From an uncultured Actinomycetes bacterium (lineage in GTDB: Bacteria > Actinomycetota > Acidimicrobiia > IMCC26256 > DASPTH01), in assembly GCA_963721435.1 (NCBI GenBank), contig CAVRJC010000012.1, positions 119,154-183,153 of the forward strand: 64,000 bases of DNA. The letters are read 5' to 3'. A program made the position numbers and the translations under genes. Shown one piece after another: positions 1 to 64,000 of the stretch (position 1 is the stretch's first letter; every line of letters begins with the position of its first letter). A model generated the notes under the pieces. That model worked only from the letters and a program-made list of their open reading frames with translations, ran no database searches and was not told where the DNA came from.

Positions 1-10
1 GGGGATCAAC

Positions 11-1702
11 GTGTGGGTGAACCCGACCGGCCAGGGGAACGGTGCGGGCGCGCAGACCAACGCGGACGGCGAGTACACCACGAACGCGCTCGCCCCCGGC
101 GACTACCGCGTGCAGTTCGCCGCGAACGGCCCCGATCCCGAATGGGCGACCGAGTTTTGGGACGAGCAGCCGTCCTGGAACTCGGCAACCGTCCTCACCA
201 TCTCCGGCGCCGACTCGCCGGCGCGCACCGGCATCGACGCGGTGTTGACACGCGCGGCAACAGTGGCCGGCACGGTGACGAACCGCGACGGCGCGCCTGC
301 GCCCGGCGTGTGCGTGTACGCGGTGAACGAGACACCGAACGGCCTCGACAGCACCGGGAGCGCGACGACCGATACCAACGGGACCTACGCGATCACCGGC
401 CTCGCCTCCGTTCCCGTCAAGATCTACTTCCAGGACTGCAACCACACCGGCCCCTATGTCGACCAATGGTGGGACGCACAGCCGGACGCCTCGACGGCGG
501 CGACGATCACGCCGCTCCCCGGAGAGACGACAACCGGGATCGATGCCCACCTTGACGCTGCCGGCGTCATCCGCGGCCACGTCACTGACACCGACGACCA
601 CCCGCTCGGCGGAATCTGCGCGCAGGCCACGACAGGCGCCTGGTTCGGCGGACTCGCTCGCACCGACGCCAACGGCGACTACGTTCTCACCGTCAGCCGT
701 GCGGGCGGCTACCGCGTGCAGTTCGTGGACTGCACCGACGCTCCCACGTTTGCCGGGCAGTGGTGGGACCACGTCACGAGCGAAGCGGCGGCCTCGGTCG
801 TGACCGTTGCGCCCGGTGATTCGGTGAGCGGCGTCGATGCAACCCTTGCACCGGGAGCGACCGGAACGATCTCCGGGCGCGTCGTCAATCTGCAGGGAGA
901 CGCGATGACCACGGCGTGCGTGGTGGCCTACCTGCCGGATCAGTACGCGCTCTTCGCGCCCGTGCACGCCGACGGTACCTACGAGATCGCGGGAATTCCT
1001 TCAGGAACGTACGCCCTCGCCGCACTGGGTTGCGGCGGCGGTGATCCCGTACCGGTGGTCACGGATCCCACGTCATCGGGCGTCGTGTACACGGGTCTCT
1101 GGTGGGACGGGATCCCGCTCCACTTCGAGCAGTCGAACCAGGGGGGGCCCGACCCGATTGCCCAGGGCGCGACGCTGGTGACCGTGACGCCGAACGCTCA
1201 GATCACCGGCCACGACTGGTGCTTCGGATGCACGGCACTCTCGATCACCGGCGTGACGCCGATGTCCGACTCCCTCACGGTGGCGTTCGACGCACCTGGA
1301 CTCGCAAGTCCCGAAGTCCTTGCGTCGGCCACCGCCACGGATCCACTCACGTATTCGGCGACGTGCACCTCGAGCAACGGCGCCGCGAGCGGGACGGCCA
1401 CCAGCAACGCGGCCGGCTCGATCACCGTCGGTGGCCTGACCCCGGGTGCGGAGTACGCGTGTCAGGTCGTCGCAAGGAGCGATGGTGTCCCGGTCGCAAT
1501 GTCCGGGCTCGCGGCCGGGACGACGATCGCCGACGCCAGCGAACCCGCGTCCGCGGCACTGACCACGCCGCTCGCGTTCACCGGCAGCCCGCCGGTGCAG
1601 TTGATGACCTCGGTCGGGTTGTTGCTCGTGGTACTCGGACTCATCGCGCTCCGCGGCACGCGGCGCGTTCGCGCTACCACGCCATCGACTGACCCCCGTT
1701 GA
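11..1702 (+). CDS. Cell-surface protein with carboxypeptidase-regulatory-like/Ig repeats, Fn3-like domain and LAFTG sortase signal (5' end likely upstream of the window)
   Basis: Repeated ~95-aa units (G.I.G.V....G.P..G.C...T..DG.Y......G.Y.VQF...QWWD), Fn3-like ITVGGLTPGAEYAC, C-terminal LAFTG followed by hydrophobic helix and Arg-rich tail; no signal peptide in the window. Confidence 0.8.
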   Translation: MWVNPTGQGNGAGAQTNADGEYTTNALAPGDYRVQFAANGPDPEWATEFWDEQPSWNSATVLTISGADSPARTGIDAVLTRAATVAGTVTNRDGAPAPGVCVYAVNETPNGLDSTGSATTDTNGTYAITGLASVPVKIYFQDCNHTGPYVDQWWDAQPDASTAATITPLPGETTTGIDAHLDAAGVIRGHVTDTDDHPLGGICAQATTGAWFGGLARTDANGDYVLTVSRAGGYRVQFVDCTDAPTFAGQWWDHVTSEAAASVVTVAPGDSVSGVDATLAPGATGTISGRVVNLQGDAMTTACVVAYLPDQYALFAPVHADGTYEIAGIPSGTYALAALGCGGGDPVPVVTDPTSSGVVYTGLWWDGIPLHFEQSNQGGPDPIAQGATLVTVTPNAQITGHDWCFGCTALSITGVTPMSDSLTVAFDAPGLASPEVLASATATDPLTYSATCTSSNGAASGTATSNAAGSITVGGLTPGAEYACQVVARSDGVPVAMSGLAAGTTIADASEPASAALTTPLAFTGSPPVQLMTSVGLLLVVLGLIALRGTRRVRATTPSTDPR

Positions 1703-2480
1703 CGCGGAAGATGTTGCCGGTCGCGAACCGCGCCGCGGGCGACACGAGGTAGAGGATCAGCATCGCCTGGTCGATCGCCTCACCGACCATGTGCAGCGGG
1801 CCCGCCGATCGCATGCCCTCGAGGAACTGCTCCCACTTCGCTTCGTCGACGTTGCCGTCGGCATCGTATTTGTGACGGGCGCTGAACGCGGTCTCCGTCG
1901 CGCCGGGCGCGATCGCGTTCACGCGGATCCCGTGCGGGCCGCCCTCGGTGGCGAGGAACATCGACAGCATCGCGACGCCGGCCTTGGTCATCCCGTAGAT
2001 GCCGTTGCCGAGCGCGGTGATGTCGATGCCGGTGCTCGACACGTTGACGATGTTGCCACCCGTCCCCTGCGCCTTCATCACGCGCATCGCGGCCTGGCAG
2101 CCGAAGAGCACACCCTTGAGGTTGATCCCGATCATGCGGTCGAGGTCGGCCTCCGAGATCTCGCTCACCAGCACGTCGCACGGGATGCCCGCGATGTTGC
2201 AGTAGATGTCGGCGCTGCCGAACTCGGCAACCGCGCGGTCGACGGCCGCGTCGTGATCGGCGCGTCGTTGCACGTCGGTGCGGAGCGACACCGCCTTGCC
2301 ACCCTGCGCGACGATCTGCTTCGCGGTTGCCTCCGCGGCCTCGGCGTTGATGTCGGCCACGACGACCGCCGCCCCCGCCTCGGCAAGGACGAGGCTGGTC
2401 GCCTCGCCGATCCCGCTCCCGCCGCCGGTGACCACCGCCGCCTTCCCGGTGAGGTCGAACATGTTGTCGAGCAGGGCCAT
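1674..2480 (-). CDS. SDR family NAD(P)-dependent oxidoreductase
   Basis: TGGGSGIG, NIAG, YGMTK, VNAIAPG motifs. Confidence 0.93.
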   Translation of the reverse strand: MALLDNMFDLTGKAAVVTGGGSGIGEATSLVLAEAGAAVVVADINAEAAEATAKQIVAQGGKAVSLRTDVQRRADHDAAVDRAVAEFGSADIYCNIAGIPCDVLVSEISEADLDRMIGINLKGVLFGCQAAMRVMKAQGTGGNIVNVSSTGIDITALGNGIYGMTKAGVAMLSMFLATEGGPHGIRVNAIAPGATETAFSARHKYDADGNVDEAKWEQFLEGMRSAGPLHMVGEAIDQAMLILYLVSPAARFATGNIFRVNGGQSMAW

Positions 2481-2554
2481 GGTGTCTCCTCGTTCAGCTG
2501 GGCAGGTGGGTGGGCCGGTCGCCGGATGCGCCGATCGCCCTACGATCCTCCGTC

Positions 2555-3172
2555 ATGCCGATCGATCTGCGCCAACTCGTCGCCGCTGACCACACCGCGG
2601 TGCTCACCATGGAGATGCAGCGGGGGGTGATGGGCGACCTCGCGGCCATGCCCTCGATCGCGCAGGCCGTGGCGGCGCAGGGCATCGTCGAGCCCACCGC
2701 CCGGTTGCTCGCCGCGGCCCGGGCCGCCGGCGTCCGGGTCGTGCACTGCACCGCCGAGTTCCGGGAAGACCGGGCCGGCTCGGCGGCGAACTCGCCGATG
2801 TTGGCCATGGCGTACAAGAACCCGACCATCATCACCGGCACGCCGGGCGTCGACATCATCCCGGAGCTCGACCAGCAGCCGAGCGATCTCGTCTCGACCC
2901 GCTTCCACGGGCTCTCGCCGTTCGCCGGCACGTCGCTCGACGTCACCCTGCGCAACCTGGGCGTGAGCACGGTGATCGCCACCGGGTTCTCGATCAACAT
3001 CGGGATCTTCGGCATGCTGCTCGGGGCCGTCGACCTCGGCTACTCCGCGGTGCTGGCGACCGACTGCGTCGGCGGGATCCCCGAGGACTACGCGCAGGCA
3101 GTGCTCGACAACTCGCTCGCGCTCCTCGCCACCCGCGCCACCGCCGACGAGCTCATCGCCCTCTGGACGTAG
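2555..3172 (+). CDS. Isochorismatase/cysteine hydrolase family protein
   Basis: TAVLTMEMQRG...LRNLGVSTVIATG...AVDLGY fold; ATG at 2555 chosen over the longer ORF start. Confidence 0.85.
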   Translation: MPIDLRQLVAADHTAVLTMEMQRGVMGDLAAMPSIAQAVAAQGIVEPTARLLAAARAAGVRVVHCTAEFREDRAGSAANSPMLAMAYKNPTIITGTPGVDIIPELDQQPSDLVSTRFHGLSPFAGTSLDVTLRNLGVSTVIATGFSINIGIFGMLLGAVDLGYSAVLATDCVGGIPEDYAQAVLDNSLALLATRATADELIALWT

Positions 3173-3176
3173 CGGG

Positions 3177-3965
3177 TCAGAACAGGCCCATGGCGCGGCC
3201 GCCGTCGACGTCGATGGAGACGCCGTTCACGTACGACGCCTCCTCGGAGCAGAGGAAGAGCACCACGTTGGCGACCTCCTCCGACGTGCCGTACCGACCC
3301 ATCGGCACGTTCTCGGAGCGCTTGGCGAAGACAGCCTCCTTGTCGGTGCCCGCCGCCTCGGCGATCTCCGACGCGGCCCGCTCCCACATCGCGGTGCGGA
3401 TGAGGCCGGGCAGCACGGAGTTCACCAGCACGTTGTCGGCGCCGTACTTGCGGGCGAGCGACTTCGCCACCGACACCATCGCGGCCTTGCTCGCGGTGTA
3501 GTCGATGAGCGACGCGTCGGGGTACTTGGCACCGATCGTCGACACCATCACGACGCGTCCCCACTTCTGCGCGCGCATGTGGGGCAGGAACTTGCGCGTG
3601 CACCGCACCGCCGACATCAGATTGAGCTCGAACAACGACGACCAATCGTCGTCGCTCATGTAGAGGAAGTTGCGCGACGGTGAGTCGCCGACGTTGTTGA
3701 CGACGATGTCGGTGTCACCGATGTCGCTCGCGACCGCGTCGAGGAACGCGTTCGTGCTGTCGGCGTCGCCCATGTCGGCGACGTAGGGCCGCACGAGCAC
3801 GCGCTCTCCCTCGGCGACGCTCGCGACGAGGGCATCGAGGCCCTCCCGCTTCCGCGCGCAGCACGCGACGACCGCGCCACGAGCGGCCAGCCCGCGCACG
3901 ACGGCCGCGCCGATCCCCGCACTCGCCCCGGTGACGAGCGCGATCCTTCCACTGAGCTCAGCCAT
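3177..3965 (-). CDS. SDR family oxidoreductase
   Basis: TGASAGIG, NNVG, YTASK, VNSVLPG. Confidence 0.93.
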   Translation of the reverse strand: MAELSGRIALVTGASAGIGAAVVRGLAARGAVVACCARKREGLDALVASVAEGERVLVRPYVADMGDADSTNAFLDAVASDIGDTDIVVNNVGDSPSRNFLYMSDDDWSSLFELNLMSAVRCTRKFLPHMRAQKWGRVVMVSTIGAKYPDASLIDYTASKAAMVSVAKSLARKYGADNVLVNSVLPGLIRTAMWERAASEIAEAAGTDKEAVFAKRSENVPMGRYGTSEEVANVVLFLCSEEASYVNGVSIDVDGGRAMGLF

Positions 3966-3983
3966 CAGCGATGTGTGCCGCAG

Positions 3984-5264
3984 TTACGCGGCGACGCGCT
4001 GGTTCTCGGGCGCGAACGCGGGGCACATCTGCGCGTCGAGGGGGATGTCGGCAAGCGAGATCGGCGTGGCCACTTCACGCACCGTCGGGCCGTAGAGGTC
4101 GGCGATGGGACGGAGCACGTCGAGGTCGAAGCCGTAGAGCTCTGCGGCATTGAGCGTGACCATACGCTCGATCTCGTCGGAGGGGACACCCTCGAACGTG
4201 AGCTGCAGGTGCTCCTTGGTGTAGGGGTACGACGCCTCGCGGTGCGGATAGTCACTCCCCCACATCAGCTTGTCGAGGCCGATCTCGTAGCGCATCGGCG
4301 CCTCGTTCGGCCGGAGGAAGCTCGCGGCGATGTGGCACTGCCGGGCGAAGTACTCGCTCGGCTTGAGATCGAGCGGCTTCGTGCACTCGCCACCGAAGAT
4401 GTGCTCGGGGCTGTCGACCTCGTACTTCATGCGACCGTAGAACTGGTCGAGCTCGGCCAGCGTCTCCGGCACCCACGCCGAACCGGCCTCCGCGATCACG
4501 AACTGCAGCTCGGGATGACGCTGGAACACACCTTCGAAGATGAGCGCCCACAGCGGGCGGTGCGCCCACCAGCGGACCTCGAGCATGAACATCGCGGTCG
4601 CGACCGGGTGGTAGGGGCCGAAGTCGGGGACGCCGCTGCCACTGTGGGTGTGCACGACGTGGCCGAGGTCTTCGCACGCCTGCCAGATCGGCTCGTACTC
4701 GCCGGGCGCGTACAACGGGACCATGCCCGAGCCGGGAGGGCACCCCGGGATGAGGATGCCGCCGGTGAGCCCCTGCTCCTTCGCCCACTCGAGCTCGGCG
4801 ACCGTGCCGGGCACGTCGTTGAGGAACGTCTGCACGATGCCGGCGCGCTGACCCGGCGCGTCGTTGCAGAAGTCGACGAGCCAGCGGTTGTGCGCGCGCA
4901 ACCCGGCCCACCGCTGCTCGCCGTCTTCGGCGGTGAGCTTGGGTGCCTGGAGCGAGCTCGACGCGAGCGGCGCGAACGGCGGCTGCGTGTTCGGGAAGAT
5001 CACTTCCGCGACGACGCCGTCTTCGTGCATCTCCTCGAGGCGCCGGTCGGAGTCCCAGTTGCGGTTCATGTCGTCGGCGGCGTCGCTGCCGACGGCGATC
5101 TTGCCGCCGCCACCCATCGCCATGAAACGCGCCTCGACCGCGTCGGCCCACGCGTCGAAGTCGTCGTGCCACTTCGACTCGAGGTAGGGCTTGTAGCCCC
5201 GCACACTCCCGCCGGCGTGGGTGTCGGACGAGATGAGGATGTACCGGTCGTCGAGCTCAGGCAT
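3984..5264 (-). CDS. Amidohydrolase family protein (amidohydro_2 type)
   Basis: ISSDTH metal motif, HTH, MWGSDYPH, NAAELY; start MPEL at 5264 after GGGGGA RBS. Confidence 0.9.
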   Translation of the reverse strand: MPELDDRYILISSDTHAGGSVRGYKPYLESKWHDDFDAWADAVEARFMAMGGGGKIAVGSDAADDMNRNWDSDRRLEEMHEDGVVAEVIFPNTQPPFAPLASSSLQAPKLTAEDGEQRWAGLRAHNRWLVDFCNDAPGQRAGIVQTFLNDVPGTVAELEWAKEQGLTGGILIPGCPPGSGMVPLYAPGEYEPIWQACEDLGHVVHTHSGSGVPDFGPYHPVATAMFMLEVRWWAHRPLWALIFEGVFQRHPELQFVIAEAGSAWVPETLAELDQFYGRMKYEVDSPEHIFGGECTKPLDLKPSEYFARQCHIAASFLRPNEAPMRYEIGLDKLMWGSDYPHREASYPYTKEHLQLTFEGVPSDEIERMVTLNAAELYGFDLDVLRPIADLYGPTVREVATPISLADIPLDAQMCPAFAPENQRVAA

Positions 5265-5336
5265 TGCGTCCCCCAGGAAATTCGCAGCGGTCACCCGCGA
5301 ACGTACTCTCCGACGGCCCCATTTGAGAAGAGGGCA

Positions 5337-6581
5337 TCAAATCCCACGGCCGAGCACGAGGACCGCGTTGTGGCCGCCGAACGCGAACGAGTTCGACAGC
5401 ACCACACCCTCGCCGAGCTCGCGGGGCTCCCGCACGACGTCGACGTCGATCTCGGGGTCGACGTTCACGCAGTTCGCGGTGGGCGGGATCGTGCCGGTCT
5501 GGAGCGTGAGCACGCTCGCGACCGCCTCCAGCGCTCCCGACGCGCCGATCGCGTGACCGAGCACGCCCTTCACGGAGGTGACCGGTGGCGCGCTCGCCCC
5601 GAACACGGTGCGGATCGCGATCGCCTCGGCGACATCGTTGAACGCGGTCGACGTGCCGTGCGCGTTGACGTGGGCGACATCGCCCGGCTCGAGCCCCGCG
5701 TCGGCGAGCGCGAGGCGCATGCAGTCGGCGGCACCTCGGCCGTCGGGCCGCGGTGACGTGGGGTGATGCGCGTCGGCGTTGCGCCCGTAGCCGAGCAGCT
5801 CCGCGTCCACGGTGGCACCGCGTGCACGCGCGTCGTCGAGTCGTTCGAGCACGACGACCGCCGCGCCCTCGCCCATGACAAAGCCGTCGCGGTCGCGGTC
5901 GAAGGGTCGCGACGCGACGGAGGGATCCTCGGCGCGCTCGGACAACGCGTGCGCGGCGGCGAACGCGGTCATGACCCACGGCGTGAGCGGTGCCTCCGCG
6001 CCGCCCGCGATGACGACGTCGGCGCTGCCTTCTCGCAGCAGGCGCATGCCCTCGCCGATCGCGTTGGCGCCGGCCGCGCACGCGGTCGAGATGCTCATAC
6101 ACGGACCCCGGAAGCCGTGACGCTGGCTCAAGGTCGCTGCGCCCGCGTTCGGCATGACCATCGGGATGAACAACGGGTTGATGCGGCCCTTGAGCGCCGG
6201 GTTCTTCACCCCGAGGAACTCACGCGCGCCTTCCTCTGCGGTCTCGAGCCCGCCGAAGCCGGTGCCGATCACGATGCCGACGCGCGCGGGATCGACATCA
6301 CCCAGCGCGGCGTCGGCGAGCGCGGCGTCGCCCGCGCCGAGCGTGAATTGCGTCACACGGTCGGCGCGCTTCGCCTCCTTGTTCGTGAGCACCGAGAGCG
6401 AATCGAAGTCGGTGACTTCACACCCGAAGCGGATCGGCGCATCGGAGACGTCGAGGTGCTCCACCGGCTGGGCCACGCCCCGACCCGCCATCAGTGACGC
6501 CCAAAACGCGTCGCACGTGGACCCCGCGGCCGACACGACACCGATGCCCGTGATCGCGACGCGTGGACCGGCTCCGACCAT
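5337..6581 (-). CDS. fabF: Beta-ketoacyl-ACP synthase II (FabF-like)
   Basis: TACAAG (catalytic Cys), AHGTST and GHAIG (His-His), SNSFAFGGHN. Confidence 0.9.
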   Translation of the reverse strand: MVGAGPRVAITGIGVVSAAGSTCDAFWASLMAGRGVAQPVEHLDVSDAPIRFGCEVTDFDSLSVLTNKEAKRADRVTQFTLGAGDAALADAALGDVDPARVGIVIGTGFGGLETAEEGAREFLGVKNPALKGRINPLFIPMVMPNAGAATLSQRHGFRGPCMSISTACAAGANAIGEGMRLLREGSADVVIAGGAEAPLTPWVMTAFAAAHALSERAEDPSVASRPFDRDRDGFVMGEGAAVVVLERLDDARARGATVDAELLGYGRNADAHHPTSPRPDGRGAADCMRLALADAGLEPGDVAHVNAHGTSTAFNDVAEAIAIRTVFGASAPPVTSVKGVLGHAIGASGALEAVASVLTLQTGTIPPTANCVNVDPEIDVDVVREPRELGEGVVLSNSFAFGGHNAVLVLGRGI

Positions 6582-6617
6582 CCGGTGAAGATAGGCGTTC
6601 GTCTAAGTTCTCCGGCT

Positions 6618-6863
6618 ATGGCCTTCCCGACGCTCGACACCGTCGTCAAGCAGTTGCGCGAGATCGCCGAAGACGATTCGATCACCGCCGACTCGAAGAT
6701 CACGGCCATCGACGTCGACTCGCTCGACGTGCTCGAGTGGATCTTCGAGATCGAGGAGGAAGCCGGGTTCGTGATCGACGAGAAGCTCTACTCCAAGGCT
6801 TCGCTCGCCACCGCGACCGTCGGCGACTTCTACGAGCGGGTCAAGAACGCGCCCACCGCTTGA
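6618..6863 (+). CDS. Acyl carrier protein
   Basis: Small acidic protein with DVDSLDVLE phosphopantetheine-attachment motif. Confidence 0.85.
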   Translation: MAFPTLDTVVKQLREIAEDDSITADSKITAIDVDSLDVLEWIFEIEEEAGFVIDEKLYSKASLATATVGDFYERVKNAPTA

Positions 6864-7645
6864 AGGCGCACCGCTCGAGCACGGAAGCTCCGAATCCGGA
6901 TCGGCCAAGTTCTGATCGAGTCGAGCCGGTCTACGGGCTCGCCCGGGCGATCGCGTACCCCATCCGCCCGCTCTTCCACATCCGCCGCATCGGCTCTCGT
7001 CGGGTGCCGCGCCACGGGCCGGCGCTGCTCGCGTGCAACCACATCTCCCTCCTCGACCCGCTCCTCGTGCTCTGGCTGGGAGAGTGCACTCGCCGGAAGG
7101 TCCGCTTCCTGGCGATGGCGGAGCTGTGGAAGTCTCCCGTCCTCCGCTTCTTCCTCGAGCACACGCACCAGATCCCCGTCGATCGCACGTCGGCGGGCTC
7201 GCTCGGCTCGCTCGAGGCGGCCGGGACCGCGCTGCGCGCCGGCGAGTGCGTCGCGGTGTTCCCCGAGGGCGAGATCTCGACCGACCTCGAGCTCATGCCG
7301 GGCAAGACGGGCATCGGGCGCCTCGCCGCGAGCACCGGCGTCCCGGTGACACCCATGGGCGTGTGGGGCAGCCAGCGGGTGCACGCCAAGGGCCGGAAGC
7401 CGAAGATCCCGTGCGGCATCGCGCTGTCGATCGTCGTGGGACCACCGATCACGGTCGCGCCCGACGAGAACGTCTTCGACGCGACCGATCGCATCATGGC
7501 CGCCGTGGCCGAGTGCGTCGCGGCCGCGCGCGCCGTCTACCCGCAGCAGCCCGACGACGGCGAAGACGCGTGGTGGGTACGGTCACCTGCGAGCGCGGTG
7601 ATGCGCCCTGCCAAGCGCGAGCGCAACCGCAGTCGGTGGAGTTAG
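6860..7645 (+). CDS. 1-acyl-sn-glycerol-3-phosphate (lysophospholipid) acyltransferase, PlsC family
   Basis: NHISLLD (HX4D), FPEG motifs; probable TTG start overlapping the ACP stop (TTGA), start uncertain. Confidence 0.85.
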   Translation: MKAHRSSTEAPNPDRPSSDRVEPVYGLARAIAYPIRPLFHIRRIGSRRVPRHGPALLACNHISLLDPLLVLWLGECTRRKVRFLAMAELWKSPVLRFFLEHTHQIPVDRTSAGSLGSLEAAGTALRAGECVAVFPEGEISTDLELMPGKTGIGRLAASTGVPVTPMGVWGSQRVHAKGRKPKIPCGIALSIVVGPPITVAPDENVFDATDRIMAAVAECVAAARAVYPQQPDDGEDAWWVRSPASAVMRPAKRERNRSRWS

Positions 7646-7665
7646 GGAGCGAAAGGTTCGCTCCC
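7645..7665. terminator. GC-rich hairpin between convergent genes
   Basis: GGGAGCGAA-AGG-TTCGCTCCC, 9-bp perfect stem right after the PlsC stop. Confidence 0.5.
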
Positions 7666-7721
7666 GAAGTTGTCGGCAGCACCGGACTCGGCCGCGAACC
7701 TCGAGCGACCCGGAATCTGGC

Positions 7722-8414
7722 CTACGGGTGCACGAGATGCGCGACGAGTGCGAAGTGGCAGCTCGCGCCGGCGACCGTCATCACGTGCCACACCTCGTGG
7801 TAGCCGAAGAGCCTCGGGCTCGGATTCGGGCGGCGCGTCGCCAGCCCGATCGCGCCGAGCGTGTAGAGCACGCCACCGGCGAACATCAACACGAGCTCGG
7901 TGGTGCCGAGCGACTGCACGATCATCGGGAGCGCGATGATCACCAACCATCCCATCCCGATGTACATGAACCCGCCGACGCGGCTCAGCACGCCGAACCG
8001 CGAAAGTGCGAGGGTGACGCCGACCACCGCGATCGTCCACACGACCGTGAGCAACGCGATCCCCCACGCGGGTTGCATGGCGAGCAGCGTGATCGGCGTG
8101 TACGAGCCGGCGATGAGCACGAAGATCATCGCGTGATCGGCGCGCTGCAATTTGGCGCGCACCCGTGGCGTCCAGTTGCCGCGGTGGTACAGCGCGCTCG
8201 TACCGAACAACGCGGCCAGTGACAGCGCGAAGCAGATCGCCGCGACGTGGGCCGCGACACCCTCACTGATCGCGACGAGCGCGGCGCCGGCCGGGAGCGA
8301 GGCGAAGAACGCGCCCTGATGGATCCGTCCGCGCCACCACGGCTTCACGACGTCCGCTTCGGGCTCGCCGGGTCGTGCGCCTGTCGCCGAAGTCGTCGCC
8401 GCGGTCACGGACAT
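7722..8414 (-). CDS. Hemolysin III / PAQR family membrane protein
   Basis: 7 TM helices, SALYH, DHAMIFVLIAGSYTP, YHEVWH motifs. Confidence 0.92.
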   Translation of the reverse strand: MSVTAATTSATGARPGEPEADVVKPWWRGRIHQGAFFASLPAGAALVAISEGVAAHVAAICFALSLAALFGTSALYHRGNWTPRVRAKLQRADHAMIFVLIAGSYTPITLLAMQPAWGIALLTVVWTIAVVGVTLALSRFGVLSRVGGFMYIGMGWLVIIALPMIVQSLGTTELVLMFAGGVLYTLGAIGLATRRPNPSPRLFGYHEVWHVMTVAGASCHFALVAHLVHP

Positions 8415-8481
8415 CCATCGAAGTTATGGGCCATTTCCTTGAGCACGCGCGGGGCGACCGGCTTTGCAAGACTCGGGGCTC

Positions 8482-8916
8482 ATGGACATCCGTGACCCAG
8501 GAACGGTCGACTGGTCGGCACTGCTCCCCGCCCGCACCGGCGTCGACGTCGACGCGCTCCCGTGGGAGGAGATGTTCGACGCCGAGGGCAATCGCACCGG
8601 CGTGATGCTCAAATGGGTCATCGACCCCGCGATCGGGAAGAACTGCATGCTGCTGCGGCTGCCGCCGAACCACCGGGCGGCGCCGCACTGGCACACTTCG
8701 GACACCCTCTACCTCGTGACCAAGGGCGAGTTCACGATCGACGGCGAGGGCAGCTTCTTCCCCGGCCAGGTGCGCTGGGTCCAGGGCGGGTTCTCGTACG
8801 GGTCCGAGGGTGCGGGGCCCGAGGGCTGCGAGTTCTACTTCTTCAGCCTCGGCCCGTACGGCCAGCACTTCCCCGACCGGGAGCCCCCGCCGCTCGGGAG
8901 CTGGGACGACCCCTGA
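8482..8916 (+). CDS. Cupin domain protein (ChrR-like)
   Basis: PHWHTSDTLYLVTKGEF...G..YG.E cupin motif. Confidence 0.75.
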   Translation: MDIRDPGTVDWSALLPARTGVDVDALPWEEMFDAEGNRTGVMLKWVIDPAIGKNCMLLRLPPNHRAAPHWHTSDTLYLVTKGEFTIDGEGSFFPGQVRWVQGGFSYGSEGAGPEGCEFYFFSLGPYGQHFPDREPPPLGSWDDP

Positions 8917-8960
8917 TCTCGCCGCCGGCGGCGATGTGGCCGTGAGCTAGAAACACGCCC

Positions 8961-10386
8961 ATGGGAATCGACGAGATCGCGAACATGGATGCGACCGCGC
9001 AGGCGGCGATGGTGGCGTCGGGCGGGTGCAGCGCGGCGGAGCTGCTCGAAGCGACGATCGTCGGCATCGAGCGCGTGAACCCCCAGCTCAATGCGGTGAT
9101 CATCCCCTTGTTCGACCGCGCGCGAGCAGGTCGCGAGCGGGAACCTCGGTGACGGGCCCTTCCGCGGGGTGCCCCTCGTGCTGAAGGATCTCGGCGCCGC
9201 GCTCGCCGGCACGCCGCAGTACGGCGGCACCAAGGTATTGCGCGACCGCGCGTGGGTGTCGCCGCACGACAGCGAGCTCACCGCACGTTTCGGGCGCGCC
9301 GGCTTCGTGTTCGTCGGCAAGACCAACACCCCGGAGCTCGGGCTGTCACCGACGACCGAGCCCGAGACCTTCGGGCCCACCCGCAACCCGTGGAATCCCG
9401 ACCGCATCGTGGGCGGCTCGAGCGGTGGCTCGGCATCGGCGGTCGCGGCGCGCATGGTCGCGGTCGCGCACGCGGGCGACGGTGGCGGTTCGATCCGCAA
9501 CCCGGCCGGAGCGTGCGGCGTGATGGGGCTCAAGCCGTCACGCGGGCGGGTGACCCTCGGGCCCGACGCGGGCGAGTCGTGGAGCGGTTGCGTGACCGAG
9601 CTGGTGATCACGCGGAGCGTGCGCGACACCGCGGCCGTCCTCGATGCGGTCGCGGGCTACTTCACCGGCGACCCGGTGACCGCGCCCCCGCCGGAGCGGT
9701 CGTACCTCTCCGAAGTGGGTCGTGACCCCGGGCGCCTGCGGGTCGGCATGTTCGTCGGCAATCCCGAGACGCCCGGCGCACCCGAGGCGCGCGACGCCGT
9801 CGAGGGCTGCGCGCGGCTGCTCGCGGAGCTCGGCCACGACGTGCACGACGGCTACCCGCCCGTGCTCGACAGCAACGAGCTCGCGACCTTGCTCGGCGTG
9901 TCGGTCGCAGTCTCGGTCGCACGCGAGCTCGCGGTCATCGAGGAGCGCACCGGCTCGCCGGTGGGGCCGGACGGCGTCGAGCCCACGACGTGGATGTTCG
10001 CGGAGCGCGGGCGCGCGACGTCGGCCGTCGACTACGTCGCCAACATCGATGCGATGCACCGCTACTCGCGCGCGCTGTGCTCGTGGTGGGACGTCGACGG
10101 CAACGACCTCCTCATCACGCCCACGATGGCCGAGGCTGCGCCACCGATCGGTGAGCTCAAGGGCGCGAGCGTCGAGCGCATCGTGCGGCTGGTGCCGTAC
10201 ACATCGCCCTACAACGTGTCCGGACAACCGGGCATCGCACTCCCGTTGCACTGGACCGCCGACGACATGCCGGTCGGCATCCAGCTCATCGCCGCCGCAG
10301 GTCGCGAAGACCTGCTCATCCGCGTGGCCGCGCAGCTCGAAGCTGCGCAACCCTGGCGCGACCGCATGCCCCCGATCCACGCGTGA
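8961..10386 (+). CDS. Amidase (amidase-signature family), frameshifted near 9125
   Basis: N-terminus in 8961..9152 and body in 9169..10386; KD, GGSSGGS, DGGGSIRNPA motifs; break lies in a CG dinucleotide run. Confidence 0.9.
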
Positions 10387-10399
10387 CGGACACGGGCGA

Positions 10400-11271
10400 T
10401 CAGGTGAGTGCGTTCGTGACCGCGGCGAGGAACCGATCGGGCGCTTCGATCATCGGGTAGTGGCCGACCCGGTCGAGGATGGTGACGGTCGCGTCGGGCG
10501 CGCGGTCTGGAGGCGCTCGACCATGTCGATCACCGCAATCGGGTCGTCGGCACCCCACACGACGTGCAACGGCGACGGATGCGTCTCGATCGCACCGGTG
10601 TAACGGTGTTGCTCGCGACGGCGCTCCTCGATGTACCGGATCAGGCGCGGGAGGATGAGATGGCCGTCGTCACGCGTGATGAGCTGCGCGTGCGCGGTGA
10701 GCTCGTCGTCGTCGACCGTCGAGTGCCGGCTGAAGGTTCCCGCGATACCGGCCTTCACCGAGGCTCCGTCGACGAGCCCGGGCGCAAGCCGCTCGTCGGG
10801 CAGGCCGAGGAGCAGTTCCTGGCCCGCGGAGAGGTGCGCCATCTCGATGTAGATGCTGCCGTTGGTCAGCACTCGGTGCGTGATGTCGACCGGCCATTCG
10901 CCCTCGGCGTTGCGGGCGAGGAGCTCGCCGCCGACGGTGTCGCCCATGTCGTGGGTGAGGAGCGCGAGCGCGCGCAGCCCGAGCTCGGCGGTGAACGCCG
11001 TGACGATGTCGGCCTGCGCGGCGAGCGTGTACGCGATGTCGGGTTTCGCGGAGAAGCCGTACCCGAGGAAGTCGAGCAGGCAGACGCGCCGGTGCGCGCG
11101 CAGGCCGTCGAGCACGAGATGGAAGTCGAACGACGCGGTCGGGAAGCCGTGGAGGATCAGGAGCGGCTCGTGGCGCTCGTCACCGAGCGGCAGCGCGTCG
11201 ACCGTGAAGATCCGGTAGCCGGCGAGCTCCCGGTAGGTGCCGAGCCGCTCCCACGCGTCGAGATCGGACAT
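10400..11271 (-). CDS. Alpha/beta hydrolase (MEST/epoxide-hydrolase-like), frameshifted near 10495
   Basis: HGFPT, HDMGD nucleophile elbow; the C-terminal VGHYPMIEAP is in another frame ending at 10400. Confidence 0.85.
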
Positions 11272-11312
11272 GCGTGAAGTATGGCGGTTCAATCCGCGGC
11301 AAGAATGCGACC

Positions 11313-11852
11313 GTGCGTCGTGTCCTGGTCGTCGGCAGCTCGGGCGCAGGGAAGACGACGTTCGCCCGCGAGCTGGCGGATCGCCTCTCCCTGCAGCACG
11401 TCGAGCTCGATGCGATCTTCCATCAGCCCGACTGGCAGGAGCTCCCCCGTGAAGAGTTCCGCGCCGCGGTGAGTGCGCGCATCGCCGAGCCTGGCTGGGT
11501 CGTCGACGGCAACTACTCCAAGGTGCAGGACCTCATCCTGGCGCGAGCGGATACGTTCGTCTGGCTCGACTACTCCCGCGCCGTCGTCATGCGGAGGATC
11601 ATCCCGCGGACCGTCACGAGAGCGGTGCGACACCAGGAGCTCTGGAACGGCAATCGGGAGCCCTGGAGCAATCTGTGGTCGATCGACCCGCAGCGTTCGA
11701 TCATCGCGTGGTCGTGGACGCGCCATCGCGACCTCCGGGAGCGGTACGAGCACGTCATCGCCGACGCCGCGCACTCGCATCTCCGCGTCGTCCGCCTGGA
11801 CTCGCCGCGATCAGCTCGCCAATTCCTCGCCGATCTCGCCCTCGCCGCCTGA
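11313..11852 (+). CDS. P-loop nucleotide kinase-like protein (adenylate kinase/FlaR-like)
   Basis: GSSGAGKTT Walker A, WVVDGNY, WLD motifs. Confidence 0.8.
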   Translation: MRRVLVVGSSGAGKTTFARELADRLSLQHVELDAIFHQPDWQELPREEFRAAVSARIAEPGWVVDGNYSKVQDLILARADTFVWLDYSRAVVMRRIIPRTVTRAVRHQELWNGNREPWSNLWSIDPQRSIIAWSWTRHRDLRERYEHVIADAAHSHLRVVRLDSPRSARQFLADLALAA

Positions 11853-11905
11853 ACGGTGGGTCGATAGTCTCGGTCGAACGCGCGCGGCTCCGACAGGAGG
11901 ACGGA

Positions 11906-12733
11906 ATGCTGGACATCCAGGTACGTCCCGTCACCGGCGTCATCGGAGCCGAAGTCAGCGGGATCGACCCGAGTCGCGCGCTCGACGATTCGACCGTCGA
12001 CCTCATCCGGAAGGCCTGGCTCGATCACCTGGTGTTGTTCTTCCGCGACGTCGACATCACGCCCGAGCAGCAGATCGCGTTCGCCCGCAACTTCGGTGAG
12101 ATCCAGGTCCCGCATCTGCCGACCGCGCACGGCGGCCCGCCGGAGATGAACGTGCTCGACCAGACCAATCCGTTGGGTGACGGCGCCGATACTTGGCACA
12201 ACGACAGCACGTACGCCGAGGAGCCGCCGATGGGCTCGATGCTTCACGTCGTGCAGGCGCCGAGCGTCGGCGGCGACACCTGCTTCGCCAACATGTACGC
12301 GGCGTACGAGACCCTGTCGCCGACGATGCGTCAGCACGTCGACGGGCTCGAAGCCGTGCACGACATCATCCCGCAGCTCGTCGTCGCGCTCGAGCGGGGT
12401 CACACGAACCTCGATCTCGACGCAGCCCGCGCCCAGTTCCCGCCGATTCGCCACCCCGTGGTCCGCACCCATCCGGAAACCGGGCGCAAGGCGTTGTTCG
12501 TGAACTCGAACCACACCACGCACATCGCGGATGTCCCGCGCGCGGAGAGCGAGCACCTGCTGTCTCTGCTCTACGACCACGTGAAGTCACCGGAGCTGCA
12601 GTGCCGCTTCCGGTGGGACGAGCGGTCGTTGGTGTTCCTCGACAACCGGTGCCTGCAGCACTACGCGGTGCCCGACTACCACGAACGGCGGGTCCTGCAC
12701 CGCGTTGCCCTCAAGGGTGACCGACCGTTCTGA
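11906..12733 (+). CDS. TauD/TfdA family 2-oxoglutarate-dependent dioxygenase
   Basis: WHND (HxD), HPVVRTHPETG, DNRCLQH, LHRV; AGGAGG RBS. Confidence 0.92.
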   Translation: MLDIQVRPVTGVIGAEVSGIDPSRALDDSTVDLIRKAWLDHLVLFFRDVDITPEQQIAFARNFGEIQVPHLPTAHGGPPEMNVLDQTNPLGDGADTWHNDSTYAEEPPMGSMLHVVQAPSVGGDTCFANMYAAYETLSPTMRQHVDGLEAVHDIIPQLVVALERGHTNLDLDAARAQFPPIRHPVVRTHPETGRKALFVNSNHTTHIADVPRAESEHLLSLLYDHVKSPELQCRFRWDERSLVFLDNRCLQHYAVPDYHERRVLHRVALKGDRPF

Positions 12734-12755
12734 ACGATGCCCCTGCAGCGGCTCA

Positions 12756-12800
12756 ATGGGTCGCGATCTTCTGCGGTAGACGAGACAAATCGCGTCCCAT
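12756..12800. repeat. Imperfect inverted repeat (terminator/REP-like) between convergent genes
   Basis: ATGGGTCGCGAT...ATCGCGTCCCAT arms. Confidence 0.45.
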
Positions 12801-12846
12801 CAGGCTCCCTACGCCTCGGTCTGAGGCGAGGGGACACAGGGTTGAG

Positions 12847-13440
12847 CTACCGCGAGGCGCGGATGCCGCGGCGCCAGATCTCGCGGTACGACTCGAGGCC
12901 GTCGGGCGAGAGCCAGCCTTCGGGGCCGCTCGCGATGTTCACCCGCTCGGGGACGCTGCCCCACACGGGGACGCCGGCCTCGACCCAGGCGGCGACCATG
13001 TCGTGGTAGTCGCGGGTGTACGTGCGGGCGGAGCAGATCGCGAGGCCGACGGGCACCTTGGTCGGCACCATGTCGAGCACGGCTTCCACACGAGGCGTCT
13101 CCACCCCGCCGACGCGGGTGGGGATCACGACGATGCTGGCCAGCTCGATGGCCTTGGCGAGGAGCCGCTCGTTGCCGGGAGGCGTGTCGACGACGACGAC
13201 TTCGTCACGTTCGATGCGATCGAGGGCTTTGAGCAGCATGCGGTCCGTGGGCGCCTCGATGAGCGTGACCCGCTCGAGCGCTTCGTCCTCGGAGCTCTCC
13301 AGCCAGTCCGCGGCGCTGGCCTGCGGGTCGGCGTCGATGAGGGTGGTGTCACGACGGGTGCCGGAGGACACGGCGGACAGGTACACGGAGGTCGTCGTCT
13401 TGCCGACGCCTCCCTTGAGTGCAGCTACGACGATGATCAC
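12847..13440 (-). CDS. Small orphan ParA/MinD-family ATPase
   Basis: KGGVGKTT deviant Walker A, IDADPQ, VDTPP; GTG start 7 nt after TACTTT. Confidence 0.88.
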   Translation of the reverse strand: MIIVVAALKGGVGKTTTSVYLSAVSSGTRRDTTLIDADPQASAADWLESSEDEALERVTLIEAPTDRMLLKALDRIERDEVVVVDTPPGNERLLAKAIELASIVVIPTRVGGVETPRVEAVLDMVPTKVPVGLAICSARTYTRDYHDMVAAWVEAGVPVWGSVPERVNIASGPEGWLSPDGLESYREIWRRGIRASR

Positions 13441-13561
13441 GAGCGTCAAAGTAGCGAGCCGAGCCGCCGCGCACCATCTCGCCACGTCGCAGACCCATCG
13501 CTAACGTGAGCGCCGGCCGAGGAGCCCCGTCCCGAGGGGCCACATCCGAGGGGGAGCTTCG

Positions 13562-14617
13562 ATGACGTATCGCGTCGTGCTGTGGACCACCGGGCACGTC
13601 GCCCGCTTCGCCGGGCGGGCCATCGTGGACCATCCCGACATGGAGCTCGTGGGCGCCTACGCGTGGAGCCCAGAGAAGGTGGGCAAGGACGTCGGCGAGC
13701 TCATCGGGATCGCACCGCTCGGGATCGCCGCCACCGACGACGTCGACGCCCTGCTCGCGCTCGAGCCCGACGTGGTCGGCTACTACCAGATGCTGTTCCC
13801 CGACGCGATCGAGCAGCACGTCGAGACGATGTGCCGGTTCCTCGAGCACGGCGTCAACGTCGTGAGCACGTCGAACCTCATCACCGGTCGGTGGTGGGGC
13901 GCGGAGGAGCGCTTCGACGAGGCAGGGAAGGCCGGCGGCGCGTCGCTGTTCGCCGGTGGCGTGAACCCGGGATGGGCGAACCAACTGGCCCTGACCGCGA
14001 CGGGCGTGTGCAGCGAGGTGAAGCACATCTCGATCTGGGAAGAGGCCGAGTGCTCGGGCTACAGCTCGCCCGAGCTGTGGCAGTCGGTCGGCTTTGCGCT
14101 GCCGCCCGACGAGCCCGGGCTGCTCGACATCTTCAAGCGCGGCACCACCGCGTTCGAGGACGCGGTGGCGATGATGGCCGACGCGCTCGACCTCCCGCTC
14201 GACGACATCGCGTACGCACCCGACGTCGCGCTGGCGACCGAAGATCTCGATCTCGGGTTCATGTTCATCCCGAAGGGGCACGTCGCGGGGCTGCGCAACC
14301 GGTGGCTGGGGATCGCCAACGGAGTCGAGGTGATCGAGCTCGGCTCCGTGTGGAAGATGACCGAGAACGTCGAGCCCAACTGGGAGATCCGCCACGGCTG
14401 GCACTTCGAGGTCGACGGCACGCCCACGGTGAAGATGCACGTCGCCGGCTGGCCCCCATCAGGTGAAGCCGATTCCGAGATCTTGATGGGGCTCGCGATG
14501 TTGATGACCGCGATGCCGACGGTCCACGCGATCCGGCACGTCGTCGCGGCACGGCCCGGCGTCGTCACCTACAAGGAGCTGCCACTTGTCGCCGCGGCGC
14601 AGAGCGTGCGCGCGTGA
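13562..14617 (+). CDS. Dihydrodipicolinate-reductase-like / NAD(P)H-dependent amine dehydrogenase family protein
   Basis: YRVVLWTTG, KVGKDVGEL, GVNPG, C-terminal VVAARPGVVTY typical of this actinobacterial family. Confidence 0.8.
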   Translation: MTYRVVLWTTGHVARFAGRAIVDHPDMELVGAYAWSPEKVGKDVGELIGIAPLGIAATDDVDALLALEPDVVGYYQMLFPDAIEQHVETMCRFLEHGVNVVSTSNLITGRWWGAEERFDEAGKAGGASLFAGGVNPGWANQLALTATGVCSEVKHISIWEEAECSGYSSPELWQSVGFALPPDEPGLLDIFKRGTTAFEDAVAMMADALDLPLDDIAYAPDVALATEDLDLGFMFIPKGHVAGLRNRWLGIANGVEVIELGSVWKMTENVEPNWEIRHGWHFEVDGTPTVKMHVAGWPPSGEADSEILMGLAMLMTAMPTVHAIRHVVAARPGVVTYKELPLVAAAQSVRA

Positions 14618-15612
14618 GCGACGACATCTCGTTCGGCGTCGTCATCCCAACCTACGGCGACTATGCGGACCCCGACGCGATCACCGCGCTCGTCGCGCGG
14701 AGCGAGGAACTGGGGTTCGCGAACATCTGGTTCGCGGATCGCGCCGCGGTGCCGTCGTACGCGCTCGCGTTCTGCGACCCGAACTGGTACGAGTCGCTCG
14801 CGTGCGTGTTCACTGCGCTCGGCGCGACCAGTCGCATCCGAGTCGGCACCGACGTGCTCGTGCTCCCCTACCGCGAGCCGCTGCTGCTCGCGCGCATGAC
14901 CGCGACCGCGGCGCGGCTGTCGCACGGAAGACTCGTGCTCGGTGTGGGAGTCGGCTACCTCAAGGGCGAGTTCGCGGCGCTCGAGGTCGACATCTCGCAA
15001 CGAGGCGCGATCACCGACGAGTACCTGACCATCCTGCGCCAGGCGTGGGAAGCCGACAACCCGATCAGCCACGCGGGCGAGCACCGGAGCTACGCCGACG
15101 TCAACTCGGGCCCGGCGCTGCACGGTGACACCATCCCCGTGTGGGTCGGCGGCAACCATCCCGCGGCGTTCGCACGCGCGGCGCGCTTCGGCGACGGCTG
15201 GCACCCGCTGTTCCCGACGCCGGCCGACTACGCAACCGGCCGCGCCGCGATCGGGCGCGCGCTCGGGACGAATGGTCGCGATGCGAGTGTGTTCTCGTGG
15301 TCGTACTCGTGCCCGGAGACGAAGCTGCTCGACGAGAGCGGCGCGACGCGCGTGTCGTACACCTATGAAGCTGCCGGCGAGATCCCCGATGACTTCACGT
15401 ACGCGCCGCCGACACCCACCGCCGACGACGGCCGTCCGCGCTTCATCGGCACCGTCGACGAGGTGAGCGACGACATCGCACAGTTCGTCGACGCGGGCGT
15501 GCGGCACTTCGCCCTGCGCTTCTTCGCCGGGAGCCCGGGCTTCGGCGTCGATCGCTTCGTTGCTCAGCTCGAGCGGTTCGCGAGCGACGTTGCGCCGCGC
15601 TTCGGCGCGTAG
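14614..15612 (+). CDS. LLM class (probably F420-dependent) oxidoreductase
   Basis: IWFAD, GTDVLVLPYR, GRLVLGVGVG, WVGG, RAARFGDGW; GTGA overlap with the upstream gene. Confidence 0.9.
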   Translation: MSDDISFGVVIPTYGDYADPDAITALVARSEELGFANIWFADRAAVPSYALAFCDPNWYESLACVFTALGATSRIRVGTDVLVLPYREPLLLARMTATAARLSHGRLVLGVGVGYLKGEFAALEVDISQRGAITDEYLTILRQAWEADNPISHAGEHRSYADVNSGPALHGDTIPVWVGGNHPAAFARAARFGDGWHPLFPTPADYATGRAAIGRALGTNGRDASVFSWSYSCPETKLLDESGATRVSYTYEAAGEIPDDFTYAPPTPTADDGRPRFIGTVDEVSDDIAQFVDAGVRHFALRFFAGSPGFGVDRFVAQLERFASDVAPRFGA

Positions 15613-15628
15613 CCCAATCGCTCAGTGC

Positions 15629-16039
15629 TCAGTCGCGCGGTCGTGTGCGCTGACGATGCCGGGTGCCTTCGCCCCAGGTGATCACGAGGATCTGGCCCGG
15701 CTCGCGCACGTCGGCGGTGTGCCAGGTTCCCGTCGGGACGACCACACAGTGCGGCGCCGCGACATCGACCGATTGCGTCGTGGTGCCGTCGTCCAGGTGG
15801 CCGTCATCGAAATGGAAGGTGACCGATCCACTGAGCACGACGATCACCTCGTCGCCGCCGGGATGCATCTCCCACACCGTCCAGTCGGCGTCGTGCACGA
15901 ACGACGTGATCAAGCGACCGCGTTGGAGATCGGCGCGTTGGTCGATGGTCGGCCAGAAGTCGTCGGTGACGGGGACCGCGCGTACCGCGGGCCCCTCGCC
16001 GAGATGGAGATACGTCGACGTCAGATCGAGCGCAGGCAT
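15629..16039 (-). CDS. Cupin domain protein
   Basis: WEMHPGGDEVIVVLSG and VPTGTWHTA cupin motifs. Confidence 0.85.
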   Translation of the reverse strand: MPALDLTSTYLHLGEGPAVRAVPVTDDFWPTIDQRADLQRGRLITSFVHDADWTVWEMHPGGDEVIVVLSGSVTFHFDDGHLDDGTTTQSVDVAAPHCVVVPTGTWHTADVREPGQILVITWGEGTRHRQRTRPRD

Positions 16040-16079
16040 GCAGCGATGCTACGACGGGCGGCGATCGCCCCTGCTCGCG

Positions 16080-18318
16080 TTACCGCTGCTCGAACGCGCG
16101 GTCGAGGATCTTGACCGGCTCCTGCTCCCAGATGCCGTAGCGGAGGTGCCAGCGCCGCACCCAGCGCGGCGCCCACCAGTTCACACGTCCTGACAGCCGC
16201 ATGATCGCGGGCACGAGCGTGGCGCGGATGAGGAACGCGTCGACGAGCACCGCGAGCGCGAGCCCGAGGCCGAACAGCTTCACCTGGACGACTTCCGACG
16301 TGGTGAGCCCGAGGAACACGATGGTCAACACCAGCGCCGCGGCAGTGACGATGTGCCCGGTCTTGCCCAAGCCGACCGCGACCGCGCGCTCGTTGTCGTG
16401 GTCGTAGTCGTACTCCTCCTTGATGCGGCTGAGGAGGAACACCTCGTAGTCCATCGAAAGCCCGAACGCGATGCAGAACATCAGCAGCGGGGTGAAGATG
16501 TCGATCGCGCCCGTCGACGTGTAGCCGAGCAGATCGGTGAAGCGGCCCTCTTGGAACACCCACACCATCGCACCGAACGTCGCGGTGAGACTCAGCGCGT
16601 TGAGCGCGAGCGCCTTGATCGGCACGAGCACACTGCCGGTCATCAGGAACAACAGGATGAACGTGACGAGCGCGATGAAGCCGAGCGCGAGCGGCAACCG
16701 GTCTTCGATCGTGCGCTTGGCGTCGACGAGTCGCGCTCGAGGGACCCGCGACCGTGAACGGCCCCGGTCCCTTCGTGGCGCGCACCGCGGCGACCAGATC
16801 CTCACCCGCCGGGGAGATCGGCTCGATGTCGGGCACGACGTTGATCCAGGTGGAGTGCGGTGCCTTGTCGCTGAAGAAGCGCGTCGTGAGCCGCAACGAG
16901 GGGATCGCGGGCACGAAGCTGCCGTCCTTGAAGTAGAAGCCGGATGCGGCGTCGACCCGTGCGACGCCGGGAAGGTCGCGGAGCTTCTTGGCGAAGGCGT
17001 CGATGGCGGCCACGTCGGTGGTGGGATCGGTGCCGGGGAGATAGAGGCGCAACGCGGCGTTCTCCCGGCTCGAGAAGTTCTCGCGGATCTGGTCGACGGC
17101 AGCACGGCTGCTCGCCACGTCGGGCGGCACGACCCGGTCGTCGATCTGCCCGAGCTGGATGTGCAGGAACGGCACCGCGAGCAGGAGCAGCAGCGCGCTC
17201 ACGCCGATGAGATACGGCCACGGGTGCCGCATCACCCGTACCGCCTGGTGCTGCCAGAACCCTCCGCCCTCGTCCGACGCGACCCGGCGCTTGAACAACC
17301 GGCCCTTCTCGACGCGCGGCCCGAGGATCGCGAGCACCGCGGGCAGCACCACCACCGCGGCGACCGCCGCGAGCCCCACGACCGCCACGCCCGCGTATGC
17401 AAAGGAACGGAGGTACGCGAACGGGAAGATCAACAGCGCGAGCAACGAGATCATCACGGTGATCGCGCTGAACACGACGGTGCGGCCGGCCGTCTGCATG
17501 CTGCGCGCGATCGCGACGCGCGTCGATTCACCCTTCACGAGCTCTTCGCGATACCGCGAGACGATGAACAGCGAGTAGTCGATGGCGAGCCCGAGGCCGA
17601 GACCGGTCGTGAGGTTCAGCGCGAAGATCGATACTTCGGTCGCCGACGAGATGAGCTGCAACGCGAGCAGCGTGCCCACCACCGCGATCACACCGATCAC
17701 GAGCGGCAGACCGGCGGCGACGATGCTGCCGAACACGAGGAGCAACGCGATCGCGGTGAGCGGCGTGGTGATGATCTCCGAGCGCTGGACGTCCTTCTCC
17801 GACCGCGCGCTCACCTGGCGCGCCACCTCGGACAGCCCGGTCACGTCGGTGCGGAGCACGTCGGTGCGCTGGGTGAACTCGGGCGACAGACGTTTGGCAG
17901 TCTCGACCCGTTCACCGAGATCACCATGCAACGTGCCGATGATCAGCGCCTGCCGGCCGTCCGTGCTCTCGAGCGGCGGCGCCTTCGACAGCGTCCAGTA
18001 GGAGGCGGCCTCGATGACGGCAGGGTCCTTGGCCAGCTTGTCGGTGAGCGCGGTGGCGGCGTCGGTGACCGCGGCATCGTCGACCGAGCCACCCCGGGCG
18101 GTCACGAGCACGACGAAGTCGGGCTCGCCGGCCGCGGGAAAGCGAGCAAGCAGGTCGTCGGCAGCCTTGACCGACTCCGATTGCGGGTCTTCGAAACCTC
18201 CCGCCGACAGCTTGTCGGCGACGTTGCGGCCGATCACCGCGGCCACCACGACGAAGAGGATCGCGGCGACGATCACCCAGCGGGCGTGGTTCACCACCAG
18301 CAACGCCAGCCTGCGCAC
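16080..18318 (-). CDS. MMPL/RND family transporter, frameshifted near 16740
   Basis: GLAIDYSLFIVSRYREE and GLSMDYEVFLLSRIKEE motifs found in two different frames. Confidence 0.92.
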
Positions 18319-18442
18319 GCGGCCCCCCGTCGACCCCCGCCCCGCCGCTCGGGACGCCGTTAGGCTACGTGGCGCGCACACGGGGTCGCGGTTCGCGTGC
18401 GGGCGTGTGTGCGTTCGGGCGTCGAGACGCGAGGAGGGGGAC

Positions 18443-18895
18443 GTGGTGGGTCCGTCGCGGCGTGAGCTCGCCGACCTGTTGCAGCAGGTCTCGCTGTTCT
18501 CCCACTGCACAGCACGCGAGCGCGCCACCGTCGCCCGGCACATGCAGACCGCGTCGCTGCCGGCCGACACGCCCATGGTCGAAGCCGGCGAAGAGGGTGA
18601 CGCGCTGTTCGTGATCCTCGATGGCACCGCGGTCGTGCGTCGCGACGACCAGGACGTGCTGACCGTCGGGCCCGGCGCCTACTTCGGCGAGCTCGCCCTG
18701 CTCGACGGCGAGCCCCGCAGCGCCACGGTCGTCAGCATCGAGCCGATCACCGTCGCGGTGCTCGGTGTCCGCATGTTCCGCACCCTGCTCCGTGAGTTCC
18801 CCGACATGACCACGCAGGTGCTCGCGGGGCTCGCCCGGGACCTTCGCCGTGCTCGCGACGAGCTCGAAGCGGCCACCCGAGCCGCCCACTCGTGA
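18443..18895 (+). CDS. Stand-alone cyclic-nucleotide-binding domain protein
   Basis: FGELALLDGEPRSATV phosphate-binding cassette; GAGGAGG RBS. Confidence 0.88.
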   Translation: MVGPSRRELADLLQQVSLFSHCTARERATVARHMQTASLPADTPMVEAGEEGDALFVILDGTAVVRRDDQDVLTVGPGAYFGELALLDGEPRSATVVSIEPITVAVLGVRMFRTLLREFPDMTTQVLAGLARDLRRARDELEAATRAAHS

Positions 18896-20707
18896 GCACA
18901 CTGCCACTCGATGACGCGGTCCCGATGGAGGAGCGCGAGCGACTCGTCGAAGAGAGCGCGATGTTCGGCTCGCTCTCCCCCGAGGCGCGGGCATTCGTCG
19001 CCCATCACCTCGAGGCGGTGAACCTGCCGGGCGGCGCCCATCTCATGCGCGAAGGCGACGTCGGCGACTCGTTGTTCTTCGTCGCGGTCGGGCGCCTGCG
19101 GGTCACCATGACGCGTGAGGACGGCACGGAGACACTGCTCGCAGAGCTCGGACGCGGCGAGGTCGTCGGCGAGCTCGCGGTGATGACCAACGAGCCGCGC
19201 ACGGCGAACGTCACCGCGTTGCGCGACAGCCAGGTGCTCGAGCTCTCGGGTGACGCATTCACCAGCCTGGTGGCGCAGTTCCCCGAAGCACTGCGCGGGA
19301 TCACCACGCAAGTCGTGCGCCGACTCGTGCGCTCACTGCGCGAGGGCAGCCCCACCAGCCCAGTGGTCACGATCGCGGTCGTGCCGCTGAGCGCCGACCC
19401 GAGCGCGACCGGGTTCGCGGCACGCCTGCGCGGCGCGCTCGAACGGCTCACCGGCGCGGCGAGCAACGTGACGTCGGCGGAGACGGCCGACGCGCTCGGG
19501 GATCTCTCGCGCGTCGGTGGCGATCGTCTGGCGTCGTGGTTCGCCGAACGCGAGCTCGGGTTCGAGGCGGTCGTGTACGCGGCCGATCCCGAACCCACGG
19601 ACTGGACGGCCGCGTGCGTGCGGCAGGCCGACCTCGTGCTGCTCGTCGGGTCGGCGGTCGAGGGACCGTCGGTGCGGGCGGTGGAGCGGGAGAGCGAGGC
19701 GCGTCGCAGCACCGTGCGGGCGCGGACCGAGCTCGTGCTCGTGCATCCGTCGCACACCCGTGACCCGCGCGGCACGCGCGGCATGGCTGCGCGCCCGCAC
19801 CGTTGATCGTCATCATCACGTGCGCGTCGACCGCGACGCCGACGTCGACCGCGTCGCGCGGCTCCTGCTCGGGCGAGGGACCGGCGTCGTGTTCAGCGGC
19901 GGCGGTGCGCGTGGTATCGCGGGTATCGGCGTGCTCGCGGCACTCAACGAGCGCGGCGTCCCCATCGACGCGGTCGGCGGCACGAGCATCGGCTCGCTGA
20001 TCGCCGGCGGTGCCGCACGCGGGCTCACGCCCGAAGAGCTCGCGCGTCAGCTCAAGGCCGCGGTCGTCGACTCGTCACCGTTCGACGTGACCTTCCCCGC
20101 ACTCTCCTTGGCGACCGGTCGACGCGTCACCGAGCGCATCCAGGAGTCCGCCGACGGCCTCGACATGGAGGATGCATGGCGGCCCTTCTTCTGCGTGTCG
20201 ACCAACCTGACGACCGGCAGCACCGAGATCCACACGTCGGGCCCGGGCTGGCGCGCGATCCGAGCCAGCTTCTCGATCCCCGGCGTCTTCCCGCCCGTGC
20301 GCAGCCCCAACGGCGACCTTCTCGTCGACGGCGGCCTCCTCGACAACCTTCCCGTCGGCGTCATGCGCGGCCTGCACCGCGGCATCACCGTGATCGCGGT
20401 CGACGTCGGCCGCTCGCGCGACATGGTCGCGGGCTCGCTGCCCGACGGCGGCTTCGTCTCGGGGTGGCGGCTGCTCATGGGCCGCTTCGACCGGGGCGCG
20501 TCGCGCGACACCGCGGGCCTCGGGCGAGTGCTCATGCGCCTCACCGAGCTCGGGAGCGAGCGCAACGCCGACCACGGCGACGTCTACATCCGTCCGGCCG
20601 TCGACCCGTACAGCATCGGCGACTTCAAGGCGTTCGACCGCCTGGTCGTGCTGGGTCGCGAAGCCGGTGAGCGCGCCGTCGACGAATGGCGCGCCGGCGG
20701 CTCCTGA
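18892..20707 (+). CDS. cNMP-binding domain + patatin-like phospholipase (NTE-like), frameshifted near 19780
   Basis: VGELAVMTNEPRTA in the N-terminal part; GGGARG, GTSIG, DGG patatin motifs in the second frame. Confidence 0.88.
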
Positions 20708-20716
20708 CCTTCTTGG

Positions 20717-21202
20717 CTAGAGCTTGCGGTGGTCCCAGGAGGCGATCTTGACCGGGTTCACCTTGATCACGACGCGCTTGTAGAGCAGTGACTCGACGTG
20801 CTTGCGGTTCCGAGCATCGTCGTAGGGGGCGGTGTGGCGCTCGAACACGCTGATGCCCGCCGCGAACATGCGCTCGGGATCTTCGACGATCTCCGCGGTG
20901 CCCTGGATCGACACCCCGATGAGCTCGTCGTACGCGTCACCCTCCTCGGCCATCACGGTGATGTTCGGGTTGCGGCGCAGGTTCAACACCTTCTGCGCCT
21001 TCGCCTTCGACGTGAACGCGATCTCCCCCTCGAGGAAGCCGTACCACATCGCCACCATGTGGATGCTGCCGTCACGGTTCAGCGTGGCGATCGAGAGCGT
21101 GTGCTTCTCGGCGATGAAGGCGTCGATCTCCTCGGGCGACATCGCGACCTGGTTGCGCTGCTTGGTACCGCTCCCGTACGGGCGCGGTGACGGGCTCGTC
21201 AT
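20717..21202 (-). CDS. PPOX-class (pyridoxamine 5'-phosphate oxidase-like, probably F420-binding) protein
   Basis: ATLNRDGSIH, KVLNLRRNP, C-terminal SWDHRKL. Confidence 0.85.
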   Translation of the reverse strand: MTSPSPRPYGSGTKQRNQVAMSPEEIDAFIAEKHTLSIATLNRDGSIHMVAMWYGFLEGEIAFTSKAKAQKVLNLRRNPNITVMAEEGDAYDELIGVSIQGTAEIVEDPERMFAAGISVFERHTAPYDDARNRKHVESLLYKRVVIKVNPVKIASWDHRKL

Positions 21203-21666
21203 CAGGGGTACCAGCGGGCGAGCGACTCGATCACGCAGCAGGGCTTCTCCTGGCCTTCGACCTCGATGGTGATGAGCGTCTTGGTCTGGATCCCGCCGCC
21301 GGCGACATCACTGACCTCGACCAGCTCCGCACCGGCGCGGATACGCGACCCGACCTTCACGGGTGACGGGAAGCGCACCTTGTCGACGCCGTAGTTCACC
21401 GCCATGTTCCAGCCCTCGTAGCGGACGATGGTCGGGAGGAACATGCTCGCCATCGACAGCGTCAGGTAGCCGTGCGCGATCGGCGCGCCGAAGGGACCGG
21501 CGTTGGCGCGCTCGATGTCGACGTGGATCCACTGGTGGTCGCCCGTGGCGTCGGCGAACTGGTTGACGCGCTCCTGCGTGATCTCGACCCAGTCGCTGTA
21601 CCCGAGGTGCTTGCCGACCGCCGCCTTCGCCTCCTCGGCGCCGGTGATCACCGTGACGTCACCCAT
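21202..21666 (-). CDS. MaoC family dehydratase
   Basis: FADATGDHQWIH, IAHGYLTLS, NYG..KVRF. Confidence 0.92.
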   Translation of the reverse strand: MGDVTVITGAEEAKAAVGKHLGYSDWVEITQERVNQFADATGDHQWIHVDIERANAGPFGAPIAHGYLTLSMASMFLPTIVRYEGWNMAVNYGVDKVRFPSPVKVGSRIRAGAELVEVSDVAGGGIQTKTLITIEVEGQEKPCCVIESLARWYP

Positions 21667-21667
21667 G

Positions 21668-22753
21668 TCATCCCTCCAGGTTCTCGAGGACCTTCTCGGC
21701 TTCGGCGATCGTGCGGTCGATGAACTCCTTGCACGACGGCAGGTCGTCGATCACACCGACCGCCTGGCCGCTCGCCATCACACCTGATTCCATGTTGCCG
21801 TCGACGAACGACATCTTCAGCAGCATCGGAGTGTTCGCCGCCATCAGCATCTGGGTCCACGTGAGGTCCATCGACTTGCGCATCGCCAGGCCCTCTTTGA
21901 GCATCGTGAGGTAGGGCACCTTGCTCAGCTTCTGGTAGCGGTACGCGTTGATCATGGCGCGCGGCAGCGACCACACCTTTCCTCGCGCCGACTCGAGCTC
22001 GTCGACCAGCTCGGTGCGCAGCACGCGGTGCGGCTGGCCGTCGACCTGCCGCGTCACGACCGTGTCGGCGACGGACCGCGACAAGTAGTACGCCTTGACG
22101 TTGTCGGGCACGCGGGAGTCGGACGTGAGGAGGAAGCGCGTCCCCATCGCGACGCCGTCGGCGCCGTACGCGAGCGCGGCGACGAGGCCGCGGCCGTCGA
22201 AGAACCCACCGGCGCCGATGACCACGATGCGGCCCTGCACCGTGTCGACGACCTGCGGCAGCAACAGCGTGGTGGGCACCGAGCCCGTGTGCCCGCCACC
22301 CTCACCGCCCTGCACGATCACCGCGTCGACGCCCCACTCCATGACCTTCTCGGCGTGGCGCTTCGCACCGATCGAGCAGATCACCACGACGCCGTTGTCC
22401 TTCAGCGTCGAGATCAGCTCTTCACGCGGCGCCTGGGCGAAGCTCGCGATCTTCACGCCCTCGTCGACCATCAGGCGGATGCGGTCCGTGACGTCGCCTG
22501 CGTCGGCGCGCAGGTTCACCCCGAACGGCTTCTGCGTGCGCGCCTTCACGTCGGCGATCGCGCGCCGGAGCTGCGGCATGTCCATGGTGGCGCTGGCGAT
22601 GATGCCGAGGCCACCGGCCTCCGCGGTGGACGACGTGAGGTGCGCGCCGGCGACCCAGCCCATGCCGGTCTGCACGATCGGGTACTCGACGCCGACGAGG
22701 TCACACAGGCGGGTGTGCAGGCGTGGGTTCAGGCCGGTGATCGAGTCAGTCAT
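21668..22753 (-). CDS. ipdC: Nitronate-monooxygenase/FabK-like flavoprotein, IpdC-like (steroid C/D-ring catabolism)
   Basis: PIVQTGMGWV, QGGEGGGH, GTRF; synteny echA20-ipdA-ipdB-ipdC as in M. tuberculosis Rv3550-Rv3553. Confidence 0.75.
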   Translation of the reverse strand: MTDSITGLNPRLHTRLCDLVGVEYPIVQTGMGWVAGAHLTSSTAEAGGLGIIASATMDMPQLRRAIADVKARTQKPFGVNLRADAGDVTDRIRLMVDEGVKIASFAQAPREELISTLKDNGVVVICSIGAKRHAEKVMEWGVDAVIVQGGEGGGHTGSVPTTLLLPQVVDTVQGRIVVIGAGGFFDGRGLVAALAYGADGVAMGTRFLLTSDSRVPDNVKAYYLSRSVADTVVTRQVDGQPHRVLRTELVDELESARGKVWSLPRAMINAYRYQKLSKVPYLTMLKEGLAMRKSMDLTWTQMLMAANTPMLLKMSFVDGNMESGVMASGQAVGVIDDLPSCKEFIDRTIAEAEKVLENLEG

Positions 22754-22761
22754 TGGCCTTC

Positions 22762-22814
22762 CTCATTGATTGGGCCTCATTTGGGCCTCATTGATTGGGC
22801 ATCATTGATTGGGC
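22762..22814. repeat. Tandem repeat of a 14-bp unit (CTCATTGATTGGGC), ~4 copies
   Basis: Copies at 22762, 22776 (11-bp variant), 22787 and 22801; spans the ipdB stop and abuts the ipdC RBS. Confidence 0.85.
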
Positions 22815-23563
22815 ACCTCGGCGAAGCGCAGGCCGTCAGGATCGAGGAACTCGATGCAGGAGAGCTCGGTGGGCGTCGGGTCGCGCGTGAACGGCACGTC
22901 GGCGTCGATCACGAGCTCGAAGCCCGTCGCCGCGACCACTTCGTCGACGGTGACGCCCGGGTGCACGCTGACGAGGCGCATGCGGTGATCGGGCCCGCCG
23001 AAGTCGAGGACACCGAGGTTGGTGACGACGTGGCGCAGCTCCTGGTGCTCGCGCACCCACTCGCTCACCGCCGAGCCGCGGTCGTAGCCCACCCCCGACA
23101 CGACGTCGACCTTCGGCACGAACACCTTCACCGAGTGGTTCGGGATCCAGTAGCTGGTCGTGTTCTGGATCGTGTTGCCGGGCGCGCCCCGCATGCCGAG
23201 CAGCTGCGCCTTGGGCTTCCCCCACTCGCCGATGTAGGCGAAGTTCTGGTTGCCGTACGGGTCGAGCTGCGACGCGCCCATCATCACGTGCCGACGACCC
23301 GACCACACGACGTCGAACATCTTGCGGTACGGGTTCCACGCTTCGACGACCTTGTCGACCGGCTCACCGCTCAGCGGCAGCGCGTTCGCCACGAGCAGCG
23401 CCTCGCCGTCGGTCATCACGAGGTCGGGCTCGAACATCTCACGCGCGAGCCGCCCGCCGATGGCAGGAGTGGTGCCGATCGGGTTGGCCATGATCTCGCC
23501 GTCGCCGCGAAAGCACTCGGCGACGCCGATCACGCAGTAGTCAGCGCGCGATGCCTCGGTCAC
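22802..23563 (-). CDS. ipdB: CoA-transferase-fold beta subunit, IpdB
   Basis: FDVVWSGRRHVMMG, QLLGMRGAPGNT, SYWIPNHS; follows ipdA with GTGA overlap. Confidence 0.85.
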   Translation of the reverse strand: MTEASRADYCVIGVAECFRGDGEIMANPIGTTPAIGGRLAREMFEPDLVMTDGEALLVANALPLSGEPVDKVVEAWNPYRKMFDVVWSGRRHVMMGASQLDPYGNQNFAYIGEWGKPKAQLLGMRGAPGNTIQNTTSYWIPNHSVKVFVPKVDVVSGVGYDRGSAVSEWVREHQELRHVVTNLGVLDFGGPDHRMRLVSVHPGVTVDEVVAATGFELVIDADVPFTRDPTPTELSCIEFLDPDGLRFAEVPNQ

Positions 23564-24408
23564 AGCCCGACCACCTTCCGGTACTCGGCATGATCGCCGC
23601 AATCGAGGTACTTCGCCTTCCAACCCGCCCACGCGTCGGCGTCCTTCGCACCAGCGGTGTACTCCCGCTGGAATGCCTCGTCACGCGGGTAGTCGGGCAC
23701 GCATTCGGTGAAGTGCGCGCCGAACGGCGCTTCCACGACACCATGGGTCCAGAGGCGCGAGATGAGCTGCGTCTGCGGCGCGCCGTTGCCCTGCAGCTCA
23801 TCGCTCTCGAGCAGCTTCTCCACGCTCATGAAGGCCTTGGGCGCCGCCTGCACCATGAGGTCGTCCATGTAGGGGTCGACGTTGAGGTACTGGCCGTTGC
23901 CGCGTGCGTCGCCGCGGTGCATGTGGACGATGGCGACGTCGAGGTTGAGCGCAGGTGCGGCAACGAGCTCCTCGCCGTCGTCGTACGGGGAGGTGACGAG
24001 ACGGATCTCCGGCTGACGCTCGACCACATCCGAGCCGAGCCCGACGCGCGTCGGGAGGAAGGGCACCCGCCACGCGGCTGCCTGCAGGCCGAGGAGGAAG
24101 AGTCCTTCGTCGAGCTCGAGCGTCGTGACCTTGCCCTGCTGCCGCGCGATGCGGAAGTGCGGCTCGAGCGCGATCGAGTCCAATGACACGAACGCGTAGA
24201 CCACGTGCTTGACCTTGCCCGTCGCGCACAGGATGCCGACATCGGGACCGCCGTAGCTCACCAGCGTGAGATCCTTCAGATCGCTGTTCGCGATCGCGCG
24301 CACGATGCTCATCGGCTTGCGGCGCGATCCCCAGCCGCCGATGCCGATCGTCATACCGTCGCGCAGCTCGCTGACGACGTCTTCCTCGGTGATGCGCTTG
24401 TCGACCAT
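23560..24408 (-). CDS. ipdA: CoA-transferase-fold alpha subunit, IpdA (COCHEA-CoA hydrolase)
   Basis: GMTIGIGGWGSRRKPM, SYGGPDVG, ELDEG, PFLPTR as remembered for Rv3551. Confidence 0.88.
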   Translation of the reverse strand: MVDKRITEEDVVSELRDGMTIGIGGWGSRRKPMSIVRAIANSDLKDLTLVSYGGPDVGILCATGKVKHVVYAFVSLDSIALEPHFRIARQQGKVTTLELDEGLFLLGLQAAAWRVPFLPTRVGLGSDVVERQPEIRLVTSPYDDGEELVAAPALNLDVAIVHMHRGDARGNGQYLNVDPYMDDLMVQAAPKAFMSVEKLLESDELQGNGAPQTQLISRLWTHGVVEAPFGAHFTECVPDYPRDEAFQREYTAGAKDADAWAGWKAKYLDCGDHAEYRKVVGL

Positions 24409-24444
24409 GTACCTCTTCTGTTTTCGATGTGCTTCATTCAGTGC

Positions 24445-25206
24445 CTAGCTCGATGTATCGGCGTCGCGCTTCTCGACGAACGCTTCACGCAGCTCGTCGG
24501 ACGCGCCCGACAGGTTGAGCTCGAAGGTGAACCCCTGCTCGTAGCGGTACGACTTCTTCACGTCCCACGGGTCGATGCCGTTCAGGCTCTCCTTCGCGGC
24601 GCGGATCACCGTCGGCGACTTCTCCGCGATGCTGCGGGCGACCGCGAACGCTGCGTCACGCAGCTCGGCGCGCGGGACCACCTGGAGCACGGATCCGAAG
24701 TGATGCAGCTCCTCGGCGGTCGCGGTGGCGCTCGTGTACATCATCGCCCGCATCTTGTGCTGCGGGACGAGGCGCGAGAGGTGGGTGGCCGCGCCGAGCG
24801 CGCCGCGGTCGACCTCGGGCAGGCCGAAGTAGGCGTCGTCGCTGGCGATGATGATGTCGGAGTTGCCGACCATGCCGATCCCGCCACCGAGGCAGAAGCC
24901 GTGCACCGCCGAGATCACCGGCACCGGGCAGTCGTAGATGGCGGCGAAGAGGGCGAAGCAGCCCCGGTTCGCACCGACCAGGACGCGGTAGCCGTCGTCG
25001 GCTTCCACCTCCTTGATGTCGACCCCGGCGTTGAAGCCCTTGCCCTCGGCCCGGATGATCACCACCCGGACCTCGGAATCCTCGCCGAGGCCGTTCAGCG
25101 TGTCGGCGAGGTCGAACCAGCCCGCCACCGGGAACGCATTCACGGGCGGGTAGTCGCACACCACTTCCGCGATGCCCTGGCCGTCGATGGTCACGGTGAT
25201 CCCCAC
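24445..25206 (-). CDS. echA20: Enoyl-CoA hydratase, EchA20-like
   Basis: FNAGVDIKE, GFCLGGGIG, LPEVDRGALGAATHLSRLVPQH, SYRYEQGFTFELNL; first gene of the ipdAB operon. Confidence 0.85.
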   Translation of the reverse strand: MGITVTIDGQGIAEVVCDYPPVNAFPVAGWFDLADTLNGLGEDSEVRVVIIRAEGKGFNAGVDIKEVEADDGYRVLVGANRGCFALFAAIYDCPVPVISAVHGFCLGGGIGMVGNSDIIIASDDAYFGLPEVDRGALGAATHLSRLVPQHKMRAMMYTSATATAEELHHFGSVLQVVPRAELRDAAFAVARSIAEKSPTVIRAAKESLNGIDPWDVKKSYRYEQGFTFELNLSGASDELREAFVEKRDADTSS

Positions 25207-25242
25207 GGGCGGGAGCGTACAACGGCGTCTGACGACTCATCA
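25201..25242 (+). repeat. 42-bp direct repeat, left copy (attL-like)
   Basis: CCCCACGGGCGGGAGCGTACAACGGCGTCTGACGACTCATCA, identical to 26549..26590. Confidence 0.95.
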
Positions 25243-25395
25243 CTTCCAAGCCGTTGCACTCGCTCGCTGCATCCCCGCAGGTCACAGCGCCCAACCTGCG
25301 ATGAACGCATCTGGCTCGCAGTTGCGGCTTCACGTCGAAACGTTGCAGTCAAATGGCAGAGTCCGGACACCACATGAGCGAGCCGCCCTGCCGTC

Positions 25396-25428
25396 GGTGG
25401 AAATCCGGTGGATATCAGGTGGATAACT
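25396..25428 (+). repeat. Three tandem 11-bp direct repeats (GGTGGAWAWCN), candidate integrase arm-type sites
   Basis: GGTGGAAATCC GGTGGATATCA GGTGGATAACT, ~155 bp inside the left direct repeat. Confidence 0.55.
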
Positions 25429-25455
25429 GTTGGCAACTGGCGATAAGTTCGCATC

Positions 25456-25617
25456 GTGGCGTACTCCGACCCTGTGCAGCGCGACGTTGAGCGCTTTGAC
25501 GCGTACCGGGCGGCACTGAGCGCGGCAGTCAACGGCGAAGCGCCACCCGAGCGACGTTCGCGCAAGCCCAAGCGACGCGGAACCTCAGAACGACAGGACC
25601 CCCGCCACACGAAGTAG
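25456..25617 (+). CDS. Possible small basic hypothetical protein (53 aa) or gene remnant
   Basis: GTG...TAG ORF AYSDPVQRDVERFDAYRAALSAAVNGEAPPERRSRKPKRR...; no recognisable domain. Confidence 0.25.
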   Translation: MAYSDPVQRDVERFDAYRAALSAAVNGEAPPERRSRKPKRRGTSERQDPRHTK

Positions 25618-25629
25618 CGGGGGCCTGTC
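25592..25629. terminator. Stem-loop inside the islet, probable terminator
   Basis: GACAGGACCCCCGC...GCGGGGGCCTGTC, downstream of the STAS gene on the - strand. Confidence 0.55.
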
Positions 25630-25697
25630 TCAAGCCCGTTCTCCGGCTTTGTGGGGCCAGTGCCGAGCGCGCCTGGCAGCGTACGGGGTGCTCAATG

Positions 25698-25982
25698 TCA
25701 GAGGAGCATCCGGTCGGCGCCGGTGCGCTTCAAGACCTCCAGAATCGAAGGTGAGACGTTGACGAGGCGCAGGGACGGCACACGCTCGGCCAGGTTGACG
25801 AGAACCTGAACGCTGTCCGGGTCGAGTCCGTCCAATGCCTCGCAGTCAACGACAACACTGCCTGTCGCTTCGTGCAACGTCTGCGCAAGCTTCGGCGCGT
25901 GCTCGGCGTCGAGTTCGCCCACGAGCCGAGCGAAGAACACGCCGTCGATCTGACTCGCGGAAATGATGAACCCGGCACTCAT
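25698..25982 (-). CDS. STAS domain protein (anti-sigma-factor antagonist-like)
   Basis: LVGELD...VVVDCEALDGLD...LRLVNVSPSILEVLKRTG STAS pattern, 94 aa. Confidence 0.8.
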   Translation of the reverse strand: MSAGFIISASQIDGVFFARLVGELDAEHAPKLAQTLHEATGSVVVDCEALDGLDPDSVQVLVNLAERVPSLRLVNVSPSILEVLKRTGADRMLL

Positions 25983-26133
25983 CTGTCTGCCCTGACTCTG
26001 AGGGGAGCGCCCGACCCCGCGCACACAATAGCTACCCGTCGCGTCGTGCACGGCGAACATCAGCACGGTGCGGGTTGTCGAGAGGTTCGCACACGCGGAG
26101 TGTGGGTGCGCGAGGTCGCGAACGGACGTTTTC

Positions 26134-26310
26134 TCAGGTACTCGGCTTCGGCGTTGGCTTCGCGGCGAAGGCACACGCGACGGATACGAGCCCTCCGACA
26201 ATCATGACGAGCTTCAGCCAACCTGCGGCAGTGCTGGTGATCGCCAGGATGACGAACAGCAACAAGGCGAAGGATGACCCGACCCGGGCGACTACCAGTC
26301 GTCGTTCCAT
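26134..26310 (-). CDS. Small two-TM membrane hypothetical protein
   Basis: MERRLVVARVGSSFALLLFVILAI...LVMIVGGLVSVACAFAA, two hydrophobic helices; start uncertain. Confidence 0.45.
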   Translation of the reverse strand: MERRLVVARVGSSFALLLFVILAITSTAAGWLKLVMIVGGLVSVACAFAAKPTPKPST

Positions 26311-26548
26311 GATGAGAAAATCGGCGAGGCTTGCTCTCGACTTGAGCGCCTCGGTCACCCGAGTCACGGCAAACGCCGAACCCGTCAAGCGAGTCGGTCG
26401 GCGGGTCCAAGTCGCCGGTGGGCTGCGATGGACCGTTCAGCCGCGGTGCTTGCTGCGTGTACACGTTCAGGCGTTGACGGTGACACCGAGGCTTCGTTGG
26501 AAGTAGTCGACCGCATCGTCAGAAAATGCGCGCTGACCTGCGGAAACA

Positions 26549-26590
26549 CCCCACGGGCGGGAGCGTACAACGGCGTCTGACGACTCATCA
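26549..26590 (+). repeat. 42-bp direct repeat, right copy (attR-like)
   Basis: Identical to 25201..25242. Confidence 0.95.
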
Positions 26591-26592
26591 GA
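26576..26592. promoter_or_regulatory. 17-bp palindrome TCTGACGACTCATCAGA, candidate operator
   Basis: Near-perfect dyad between divergent -10 boxes (TACGCT toward echA20, TAGCGT toward the SDR); recurs at 35389. Confidence 0.6.
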
Positions 26593-26671
26593 TCCGGTCA
26601 GGTAGCGTCCCCGGCATCGACGTGGGCGAGATTCCGGCGGCACGGATGGCCGCAGACACAGGGGGAACCAC

Positions 26672-27526
26672 ATGGGTGCGCTCGATGGGATGGCGGCACT
26701 GGTCACGGGCGGCGCGGGCGGCATTGGCGGCGCGTCGGCGCGCTGGCTGCTGCGCGACGGCTGCTCGGTCACCCTGATGGGGCGCACCGAGTCGTCGCTC
26801 CAGGAGCAGGCCGCAGCCCTCGAGACCGAGGCCCCGGTGGGAACGACCGTGCAGTACTTCGTGGGCGACGCCCACCTCGTCGACGACGTGCGCGGCGCGT
26901 TGAAGCTGGCGACCAAGCCCACCGGCGGGCTGAACATCACGGTGGCCACGGTCGGCGGCGGCACGATGGTGCCGTTCCTCGCCATGAGCGAGGAGACGTT
27001 CGTCGCCGACCTGCTGAAGAACGCGCTCACGTCGTTCATCGCGATCAAGTACTCGGCCCCGCTCATGGCGGCCGGGGGCGGCGGCTCGATCGTGCTCATC
27101 TCGTCGGACGTCGCGCGTATGTCGTGGCCGTTCCTCAACGCGTACTGCGCCGGCAAGTCGGCGCTCGAGGGAATGATGGAGGTCGCGGCCGACGAGCTCG
27201 GCGCGGTCAACGTGCGCGTCAACGCGGTGCGCCCCGGTCTCGTGAAGACGAGCGCCAACACGCGCCTGTTCGACAACGCGGACACGCTGAAGAAGTTCAC
27301 CGACGAGAAGCCGCTCGGCCGGACCGGCGTGCCGGATGACATCGCCGCCGGCGTGCGCTACCTCGCGGGGCCGGAGTCGTCGTGGGTCACGGGGCAGAGC
27401 TTCGCCATCGAGGGTGGCAACGAGCTGCGCAAGGCGCCCTACCTCGAGGGCACCGTGCGCACCCGGTTCGGCGACGAGGTCGTCGACGCCTGCCTCGCCG
27501 GCAAGCTGCCGGAGAGCTTCTTCTGA
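26672..27526 (+). CDS. SDR family oxidoreductase
   Basis: TGGAGGIG, YCAGK, VNAVRPG, WVTGQ. Confidence 0.92.
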   Translation: MGALDGMAALVTGGAGGIGGASARWLLRDGCSVTLMGRTESSLQEQAAALETEAPVGTTVQYFVGDAHLVDDVRGALKLATKPTGGLNITVATVGGGTMVPFLAMSEETFVADLLKNALTSFIAIKYSAPLMAAGGGGSIVLISSDVARMSWPFLNAYCAGKSALEGMMEVAADELGAVNVRVNAVRPGLVKTSANTRLFDNADTLKKFTDEKPLGRTGVPDDIAAGVRYLAGPESSWVTGQSFAIEGGNELRKAPYLEGTVRTRFGDEVVDACLAGKLPESFF

Positions 27527-27544
27527 GACGACCGCGGGCCGAAC

Positions 27545-28831
27545 CTACGGCCTGACGCTGTCCTGCATGGCCTGGGCGAGGGCGATGATGCCCCGCTCGA
27601 GCTCGGACTCGGGCACCATCGAGAACGCCATCCGCAGGTACTGCGTGTGGAGGTCCTTCTCGGACTCCCCGAAGAAGCGCTCACCGGGACGGCACTGCAC
27701 GCCGTTGGCGATCGCCCGCATCATGACCTCGCTCCCGTCGACCGAGTCGGAGATCTCCAGCCAGTGGAAGAACCCGCCGTCGGGGCTGTCGAAGGTGACG
27801 AAGTCGCCGCAGTGCTGACGGAGCGCGTCGGCCGCGAGATCGCGCTTGCGCCGGTAGAGCTCGTTCACCATCTCGACGTGCTCGTCGTAGAGGCCCTCGG
27901 CGACGTACTTGGCGACGACCCGCGCGAGGAACTGGCTGACGCCGAGGTCGCCGCGCACGCACGACATCGCCGAGACGACTTCGGGCGCGCCGGTGACGGA
28001 GCCCATGCGCAGCGCGGGCGCGAGGGTCTTGCTGAAGCTGTCGACCCGCACGACGTAGCCCTCGGTGTCGAGGCTCAGCAACGTCGGGATCTTCTCGCCG
28101 TCGTAGCGCAGCTCGCCGTACACGTTGTCCTCGAGCACGATGAACTCGTACTCGTCGGCGAGCTCGAGCACGCGCTTGCGACGCGGCAGCGACAACGACC
28201 AGCCCGTCGGCGTGTTGAACGTGGTGATCGTGTAGAGCATCTTCAGTCGCCGGCCTTCACTCCGCAACCGCGCCAACTCGGCTTCGAGCGCGTCGACATC
28301 GAGCCCGTCGCGGTCCATCGGCACCGAGATGGCCTCGGCGCCACAGCGGCGACCGGAGTTGAGCACCGCCCCCCACGTGGGTGCTTCGACGCAGAACACG
28401 TCGCCCTCTTCGAGGAAGGCGTCGCACGCGATGGTCAGCGCGTGCGCGCCGCCCGAGGTGAGCATGACGGAACGAAGATCGAGATCGTCCCTGCCATCGG
28501 CTTCGCGCGTGCGGTCGACGATGATCTGACGCAGCCCTTCCCAGCCGTAGCCGATGCCACCGTGCGCGATGCCGCCGTACTGCAGGCCCTGCTCGGCATC
28601 GGTGCGCAGCACGTCCTCGGTGATGCGACACAGGTCGTCGATCGGGAACGTCGCGGGGTCGGGCAGGCCCGAGTCGAACGACCAGGTGATGCGCGGCGTG
28701 CCGCCTCCACCGGCACCACCCGCGCCGTCGGCGCCGCCGCGGCCCTGCACGCGCGGCATCTCCCAGTATCCGCTCGTACCACGCGCCGAGATCCCCGACT
28801 GCAGCTCCTTGACCAGTGCGCCGATCTCCAT
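27545..28831 (-). CDS. PLP-dependent aminotransferase class I/II (ARO8/MocR-type, no HTH)
   Basis: GLPDP, FNTPTG, EDNVY, SFSKTLAPALRMG. Confidence 0.9.
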   Translation of the reverse strand: MEIGALVKELQSGISARGTSGYWEMPRVQGRGGADGAGGAGGGGTPRITWSFDSGLPDPATFPIDDLCRITEDVLRTDAEQGLQYGGIAHGGIGYGWEGLRQIIVDRTREADGRDDLDLRSVMLTSGGAHALTIACDAFLEEGDVFCVEAPTWGAVLNSGRRCGAEAISVPMDRDGLDVDALEAELARLRSEGRRLKMLYTITTFNTPTGWSLSLPRRKRVLELADEYEFIVLEDNVYGELRYDGEKIPTLLSLDTEGYVVRVDSFSKTLAPALRMGSVTGAPEVVSAMSCVRGDLGVSQFLARVVAKYVAEGLYDEHVEMVNELYRRKRDLAADALRQHCGDFVTFDSPDGGFFHWLEISDSVDGSEVMMRAIANGVQCRPGERFFGESEKDLHTQYLRMAFSMVPESELERGIIALAQAMQDSVRP

Positions 28832-28855
28832 GGGTCGCTCCCGTCTCGTACGGAC

Positions 28856-30133
28856 TCAATCGTCCTGCTGACGCGCTCGTGCCTCGGCGCGTCGCGTCAT
28901 CGCCTCGATGCTCTGCTCACCCTCCGGGCGCAGTATGACCTTCTCGTCCGGCATCATGTTCGTCTCCACCCGGCGCTCGACCACACGCCAGCCGTCCCCG
29001 TCGCGCTGCAACCGGTCGACGAACCGGCGGGCGCCTTCGGTCCACGACCGCGGCTCGGCCGCGCCGGCCGGCCGCTCGATGATGAACACGTAGCTCTGCA
29101 CGGTCGCCTCATCCCCTGCGACGTGCACGAGGTGGTTGTTCATGAACAGCCAGGTGCCGTCCATCGCCCACATGCTCGCGCGGAGGACGTCGACGAGCGC
29201 GTCGACGCCGGACACCACACCGATCTCGGCTTCGCCCACCGTCACGTCGGGCGTGACGCACGCGCGCAGCAGGCTCTCGTCCCCGTGATCGATCGCGTAC
29301 GAGAGCGCAGTCACCGCGTCGATGACCATCGCCCGGTCGAGCAGCGCATGCACGCGCGCGTCCGCGCTCCGCGGCGGCACCGGCAACGCGTCGAAGTGAC
29401 CGGGGCCATCGACGGCGCGCGACTCGAGCCGCCAGCGCCCGTCCTCGCGCACGAGGTGATCGGCCCACCGCACCGGGGTGATGACGTCGGCCGGTCGCGC
29501 CCGGTCTTCGCCGTCGGGAATGGGTGTGACCAACACGTAGCTCTCGGCCCACGCCTCGTCGCCGTCGATGGTGACGAGGCGCGTGCCGAGGAAGTTACGG
29601 ACCCGGCCGGTTGTCGCGATGTCCGCAACCACCGTGTCCCGCACGACGGCATCACGGATCGCGGCGCGGTCGAGCAGCCATTGCACCGCGGGATCGTCCG
29701 ACCGCAGCCCGTCGACTCCGTTCGGTGCCCACGCGGGCTCACCGCCGCGCTGCGTGATCGCCCAGTCGCCGTCGCGGCGCGTGAGCTTCTCGACGTAGCG
29801 GCTGCTCACCAACAGCTTCTCGGGGTCGCCGTCGAGACGGTGCGTGAGCTGCGCGAACGTGTCCATCGACGCGGTGTCGCCGCTCACCTCGATGAGCTGG
29901 TTGCCCATCATGTGCATCGTCTCGCGGAAGTGGCCGACGCCGGAGATGAACCGGATCAGCGCGTCGCGATCGAAGCCCTCTCCGAGGGGGCCCCATCCCA
30001 CCGTCTTCAGGTCGGGCGCGAAGCACGCGCGCACCATCTCCATCTCGCGCTGATCGACGCCGTGCGAGTAGCGCATCATGATGTCGTGGATCTCGTCGCG
30101 GTCCGCGAGCACGCGGACCGCGTCGTCGGTCAT
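28856..30133 (-). CDS. Protein with three tandem NTF2/SnoaL-like domains
   Basis: Three units starting LADRDEI / LLDRAAI / LLDRAMV, each ending with D.L.R.DG.WR; TGATG overlap with RidA. Confidence 0.8.
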   Translation of the reverse strand: MTDDAVRVLADRDEIHDIMMRYSHGVDQREMEMVRACFAPDLKTVGWGPLGEGFDRDALIRFISGVGHFRETMHMMGNQLIEVSGDTASMDTFAQLTHRLDGDPEKLLVSSRYVEKLTRRDGDWAITQRGGEPAWAPNGVDGLRSDDPAVQWLLDRAAIRDAVVRDTVVADIATTGRVRNFLGTRLVTIDGDEAWAESYVLVTPIPDGEDRARPADVITPVRWADHLVREDGRWRLESRAVDGPGHFDALPVPPRSADARVHALLDRAMVIDAVTALSYAIDHGDESLLRACVTPDVTVGEAEIGVVSGVDALVDVLRASMWAMDGTWLFMNNHLVHVAGDEATVQSYVFIIERPAGAAEPRSWTEGARRFVDRLQRDGDGWRVVERRVETNMMPDEKVILRPEGEQSIEAMTRRAEARARQQDD

Positions 30134-30525
30134 CAGGAGCCGATCCTCGCCTGACACTTGATCTCGATCATCATGTCGGGGCTCCCCAGCGCGTTGACCT
30201 CGACGAGCGTGCTCGCGACGCGCGGCGTCCCGCCGTACATCTCCGTGCGCACCGCGAGGCCGTGCGTCGCCGCCGCCATCACGTCGGTGACGAACAACGT
30301 CTCGTCGACGACATCGGCGAGTGACGATCCGAGCCCCTCGAGCACCTTGCCGATGGTGGCGTACGCCTGGCGCATCTGCGCTTCCATGTCGCCGACCGCG
30401 ATCTGGAAGTTCTCGTCGTAGCCCGTCTGGCCCGACACGTAGATGGTGTCGCCGACCTTGACGCCCTCGGCGAAGCCCCACGCTTCTTCCATGAAGTTGC
30501 CGAACGTGTGCGTTTCCCTCGGCAC
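30133..30525 (-). CDS. RidA/YjgF family protein
   Basis: TIYVSGQ, PRVASTLVEVNAL, IEIK. Confidence 0.88.
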   Translation of the reverse strand: MPRETHTFGNFMEEAWGFAEGVKVGDTIYVSGQTGYDENFQIAVGDMEAQMRQAYATIGKVLEGLGSSLADVVDETLFVTDVMAAATHGLAVRTEMYGGTPRVASTLVEVNALGSPDMMIEIKCQARIGS

Positions 30526-30699
30526 CGGTTCCCCCCGTTCGTGCTGAGCATCGGCTCCGCCATTCCGGGTCGCTCAGCTGTGGGCCGGGACACCCGACCC
30601 ACGGTCGCTTCGCTCAGGAATGCAGCCGTCACCGTTTGGCTACTCTCTCCCGCCGCGGACCGCAAATTCCTGCGACGCGGCGCACACGGGGGATGCCAC

Positions 30700-31536
30700 A
30701 TGGACACGCTCGACGGTCGTACCGCGGTCATCACCGGAAGTGGGAGCGGTATCGGACGCGCCATTGCCACCGAGCTCGCGGGCGCGGGCATGAACGTGGT
30801 CGTCGCCGACATCGACGAGACCGCGGCGCAGACGGTGGCCGCGGAGATCGCAGACGCCGGCGTGCGCAGTCTCGCCGTGAGGGTCGACGTCGCTGACTTC
30901 GCGTCGGTCACCGCGGCAGCCGACGCCGCGTTCGCGGAGTTCGGGAACGTGCACGTGCTGTGCAACAACGCGGGCGTGCTCCTGTTCAACCCGATGACCG
31001 AGCTCACGCTCGACGACTGGCGTTGGGTCCACGGCGTCAACGTGTGGGGCGTGCTCCACGGCATCTACGCGTTCATGCCGCGCATGCTCGAGCAGGGCGA
31101 GCCGGGGCACATCGTGAACACGTCGTCGATCGCCGCGCTCTCGGGCCACGGTGTGTACGGCAGCTCGAAGATCGAAGTGCTCGCGATCACCGAGACCCTG
31201 CGCGACGACCTGGCCGACACCAACATCGGCGTGTCGTGTCTGTTCCCCGGCATGGTGAGCACCCGGATCGTCACCGCGCAACGCAACCGACCCGACGAGT
31301 TCGGCCCGCGCGCGAGGGACGTCATGGGCTTCCAGGACTCCGACTTCGGCTGCGACCCCGTGTACGTCGGGCGACGCGTGAAGGAGGCGGTCCTCGCCGA
31401 CGAGTTCTACGTGTTCGCGGGGATCCCCGAGGGCAACGAGGTGCGGCTGAAGGAAGGACCGCCGGTGAAGGCAGCGACACTCGTCGACGCGATCGACGCG
31501 GGCGTGGTGCCCAACGAATCCGGCCTCGTGGTCTGA
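30700..31536 (+). CDS. SDR family oxidoreductase
   Basis: TGSGSGIG, NNAG, GHIVNTSS, YGSSK. Confidence 0.92.
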   Translation: MDTLDGRTAVITGSGSGIGRAIATELAGAGMNVVVADIDETAAQTVAAEIADAGVRSLAVRVDVADFASVTAAADAAFAEFGNVHVLCNNAGVLLFNPMTELTLDDWRWVHGVNVWGVLHGIYAFMPRMLEQGEPGHIVNTSSIAALSGHGVYGSSKIEVLAITETLRDDLADTNIGVSCLFPGMVSTRIVTAQRNRPDEFGPRARDVMGFQDSDFGCDPVYVGRRVKEAVLADEFYVFAGIPEGNEVRLKEGPPVKAATLVDAIDAGVVPNESGLVV

Positions 31537-31544
31537 CCTGTGGT

Positions 31545-32162
31545 CTAGCGCCAGCAGGCGAGCACGGCATCGGTGGTCGTGATCGTCGCCAGCAACACGA
31601 GGGTGGTGTCGATGATCGAGTCCGCGTACTTCTTCGGCACACCCGCGACGGCATCACGCGGCAGTACCACCTGATAGCCGTGGTTCACCGCGTCCATGAC
31701 GAGGTTGGTGATGGCGACGTTCACCGACACTCCGGCGACGACGATCGTGGTGACCCCGAGGTTGCGCAGCACGGGGTCGAGATCGGTGCCACCCATCGGG
31801 TTGAGGCCGTGGAAGCGGCCGAGGAGGATGTCGCTCGGCTCGGTGCCGATCTCGTCGACGACCGCGGCCTCGTAGCTGCCGGGCTCCATGGTCACGCCGA
31901 TCTTGCGGGTCGCCGCGAAGAGCCGGGCGTTCATGCTCATGCCGCGCTGGTCGGCGCGCGTCCACGCGAGCCCGTGCACGACGGGCACGTCGGCGGCCCG
32001 GGCGCCGCGCACGAGGCGGGCGATGTTGGCGACGGCCTCCTTGCGGGCCGAGGCGCCGAGGTCGGCAAGGGGCGCCGCGTCACCGATGACGCCGTTCTGC
32101 ACTTCCGACGTCACGACCGCGGTGTGAGCGGGGTCGACGAGCTCGCTGAGTTCCACCGGCAT
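31545..32162 (-). CDS. Isochorismatase/cysteine hydrolase family protein
   Basis: TAVVTSEVQNG, LRNLGVTTIVVAGVS; paralog of 2555..3172. Confidence 0.85.
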   Translation of the reverse strand: MPVELSELVDPAHTAVVTSEVQNGVIGDAAPLADLGASARKEAVANIARLVRGARAADVPVVHGLAWTRADQRGMSMNARLFAATRKIGVTMEPGSYEAAVVDEIGTEPSDILLGRFHGLNPMGGTDLDPVLRNLGVTTIVVAGVSVNVAITNLVMDAVNHGYQVVLPRDAVAGVPKKYADSIIDTTLVLLATITTTDAVLACWR

Positions 32163-32188
32163 CGGGCAAATATAGGTAGAAAGGGTGG

Positions 32189-32836
32189 GTGACTTCCTCG
32201 ATCGAAGCGGTGCTGTTCGATTTCGGCGGCGTGTTCACGGGCTCGCCGTTCCACGCCATCGACAAGTACGCGGCCGCGCAGGGCGTCGATGCGAACGAGC
32301 TGACGCTGCTCGTGTTCGGCTCGTACCACGCCGACACCGACCATCCCTGGCACCAGTGCGAGCGGGGTGAGCTCGGGCTCGGCGAGGCATTCACGCAGAT
32401 CACCGCCAACGCGACCGACGCGGGGATCCGGTTCGATGCCGGCGAGCTGTTCAGCGGGATGGCCGACGATCCCTACGACCGCACGATCGTGGTCGAGTAC
32501 GTGCGATCGGTGCGGGCACGGGGCATCCGCACCGCGGTCGTCACCAACAACGTGGCCGAGTACGGCAGCACGTGGCGCAGAATGATCCCCATCGACGAGC
32601 TGTTCGACGCAGTGATCGACTCGTGCGAGATCGGCGTGCGGAAGCCCAACCCCGCGATCTATCACACCGCGCTCGAGGTGCTCGGCGTCACCGACCCGAA
32701 GCGCGCGGTGTTCCTCGACGACTTCGAAGGCAACGTCATCGCGGCGCGCCGGCTCGGCATGCACGGCATCCTCGTCGGTCGCGACCCGCAATCCGCGCTC
32801 GACGACCTCACCGCGCTGCTGGAGGAATGTTCATGA
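32189..32836 (+). CDS. HAD family phosphatase (ACAD10/sEH N-terminal-like)
   Basis: DFGGV, TNN, RKPNP, FLDD motifs. Confidence 0.88.
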   Translation: MTSSIEAVLFDFGGVFTGSPFHAIDKYAAAQGVDANELTLLVFGSYHADTDHPWHQCERGELGLGEAFTQITANATDAGIRFDAGELFSGMADDPYDRTIVVEYVRSVRARGIRTAVVTNNVAEYGSTWRRMIPIDELFDAVIDSCEIGVRKPNPAIYHTALEVLGVTDPKRAVFLDDFEGNVIAARRLGMHGILVGRDPQSALDDLTALLEECS

Positions 32837-33588
32837 GCATCGAGCTCGATCTCACCGGCAAGGTCGCGCTCGTGACCGGCGGCACCAAGGGCGTCGGCCG
32901 CGGCATCGCGACCCGGTTCGCCGACGCCGGTGCGACCATCGCCGTCTGCGCGCGCAATCCCGTCGACGACCTGCCCGCCGACTGGGCATTTCTTGCCGGT
33001 GACATCCGCGACGGTGAAGCCGCATTCGCGCTCATCGACGCGGTCGTCGAGCAGCTCGGCAGCATCGACGTGCTCGTGAACAACGCGGGGGGTGGCCCGC
33101 CGGCCGACACCACCACCGCGAGCCCGCGTTTCACCGAGCGCATCGTCGCGCTGAACCTCCTCGCCCCGATCTTCTGCTCGCAACGCGCCAACCATTGGAT
33201 GCAACAGGGCGACGGCGGCTCGATCGTCAACATCAGCAGCGTCAGCGGCATGCGACCGTCACCCACCTCGGCCGCGTACGGAGCCGCCAAGGCCGGTCTC
33301 GTGAACTTCACGATGACCGCAGCGATGGAGTGGGCGCCCGCCGTTCGGGTGAACTGCGTCACCTCCGGGATGGTGCGCACCGAGACCGCGCACCTCTTCT
33401 ACGGCGACGAAGCCGGCATCGCCGCGGTCGGCTCCACCGTCCCCCTCGGACGCCTCGCGCTCCCGTCCGAGATCGGCGACGCCTGCGTCTTCCTCGCGTC
33501 ACCCCTGGCGAGCTACATCACCGGCGCCAACCTCGTCGCCCACGGCGGCGGCGACAAACCCCCCTTCCTGGACGCTGCGAACACCTGA
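32833..33588 (+). CDS. SDR family oxidoreductase, Rv3549c-like
   Basis: TGGTKGVG, NNAGGGP, PSPTSAAYGAAK, VPLGRLA, HGGG. Confidence 0.88.
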   Translation: MSIELDLTGKVALVTGGTKGVGRGIATRFADAGATIAVCARNPVDDLPADWAFLAGDIRDGEAAFALIDAVVEQLGSIDVLVNNAGGGPPADTTTASPRFTERIVALNLLAPIFCSQRANHWMQQGDGGSIVNISSVSGMRPSPTSAAYGAAKAGLVNFTMTAAMEWAPAVRVNCVTSGMVRTETAHLFYGDEAGIAAVGSTVPLGRLALPSEIGDACVFLASPLASYITGANLVAHGGGDKPPFLDAANT

Positions 33589-33599
33589 GCGTTCGTTTC

Positions 33600-33649
33600 G
33601 AGCAAGTGTCAGTTGAGTGGGACATAGCCACCTCAACTGACACTTGCTC
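33600..33649. repeat. Long inverted repeat (18-bp perfect arms), bidirectional terminator or REP/MITE-like
   Basis: GAGCAAGTGTCAGTTGAG-TGGGACATAGCCAC-CTCAACTGACACTTGCTC between convergent SDR genes. Confidence 0.85.
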
Positions 33650-33665
33650 AAGGGCGGAGGGTGGG

Positions 33666-34433
33666 TCAGGGGTGCTGGTTGCAGACGCTGACGGTCTCGC
33701 CGGTCATGTAACCGGAGTAGTCGGAGGCGAGGAACACCATCACGTTGGCGACCTCCCACGGCTCGGCCCAGCGCCCGTACGCTTCCTTGCCCGCGAGCTC
33801 GATGAGCAGCTCCTCGGTGGTGACCTTGGCGAGGTTGGCGTGCATCGCGATGCTCGGCGCGACCGCGTTCACGCGCACGCCTCGATGGCCGCCCTCGATC
33901 GCCGCGCACCGCGTGAGCGCCATCACGCCCGCCTTCGCCGCGGCGTAGTGCGCCTGGCCTTCCTGACCGCGCCAGCCGATCACCGACGCGTTGTTCACGA
34001 TCACACCATGCCCGCGCGCGTACATGTGGTTCAACGCGGCGCGGGTACAGCGGAACGTGCCGTTGAGCGTCACGTCGAGCACGATCGACCACTGCTCGTC
34101 GGTCATCTCGTGCAACTGCGCGGTGCCACCGAGGCCCGCGTTGTTGATGAGCACGTCGACGCCACCGAGCTCTGCCGCCGCGGCGGCAAACAGGTTCTGA
34201 ACGTCGGCTTCCTGCGTGACGTCGCACGGCACACCGAGCACGCCGAGCTCCGCGGCCGACTCCGCCAGCCGCCGCTCGTGCTTGTCGGCGATGACGAGCC
34301 GCGCGCCCTCTTCCTGGCAGCGCTTCGCCACTGCGAACCCGATGCCGCTGCCCGCCGCTGCGGTCACGAGCACGGTCTTGCCCGCGAGCAGGTTGTGGCC
34401 TTCCACGTAGGGAGGCGGAGCAGGGAACGTCAT
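33666..34433 (-). CDS. ipdF: SDR oxidoreductase, IpdF-like (Rv3559c)
   Basis: GHNLLAGKTVLVTAAAGSGIG, HERRL, NNAGLGG, QAHYAAAK, EPWEVA. Confidence 0.8.
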   Translation of the reverse strand: MTFPAPPPYVEGHNLLAGKTVLVTAAAGSGIGFAVAKRCQEEGARLVIADKHERRLAESAAELGVLGVPCDVTQEADVQNLFAAAAAELGGVDVLINNAGLGGTAQLHEMTDEQWSIVLDVTLNGTFRCTRAALNHMYARGHGVIVNNASVIGWRGQEGQAHYAAAKAGVMALTRCAAIEGGHRGVRVNAVAPSIAMHANLAKVTTEELLIELAGKEAYGRWAEPWEVANVMVFLASDYSGYMTGETVSVCNQHP

Positions 34434-34460
34434 GGTTGCCGCACTCTCGATCGTCGGTGA

Positions 34461-35369
34461 TCAGGCGTTGGGCTTCTCGCCGGCCGCAGCCGCGGCGCGC
34501 CGACCCTCGACCATCGCGAAGAACGGCAACGGCTCGGTCTTGACCGTGCTCGGCAGGCGCCGGGCAATGTCCTCCGGCTTCCACCGACCGTCGGCGTACA
34601 TCGAGCGCAGCTCCTTGGGCTGGCTCCACACCGCGATCTTGTTGCCGACCACCGTGTAGACCTGACCGGTCACGTCCTTCGCCTCGTCGGAGAGCAGGTA
34701 CACCGCCATCGGCGCGACGTCTTCGGGGTCGCCCATCTCCTCGATCTCGGCAGGCACGTTGGCCGACATGCGCGTGCGCGCCACCGGCGCGATCACGTTG
34801 GCGCGCACGTTGTACCGAGCCATTGCGAGCGCCGCGGAGTACGAGAACGACACGATGCCGCCCTTGGCCGCCGCGTAGTTGGGTTGCCCGACCGCGCCGA
34901 GCGCCCACACGCCCGAGGTGAACGCAACGAGCGATCCCGCGCGCTCCGCCTTGCGGAAGTACGCCGACGCGGCGCGGTACACGGTGAACGTGCCCTTGAG
35001 GTGCACGCGCAGGACGTCGTCCCACTCCTCTTCGCTCATGTTGAAGAGCATGCGCTCCCGCAGGATGCCCGCGACGCACACCACGCCGTCGAAGTAGCCC
35101 CACTCGTCGATGCCCGCGTCGACGACCGCCGCGCCGCCTTCCATGGTGGAGACGTCGCTGCCGAGCGCGATGGCCTCGCCACCCGCGGCCTTGATCTCGG
35201 CGACCACCGACTCGGCGATGTCGCTCGTCGGCGCGGAGCCGTCCATCTCGACGCCGTAGTCGGCGACGACGACCTTGGCGCCCGCGGCCGCGCAGTCGAT
35301 TGCGATGCACCGGCCGATCCCCCGGCCCGCGCCGGTGACCGCGACAACTTTTCCGTCCAGCATTCCCAC
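34461..35369 (-). CDS. SDR oxidoreductase (MFE-2/Rv3548c-like)
   Basis: TGAGRGIG, AGILRERMLFNM, GQPNYAAAK, ARTRM. Confidence 0.9.
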   Translation of the reverse strand: MGMLDGKVVAVTGAGRGIGRCIAIDCAAAGAKVVVADYGVEMDGSAPTSDIAESVVAEIKAAGGEAIALGSDVSTMEGGAAVVDAGIDEWGYFDGVVCVAGILRERMLFNMSEEEWDDVLRVHLKGTFTVYRAASAYFRKAERAGSLVAFTSGVWALGAVGQPNYAAAKGGIVSFSYSAALAMARYNVRANVIAPVARTRMSANVPAEIEEMGDPEDVAPMAVYLLSDEAKDVTGQVYTVVGNKIAVWSQPKELRSMYADGRWKPEDIARRLPSTVKTEPLPFFAMVEGRRAAAAAGEKPNA

Positions 35370-35388
35370 GGCAGAACCCCTTCGTGTT

Positions 35389-35405
35389 TCTGATGACCCG
35401 TCAGA
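35389..35405. promoter_or_regulatory. 17-bp palindrome TCTGATGACCCGTCAGA, candidate operator
   Basis: Same dyad as 26576..26592; on the - strand it lies between a TAGCGT -10 box and the start of the SDR-ipdF operon. Confidence 0.6.
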
Positions 35406-35440
35406 TCAGGACGGGGACGCTACCAACTCGAGGTCGCACG

Positions 35441-35896
35441 TCACTCTTCGGGGACCGAGAAGTCGGTCGGGACGTTGTGCATGTAGCTCTTCTCCTCGAC
35501 GCGCTCCTTGATCCGCCAGCCCTCCGGTGTGCGCACGAACTTGTCGACGTACCAGAGCCCGCAATAGAAGACGTGGGTCTCGCCGTTGCCCTTGTCGATC
35601 ACCATCGGGTTGTGGCAGATGGTCCGGCCCGTGGCCTCGTCGCCGTTGAGCGTGACCTTGCTCGTCGCGACCATGTGCTGGAACGACGAGAAGTTCGGCA
35701 TCGCCATCGCGAGGAACTTCTTGGTGGTCTCGAGGTCGCCCGAGCCGCCTCCGAAGTCGCTGTAGTCGATGAACGCGTCGGGCGTGAACACGTCGTCGAG
35801 CGCGTCCCAGTTCCGGGTGTCGATCGCGTGGCTGTACGCGACGAGGAGGTCCTGGATCTCGAGGCGGTCGGAGATCTCTTGCAACGACATGGTCAT
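35441..35896 (-). CDS. NTF2/SnoaL-like protein
   Basis: LQEISDRLEIQDLLVAYSHAID, QHMV, GLWYVDKFVRTPEGWRI. Confidence 0.88.
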   Translation of the reverse strand: MTMSLQEISDRLEIQDLLVAYSHAIDTRNWDALDDVFTPDAFIDYSDFGGGSGDLETTKKFLAMAMPNFSSFQHMVATSKVTLNGDEATGRTICHNPMVIDKGNGETHVFYCGLWYVDKFVRTPEGWRIKERVEEKSYMHNVPTDFSVPEE

Positions 35897-35957
35897 GGTG
35901 CGGCTCCTGGTGTCGGGACGGCCAATTCTGATGGGCAGTTGCGGGTAGCGGTTCGGG

Positions 35958-36783
35958 TCAGGCCTGATCGGGGAGGTTGGTCCAGCCGCGGCCGTCGGCC
36001 CGGCCGTACCATCCGCTCGCGGCGGTGGTGCCACCGTCGACGGGGATGATGTGGCCGGTCACGAAGCGCGACAGGTCGCTGGCGAGGAAGAGCACGACGT
36101 CGCCGTACTCGTCGGGGTGACCGAAGTGACCGAGTGGGATCCACGACTGGATCAAGTCGGGGTCACGACCGCGGAGCATCGCTTCGGCCGGGGTCTGCAG
36201 CGTGTCGGCCATGTCGGGCGCGATCGCGTTCACGCGCACGCCCTCGCGACCGAGCTCGATGGACAGGCTCTTCGTGAACTGGTTCACGCCCGCGTTGAAC
36301 GCGGAGTACACCGCGTTCGCCGGGATGCCGCGCAGTGCCTCGACGGTCGAGACGTTGACGATGCTCCCGCGGTGCCGTTCCACCATCGCCGGCGCGATCG
36401 CGTGCGTGACGCGGAACACGTGCTCGAGGTTGATGGCGTAGAGCGCGCGCCAGTCGTCTTCCGTCGTGGTCAGGAAGCGGCCGTTCGGCCGGTAGTCGCC
36501 GACGTTGTTGACCAGCACGTCGACCCGACCACCGTCGACCGCGAACGCCGCGCGCGACGAGCGCGTCGACACCCTCGGGCGTGCGGATGTCGGCCGGCAC
36601 CGCGGTCGCGACGCCGCCGTTGCCCACGATGTTGTCGACGGTCCCCGCGAGGAGCTCGCCGTCGATGTCGTTGATCACCACGTGCGCGCCCTCGGCCGCG
36701 AGGCGGCGGCTGACCCCACCACCGATACCGGCGGCACCGCCGGTCACGACGGCAATGCGACCTGCAAGCAACGGGCTGCTCAT
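35958..36783 (-). CDS. SDR family oxidoreductase, frameshifted near 36555
   Basis: TGGAAGIG in one frame; NNVG, YSAFN, VNAIAPD in another. Confidence 0.85.
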
Positions 36784-36808
36784 GTGCTCCTCGTGTCGTG
36801 GTTTTCGG

Positions 36809-37852
36809 TCATGCGTTCGGCGTGACCACGGCGCGCGTGCGCAGCTCACCGCGCGCGAACTTGGCGTAGGTCGCCGCGGTCTCCGCGAAGGGGAACAGCT
36901 CGACGTCGACGCGGATCTCGCCGGCCTCCGCGAGCGCGATCACGTCGCGCAGGTCGGCGATCGTGCCTCCCTGCGGGATGAACACCTCACACTCGAGCGG
37001 CACGAGCCCCCACCCGATCGGTGCCGAGCCACCACCGGCACCGACGATGCCGATCGATCCCATCGCCGCGCCGCACGCGAGCGCGAGCCGCATGGTGTCG
37101 TCGGTGCCGACGAAGTCGAGCACCGCGGCCGCGCCGTGGGGCGCGAGCTCGCGCACCGCCGCCGCGGTGTTGTCGTCGGAGAGCAACGCGTCGTGCGCGC
37201 CGAGATCGAGCGCGGTGGCAAGCCGGTGCGGCGCGACATCCACCGCGATCACGCGCGCCGCACTGAAGCGCCGCAGGTACTGCACTGCGTAACCCCCCAG
37301 CCCTCCGACGCCGATGACGACGGCCGACTGCCCGGGCGCGAGCTTCGGCAGCACCTTCTTGACCGCGTGGTACGACGTGACGCCGGCGTCGGTCAGGGGC
37401 GCGGCACGGGCCGGATCGAGCGCGGTGAGCTTGATCAGCTCGCGGGCGGGAACGACGACGAACTGCGCGAGCCCGCCGTCGAGCCCGTAGCCACGGCCGG
37501 TGGAGCCGCTCGGGCAGTAGTTGTCGTGCCCACGCACGCAGAAGTGGCAACGACCGCACGAGTGGATGCCCACCGCGACGACCGGGTCGCCGAGCTCGAG
37601 CCCGCCAAGATCGGAACTGCTGGTCCCGGGACCGAGCTCCTCGACCCACCCGCCGGTCTCGTGCCCGAGCGTGAACGGCGTGGGGTACCCGAAGTTCGAC
37701 TCCGGCGCGAGGAAGTGCACGTCGGTGTGGCACAGGCCGACGCCCGCCACCTTCACCAGCACCTCACCGGCTCCTGGCCGCGGCACCTCGACCTCACGGA
37801 ACTCCGCGGGCTGCCCCCACTCGACCAGTTGGAACGCGGTCATCGTCGCCAT
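36809..37852 (-). CDS. Zn-dependent alcohol dehydrogenase (MDR family)
   Basis: GLCHTD, GHE, CGRCHFCVRGHDNYC, GVGGLG. Confidence 0.93.
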   Translation of the reverse strand: MATMTAFQLVEWGQPAEFREVEVPRPGAGEVLVKVAGVGLCHTDVHFLAPESNFGYPTPFTLGHETGGWVEELGPGTSSSDLGGLELGDPVVAVGIHSCGRCHFCVRGHDNYCPSGSTGRGYGLDGGLAQFVVVPARELIKLTALDPARAAPLTDAGVTSYHAVKKVLPKLAPGQSAVVIGVGGLGGYAVQYLRRFSAARVIAVDVAPHRLATALDLGAHDALLSDDNTAAAVRELAPHGAAAVLDFVGTDDTMRLALACGAAMGSIGIVGAGGGSAPIGWGLVPLECEVFIPQGGTIADLRDVIALAEAGEIRVDVELFPFAETAATYAKFARGELRTRAVVTPNA

Positions 37853-37989
37853 CGGGCACACTCTCGCGCATCGGCGTGCCCGGCTGCCTGGGTGCAGGCC
37901 TCGGTGCGGCGCTCCATCGTGCTCACTATGATCGGACGGCTGCATGGGGGACGCGCGGTCGGACGACGCGCGCACAAAGGAGAATCGTC

Positions 37990-40452
37990 ATGGCGGGAGT
38001 GCTGGAAGGCGTCGAGGTCCTGGATCTCACCTGGGGTATCCCGGGCCCGGTCACCGGCATGCTGCTCGCCGACCACGGCGCGCGGGTCACCAAGATCGAG
38101 CCGCCCGGTGGTGACCCGACCCGCAGCTTCTCCGGCGCCCGCGTGTGGCACCGCGGCAAGCGCAGCGCGTTCCTCGACCTCAAGAGCACCGAGGACCGCG
38201 ACCGCCTGCTCGCGCTCGCCCGCACCGCCGACATCATCCTCGAGAGCTACTCCCCCGGCGTCACCACCCGCCTCGGCATCGACTACGACACGCTGCACGC
38301 GATCAACCCCCGTCTCGTCTACACGTCGATCACCGCGTACGGACTCGACAACAAGCACAGCGACCGCCCGGGCTACGAGGCGCTCGTCGCCGCCCGCACC
38401 GGCCAGCAGTGGGAGAGCCGCGGCGTCGAGGGCGGCACCATCGCCCGCCTCTCCGGCATCGAGGGCGCGCTGCCCGGCCTGCCGGTGCCCGACGACTGCT
38501 GGACCGCGGCCAAGCGCCCCGGCCCGCTGTTCGCGGGCACGCCGTGGGCGAGCATGGCCACGGCCTACCTCGCGACGCTTGCGACGAGCGCGGCGCTGCG
38601 CGTGCGCGAGCAGACCGGCCGCGGCCAGCACGTCGAGACCTCGCTGCTCCAAGGTGTGCTCGCGACGACCGTCGGCGGATGGCAGAAGGCCGAGCACGCC
38701 GACGCGCCCAACTTCCAGAGCTGGGTCATCGACCCGCGCGCGCCGAAGGGTGTGTTCAAGTGCAAGGACGGCCGGTGGATCCACCACTGGACGCCACTGC
38801 CCGCGTTCGTGATCGGCGTGTCGGAAGGCGACCACCTCGAGATCACCGACGAGGTCACGTCGCCACGCGACGCGCCGATGCGCATCGGCCTCGCGCCGGA
38901 GGAGATGGTGCTCCTCCACCACTACAACCCGATCATGGCGGAGCGCTTCGCGAAGTTCCCGTCCGACGAGTGGATCGCGATCGCGGCCAAGGTCGGCACG
39001 CCGGTGCAGCCGATCCGCTCACCCGAAGAGGCGCTGCTCGACGAGCTGCTCGTGCAGGACGGCTGCGTCATCGAGGTGGACGACCCCGAGCTCGGCCCGG
39101 TGCGCCAGGTCGGCCGCGTGTTCCAGTTCCACGGCGTCCCCAACGACAAGCCGACGCCGCCGGTCGCACCGGGCGCGAACACCGACGACGTGAAGGCCGA
39201 AGCGGACGCCGCCGCGGATGCGCCCGTCGCGAGCGCGAGCACCACGGCCGCACCGAAGTCGCCACTCGCTGGCATCCGTGTGCTCGACCTCGGGCTCGCG
39301 GTCGCGGGGCCGTGGGGCACGATGATGCTCGGCGACCTCGGAGCCGACGTCATCAAGGTCAACACGATGTACGACGGCTACTGGATGAGCAACCACATCG
39401 GGATGGCCTGCAACCGCGGCAAGCGGAGCATCTCCATCAACCTCAAAGACCCGAACGGCATGGACATCCTCCGCCGTCTGGTCGAGACCGCCGACGTGGT
39501 GCAGCACAACATGCGCTACGACGCGGCCGTCCGCCTCGGTGTCGACTACGAGTCGCTCAAGAAGATCAAGCCCGACCTCATCTACTGCCACACGCGCGGC
39601 TTCGAGAAGAGCGAGCGCGAGCTCCTGCCCGGCAACGACCAGACCGGCGCCGCGCTCGCGGGCCCCGACTGGCTCGACGGCGGGCTCGACCACGACGGCA
39701 CACCGCTGTGGCCCGTGATCTCGCTCGGCGACACCGGCAACGGGTTCCTCTCCGCGATCGCGATCGTGCAGGCGCTGTACCACCGCGACCGCACCGGCGA
39801 GGGCCAGTTCGTCGACACGTCGATCATCTACGCGCAACTCCTCAACGCGTCGATCGGATGGGTCACGCCGGACGGCAAGCACAAGGGCGACCGTCCCGAA
39901 GTCGACCAGATGCAGCTCGGCTGGAACGCGCTGTACCGCCTCTACCAGTGCGCGGACGAGACGTGGTTGTGCGTCACCGCGATCGAGGAGTCGCACTGGC
40001 AGTCGCTGTGCTCGGCGATCGGGCGCGACGACCTCGCGGCCGACGCGCGCTTCGCGACCGCCGACGCCCGCAAAGCCAACGACGACGATCTCGACGCGGC
40101 ACTCGAGGTGGTGTTCGCGGGGAAGACCGCGAGCGAGTGGTTCGGGATCCTCGACCCGGCCGGGGTGCCGGTGGAGGTGTCGACGCCCGACTTCGTGCTC
40201 GACCTCTTCAACGACCCCGAGATCCTGAAGCGTGGGTGGATCGCGGAGTACCAGCACCCCACGGTCGGGAAGATGAACCAGTTCGGGTTGATGTTCGACA
40301 TGTCGGAGACGCCGGGTGTGATCCAGGGCCCGCCGCTCACGCCGGGCATGAACACTCGAGAGATCCTGCGCGAGATCGACTTCGACGCCGACCAGATCGC
40401 CAAGCTCGAAGAAGAGAAGGTCGTGCTCGACACCAGCGAACAGATCGGCTGA
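37990..40452 (+). CDS. Tandem-domain class III CoA-transferase (CaiB/BaiF)
   Basis: Two repeats (LEGVEVLDL...GKRS and LAGIRVLDL...RGKRS); AGGAG RBS. Confidence 0.9.
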   Translation: MAGVLEGVEVLDLTWGIPGPVTGMLLADHGARVTKIEPPGGDPTRSFSGARVWHRGKRSAFLDLKSTEDRDRLLALARTADIILESYSPGVTTRLGIDYDTLHAINPRLVYTSITAYGLDNKHSDRPGYEALVAARTGQQWESRGVEGGTIARLSGIEGALPGLPVPDDCWTAAKRPGPLFAGTPWASMATAYLATLATSAALRVREQTGRGQHVETSLLQGVLATTVGGWQKAEHADAPNFQSWVIDPRAPKGVFKCKDGRWIHHWTPLPAFVIGVSEGDHLEITDEVTSPRDAPMRIGLAPEEMVLLHHYNPIMAERFAKFPSDEWIAIAAKVGTPVQPIRSPEEALLDELLVQDGCVIEVDDPELGPVRQVGRVFQFHGVPNDKPTPPVAPGANTDDVKAEADAAADAPVASASTTAAPKSPLAGIRVLDLGLAVAGPWGTMMLGDLGADVIKVNTMYDGYWMSNHIGMACNRGKRSISINLKDPNGMDILRRLVETADVVQHNMRYDAAVRLGVDYESLKKIKPDLIYCHTRGFEKSERELLPGNDQTGAALAGPDWLDGGLDHDGTPLWPVISLGDTGNGFLSAIAIVQALYHRDRTGEGQFVDTSIIYAQLLNASIGWVTPDGKHKGDRPEVDQMQLGWNALYRLYQCADETWLCVTAIEESHWQSLCSAIGRDDLAADARFATADARKANDDDLDAALEVVFAGKTASEWFGILDPAGVPVEVSTPDFVLDLFNDPEILKRGWIAEYQHPTVGKMNQFGLMFDMSETPGVIQGPPLTPGMNTREILREIDFDADQIAKLEEEKVVLDTSEQIG

Positions 40453-40458
40453 ACCCCC

Positions 40459-40878
40459 ATGCCTGCAGTCCTTCCTCCGGCTCCCGGACCGGCCGACCAG
40501 TGGTTCTGGGACGGCGTGAACAACGGGCAACTGCTCATCCAACGGTGCGCCAACTGCGGCAAGTTGCGGCACCCGCCGGCGCCCATGTGCGGTGACTGCC
40601 ACTCGCTCGAGTGGAACGCCGAACCGGTGAGTGGACGGGGCACCGTCTACACGTGGATCGTGTCGCACCACCCCACGGAGCCCGACGACGACGCGCGCAT
40701 CGTGGCGTTGATCGAGCTCGAGGAAGGTGTGCGCTTCGTGTCGAACCTCACCGGCGTCGATGCCGACTCCGTGGCCAACGACATGGCCGTCGAGCTGTGC
40801 TTCGAGACGTTCCAGAACGGTGACGAGACGTTCGTCTTGCCGCAGTTCCGCCCGGCAGGTGTCGAGGCGAAGGCGTGA
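40459..40878 (+). CDS. DUF35 Zn-ribbon/OB-fold protein
   Basis: QRCANCG...PMCGDC, SGRGTVYTW, ELEEG, PQFRP. Confidence 0.92.
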   Translation: MPAVLPPAPGPADQWFWDGVNNGQLLIQRCANCGKLRHPPAPMCGDCHSLEWNAEPVSGRGTVYTWIVSHHPTEPDDDARIVALIELEEGVRFVSNLTGVDADSVANDMAVELCFETFQNGDETFVLPQFRPAGVEAKA

Positions 40879-42107
40879 AGCCGTACTACTCCGACAAGAC
40901 CGCGGTCGTCGGGATCGGCCAGACGGAGTTCTCCAAGAACTCGGGGCGCACCGAGCTCCAGCTCGCGAGCGAGGCGATCCTCGCCGCGGTCGAAGACGCC
41001 GGGCTCACGACCGACGACGTCGACGGCATGGTCACGTTCGCGGCCGACAGCAACGACGAGCTCGCGCTCATCCGATCGCTCGGCATCCCCGAGCTCAACT
41101 ACACGGGACGGACGCGCGGCGGCGGCGGCGGCTCGGCCGCGACCGTGCAGCTCGCGGCGGCGGCCGTCGCGTCGGGCATGGCGCAGACCGTCGTCGTCTA
41201 CCGCGCGTTCAACGAGCGGTCGGGCCAGCGCTTCGGCCAGCCCATGACCCAGAACGCCGGCATCACGTCGTCGAAGAAGGACGACGGCGACAAGAAGCCT
41301 GCCGCGCCGCCGATCAACCTCATGGCGATGATGCGGGGCCGCATGCCGGGCTTCAACATGTACCACGTGTACGGCCTCGACACGCCGGCCAAGGTGTACT
41401 CGCTCTGGTACCAGCGCTACATGTACGCCTACGGCGTGACCAACGAGGACTTCGGGCGCTACGGCGTGATCGCGCGCAAGCATGCGGCCACCAACCCCGC
41501 GGCGTGGTTCTACGACCGCCCGATCACGATCGAGGACCACCAAGCCTCGCGGTGGATCGTCGAGCCGATCCTGCGCAAGCTCGACTGCTGCCAGGAGAGC
41601 GACGGCGGCGTCGCGCTGGTGATCACGAGCGCGGAGCGTGCGAAGGACCTCCCGCAGCCCCCGGTGCGCATCGTCGCCGCCGCGCAGGCGCACACGCGCA
41701 ACGGCGAGGAGATGTACGACTTCTACAACGGCGACCGCGCCGACTTCCCCGAGTGCCGCGCGCTCGGCCGAGCGTTGTATGACGCGTCAGGGCTCACGCC
41801 CGACGACATCGACGTCGCGATGATCTACGAGAACTTCACCCCGGTCGTGTTCCTCCAACTCGAGGCGCTCGGCTTCTGCGGGCGCGGTGAAGCGCGCGAC
41901 TTCATCAAGGACGGCAACATCGAGATCGGCGGCAAGACGCCGGTGAACACCAACGGCGGATTACTCGGGGAGGGCTACATCCACGGGGTGAACAACATCC
42001 TCGAAGGTGTGCGCCAGATGCGCGGCACCGCGCCCAACCAGGTCGCGAACGCCGAGCACACGCTGGTCTCCGCCGGCCGGAGCGGCATCATCCTGGGGAA
42101 GGACTGA
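40875..42107 (+). CDS. ltp2: Thiolase-fold lipid-transfer protein, Ltp2-like retro-aldolase
   Basis: GIGQTEFSKNSGRTEL, YRAFNERSG, DCCQESDG, GEGYIHG; GTGA-coupled to DUF35. Confidence 0.75.
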   Translation: MKPYYSDKTAVVGIGQTEFSKNSGRTELQLASEAILAAVEDAGLTTDDVDGMVTFAADSNDELALIRSLGIPELNYTGRTRGGGGGSAATVQLAAAAVASGMAQTVVVYRAFNERSGQRFGQPMTQNAGITSSKKDDGDKKPAAPPINLMAMMRGRMPGFNMYHVYGLDTPAKVYSLWYQRYMYAYGVTNEDFGRYGVIARKHAATNPAAWFYDRPITIEDHQASRWIVEPILRKLDCCQESDGGVALVITSAERAKDLPQPPVRIVAAAQAHTRNGEEMYDFYNGDRADFPECRALGRALYDASGLTPDDIDVAMIYENFTPVVFLQLEALGFCGRGEARDFIKDGNIEIGGKTPVNTNGGLLGEGYIHGVNNILEGVRQMRGTAPNQVANAEHTLVSAGRSGIILGKD

Positions 42108-42660
42108 CTTCCCCCACCCGCCCGAGCTCCGGCGCGGCCGCGAGGCGCGCGCCCCACTCCCGCGCCCGCTGCTCCTCGTGATCCGCAAGATGGTCGGCCG
42201 TGGTCACCAGGAAGCTCTCGGGATCGGCGACCAGGGCGCAGCCCGCGTGACGCAGCCGGCGCGCGATCCCCTTGGACGCGCGCCCGGTGAGCACAGGCTT
42301 TGCATCGAGGCGGGTGTCGAACGCGGCCGCGTTCGCCGGGAGCGCGGCGTGCCCGTCGAGCGCGTCGAACCACTCGCGGAGACCGGGTCCTTCGGCGTCG
42401 GGGTCCACCTCCAGAGGGTTCTCGGGCTTGTTCGCCGCCGCGATCGCGGCCTTGCGGGTGGTCGCGCGGCTCATGCCGTGCGCGTGCGTCGGCCCGCCCA
42501 CGACGACGAGATCGGCGTTGCCGAGCAGCCGTGGCGTCGCACCGTCCACGGAGACCACCGACACGCCGGCATCCTCACGCTCGCGCAGCCCGGCGGCGAT
42601 CGCGTCAGCGATCAGATGGGTGTTGCCGTACATCGACTCGTAGACCACGACTGCCTTCAT
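42088..42660 (-). CDS. Flavodoxin family protein
   Basis: VYESMYGNT, VGGPTH, AAFDTR. Confidence 0.88.
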   Translation of the reverse strand: MKAVVVYESMYGNTHLIADAIAAGLREREDAGVSVVSVDGATPRLLGNADLVVVGGPTHAHGMSRATTRKAAIAAANKPENPLEVDPDAEGPGLREWFDALDGHAALPANAAAFDTRLDAKPVLTGRASKGIARRLRHAGCALVADPESFLVTTADHLADHEEQRAREWGARLAAAPELGRVGEVSPSPG

Positions 42661-42774
42661 CGTCGACCTCCTGCTGCAAGACGCTCCTCGGGCCGACCGT
42701 ACGGACCTCCAGCATGCAGGCACAGGGCCGAAGGTCCTCGATGGGCGCTCGATCCCGTGTGCCAGGATCTCGCG

Positions 42775-43161
42775 GTGCCGAGGAAGTCCGTCGCCCCGCT
42801 CGACCAGCTCCGGGGCATCTGCCTCGCATTCCCGGAGACGAACGAGCGCCCGAGCCACAGCTCGCCCACGTTCTTCGTGCGCGACAAGACGACGTTCGTG
42901 ATGACGCACGTCGACGGCCACCACGCCAACCAGTTCCCGCACTTCTGGTGCGCGGCGCCGCCCGGCGTGCAGGAGCTGCTCATCGAGACCGAGCCCGACC
43001 GCTTCTTCCGCCCGCCGTACGTCGGGCACCGGGGATGGATCGGCGTGCGGCTCGACGTCGCCGTCGACTGGGACGAGATCGCGTCGATCTGCGAGGACGC
43101 CTACCGCACGGTCGCGCCGAAGAAGCTGGTCGCTCTGCTCGACGCGACAACGGCACCATGA
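42775..43161 (+). CDS. MmcQ/YjbR family protein
   Basis: ICLAFPE, PTFFVR, FFRPPYVGHRGWIG, AYRTVAPKKL. Confidence 0.88.
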   Translation: MPRKSVAPLDQLRGICLAFPETNERPSHSSPTFFVRDKTTFVMTHVDGHHANQFPHFWCAAPPGVQELLIETEPDRFFRPPYVGHRGWIGVRLDVAVDWDEIASICEDAYRTVAPKKLVALLDATTAP

Positions 43162-43165
43162 CGCG

Positions 43166-44221
43166 GTGCTGATCGCGACACGACTGACGTCACAGCTCCT
43201 CGCGGGACCGCCGGCGCGATCGGTCGATGCAGTCGTCGATCGTCTGCTCGCGATCCAGGCGCAGGACGCACGCGGCTTTCGGCTGAGCGTGCGCGCCCGA
43301 TCGCAGGGCCTCGTCGCCCCGGAGGTCGATCGCGCGCTCACGGACGAGCGATCACTCGTCGTCACGTGGCTCAACCGCGGCACGCTGCACCTCGTACGCG
43401 CCCCTGACTACTGGTGGCTGCAACCGCTCACAACGCCACGGGTCGCCGCAGGGAACCGGCGTCGCCTCGGGCAGGAGGGCGTGAGCGACGCGCAGGCCGC
43501 GCGGGGCGTGGACATCATCGGAGAGGCGGTGACGTCAGATGGCCCGCAGACGCGCGAGCAGCTCCGCGTGCGGCTCGACGCGGCTGGCATCCCGACCGCG
43601 GGGCAGGCGCTCGTCCATCTCCTGTTCGCGGCCACGCTGCGTGGGCTCGTCGTTCGCGGGCCGATGGTCGACGGGCATCACGCCTTCGCCGCGGTCGCGG
43701 ATTGGCTCGGGCCCGCGCCCGCACCGCTCGATCACGACGACGCGCTCGCGCGACTCGCTCGCCGCTACCTCACGGGTCACGGTCCGGCGTCGGCGCGCGA
43801 CCTCGCGAAGTGGGCCGGCATCACGCTCGGCGACGCGCGTCGCGCATTCGCCGTCGTCGCCGCCGAAGTCGAGCCCTTCGACGACGAGAACGTGATCCTC
43901 GCCACGTGCAGGAGGTCTGCACAGTTGCCGTCGCCTCGGTTGCTCGGGCCGTTCGATCCACTGCTGCACGGGTGGGCGTCGCGCGATTCGTTCGTGGGAT
44001 CGCACGGCGGCGTGGTGACGAGCAACGGCATCTTCCGCCCCGTCGCGCTCGTCGACGGTCGCGTCGTCGCCACCTGGGGCATCCCCGACGGCGTCGTGAC
44101 CATCACCCCTCTCGAGCCGATCCCCGCGAAGCCGCGCGCGGCGCTCGCCGCCGACGCCAGCGACGTCCTGCGCTACCTCGCCCGCCCCGACCGCCCCGCC
44201 GTGTTCACGCCCGAAGCATGA
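43166..44221 (+). CDS. AlkZ-like (HTH_42) winged-helix DNA glycosylase family protein
   Basis: AIQAQD (QxQ), RGTLH, RRYL..HGPAS..DLAKWAG, LLGPFD. Confidence 0.85.
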   Translation: MLIATRLTSQLLAGPPARSVDAVVDRLLAIQAQDARGFRLSVRARSQGLVAPEVDRALTDERSLVVTWLNRGTLHLVRAPDYWWLQPLTTPRVAAGNRRRLGQEGVSDAQAARGVDIIGEAVTSDGPQTREQLRVRLDAAGIPTAGQALVHLLFAATLRGLVVRGPMVDGHHAFAAVADWLGPAPAPLDHDDALARLARRYLTGHGPASARDLAKWAGITLGDARRAFAVVAAEVEPFDDENVILATCRRSAQLPSPRLLGPFDPLLHGWASRDSFVGSHGGVVTSNGIFRPVALVDGRVVATWGIPDGVVTITPLEPIPAKPRAALAADASDVLRYLARPDRPAVFTPEA

Positions 44222-44233
44222 GCCCCGCTCGCA

Positions 44234-44593
44234 TCAGACGTGCACGACGAGATCCGGGCCGGAGCCTGCGATCTCGAGCTCGCTGATCATGTCGACGACC
44301 AGCGCGTACTGCTGGCCACCGGTGATGTCGGTGTCGCCGAAGTCGCCGCTGATGATCGGCCGCGGGAAGCTGATCTTCAGCGCGTTGATGTCGGGCAGGT
44401 CGTAGGTCTGGACCACATTCGGGTCGACGCCGTACAGCGCGCCGATGCGCTCGGCGGAGAACACGTCTGCATCCATGAACGCCCGTCGGCTGTCGCCGTC
44501 GACGAAGAAGAAGTCGATCGTGAGCATGAACGGGCCCGCGTCCTTGCTGCGGATCAACGTGAAGTGCCGCCCGACGCTCTCGAGCCCCTTCAC
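44234..44593 (-). CDS. DUF4387 family protein
   Basis: IRSKDAGPFMLTIDFFF, ALKISFPR, DITGGQQ; GTGA overlap with the AtuA-like gene. Confidence 0.8.
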   Translation of the reverse strand: MKGLESVGRHFTLIRSKDAGPFMLTIDFFFVDGDSRRAFMDADVFSAERIGALYGVDPNVVQTYDLPDINALKISFPRPIISGDFGDTDITGGQQYALVVDMISELEIAGSGPDLVVHV

Positions 44594-45975
44594 CGCCGGC
44601 CGACCTCGTGCATCGTCGTGCAGAACACGCGGCGACGTTCGGCTTCGTCGTCGATCACGAGCTGGTGATTGAGCGTGAATCGGAAGATCTCGCCGCGGTC
44701 GACAACGGGAGCGCTGTACGGATGCGCGATCGCCGTCATCGACCCGGCGCGGTACTCGGGCACCCGATGGTGCAACGCGACGTGGTACGCGGCGCGCGCC
44801 ATGCCGGAAGCCTCCTCCTGCGTGTCGCCCACGAGGTCGAACACGACGACGGCCTCTCGGGGCGCGACGTCGGTGACTTCGCCGACGGTGCCGTTGGCGC
44901 CGTAGATCTTGAGGTCGAACCGGTACCGATCGGCCCACGTGGTCTCGAGCCGCCGCCGCACCGCTTCCTCCAACGACTCGCGCCACGCCGGGAGTTGAGC
45001 GAGGATCACGGCGTCGCGCATCGATCCCCAGAAGGTCGACAGGAACCCGACCGGCGCCGCACCCTCGAGCTTGGCGGTGTACACGTCGGCAGCCGCGAAG
45101 GTGCCACCGCGCACCTTGACCCGCCGGTCGTCGAGCGCTTCGTAGGTGGCCGCGCGCGCGTCGAGCGTGCCCGACGGCATCGTCAGTCGGTAGGGGTCTG
45201 CCGTCTCGTACAGCGTGTGCGCGGCGACGCTGCCCGGCGTGCAGCGCGACGGAGGGTCGAGCGGCTCGAGCACGAAGCCGTCGTCCTCGATCGTGCAGAG
45301 CACCGAGTCCTGGCCACGCCGGTTCGTCGCAATCGCCGAACCGCACTCCACGATCTTGGCGGCGTTCCACACCGGGCCGGGATCGAAGCCGCGCGCGAGC
45401 GGCATGGCCGCGAAGATCGCGGCGTCGGCACACCGACCGAGGAGCACGACGTCGGCGCCGCCGTCGAGCGCGTCCTGAATCGGCTCCGCTCCCGCCATCG
45501 CCACGATGTGCCCGGGCGCGCGCAACGTCGCTTCGTCGATCTCGGGCGCGCCCGGCAGCCGACGCAACTTGCCGTCGCGGTACTTCTGCACCAGCAGGTC
45601 GCGGTCGGGCTCGGTCTTCACGCACGCGACGCGAGCGCCGATCCCGGCGTCGGTCACGATGCGATCGACCAGCTCGAGGTAGCCGTCGACCGCGGTGTCG
45701 TTTCCGCCACCACCGCACGACCCGATGATCAGCGGGATGCCGAGCCGGCGCGCCCCGAGGAGCCCGAGCCGGAGGTCACGCTCGTACGCCGCCATCGACC
45801 AGATCCATTCTCCGGATCCGAGGTAGAAGGGGCCGCCGTCGGTCGAGCCGGAGTCGACGCCGATGAACTCGATCGGGCGGGCGAGACCGGCCTCCAGCGA
45901 CTCCTCACGGAAGCCGGTGCCCAGGCTTCCGTTGAGCGCCAGGTAGGTCAACGGTTCCAGCGTGCCCACCCCCAT
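44590..45975 (-). CDS. AtuA-like (DUF1446) protein
   Basis: GSLGTG, DSGSTDGGPFYLG, GRCADAAIFA, KIVECG, AHTLYE. Confidence 0.85.
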   Translation of the reverse strand: MGVGTLEPLTYLALNGSLGTGFREESLEAGLARPIEFIGVDSGSTDGGPFYLGSGEWIWSMAAYERDLRLGLLGARRLGIPLIIGSCGGGGNDTAVDGYLELVDRIVTDAGIGARVACVKTEPDRDLLVQKYRDGKLRRLPGAPEIDEATLRAPGHIVAMAGAEPIQDALDGGADVVLLGRCADAAIFAAMPLARGFDPGPVWNAAKIVECGSAIATNRRGQDSVLCTIEDDGFVLEPLDPPSRCTPGSVAAHTLYETADPYRLTMPSGTLDARAATYEALDDRRVKVRGGTFAAADVYTAKLEGAAPVGFLSTFWGSMRDAVILAQLPAWRESLEEAVRRRLETTWADRYRFDLKIYGANGTVGEVTDVAPREAVVVFDLVGDTQEEASGMARAAYHVALHHRVPEYRAGSMTAIAHPYSAPVVDRGEIFRFTLNHQLVIDDEAERRRVFCTTMHEVGRR

Positions 45976-46081
45976 TGCGTGTCCGGCTCGTCGGTCAGCC
46001 GGGAAACCTAATGTACGGTCGGATTCTCCGAGCGAAGCCGCCCGGTCTTCCGGAAGGCCGACAAGAAGAGGTAGGTACGTC

Positions 46082-46633
46082 ATGGCTGTCGTCGACCAGT
46101 TGCTGTCCGCCCGCCAGGTCGAGGAGCGCATCGCCCGCACCGAAGACCCGCGCCAGCGCGCCATGCTCGGCACCGTCGCCGCGCACCTGCGCGCCGAAGC
46201 CGCGAGCGATCTCGACGGTCTGAAGGCCACGCTCTCCGACTCCCCCGACTACCACCTCTGGGCGGAAGGTCGCGACTACGGGCCCAAGGGCATGGAAGCG
46301 GTGCTCGCCTACTACGGCGAGATGGTCGCGGTGAAGCGCCAGGTCCTCGAGTTCGACATCCAGCGCATCGTCGTCGACCACGACACCGTCGTGACCGAGG
46401 GATGGATCCATGCGATCAACCTCGGGTCGGTGGCGCGTGCGCGCGGCTGGGAGGTCGACGATGACGACGCGTCGTACCTCGTGAGCCAGCGCGTCGTGCT
46501 CTTCTGGCCATTCGACGAAGAGGGGCACATGGTCGGTGAAGACGGCTACGCCAACTTCGACCCCACGCACGTGCGCAAGCTCAGCACCGACGAGCTGCCG
46601 GCTTCGTACACCGACCTGTTCAGCCCCGCCTGA
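46082..46633 (+). CDS. NTF2/SnoaL-like protein
   Basis: HLRAEA..DL, RIVVD..TVVTEG, WPFD..G.MVGED.Y. Confidence 0.75.
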   Translation: MAVVDQLLSARQVEERIARTEDPRQRAMLGTVAAHLRAEAASDLDGLKATLSDSPDYHLWAEGRDYGPKGMEAVLAYYGEMVAVKRQVLEFDIQRIVVDHDTVVTEGWIHAINLGSVARARGWEVDDDDASYLVSQRVVLFWPFDEEGHMVGEDGYANFDPTHVRKLSTDELPASYTDLFSPA

Positions 46634-46661
46634 TCAACTCGCTCTGATCGAACCGGCCCTC

Positions 46662-47538
46662 TCAAATGGGCGGCGAGCCGCGATCGGCGAGCGACGTGCC
46701 TTCGACCATGCCGCCGGACTGGTCCCATTCGTAGAACGCCAGCTCGGGATAGAGATCGAGGTAGCCCTTCGTCCCGAGCGTGACGCGCTGGCAGCACGCG
46801 ATGCTCGATCATCGACGAGTCTCCGCGTGCATGCACGACGCGCGTGTTGTTCCAGAGCACGAAGTCGCCCATGTTCCACCGGTGCTCGAGCACCTGCCCG
46901 GGCCCGTAGAGCGCGGCGAACACCTCCGCGAGCAGCGCTTCGCTCTCGTCGGGGTCGAGGCCGACGATCGAGTCGGTCGTCATCTCGGGCGCGAACAGGT
47001 AGCGACTCCCGCCGGCCTCGTGCTCGGGCGCGAGCGCGTGCGCCGTGCTCGGGAGCGCCGGATCGAGCTCGGCGAGGCGATTGCGCGCGTCGAGGCACAC
47101 ACCGAACACCTGGAGCGCGGATGCGCCCGCGACGCGCGCCCGGAGCTCGGGCGCGAGCGACTCGTACGCGTGCCGTCCACCGGCGAAGCGTGTCGATGTC
47201 TCGCCGTCGACGACGTCGACTGCGTGCAACGAGATCGCCTGCAACGGCTCCGGGCTGTACGCGTAGTCGGAGTGGAAGCAGAGCTCGACGCCGGCGAGCC
47301 CGATCGCGGTGTCCTTCGACATCAACCCGGTGTCGGACATGAGCACCGGGCCGAGGAGCTCGCAGACGCGCATCTGCTCGTCCATCGTGAGCACGGGGCC
47401 GCGCACGAGTACCAGGTCGTGCAGCTCGTAGTGCCGGCGGAGCTCGGCCTGCTCCGCATCGCTCAGCTCGCGCCGCAGGTCCAGTTCGAGCTCGACGCCG
47501 AACGGCTCGAGCGGTGATGACGCGATCGCAGCAGCCAT
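46662..47538 (-). CDS. TauD/TfdA family dioxygenase, frameshifted near 46790
   Basis: FHSD, HRWNMGDFVLWNN..VVHAR; RVLQRVT tail restored by removing one base. Confidence 0.85.
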
Positions 47539-47539
47539 G

Positions 47540-48017
47540 TCAACCCTCCGGCTCGGGATCGGGTGCGGCGGTCGTGGCCTGCACATCGGCGAGACGTTCC
47601 TCGATGAGCCACCGGCCGTCTTCCTTCACCATCGTGTCGTGGTAGTGGCCGAACGCGGCGACGAGCGGACGGCCGTCGTCGTCGTCGCTGGAAGAGCAGC
47701 CAGTACGACTCGACGTGCGCGCGGCCCGCGTCGAGGTCGACGTCGATCACGGGATCGACGACCACGTGCTTCCGGAAGTGCGGCGGCTTCGGGTACGCGG
47801 CGACGTAGGCGGCGAGGTCACCGTGGCCGTCTTCGCGGTGCACACGACGACCACCGACGACTTCGACGACGTCGAAGACCGCGTTCGCCGTGAACGCGTC
47901 GACCCACCCTTGCTCGTCACCGGAGTCCATCGCGTGCGCGTACTCGTGCATCGCCCGGATGATCGCTCGCTCCTCGAGGAGGATACGGACCTCGCGGTCG
48001 ATGTCGACGTCGGCCAT
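47540..48017 (-). CDS. NTF2/SnoaL-like protein, frameshifted near 47690
   Basis: EERAI...YAHAMD, KHVV; G.Y.D.MVKEDGRW in the second frame. Confidence 0.8.
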
Positions 48018-48048
48018 GCGGCGCGAGCGTACCTGCGCGCTCGATCGG

Positions 48049-49051
48049 TCAGGTCGGGCCGCCGCTTGCCATGACGCGCTCGAGCGCCTCGAGCTCGGCG
48101 GGCGTCCCGATGGCGATGAGCACCTGCCCCGCGTTGATGGTCGTGTCCGGGGACGGGTTCGTGTTGAAGCTGCCGTCCTGCTCACGGAGAGCCAGCACGA
48201 GAGCACCGGTGCGATCCCGCAAGTGCGCATCGCGAATGCTCTGGCCGACGATCGACGCTTCCGAGGGCACGAGCACCTCCTCGAGCCGAAACTGAATGCC
48301 ACGATCGTGCATGACGACGTCGAGGAACTCGGTGACGTGGGGCTGCAGCACGAACGCGGCGATCCGTGCGCCGCCGATGCTCTGCGGGTTGACCACTCGG
48401 TCGGCACCGGCGCGGCGCAGCTTCTCCTCGGTCTCCTCGAGCCGCGCCCGCGCAACGATGAACAGATCCGGGCGCATCGATCGAGCGCTGAGCGTCACGA
48501 ACAGGTTGCCGGCGTCGCTGTCGAGCGCCGCGACCAGCGCACGAGCGCGGAGCAGGCCTGCCTGCACGAGCACCTGGTCTTCGGTGGCATCGCCGACGAG
48601 AGCAGGCAACGATGTCAGCGCGACGCGCGCCGGGTCGACGTCGACGATCACGAGTTCGGAGCCCGCGGCGCTGAGCTCCTCGGCAATCGCGCGTCCGACG
48701 CGACCCCAGCCGCACACGATGACGTGGCCGTTCATTGCGTCGATCTGTCGGTCCATGCGTCGTCTCCCGAAGAGCTCGCGTATGTGCCCCTCGAACAGCG
48801 TTTCGAGCACCACGCTGAATGTGTACAGCGCGGTACCGACTCCGACGAGGATGAGAATGATCGTGAAGACCTTGCCGGCGTCGTCGAGGGGTCGCACCTC
48901 TCGGAAGCCGACGGTCGCCACCGTCGTGACCGTCTGGTAGACCGCGTCGAGCAACGAGAAACCCGAGAATGACGTAGCCGATGGTGCCGACGACGAAGAC
49001 GCTCGCGAGCATCGCGAGCGCGAGGCGAAGCCTCCGCCAGTCGGTCGTCAC
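48049..49051 (-). CDS. Potassium channel with TrkA-N/TrkA-C (RCK) domains, frameshifted near 48960
   Basis: TVATVGF selectivity filter, VCGWGRVG, GDAT; TM1 is in another frame. Confidence 0.9.
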
Positions 49052-49099
49052 GACCGGGCTACGAATTCCGACGGGGCCGAAGGTGACCCCCGCGTCGAT

Positions 49100-49516
49100 T
49101 CACTCACTGACCTTCCAGATGCCGGGCTCGCTGAGGTCGAAGATCACGCCGTCGGGCCCGGAGAACTTCAACTCGCCTTTGACGTGAACGGTCGTGTCGA
49201 GGCCGAGCGCTTCGTTGATGTCGTGGCGCACGACCGCACCGGACGCGACGACCCGCTTCGTCGCGTCCTCGACGTCGTCGACCTCGAAGCCGATGTGATG
49301 CAGACCTACGTACGACTTCCCGAACTCTGCACCTGCCGCGTCGTCCGTCTCGAACTTCAGGATCGCGAGGTTGATGGTGCCGTCGCTCAGGATGTGCCCG
49401 TGGTAGGTCTTGCCCTGGGCCGTCCGCAGGCGCGTGAAGTCGAACACGTCGACGTAGAACTGCGCGGTCGCGTCAGGGTCGTCGGTGGCAATTGCAAGAT
49501 GGCGGAGCTTGGCCAC
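49100..49516 (-). CDS. VOC/glyoxalase family protein
   Basis: LRHLAI, GLHHIGFEV, GPDGVIFDLS. Confidence 0.88.
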   Translation of the reverse strand: MAKLRHLAIATDDPDATAQFYVDVFDFTRLRTAQGKTYHGHILSDGTINLAILKFETDDAAGAEFGKSYVGLHHIGFEVDDVEDATKRVVASGAVVRHDINEALGLDTTVHVKGELKFSGPDGVIFDLSEPGIWKVSE

Positions 49517-49579
49517 AGGGCCCTCCTCGGTCGGCGCGTGCGCACAGTCTGGCCGCTCGTACGAGAGCCGCACGTTGAC

Positions 49580-50230
49580 CTACCGCGTCGTGCGGGCGAG
49601 GCGGACGTGGACGACCGACGGTGAGCTGACGAGCTCGACGCACTCGTAGCCGTCGGGGCCGCCGTCGAGATGGTCGAAGAGGCGCTCACCGTCGCCCAGC
49701 AAGATGGGCGTGATCGCGAGGTGCAGCTCGTCGATCAAGCCGGCGCGGAGGTACTGCTGGATGGTCGAGACTCCGCCGCCGATCCTGACGTCGTTGCCGT
49801 CGGCTGCCGCGAGCGCGTGCTCGAGCGCGGCCTCGATGCCGTCACTCACGAAGTGGAAGGTCGTGCCGCCCTGCATCGTGATCGGCGCGCGCGGGTGATG
49901 CGTGAGCACGAACACCGGGTGGTGGTAGGGCGGCTCGTCACCCCACCATCCCGTCCACGACTCGTCGGCCCACGGCCCGCGGATCGGGCCGAACATGTTG
50001 CGCCCCATGATGGTCGCGCCCACGCCGACGTCCCCTCGCTCGAGGAACTCGTCGTCGACGCCCTCCTCGCCGCCTGCCATACCGATCATGCGGCGGCCGT
50101 AGCGGGAGGCGAACACCCAGTCGTGGAGCCGCGACCCGCCCTCCCCGATCGGGTGCTCGAGACTCTGCCGTGGTCCCGCGGCGTAGCCGTCGAGCGAGAT
50201 GGCGAAGCTGTGCACGCGTACCTTCGGCAT
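49580..50230 (-). CDS. Dihydrofolate-reductase-like (RibD C-terminal) protein
   Basis: ISLDGY, IMGRNMF, VFVLTH, IGGG, GLIDELHL...LLGDG. Confidence 0.9.
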   Translation of the reverse strand: MPKVRVHSFAISLDGYAAGPRQSLEHPIGEGGSRLHDWVFASRYGRRMIGMAGGEEGVDDEFLERGDVGVGATIMGRNMFGPIRGPWADESWTGWWGDEPPYHHPVFVLTHHPRAPITMQGGTTFHFVSDGIEAALEHALAAADGNDVRIGGGVSTIQQYLRAGLIDELHLAITPILLGDGERLFDHLDGGPDGYECVELVSSPSVVHVRLARTTR

Positions 50231-50373
50231 TGACCTCTCCTGACCGTCCCCGGTGGCGCGTCTCCGGTGGACGCGCTCACCTGCATGTCGGAACCAACCC
50301 GAGACCTTCGACAGCGAACCCGCGACGATTTCATCGGGCGTCGACGGTCCCGAGGTTGGACTACACATACTCC

Positions 50374-50802
50374 ATGGCCAACGAGACGTGGCGGCGACCG
50401 GCGGGCGGGCCCGCGCTGGGGCCGGGGAGTGTCATCCACATCGACGACGCGCTCCCAGCCGAGCGCGTCGAGGGCAGCTCGGCATCACCCATCTCACTGA
50501 CGCCGCTCACGGGCCCGGCGTGCGATCTCACCGTGCTCACCTTCGAACTACCGCCGAACTACGTCGGGAAGGTGCACTGGCACCCCGCCGACACGGTCTA
50601 CGTCGTGCGCCGCGGGCAGTTCACGGTCGCGGGCGAGGGCACGTACGAGGTCGGCGACATCCGGTGGGTGAAGGCCGGTACCGCATATGGCCCCGAAGGC
50701 GCGGGCCCCGAAGGCTGCGAAGTGCTGCTGATCGCCGCGGGATCGTTCCCGCTCCCCACCTTCGACCCCGCCGTCGACCCACCGCCCGACCGAGCCGACT
50801 GA
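50374..50802 (+). CDS. Cupin domain protein, paralog of 8482..8916
   Basis: HWHPADTVYVVRRGQF...GEG...RWV..G..YGPEGAGPEGCE. Confidence 0.75.
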   Translation: MANETWRRPAGGPALGPGSVIHIDDALPAERVEGSSASPISLTPLTGPACDLTVLTFELPPNYVGKVHWHPADTVYVVRRGQFTVAGEGTYEVGDIRWVKAGTAYGPEGAGPEGCEVLLIAAGSFPLPTFDPAVDPPPDRAD

Positions 50803-50815
50803 ACCGACTGGCTCG

Positions 50816-51481
50816 TCAGGTGCGACCGAGGCGCTCGACGTAGGCGCTGAGCGCGTCGACGAGCATGGCGCGCTCGGGGTCGGGCTCCGGGCGCACGACG
50901 GTGCGCTCGACGGGGAGCGCGTCGCTCACTTCGTGGTCGAGTGCGAGCCCGCGGAACGCGGTGAACAGCAGCATCGACAGCCGGTCGAAATCGGGGCCGT
51001 CGGCGATCTCGTCGCCGAGCACCGCGCGCATCAGGCGTGGGAGATGCTTGCCGAACCGCTCGCCCACCTCGCGCAGGCCGTCACGCGTTCGATCCTTCGC
51101 CGTGGGATCGTGACTCAGGTTGAGCATGAGCTGCATGTACGCGAGGAACTCGGGACGGCGGTAGTAGCCCCAGATGATGTCGGCGAGCGACTCGAGCCGC
51201 TCGGTGATGGTGTCGCCTTCGATCTCCGCGTTCGCGAACACCGCGTCGAACTCCGCGGCGCCGTGCTCGTTCACCGCGACCAGCAACTTCTCGCGCGTGC
51301 CGAAGTGGTACTGGATCACTCCCCACGTGACGCCGGCCCGGCGTGCGATCTTGTTCGAGCTCGCACGGTAGAAGCCCTCTTCGAGGATGCACGCGACCGC
51401 GGCTTCGATGACACGCGTGCGCGTCGACGCGTCGACAGGATCCGCGGCGTCGCGCGCGGTGACCCGTGCTGCAGCGGCCAT
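50816..51481 (-). CDS. TetR/AcrR family transcriptional regulator
   Basis: TRTRVIEAA...IARRAGVTWGVIQYHFGTRE HTH. Confidence 0.92.
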   Translation of the reverse strand: MAAAARVTARDAADPVDASTRTRVIEAAVACILEEGFYRASSNKIARRAGVTWGVIQYHFGTREKLLVAVNEHGAAEFDAVFANAEIEGDTITERLESLADIIWGYYRRPEFLAYMQLMLNLSHDPTAKDRTRDGLREVGERFGKHLPRLMRAVLGDEIADGPDFDRLSMLLFTAFRGLALDHEVSDALPVERTVVRPEPDPERAMLVDALSAYVERLGRT

Positions 51482-51490
51482 GGGCGCGAG

Positions 51491-52423
51491 CTACTTGATG
51501 GCGACGGGGTTCACGGGTGAACCGAGCGCGTTGGTGAAGGGTTGTGGTGACGCTTCGAGGAAGAACTCGTACACGCCGTCGGCGGCGCAGTCGTCGGCGA
51601 GGTCCTCCAGCGCCCAGTTCTGCCCCTGGGTCATCCCCATCTCGACGAGGTGGAGCGGGTGCACCGGGAGGATCGCGGTCATGTCCTCACACGGGAACAC
51701 CTCGAACGTGAGGTTGTCGGTGGCCACCGCGGCGACGTCGTGGTCGTGGAACCACATCGCGGAGTCCATGGTGACGCCCGAGCCGCTGTTGTACGCGTCG
51801 ATGTCGTGCTCCGGCGCGCGCAGGTGCCGACCGCTGCCGGTGCGCACGAGCACGATGTCGCCGCTGCGCACCGTCACCTTGCCCAGCTCGCACGCGGCGT
51901 CGAGGTCGTCGCCGTGGATCGGGTAGCCCGCGGGGAGCTCGTCGAGGCCCTGCGACCGCGCGACGTCGAGGAGCACACCACGGCTCGTGAGCGACCGGAT
52001 CTTGTGGATGCCGCACTTCGACGCACCCCACTCGTCGATGCTCGAGATGGGATGGCCGTTCCACATCCGGCCGTCGTAGGTGGCGTGGCCGAGCCCGTCC
52101 CAGTGCGTGCCGGCCTGGAGGCCCATGAAGACGACGTCGTCGCTCGTGCAGAACTGCGACGGGTCGCCGAACACCGCGGTGTTGATCGACACCATCGTGC
52201 GCAGCGGGTTCGCGCGCCCGCGGATCAGCCCGGTCTGGATCCCTTCGAGATCCGAGAGTGGCAGCGCGAGCGAGAACCGCTTGCCCGTGCGCACCAGCGC
52301 CGCGGCGGCGCGGACGACATCGTCGGTGACGAGGTTGATGGTGCCGATCTCGTCGTCGGGACCCCACCGGCCCCAGTTGTTGACCTTCTTGGCGACTTCG
52401 TGAAAGGCATCCGGGTAGCTCAT
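51491..52423 (-). CDS. Cyclase family (kynurenine-formamidase-like) metallohydrolase
   Basis: NNWGRWG.DDEIG, QAGTHWDGLGH, RGVLLD, GDIVLVRTG, NPVAIK. Confidence 0.9.
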   Translation of the reverse strand: MSYPDAFHEVAKKVNNWGRWGPDDEIGTINLVTDDVVRAAAALVRTGKRFSLALPLSDLEGIQTGLIRGRANPLRTMVSINTAVFGDPSQFCTSDDVVFMGLQAGTHWDGLGHATYDGRMWNGHPISSIDEWGASKCGIHKIRSLTSRGVLLDVARSQGLDELPAGYPIHGDDLDAACELGKVTVRSGDIVLVRTGSGRHLRAPEHDIDAYNSGSGVTMDSAMWFHDHDVAAVATDNLTFEVFPCEDMTAILPVHPLHLVEMGMTQGQNWALEDLADDCAADGVYEFFLEASPQPFTNALGSPVNPVAIK

Positions 52424-52481
52424 CGCGCGAATCCTAGATGTGTTGTAGAGACGACCGGCAAGGGCGACCCCGAGTGAATGA

Positions 52482-53693
52482 TCAGGCGAGGCCGGCCTGG
52501 GCGAGGAACGCGTCGAGGGTCTCGCCGATGTAGGCGACGTCGTCGTCGGTGAGACCGTGGTGCGACGGGAGCACCAGACCCTGCTCCATCACGCGGTCGG
52601 CGTTGGGATACCCACCCGGCGCGGCGCGGTGCTCGATCTCCGTGAACGCGGGTTGCCGCAGCACGTTGCCCGTCCACACCATGCGGGTGTCGATGCCGTG
52701 CGACTCCATGTGGTGCTGGAGCTCGGCGCGCCGGATGCCCGACTCCGGACGGATGAGGAACGGGAACATGTGCCAACCCGTCTCGAGCCCCTCGAGCTGG
52801 CGCGGCGGCACGAACACGTCGACGTGACGCGCGAACAGCTCCGACAACAGGGTGAAGTTGCGCTGGCGGCGCGCGAGGAAAGTCGGGAGCTTCTTCAGCT
52901 GCTCCACCCCGAACGCGGCCGAGAGCTCCGACGGCTCGAAGTTCCATCCGACCTCGTCGAAGATGAAGAGGTTGTCGTACTCGAGGCCGTCGACATCGGA
53001 GAAGAACCGCTTGTCACCCTTCTTCGTGCCGTAGAGCTGCACTTCGGAGCGCCGTCCCCACCGCCGCAGCAGGACGCACCGGTCGATCAGCTCGGGGTCG
53101 TCGAGGAGCACCATCCCTCCGGTGCCGGCCGCGGTGATGATGTGGCTCAAGGCGAAGCTCGTGAGGCTGATGTCGGCACGCTTGCCGGTCGGCGTGCCGC
53201 GCAACGTCGCGCCGAGCGCGTCGCACGAGTCTTCGACGACCTGGAGCCCGTGCGCGTCCGCGATCGCACGGATGCGATCCCAGTCGGGGGCGTTGCCGAT
53301 CAGGTTCACGCCGAGGATGGCCTTCGTACGCGGCGTGATCATCGCCTCGATCCCGTCGACGTCCATGTTGAACGTGTCGGGCTCGACGTCGACGAACGCG
53401 GGCACCAACCCGCCGCGCACGAGTGGCGCGACGTCGGTCGAGAACACGATCGCGGGCACGATCACCTCGTCACCCGGCTCGAGGTTCAACAGCTCGATCG
53501 CGAGGTAGAGCGCGCTGGAGCCCGAATTGCACATCACGCCGCGCTGCTTGCCGAAGAGCGCGGCGACGCCCTGCTCGAGCTCGCGGACCTTGCGGCCGAT
53601 ACGCAGCGCGGTCGGCGACCCCTGCAGCACCTCGAGCACCGCGGCGATCTCCGCCTCGTCGTGCACACTCCCCGCGTACTCGATCTTTCTCAC
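52482..53693 (-). CDS. DegT/DnrJ/EryC1/StrS family PLP enzyme, RfbH/ColD-like sugar 3-dehydratase
   Basis: NSGSSA, EDSCDALG, SFALSHIIT (His at the usual Lys position), WGR. Confidence 0.85.
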   Translation of the reverse strand: MRKIEYAGSVHDEAEIAAVLEVLQGSPTALRIGRKVRELEQGVAALFGKQRGVMCNSGSSALYLAIELLNLEPGDEVIVPAIVFSTDVAPLVRGGLVPAFVDVEPDTFNMDVDGIEAMITPRTKAILGVNLIGNAPDWDRIRAIADAHGLQVVEDSCDALGATLRGTPTGKRADISLTSFALSHIITAAGTGGMVLLDDPELIDRCVLLRRWGRRSEVQLYGTKKGDKRFFSDVDGLEYDNLFIFDEVGWNFEPSELSAAFGVEQLKKLPTFLARRQRNFTLLSELFARHVDVFVPPRQLEGLETGWHMFPFLIRPESGIRRAELQHHMESHGIDTRMVWTGNVLRQPAFTEIEHRAAPGGYPNADRVMEQGLVLPSHHGLTDDDVAYIGETLDAFLAQAGLA

Positions 53694-53739
53694 CGCGACA
53701 TCTCCCGGTCTCCGAGCTCGTTGCCGTATCGTCCCCCGG

Positions 53740-54750
53740 ATGAAGCTGGGACTCAACTTCGGCTACTGGGGGCAGGGCCCACGCGAGGGTGTGGTCGACG
53801 AGGCCCGCGCCGCGGAGCGGCTGGGTTTCGACTCGGTGTGGGTGGCGGAGACGTGGGGCAGCGAGGCGTTCGTGTACTCCACCTGGCTCGCCGCGCACAC
53901 GTCGACGATCAAGATCGGGACCGGTATCGCACAGATGGCCACGCGTACCCCGACCGCGACCGCGATGGCGGCATCGACGCTGGATCACCTCTCGGGCGGC
54001 CGCATGATCCTCGGACTGGGAGTGTCGGGCCCGCAGGTCGTCGAGGGCTGGTACGGGCAGCCGTCGAACCGTCCGCTCGCCCGCACGCGCGAGTACGTCG
54101 AAGTCATCCGACGCGCGTTGCGCCGCGACGAGCCGGTCGAGCTCGACGGCGAGCTCTACCAGATCCCGTACCGGGGCGCGGGCAGTCAGGGGCTCGGGAA
54201 GCCACTGCGGCTGATGACGCATCCGTTGCGCACGGACCTGCCGATCGTGCTCGGCGCCGAAGGGCCCAAGAACGTGGCCCAGACCGCGGAGATCGCGGAC
54301 GGCTGGCTGCCGCTGTACTACAGCCCGTTCCGTCAGGAGATCTACGCCGACCAGCTGGTGCACGCGCGCCCCGGCTTCGAGATCTACGCGCCGGTCACGT
54401 TCACGATCGCGGATGACGTCGCCGCCGCGCTCGCGCCCGTGAAGGCGCAACTCACCTTCTACGTGGGTGGCATGGGCGCGCCGGGCAAGAACTTCCACAC
54501 CAACCTGATGGCGCGCCTCGGCTACGCCGAAGACGCCTACGCGGTCCAGGAGCTGTTCCTCGCCGGCAAGCGCGAGGATGCACTGGCCCGCATGCCCGAC
54601 GACTTCGCCGACGAGATCTCACTCGTCGGTCCCCCGTCACGGATCCGCGCACGACTCGACGCCTGGCGCGGGAGCCCCGTCACCACCCTCACCATCGGCA
54701 CTCGCCCACCCGACGAGCTCGAGGCCATCCGCGACCTCGTCATGGAGTGA
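53740..54750 (+). CDS. LLM class F420-dependent oxidoreductase (Rv3520c-like)
   Basis: AETWGSE, LGLGVSGPQVVEGWYG, GAEGPKNV, YVGGMGA. Confidence 0.9.
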   Translation: MKLGLNFGYWGQGPREGVVDEARAAERLGFDSVWVAETWGSEAFVYSTWLAAHTSTIKIGTGIAQMATRTPTATAMAASTLDHLSGGRMILGLGVSGPQVVEGWYGQPSNRPLARTREYVEVIRRALRRDEPVELDGELYQIPYRGAGSQGLGKPLRLMTHPLRTDLPIVLGAEGPKNVAQTAEIADGWLPLYYSPFRQEIYADQLVHARPGFEIYAPVTFTIADDVAAALAPVKAQLTFYVGGMGAPGKNFHTNLMARLGYAEDAYAVQELFLAGKREDALARMPDDFADEISLVGPPSRIRARLDAWRGSPVTTLTIGTRPPDELEAIRDLVME

Positions 54751-54759
54751 CCGAAGGCG

Positions 54760-55539
54760 TCAACGCAGCACGTGGCCGCCGTTGATGCTCCAGACCTGAC
54801 CGTTCACCCATTCGCCGTCGTCCGAGAGCAGGAACGCGGCAGCCGCGGCGATGTCCTCGGGCCGCCCGAAGCGCCGTGACCGCGGCATCGGCCCGAAGCG
54901 CTCGGCGAGACCCGGCTCCATCGCGGCATCACGTGCGATCAGGCCCGGCGCAATCGAGTTGCACCGGATGCCTTCGGTCCCCCAGCGTGACGCGACGTGG
55001 CGCGTGACCGCGGTGAGCGCGGCCTTCGTGGTTGCGTACGCCAACCGGATCGGCTCGCCCACGAACGCGGCGTCGGAGATCGTGTTCACGAGCGCGCCGC
55101 CGCCGCGGGCGAGGATCTGGGGCACCGCGGCCTTGACCACGAGCAGGAAGCCGGTGAGGTTCACGTCGAGCGTCCGCTGCCACACGTCGAGCGGGATCGT
55201 CACCGCGTCGGATTCGCTGTCGCGACCGAGCGTGGCCGGCGACATGTCGGCGGCGCTGGCGTGCACGCCGTCGAGCCCGCCGTAGGTCGTCACCGTGAAG
55301 TCGACGAGGTCCTGTACCGAGCCTTCGTCGGCGATGTCGAAGCCGAACGCCGACGCGGTGCCGCCGCGCTCGGCGATCAACGCGACGGTCGCGGCCGCCG
55401 CCTCGGGGCTCAGGTCACCCACGACCACCCGCGCGCCTTCGTCGGCCAGGCGGATCGCGGTGGCCGCGCCGTTCCCGGGACCCGCCGCGCCGGTGCCGCC
55501 ACCCGCCACCACCATCACCTTGTCTCGGAGCCCTCGCAT
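54760..55539 (-). CDS. SDR family oxidoreductase
   Basis: GGGTG...GNG, YATTK, CNSIAPG, WVNGQ. Confidence 0.9.
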   Translation of the reverse strand: MRGLRDKVMVVAGGGTGAAGPGNGAATAIRLADEGARVVVGDLSPEAAAATVALIAERGGTASAFGFDIADEGSVQDLVDFTVTTYGGLDGVHASAADMSPATLGRDSESDAVTIPLDVWQRTLDVNLTGFLLVVKAAVPQILARGGGALVNTISDAAFVGEPIRLAYATTKAALTAVTRHVASRWGTEGIRCNSIAPGLIARDAAMEPGLAERFGPMPRSRRFGRPEDIAAAAAFLLSDDGEWVNGQVWSINGGHVLR

Positions 55540-55704
55540 CGTCCGTCTCCTCCCGTCAGCAGGCTGGTCGGTTCATGCCGAAGAGGCCCGCACGCGGCCC
55601 TCTCGGCACACTTGTCGCATACATCCACGGCCTTGACGATCCCCGGACCGACCGCTAGAAAGGCGTTTCAGCCGCAAGACCAAACGTGTGGGGGGAAACC
55701 TAAC

Positions 55705-56241
55705 GTGAGGCGTGTTTCTCGCGCACCGCGCGCGAAGGCATTGGCCGTGGCCATCGCGGTTGCAATAGCCGGGTTCACGCTCTCCGCGTGCGGTAACCCC
55801 ACCACCGACGTCAACGGCTGCAGCGGCACCGCGCCCGAGGTCGTGGCCGCGATCAGCGAGAAGCTGCACCCGAACGTGGGCAGGCTGCGGAACACCCACC
55901 AGTTCGCGAAGGGCACGGCCGGGATCACCTTCATCACCGCCGAGCTCCACAACCCCGACAAGGGGAAGGCGCACGAACAACGGCACGACAAGGGTGATCT
56001 CCTGACGTGGTCGACGACCGACGTCAAGGGCGGCCAGTTCAAGTCGGTCGACGAGCACGCGCGCACGGAGTCGTCGTGGCCGGGTGCGCCGTTCGACGTG
56101 CGCAAGAAGGGCGCCTACGAGTCCCGCGCCTGCACCGACATCAGCCGGGGCAAGACGAAGGCGCAGATCAAGTGCGAGCAGGACCAAGTTGACGCCAACG
56201 CGCCGGCGCTGCCGGGCAACAAGGACTGCGGAGACCTATGA
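55705..56241 (+). CDS. Hypothetical lipoprotein
   Basis: Basic N-terminus, hydrophobic stretch, LSAC lipobox, four further Cys; ATGA overlap with the ABC gene. Confidence 0.7.
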   Translation: MRRVSRAPRAKALAVAIAVAIAGFTLSACGNPTTDVNGCSGTAPEVVAAISEKLHPNVGRLRNTHQFAKGTAGITFITAELHNPDKGKAHEQRHDKGDLLTWSTTDVKGGQFKSVDEHARTESSWPGAPFDVRKKGAYESRACTDISRGKTKAQIKCEQDQVDANAPALPGNKDCGDL

Positions 56242-59200
56242 GCAACGGTGGCGCCGTCACGATGGCCCGGAGCGTCTGGGACAACCGCTGGGTCCGGGTC
56301 CCGGTCACGTGGATCGGCACGGCGGTCATCTTCTACTTCGCGGTCCAGGCCATCTGGCCCACTCCCGCGGGTGAGCTCGTCTACGGGATCATCATCGGCT
56401 CGTTCACCGCGCTGCTCGCGTTCGGCCTCGCGCTCATCTACCGCTCGAACCGCGTCATCAACTTCGCGCAGGCCGACCTCGGCGCGGTACCCGCGAGCCT
56501 GTGCGTCGCGCTCGTGGCCGCGGCGCCGCAGGGTCAGGAATGGTCCTACTGGATCGCGCTCCCCCTCGCGCTGATCGGCTCAGTGGTGCTGGGCTCGGTG
56601 ATCGAGCGGGTGATCATCCGCCGGTTCGCCAAGGCGTCGCGCCTGATCCTCATGGTCGTCACCGTCGGGCTCGCGCAGTTCTTCGTGTTCATCGCGGTCG
56701 TGCTGCCGTACTGGCTCGCCGACAACCTGATCGTCCCGGCCCAGACGTTGCCGCAGCCGTTCGACTTCAGCTTCGAGATCCACCCGATCATCTTCCACGC
56801 CAACGACCTCATCGGCGTCATCGTCACGTTGCTCTGCATCGTCGGGCTCTACTCGTTCCTCCGGTTCACGAGCATCGGCATCGCGCTGCGCGCGAGCTCG
56901 GAGAGCGCGGACCGCTCGTCGCTGCTCGGCGTGAACGTCGGCTTCACCCACAACGTCGCGTGGATGATCGCCGCGTTCCTCTCTGCGGTGACGATGATCC
57001 TGCGGGCGGGCACCATCGGGCTCCCGCTCGGGCCCGCGCTCGGGCCGTCGATCCTCGTGAAGGCGCTCGCGGCCGCGGTGATCGGCAAGATGGAGAACTT
57101 CCCGGTGATGTTCGCCGCCGCGTGCGGTATCGGCATCATCGAGGTCTCCGCGCAGTGGAACGACCAGACCGCGCTCGTCGATCCCGCGCTGTTCATCATC
57201 ATCATCGGCACGCTGCTCGTGCAGCGGCGACATCGCGAGTCGCGCGTCGACGACCAGGCCGTCTCGAGCTGGCAGGACTCGACCAACGTCCGCCAGATCC
57301 CCCGCGAGCTCGCGCGGCTCCCCGAGGTGCGCTGGGCGTTCCGGATGCTCCGGCTCGTCGTGGTCGCGGTCGCGATCGCACTGCCGTTCATGCTCGACGA
57401 CCAGCGCACGAACCTCGCAGCCGCGGTGATCATCTACGCGATCATCGCGGTGTCCCTGGTGCTGCTCACCGGCTGGGCGGGTGAGATCAGCCTCGGCCAG
57501 GTTGCATTCGTCGCCATCGGATCCGCGACCGCGGGCGCGTTGAACGTGCACTATCAGTGGGGCGCGATCGAGACCTTCCTCGCCGCGGGCGCGGTGGGCG
57601 CGATCGCGTCGGTGATCATCGGTCTCCCCGCGCTCCGCATCCGCGGCCTCATGCTCGCGGTCACCACGTTGGCCTTCGCGGTCATGACGTCGTCATTCCT
57701 CCTGAACCGAGATCAGAGCTTCCTCGGGATCTCGTTCGACTACCTCCCGGACAACCTGATCGACCGGGTGGAGCGCTATCCCATCTTCGGCATCCACAGC
57801 ATCCTCGGCCAACGGCTCGTCACCGACGGCCCCGACGCGCGGTTGAACGAGACCGGCATGTACTTCGTGTGCCTCATCGGGCTCGGCCTCGTGCTCCTCG
57901 CGGTGCGCGGGCTCCACCGGTGGCGCACCGTGCGCGACCTCATCGCGACGCGCGACAACGAGCGCAACGCGCAGGCGTTCGGGCTCAGCCCGACCAAGGC
58001 GAAGCTGCTCGCCTTCGCGATCGCCGGGTTCTTCGCTTCGTTCGCGGGCGGCATCCTCGCGCTGCACCAGAACGCGGTCGGCCAGGAGATCTTCGCCCCG
58101 ACGCAGAGCATCCGCGCGCTGACCATGGCGGTCGTCGGCGGGCTCGGGTCCGTGCCCGGCGCAGTGCTCGGCGCGATCTTCCTGAAGAGCACCGAGTGGT
58201 TCCAGGGCGCGTTGCCCACCGAGCTGCGCAGCACGTTCCAGTACGCAGGAACCGGCATCGGGCTCATCGTCGTGCTCTGGTTGCTGCCGGGTGGACTCGG
58301 CTCCCTGCTGTACCGGGCCCGCGACGCGTACCTCCGTTCGGTCGCCCGGCGGCGCAACATGGTCGTGCCGTCACTCATCGCCGACGCGTCCGACCCCGAG
58401 GTGCTCACCGGCACCAAGCGTGCCGCGGTGGCGCCGGTCATCAACGAAGACGGTGAAGTCGCCGGCGGCGCGCCGAAGTTCTTCAAGTACTTCGCCAAGC
58501 GCCCGATCCCCGACGTCAACTACTTCAGCTACCCGGACCTCGCGCTGAGCGGCGGGACTCCCAACCTGCTGAGCCTGCGGTCCGTCGACGTCGCGTACGG
58601 CCAGGTGCAGGTGCTGTTCGGTGTCAGCCTCGAGCTGCGCGAAGGCGAGACGATCGCACTGCTCGGCACGAACGGCGCGGGCAAGTCGACGGTGCTGCGC
58701 GCGATCTCCGGGTTGGTGGGCCCGAAGCAGGGCAGCATCAGCCACCTCGGCGTCGACATCAGCGGGCTCGCACCGCACCGGGTCGCCGAGCGCGGCCTCA
58801 TCCAGGTGCCCGGTGGCAAGGGTGTGTTCCCGTCCCTGACCGTCGCGGAGAACCTGCGGGTCGGCGTGTGGATGCACCGACGCGACAAGGTGTGGGTCAA
58901 GGAAGCGACCGCGGAGGTCCTCGAGCTCTTCCCCGGCCTGAAGAGCCGGATGAACGATCCTGCGGCGCAGCTCTCGGGCGGCCAGCAGCAGATGCTCGCG
59001 CTCGCGATGGCGTTCCTCGCCAAGCCGAAGGTGCTGATGATCGACGAGCTCTCGCTCGGCCTCGCGCCACTGGTCGTCGAGCAGCTGCTGAACGTGGTGA
59101 AGGAGTTCAAGGCGCAGGGCATGACCGTCGTACTGGTCGAGCAGTCGGTCAACGTCGCGCTGACCGCGGCCACCAAGGCGTTCTTCATGGAGAAGGGCGC

Positions 59201-60219
59201 GATCCGCTTCCACGGGCTCACCGCGGAGCTGCTCGAGCGGCCCGAGCTGCTGCGCTCGATCTTCCTCGAGGGCGCGGCCGCGTCGCAGGAGCCCGAAGCC
59301 GACGCGGAGGCCAAGGAGCGGTCCGCCGCGGTCACCGAGGCGAAGCGGGTCACCGCGCTGGCGACGAACGGCGGCGAGCGCCGAGTCGTGCTCGAGACCC
59401 AGGACATCACGAAGCGGTTCGCCGGCATCACCGCCGTCGACCACGTGTCGATCAAGCTGCACGAAGGCGAGATCCTCGGCATCATCGGCCCGAACGGCGC
59501 CGGGAAGACCACGCTGTTCGACCTCATCTCCGGGTTCCTCGAGCCCGACGTCGGGCGGATCCTCATCGGCGACCGCGACGTCACCAAGCGCCGCCCGAAG
59601 GGTCGCGCGCAACTCGGCCTCGCGCGTTCGTTCCAGGACGCGCGCTTGTTCGGCGCGCTCACGGTGCACCAGACCGTGTGCGTCGCGCTCGACCGCGAGC
59701 TCAGCATCTTCGATCCCATCTCCGAGTCACTCCACCTCCCGAACGTCGTACCGCGCGGAGAAGAAGCTGTCGAAGCGCGCCGACGAGCTCATCGAGCTCA
59801 TGGGCCTCGGTGACTTCCGCGACAAGTTCGTGTCGGACCTCTCGACCGGGAGCCGGCGCATCGTCGACCTCGCGTGCCAGATCGGCATCGACCCGAAGGT
59901 CATCCTGTTCGACGAGCCGTCGTCGGGCATCGCGCAACGTGAGACGGAAGCGCTCGGTCCGCTGCTCGTGCGCATCCAGGAGCAGACCGGCGCGAGCCTG
60001 CTGCTGATCGAGCACGACATGCCGCTCATCACCAGCGTCTCCGACCGCATCGTGGCGATGGACCTGGGCGCGGTCGTGATCGACGGCGATGCCGAGACCG
60101 TGCTCAACCACCCGCACGTCGTGGCGTCGTACCTCGGTTCGTCGAGGGAAGCGATCAACCGCTCGGGCTCTGCCGCCGCCAAAGTTCTCAACCCGACGCC
60201 GGGGGGAGCAAGCCGATGA
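56238..60219 (+). CDS. Single-chain Liv-type ABC transporter (LivH-LivM-LivF-LivG fusion), frameshifted near 59750
   Basis: VINFAQ and GEISLGQ permease motifs; GTNGAGKS/LSGGQQQM and GPNGAGKT/LSTG/FDEPSSG/IEHDM ATPases. Confidence 0.88.
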
Positions 60220-63200
60220 CCACCACGTTCTCGGGGACCAGCCCGGATGCGCAGGCCGCAGCAGCGAAAGGCCCGATCGGCCGGTTCGTCGGCAAGTACA
60301 AGACCTCGTATCAGGTCGCGCGCGCGTCCCTGTTCTGGGCGCTGCTCCGCCGTCAGAAGCGAACCCTGGGGTGGATGTTCTTCTCGTTCCTCTTGAACTC
60401 CGTCGCGCTGCTGGAGATCGCCAACTACACGCGCGGCATGGTCGACAACGCGATCGTCGACCAGACCACGGCGATCTGGCCGTGGGTCGTCAAGATCTTC
60501 ATCTGGGCCTGTCTCTCCTTCCTCACCGGGCTTGCCGGCACGATGTTGTTGCAGCGCATCGGATACCAGCTCGAGTTCGATCTCCGGGTCTGGCTGTACA
60601 CCCACATCCAGTCCGCCGACCTCCGCCGTCTCGACGCCGTGGCGAGTGGTCAGCTCGTGACGCGATCGCTCACCGACCTCGCGCTCATCGAGCAGCTCCT
60701 GCTCGTCTTCCCCGCGATCATCTCCTACCTGCCGTTGCTCCTCGCGCTCGGGATCCTGGTCATCATCCTGAGCCCCCCGATGGGCATCCTCGCGTTGTCC
60801 GCGGTGCCGTTGAACCTCTGGTTGATCAGCCGCTTCCGCGTGCGCCTGCGCGGCCTCTCGTGGGCCGAGCTCAACGAGCGCGCCGAAGTGATGCGCACGA
60901 TCGACGAGCCGGTGCGCGGCATCCGCGTCGTGAAGGCCTTCGGCCGCGAAGACACCGAGGGCGCCAAGGTGCACGCGGTCACCGAAAAGGCCTACCGATT
61001 CTCGATGACGCGGGTTCGGCTCCTCGCTCGGTACGACGTCGCGCTCAAGCTCGCGCCCTTCATCATCCAGGCCGCAGTGCTGGCGCTCGGCGCGCACCTC
61101 ATTGCGTCCGGCAGCCTGAGTCTCGGCACGTTCCTGCTCGCGTTCCAGATCTGCACCGCGCTCGCGATGATCTCCTCCAACTTCGACGAGTTCGCGAGCG
61201 CGTGGCAGTACCTGCGCGGCGCGCAGGATCGCATCGCCGAGATGCTGGCGCTCGGAGCGCGCCCGATCACGGACGGGCGCATGGCGCCCGCCCCGTCGTC
61301 GGGACTCGAGCTCCGCGGCATCGGCGTCGACCTCGGGCAGCGGCGGGTGCTCGACGACTTCGGTGTCAGCGTGCCCCCGGGCGCGATCGTCGTGGTCACC
61401 GGCTCCCCCGGCTCGGGTAAGTCCACCATCGCCGCCGTCGCCTCGGGGCTCCTCATCCCGAACCGGGGCACCGCGTTGCTGGACGGCCTCGAGCTCGAGG
61501 AAGCGGACCCCGCCGAGCTGCGCCGCTCCGTGCGCGTCGTCGCCGAGGAGCCCATGTTGTTCGCGACGTCGCTGCGCGAGAACCTGCGCATGGGCGCGCC
61601 GGAAGATGTCGACGACGACACGATCATGCACGCGCTCCGCACCGCGGGCGTCGAAGAGGTCGTCGACGAGCTGGAAGGTGGGCTCGACGGCTACATCGGT
61701 GACCGTGGGCTGACGCTCTCGGGCGGTCAGCGCCAACGAGTCGCGTTGTCGCGCGCGCTCGTCGCGCGGCCGCGAGTCCTCATCCTCGACGACGCGCTCT
61801 CGGCGGTGAACCCCTCACTCGAGCACGAGATCGTCGCTCGCATCCACGCGGAGCTCCCGGAGACGTCGATCCTGTTCATCACGCGGCGAGCAGGACCGGT
61901 GCAGCTCGCCGACCAGGTCGTGCAGCTGCCCCCGGCTGCGTCGATGCAGTACGTGAACGAGACGACCGGTGCCACGTTCGCGACGCTCGCCGAAGCGGCA
62001 ACTCTCGGCGGTGGTGTCGACGAGATCAACGCGGTGATGGCGGTCGAGGAGCTGGGTGAGCTCGTGGAGGCGTCCGAGGGCATCGAGCCCGGCACGCCCG
62101 GGTCGAGCACGTCCCTGCCGACCAGCGACGCCGCACTGGCCCGCGTCGTCCAGTCGCTCAAGGTGACCACGGAGAAGATCAGCGTCCCCGACGGCGCGTA
62201 CGGCGGCACCGAGCCCCCGTACTTCTGGAAGGTGATGCAGCCGTTCAAGTGGGTCGCCTTGTCGGCGATCGGCGCGGTCTTTCTCGTGACGGTCACGCGC
62301 CTCGCGCCCGACATCCTGTTCGGCCAGGTCACCGATGTCGTCAACGACAAGAGCAACGACACCGCCCAGGCCGACCTGCTCGCGTTCGCGGTGTTCCTCG
62401 TCGGCATCGTGGGTGCCGGCGCGGCCTACCTGTTCCGGATCCGCGCCAACAAGTTCACCCAGAGCCTCGTCGCGTACCTCCGGCGGCGCGCGTTCTTCCG
62501 GCTCGGCTCGATGGGTGTCGACTACTACGACCGCGAGCTCCCCGGCCAGGTGGCCGCCCGATGCGTCTACGACCTCGACCGGGTACTCCAGTTCCTTCAG
62601 CAGACCGGCTTCCTGCTGTTGAGCTCCGCGGCCATCTTCGTGGTCGGCATGCTCGTGATCGTCGCCATCGCGCCGGCCGCGTTCCCCCTGATCGCGGTGC
62701 TCGTCCTGCTCGTCGCGATCATCGCCCTGGTCCAGCTCCCGATCGGCAATCAAGCGTGGAACTGGGCACGGCACGAGCTCGGCACGGTGACCGCCAAGTT
62801 CGAAGAGGACTTCGTGGCCCGCCACGAGATCCGCAACCTCGGCGCCGCCGACATCCAGACCAAGAAGTTCGTCGACGCATGCTGGCAACGGCGCCGGGCC
62901 AAGTGGTACACGCTGACCATCCAGGCCGTCGGCACCCAAATGCTGATCTTCGTGGCCACCATGACCCAGGCGTTGGTGCTCTGGCGCACCGGCACGCTCA
63001 CGCTCGAGGGCACGCTGACCATCGGGACCGCGCTGTCGGTCTACCTCCTCGTGCAGACGTCGACGGCGCCGTTGCGCCAGATCGGCGTGTTCTACAGCGC
63101 GCTTCTCGAGGTGCGCGTGTCGTGGGGACGGCTGCGGGAGCCGTTCGAGGAGCCGATCCTGCCGGACATCCGTCCCGACGCCGTCGCGTGCCCCCAGCTC

Positions 63201-63965
63201 CGCGGTGACGTCGCGTTCGACGATGTCGCGTTCGTGTACCCGCAGACGGGTCGCTCGGTGCTGCACGACGTGTCGTTCACGATTCCCGGCGGCACCGTCA
63301 CCGCGCTCGTCGGCTACACGGGTGCCGGGAAGTCGAGCATCGCCAAGCTCCTGTCGCGTACGTACGACCCCACCGGCGGCACCGTCACCGTCGACGGCAT
63401 CGACCTGCGCGACATGATCCTCAGCACCTACATCCCGCGCCTCGGTGTCGTGCCCCAGGACGCGTTCGTCTTCCGCGGCACGGTCGCGACGAACATCGCG
63501 TACGCGGTACCGGACGCTCCGCGCGAGCTCATCGAGCAGGCCGCGCGCGACGTCGGTGCGTACGAGCTGCTGTCGACGCTCCCCGCCGGCTTCGACACGC
63601 TCGTCGAAGAAGAGGGCAAGAACCTCACTGCTGCCCAACGCCAGCTGATCGCGCTCGCGCGTGCGTGGATGACCCGTCCGGACGTGATGGTGCTCGACGA
63701 GGCCACGTCGCTGCTGGACGCCGACGTCGAGCAGAAGGTGCTCGACGCGGTCCACGCGCTCGGGTGCACCACGCTCATGATCACGCACCGCGAAAACGTC
63801 GCCAAGGCCGCCGACAGCGTCGTGGTGCTCGATGGTGGACGCGTCGTCGACTCCGGCCCGGTCAGCGTCGTGTCGCGGCCCGGAAGCCCGTACGACCGGC
63901 TCTGGAACGTGCAGGAAGAGGACGAGGTCTCGTTGGACGTCGCCCCCGGCGAGCTCCAGCCATAA
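60216..63965 (+). CDS. Full-length type IV ABC exporter (TMD-NBD-TMD-NBD)
   Basis: GSPGSGKS/LSGGQ/LDDA and GYTGAGKS/LTAAQ/LDEA/ITHR; ATGA overlap with the preceding gene. Confidence 0.9.
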   Translation: MTTTFSGTSPDAQAAAAKGPIGRFVGKYKTSYQVARASLFWALLRRQKRTLGWMFFSFLLNSVALLEIANYTRGMVDNAIVDQTTAIWPWVVKIFIWACLSFLTGLAGTMLLQRIGYQLEFDLRVWLYTHIQSADLRRLDAVASGQLVTRSLTDLALIEQLLLVFPAIISYLPLLLALGILVIILSPPMGILALSAVPLNLWLISRFRVRLRGLSWAELNERAEVMRTIDEPVRGIRVVKAFGREDTEGAKVHAVTEKAYRFSMTRVRLLARYDVALKLAPFIIQAAVLALGAHLIASGSLSLGTFLLAFQICTALAMISSNFDEFASAWQYLRGAQDRIAEMLALGARPITDGRMAPAPSSGLELRGIGVDLGQRRVLDDFGVSVPPGAIVVVTGSPGSGKSTIAAVASGLLIPNRGTALLDGLELEEADPAELRRSVRVVAEEPMLFATSLRENLRMGAPEDVDDDTIMHALRTAGVEEVVDELEGGLDGYIGDRGLTLSGGQRQRVALSRALVARPRVLILDDALSAVNPSLEHEIVARIHAELPETSILFITRRAGPVQLADQVVQLPPAASMQYVNETTGATFATLAEAATLGGGVDEINAVMAVEELGELVEASEGIEPGTPGSSTSLPTSDAALARVVQSLKVTTEKISVPDGAYGGTEPPYFWKVMQPFKWVALSAIGAVFLVTVTRLAPDILFGQVTDVVNDKSNDTAQADLLAFAVFLVGIVGAGAAYLFRIRANKFTQSLVAYLRRRAFFRLGSMGVDYYDRELPGQVAARCVYDLDRVLQFLQQTGFLLLSSAAIFVVGMLVIVAIAPAAFPLIAVLVLLVAIIALVQLPIGNQAWNWARHELGTVTAKFEEDFVARHEIRNLGAADIQTKKFVDACWQRRRAKWYTLTIQAVGTQMLIFVATMTQALVLWRTGTLTLEGTLTIGTALSVYLLVQTSTAPLRQIGVFYSALLEVRVSWGRLREPFEEPILPDIRPDAVACPQLRGDVAFDDVAFVYPQTGRSVLHDVSFTIPGGTVTALVGYTGAGKSSIAKLLSRTYDPTGGTVTVDGIDLRDMILSTYIPRLGVVPQDAFVFRGTVATNIAYAVPDAPRELIEQAARDVGAYELLSTLPAGFDTLVEEEGKNLTAAQRQLIALARAWMTRPDVMVLDEATSLLDADVEQKVLDAVHALGCTTLMITHRENVAKAADSVVVLDGGRVVDSGPVSVVSRPGSPYDRLWNVQEEDEVSLDVAPGELQP

Positions 63966-64000
63966 GCACCGCCTCGCTCTTCGATCTCACCGGTCGGGTC

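Follow-up and report, generated by a model that had tools for sequence, protein, structure and literature searches.

A 1.3-kb islet in the echA20-ipdAB promoter/operator region of an uncultured actinomycete is probably a decayed integrative element

In a 64,000-nucleotide stretch of DNA from an uncultured Actinomycetes bacterium (hereafter the window, to which all coordinates refer), we observe an islet whose interior of 1,306 bp (25243..26548) lies between the echA20-ipdAB steroid C/D-ring operon and a divergent gene for a short-chain dehydrogenase (SDR). The islet is probably what is left, after decay, of an integrative element that a tyrosine integrase inserted by site-specific recombination. 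As such, it offers a clean case of an integrative element dying in place, with perfect att repeats, the last 24 codons of an integrase gene, and two cargo genes.

The interior is bracketed by a perfect direct repeat, represented by an attL-type core contiguous with echA20 (25201..25242) and an attR-type core contiguous with the SDR side (26549..26590). The two copies are identical at 42 of 42 positions, both in the sequence and by repeat search, and when extended to 25247/26595 they agree at 45 of 47. With up to three mismatches allowed, the 4.07-Mb genome contains two copies of the 42-mer and none of its reversed control; the identity of the two copies confirms the bracketing repeat reported in a first-pass annotation made from the letters. 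An exact search of JGI metagenome contigs gave no match. In a genome-wide scan for isolated perfect direct-repeat pairs spaced 0.4 to 60 kb apart, the pair ranks 4th of 55. Five such pairs measure 41 to 51 bp and the next longest 29 bp, which places the 42-bp repeat far above background. Near the islet ends, a 16-nt inverted pair with 88% complementarity (25275-25290/26528-26543) and an 18-nt stretch that matches part of the repeat in inverted orientation (25250-25267, 78%) are no better than chance in 1.5 kb.

The genome is a 12-contig draft, probably a metagenome bin, with 90.6% completeness and 2.33% contamination, and such a source could in principle yield a duplication and insert that exist in no cell. 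This assembly or chimera artefact, which the first-pass annotation had itself named as a way for its reading to fail, is extremely improbable, since independent Logan contigs from other studies contain the interior and cross junctions (run X5, 26431-26590; X7, 26541-26691; X2, 26557-27117; X1, 25201-25389). The junction between echA20 and the left repeat is crossed by no listed contig and is therefore taken from the assembly alone.

The repeat covers the start and promoter of echA20 (24445..25206, minus strand; Pfam ECH_1, 9.4e-41), which encodes an EchA20-type enoyl-CoA hydratase and is the first gene of echA20-ipdA-ipdB; the adjoining ipdA matches PDB 6co6 at 3.9e-88. The GTG start lies inside the left copy at 25206-25204, with its right-copy counterpart at 26554-26552, and a TACGCT -10-like box on the minus strand is found at 25214-25219 and again at 26562-26567. 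An operator-like palindrome of 17 bp, TCTGACGACTCATCAGA, is common to the divergent promoters and stands intact at 26576..26592, where the right copy is completed by positions 26591-26592. The left copy holds 15 of the 17 bp (25228-25242) and ends in ...CATCAct. The first-pass account of the repeat as the echA20 GTG, the TACGCT box, and 15 of 17 bp of a palindrome that is clipped on the left can thus be read directly in the sequence. On the SDR side (26672..27526, plus strand; Pfam adh_short_C2, 2.5e-44), the palindrome is separated by 10 nt from a TAGCGT box at 26603-26608. The promoter reading is based on TANNNT boxes identified by eye; a consensus sigma-70 promoter scan returned none.

Other genomes show the site without the islet. 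All 19 echA20 loci from other genomes show a single uninterrupted site and no islet, which bears out the earlier placement of the insertion in the divergent echA20/SDR promoter-operator region and supplies the one-copy empty site that the annotation had proposed to look for in related genomes. A divergent SDR gene adjoins echA20 in three relatives (L017, L018, and L021), and, as in relatives, the intact palindrome spans the boundary between the right repeat and the SDR side. A strict CTGAYR-N3-YRTCAG stands at the corresponding place in 13 of 19 relatives. Two palindromes occur in the window versus none in 100 shuffles, and the pattern has 13 genome matches versus about 3.5 for the control, with clean sites upstream of acyl-CoA-dehydrogenase-like and SDR genes. 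Conservation at several pathway-gene promoters is consistent with a putative operator of a steroid C/D-ring regulon, bound by a regulator that we presume to have a KstR2-like role. The promoter/operator reading of the repeat, judged from sequence, is likewise consistent with the palindrome in 13 of 19 relatives and its recurrence at catabolic genes.

The islet DNA is foreign in composition. Its GC content of 63.4%, compared to a genome mean of 69.25%, falls in the lowest 1.5% of 20,290 same-size windows, and its genes have a GC3 of 0.74 to 0.79 versus 0.89 to 0.96 for echA20, ipdA, and SDR; both comparisons of inside and outside agree with the AT-rich segment noted earlier. The islet is single-copy, with no second copy in the genome. 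Its DNA found no match among plasmids and phages in a distant-mode search, a tRNA/tmRNA scan returned 0, and Rfam at E <= 1 returned 0.

The first-pass annotation had listed a STAS protein, a small membrane protein, and a hairpin as the only contents. All three are present, and the word "only" falls, with an integrase remnant, a further open reading frame (ORF53), and an 11-bp tandem repeat also there. The STAS gene (25698..25982, minus strand) encodes a single-domain protein of 94 aa of the anti-sigma-factor-antagonist type (Pfam STAS, 1.3e-9; TIGR00377, 4.1e-9, which is below the family cut-off; NCBIfam gave the STAS superfamily only). Two homologues, at 82% (P0002) and 71% identity, were all that a search of 5.8 billion proteins found, and both confirm the start at 25982. 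No close relative was found in species-representative genome contigs, where only matches of 36 to 42% in unrelated MAGs appear, and the STAS family has no relative in metagenome contigs or viral contigs. The second gene, TM58 (26134..26310, minus strand), encodes 58 aa with two hydrophobic stretches recognized by eye and belongs to no Pfam family; it has 13 homologues at 71 to 86% identity. A reading of TM58 as a holin was set aside, the PHROGs match having an E of 0.026 and all PHROGs matches lying at E > 0.02. TM58 is present in 2 of the 264 genomes of the order, and close STAS relatives in one, the genome studied; this patchiness of the cargo counts for the arrival of an integrative element. 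Counting against it, the surroundings of the TM58 homologue in G012 are ordinary chromosomal ones, with neither flanking repeats nor a STAS neighbor.

Between STAS and the convergent ORF53 lies the hairpin (25592..25629; -28.9 kcal/mol, z = -6.0), which is terminator-like but without a T run; a consensus terminator scan found 0. ORF53 (25456..25617, plus strand) is a basic ORF of 53 codons whose reality is uncertain: it has a TAAGTT box 6 nt upstream of its GTG and no homologue, and it matches no family in Pfam, PHROGs, or NCBIfam. Just upstream of it, on the plus strand, is the 11-bp tandem repeat GGTGGAWATCN in 2.7 copies (25396..25425), which may be a protein-binding array or an arm-type site; nowhere else in the genome do three GGTGGA motifs fall within 30 bp. 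The 32-nt iteron stretch had 0 matches in viral contigs.

Searches of the islet ORFs against Pfam, PHROGs, and NCBIfam found no mobile-element family, PF00589 included, and the nine PF00589 matches in the genome (eight over cut-off) all lie outside the islet. An intact integrase with a catalytic domain is absent; what remains is a 3'-end remnant of a tyrosine-integrase gene of about 24 C-terminal codons (26385..26459, minus strand; 23 aligned codons, one further codon, and a stop). It is the C-terminal part of an ORF at 26385-26588 for which Pfam is blank. By tblastn, 26391-26459 on the minus strand is identical at 16 of 23 positions to the C-terminal 23 residues of the integrase carried by an element resident at a tRNA-Ile gene of the same genome, and the two reading frames stop no more than one codon apart. 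With a 45-aa integrase tail as query against the whole genome, the remnant is the best non-self match (E 2.7e-4; next, 0.22). When 70,958 six-frame pieces of the genome were scored with a profile built from 12 family tails, the remnant had an E of 2e-6 and the next match 0.13, and the tails of 150 family representatives score a median of 53 against it, versus 25 for reversed controls. The remnant is short, at 23 to 26 residues, and the position of the integrase family's RY tyrosine reads VH. It lies inward of the right repeat by 90 bp, its 5' side pointing to that repeat, and the intervening 89 bp resemble nothing found.

The other four repeat pairs of 41 to 51 bp lie on tRNA-Leu, tRNA-Ile, tRNA-Arg, and tRNA-Thr genes, each enclosing a PF00589 match, and bound elements of 30, 28.5, 42, and 6.2 kb, respectively, with GC-poor interiors (0.65 to 0.67). 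Like these four, the islet has perfect flanking repeats of the 41- to 51-bp class and a GC-poor interior, and as in the tRNA-Leu and tRNA-Ile elements the integrase, here its remnant, adjoins one repeat with its 5' end toward it and in the same orientation. Unlike all four, the islet has a target other than a tRNA gene and an integrase cut to about 24 codons. Each tRNA repeat has one end at the anticodon stem-loop; in the 42-mer, the equivalent end is within the palindrome. Within the integrase family, 17 of 23 loci have a tRNA gene inside the fetched flank of about 1.5 kb. The tRNA-Thr element of 6.2 kb, whose perfect 41-bp repeats cover the 5' part of the target plus three upstream nucleotides, has kept only a C-terminal fragment of its integrase; this half-decayed sibling affords a view of an earlier stage of decay in the same genome, and decay of an element elsewhere in the genome counts for decay here.

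The integrase-gene remnant and the size class of the repeat back the earlier suggestion of a decayed integrative element. They also bear on the alternative that the insertion was not site-specific and arose by end-joining or template switching at a fragile palindrome, or by transposition with a 42-bp duplication, the integrase fragment being incidental. The remnant's canonical position and orientation by one repeat would then be coincidence. The repeat length matches that of the four tRNA att repeats, with none between 29 and 41 bp. Neither a transposase nor significant terminal inverted repeats are present, and a target duplication as long as 42 bp is not known to us for any bacterial transposon. 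We thus consider such an origin very improbable, even though the insertion point lies inside the 17-bp palindrome, the islet genes have separate distributions, and the corresponding intergenic region of G035, a genome of another family, has taken up an unrelated 1.5-kb insertion. The latter carries a 416-aa ATPase-like ORF and four 22-bp repeats, with no flanking duplication. The ORF lists of G035, G004, G010, and G023 show no integrase-like start in the roughly 19 kb upstream of echA20.

For entry through a tyrosine integrase, we infer that the repeats were made by recombination. The target attB would have overlapped the echA20 promoter and operator, and the attP of the element would have carried a 42-bp copy of that target, leaving one copy at either end as attL and attR. 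By analogy with the tRNA elements, the crossover may have taken place within the palindrome, at the symmetric end of the repeat, in place of an anticodon stem-loop. A later deletion would have taken nearly the whole integrase gene except for its last ~24 codons, plus unspecified other content, and left the STAS and 58-aa hydrophobic protein cargo, the ORF53/iteron module, and both att repeats. The islet now appears fixed and immobile by itself, and exit would be possible only by RecA recombination of the 42-bp repeats or by means of an arriving cognate integrase. The echA20-ipdAB operon would keep its -10 box and leaderless GTG, with an operator short of 2 bp of the distal half-site, and the intact operator and duplicated echA20 promoter would be directed at the islet interior, codirectional with STAS and TM58. 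An intact relative of the element was not found at the echA20 site or elsewhere, which counts against this history. So do the lack of plasmid and phage matches for the islet DNA, the missing relatives of the STAS family in viral, metagenome, and species-representative contigs, the shortness of the integrase remnant and its VH at the RY position, the 89 bp of no recognizable origin beside it, the absence of arm-type similarity to resident elements, and the chance-level inverted repeats.

The first-pass annotation also offered a cis-mobilisable or satellite element as an option and suggested that excision could act as a switch on ipdAB regulation. On that reading, the islet would still be mobile, excising and re-integrating by means of an integrase supplied in trans by a resident or incoming element, and its excision would switch the regulation of echA20-ipdAB. 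It is true that both att-type repeats are intact and identical and that the tRNA-Ile element provides a resident integrase of the matching family. However, the att repeats of the tRNA-Ile and tRNA-Leu elements resemble the 42-mer no more than expected by chance (887 and 871 of 2000 shuffles, respectively, reach the score), and no arm sequence is shared with any of the four resident elements, the sole match being the integrase tail. This comparison with two resident att repeats did not yield the integrase with element ends sharing the 42-mer that the annotation had envisaged. Pieces of the islet are present in contigs of four of four metagenome runs, from four studies. In the strain of run X2, the flanks are about 1% diverged (22 differences in 2180 nt) and the islet about 2% (14 in 684), and since this diverged strain has the islet, the insertion is older than the strain divergence. 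Uncovered contig bins were not counted as evidence. In run X1, a single Logan contig of 293 nt at depth 3.49 runs straight from 26445-26548 into 25201-25389, as a circle or a tandem copy would. This contig is ambiguous and may be an assembly-graph artefact, because at about 3x depth the loss of both chromosomal junction k-mers would be enough for a k=31 graph to produce it; X1 has no other contig over 25170-25200 or 26549-26672, and it may be the sample that yielded the genome. With no integrase in the islet, the islet in all four runs, and a lone ambiguous junction contig, we regard a mobile satellite as very unlikely and do not uphold the excision switch. The case calls for caution in taking integrase-less, repeat-flanked islets as active switches. 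Separately, a joint in run X7 (25189->26607, skipping 1417 positions; depth 11.1) could represent an empty site in a relative, but one of its sides extends for just 20 nt, which is insufficient for it to be counted.

The target is unusual in being the shared promoter/operator of the echA20-ipdAB steroid C/D-ring operon, with the palindrome apparently in the role of a tRNA stem-loop. A further reading, which we offer as speculation and think rather unlikely, is that an integrase lineage usually crossing over in tRNA anticodon stem-loops was retargeted to an operator palindrome and that the dead element rewired the locus. If true, a steroid-responsive operator and a duplicated leaderless echA20 promoter would drive STAS/TM58, the 2-bp clipping of the operator would leave echA20-ipdAB partly derepressed, and the islet's presence in all populations examined would reflect selection and not mere decay. 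Should the duplicated promoter and clipped operator indeed alter expression, this would be a mobile element permanently rewiring a catabolic regulon.

Several known systems share traits with the islet. Like MITEs and IS-derived miniatures, it is small, non-autonomous, and flanked by direct repeats. Unlike these, it is single-copy, has no significant terminal inverted repeats (best, 16 nt at 88%) and a repeat far longer than the usual target duplication, and contains the remnant of an integrase, not of a transposase. It differs from an actinomycete integrative conjugative element (AICE) in being without integrase, replication, and FtsK-like transfer genes. SXT/R391 integrates site-specifically at the 5' end of prfC, and the element's own copy keeps the gene expressed. 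The islet likewise lies at the 5' end of a protein-coding gene; however, SXT is an intact ICE with short att identity, whereas the islet is dead and its 42-bp identity runs over promoter and operator. No conjugation or mobilisation function remains in the islet and no cognate ICE/IME was found, so that of the earlier label "decayed ICE/IME" the decayed integrative element is retained and the ICE/IME assignment is not; the ancestor may have been either a conjugative or mobilisable island or a prophage-like one. Cis-mobilisable elements (CIMEs) are defined for streptococcal ICE/IME remnants (PMC5704250; PMC6323972). With two att repeats and an integrase remnant, the islet fits the CIME definition: it too derives by decay from an integrase-bearing element, is flanked by attL- and attR-type direct repeats, and has lost its genes for integration/excision and transfer. 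A further CIME trait is excision or transfer in cis after accretion with a cognate ICE/IME; for the islet no such partner was found, and the one related observation is the ambiguous X1 junction contig. Unlike the streptococcal CIMEs, it is only 1.3 kb long, resides in a genome of 69% GC whose steroid genes are of actinobacterial type, and occupies a promoter/operator and the first 6 nt of a protein gene in place of a tRNA gene or gene 3' end. The islet belongs to a familiar class of genomic fossils, but its site of insertion is uncommon.

A perfect 42-bp direct repeat (25201-25242 and 26549-26590), recovered both by sequence reading and by a repeat search, brackets the islet of the window (C12:119154-183153 in a 4.07-Mb genome of 12 contigs), and identity at the repeat extends to 45 of 47 bp. 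On its left lies echA20 (24445-25206, minus strand; Pfam ECH_1, 9.4e-41), followed by two CoA-transferase subunits identified by domain search, the first of which matches IpdA chains 6co6/6coj/6con at ~1e-87, and on its right the divergent SDR gene (26672-27526, plus strand). The 42-mer occurs exactly twice genome-wide with up to three mismatches allowed, and no second copy of the 1.5-kb islet region was found in the genome. The 1306-bp interior (25243-26548) has 63.4% GC versus 69.25% for the genome, placing it in the lowest 1.5% of 20,290 equal-sized windows, and GC3 is 0.74 to 0.79 in the islet ORFs versus 0.89 to 0.96 in echA20, ipdA, and SDR. The first-pass annotation had described an AT-rich segment between perfect repeats and proposed a comparison of GC inside and outside; both the 42/42 repeat and the composition bear it out.

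The islet encodes a 94-aa single-domain STAS protein (25698-25982, minus strand), whose start is supported by its sole two homologues among 5.8 billion proteins (82% and 71% identity), with no close relative elsewhere in the 264 genomes of the order. TM58 (26134-26310, minus strand), a 58-aa protein with two hydrophobic stretches by eye, has 13 homologues at 71 to 86% identity and is present in 2 of the 264 genomes; in one genome (G012) it lies in ordinary chromosomal DNA, with neither a STAS neighbor nor flanking repeats. For the basic, 53-codon ORF53 (25456-25617, plus strand) no homologue was found. An 11-bp repeat precedes it in 2.7 copies (25396-25425), forming a GGTGGA cluster that is the sole one of its sort in the genome, and a strong hairpin (25592-25629) lies between the convergent genes. 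Searches for RNA families, tRNAs, and phage or plasmid similarity in the islet returned none.

Across the host genome, a scan for isolated perfect direct-repeat pairs (unique 20-mers, 0.4 to 60 kb apart, with no other pair within 3 kb) yielded 55, of which five measure 51, 48, 46, 42, and 41 bp and the next 29 bp. The four other long pairs all lie on tRNA genes. Three comprise the tRNA 3' part: tRNA-Leu(tag) (C6:266192-296678; 30 kb, 51-bp repeats), tRNA-Ile(gat) (C12:921732-950310; 28.5 kb, 48-bp repeats), and tRNA-Arg(acg) (C12:1109304-1151808; 42 kb, 46-bp repeats). The fourth, at tRNA-Thr(tgt) (C12:1484629-1490827; 6.2 kb), has perfect 41-bp repeats made of the 5' 38 nt of the tRNA plus 3 upstream nt. 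Each pair encloses a PF00589 match and a GC-poor interior (0.65 to 0.67). Isolated perfect repeats of this length are thus otherwise always att sites here, and in length the 42-bp repeat falls into the class of these att repeats. Of its integrase, the tRNA-Thr element retains just a C-terminal part (PF00589 positions 92 to 161), which lies beside DUF1501/DUF1800 cargo; decay with att repeats kept is therefore seen in the same genome, and this element is so a half-decayed sibling of the islet. Elsewhere, two near-identical ~1.3-kb copies ~8.2 kb apart (C5:477655-479000 and 485821-487200), with perfect blocks of at most 286 bp, are probably insertion-sequence copies.

When the nine genomic frames with a PF00589 domain were compared with the islet by tblastn, one match stood out: residues 290 to 312, the very end of the tRNA-Ile element integrase, against 26391-26459 on the minus strand (16/23 identical). 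Searched against the whole genome, the 45-aa integrase tail has the islet as its best non-self match (33.1 bits, E 2.7e-4), the next reaching 25.0 bits (E 0.22). Members of this integrase family are many and patchily distributed (50 of the order's 264 genomes and 1,814 representatives in a 1.84-billion library, both at E <= 1e-30), with a conserved C terminus, …RY(A/G)AS(T/A)A-ERA--AH-RLSPGDRL-stop. A profile built from the tails of 11 published relatives and of the resident integrase (12 in all), run against 70,958 six-frame genome pieces, gave 2.9e-20 for the resident integrase, 2e-6 for the islet piece, and nothing else below 0.13. Scored against the 40 C-terminal residues of each of the 150 top representatives, the piece reached a median of 53, versus 25 (maximum, 44) for reversed controls, and the best-scoring tails read …AAERAIAAHKRLSPGDRL. 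The islet frame stops one codon past the family stop, and similarity ends abruptly upstream of the aligned part; the tyrosine position of the family's RY, presumably the catalytic tyrosine judging by position, reads VH. Judged from these alignments, the piece is evidently what a deletion of the first ~290 codons left of an integrase gene, its 3' end.

On the minus strand, each repeat copy consists of 15 bp of a palindrome, 8 nt, TACGCT, 7 nt, and GTG GGG, the GTG being the echA20 start, in agreement with the first-pass reading of 15 of 17 palindrome bp, promoter box, and start codon, clipped on the left. The complete palindrome, TCTGACGACTCATCAGA, is present in the right copy only (26576-26592), and the left copy ends in CATCAct. 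A TANNNT box 7 to 8 nt 5' of the start codon recurs at the relatives' echA20 loci, a spacing that fits a leaderless promoter, of the kind common in actinobacteria. At the same position 5' of echA20, strict CTGAYR-N3-YRTCAG is found in 13 of 19 relatives' loci and near matches by eye in three more (L010, L017, and L019), with none in L011, L012, and L015. With up to one mismatch allowed in each half-site, the host genome holds 13 sites, versus ~3.5 for a non-palindromic control. Clean sites, one of them at window 35389, lie just 5' of acyl-CoA-dehydrogenase-like and SDR genes; copies of TCTGAYG-N3-CRTCAGA stand directly 5' of such genes at window 35389-35405, C6:5362, C6:30699, and C12:48097, often followed by a TAGCCT-type box near the start codon. 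These scattered copies look like a small regulon, and the palindrome has the look of a genuine operator. Together with a TAGCGT box read 10 nt from the palindrome on the SDR side, its conservation and recurrence suggest that the native arrangement was one operator shared by divergent echA20 and SDR promoters. Just inside the left junction, 25250-25267 forms an imperfect inverted copy (14/18) of the GCCGTTGTACGCTCCCGC segment of the repeat, symmetric about the clipped palindrome and statistically at chance level; its placement hints at a second promoter-like box that faces outward.

Within the islet, 90 bp separate the integrase remnant from the right repeat, toward which its 5' side points; this is the same position and orientation as the tRNA-Leu and tRNA-Ile integrases relative to their own right repeats. 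ARAGORN, run on 23 of 30 family loci (leaving out unpublished L060, L071, and L082 and the short, contig-end, or split L057, L074, L076, and L080), found a tRNA gene in the ~1.5-kb flank of 17; among the six others, L069 instead borders on a protein gene. Each of the four tRNA repeats has an identity block that ends on one side at the anticodon stem-loop; for the Leu and Ile elements, this side is the one away from the integrase. The operator palindrome is likewise the repeat end far from the remnant, and by analogy we infer that it may have served as the symmetric core site.

A search of 24445-27526 against 40 relatives led to 19 fetched echA20 loci. Each of the 19 is similar to the window across ipdAB-echA20 up to a point between 25151 and 25242, and none has islet DNA. 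The empty, one-copy site that the first-pass annotation had proposed to look for is thus found in 19/19 loci, the nearest (G023:C7) being just 86 to 89% identical and so not a truly close empty site; G001, a genome of the same genus, gave no match to echA20. DNA past the palindrome varies among relatives, and in three more distant genomes (L017, L018, and L021) the divergent SDR directly adjoins, as in the window minus the islet. The right-hand junction, …CATCAGATCC…, runs on as in relatives (…GTCAGATTCC…). Single-site relatives and this continuity point to an ancestral echA20-repeat-SDR state, into which the 1348 bp were inserted.

Several relatives show further features at this locus. G023, of another genus, has two ipdAB-echA20 copies (G023:C7:41644-42430 and G023:C13:7476-8259), one of them 86 to 89% identical to the window and its genus-mates ~80%; the closer copy could be a mis-binned contig of a close relative of the host genome, or a transfer. 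In another family, L050 (G035:C32) carries at 828-2320 an unrelated 1.5-kb insertion in the echA20/SDR intergenic region, whose 416-aa ORF, AAA-type ATPase-like by eye, follows four TGCATTTCCCCGA repeats spaced 22 bp apart. No duplication flanks that insertion. Insertions seem to be tolerated at this site or drawn to it. At L005 (G004:C12), the neighboring ORF, just upstream of the echA20 palindrome, starts MFVSDPIDRLDQVLADLAAEDRSGW…, which we take to resemble DUF222/13E12-repeat HNH proteins.

A search of public runs returned 20 holders, none above 47% of the sampled words, and Logan contigs (k=31) of four metagenome runs from four studies (X1, X2, X5, and X7) were compared. Islet pieces at 97 to 100% identity occur in all four. 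The junction of islet end and right repeat is crossed in X5 (record 21), that of right repeat and SDR in X2 (record 14) and X7 (record 27), and that of left repeat and islet start in X1 (record 4), with no contig across echA20 and the left repeat listed among these runs. X1, as the possible source sample of the genome, is not independent. X2 differs from the window at 22/2180 nt in the flanks and 14/684 nt in the islet, plus two 1-nt gaps, both intergenic; the insertion is therefore older than the divergence of these strains. In X1, a contig of 293 nt and depth 3.49 runs from 26445-26548 straight into 25201-25389, as a circle or tandem copy would. The same path arises at k=31 and ~3x depth if both chromosomal junction k-mers are missing, and X1 has no other coverage of 25170-25200 or 26549-26672, so the contig is ambiguous. 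There is no evidence that the islet still moves, as the cis-mobilisable or satellite element with a switching role proposed in the first-pass annotation would.

The alternative offered alongside it, a decayed element, agrees with both the integrase remnant and the att size class, and the islet is quite likely a decayed tyrosine-integrase element that keeps attL and attR. As to the proposed search for an integrase with matching element ends, the tail of a resident integrase matches the islet; neither of the resident att sites compared resembles the 42-mer, and the islet arms share nothing with the resident elements, which gives continued movement no support. The islet's attB, the echA20 promoter/operator plus first 6 nt, is unusual, with an operator palindrome apparently standing in for a tRNA stem-loop. 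As for regulation, this anatomy predicts that echA20-ipdAB would sit behind a clipped operator and that the intact operator, with a duplicated promoter, would point toward the TM58-STAS genes in their own orientation. The passages on cis-mobilisable elements (CIMEs) in PMC5704250 and PMC6323972 define these as decayed elements keeping attL and attR, and the islet matches that definition, with both att repeats kept and the integrase decayed.
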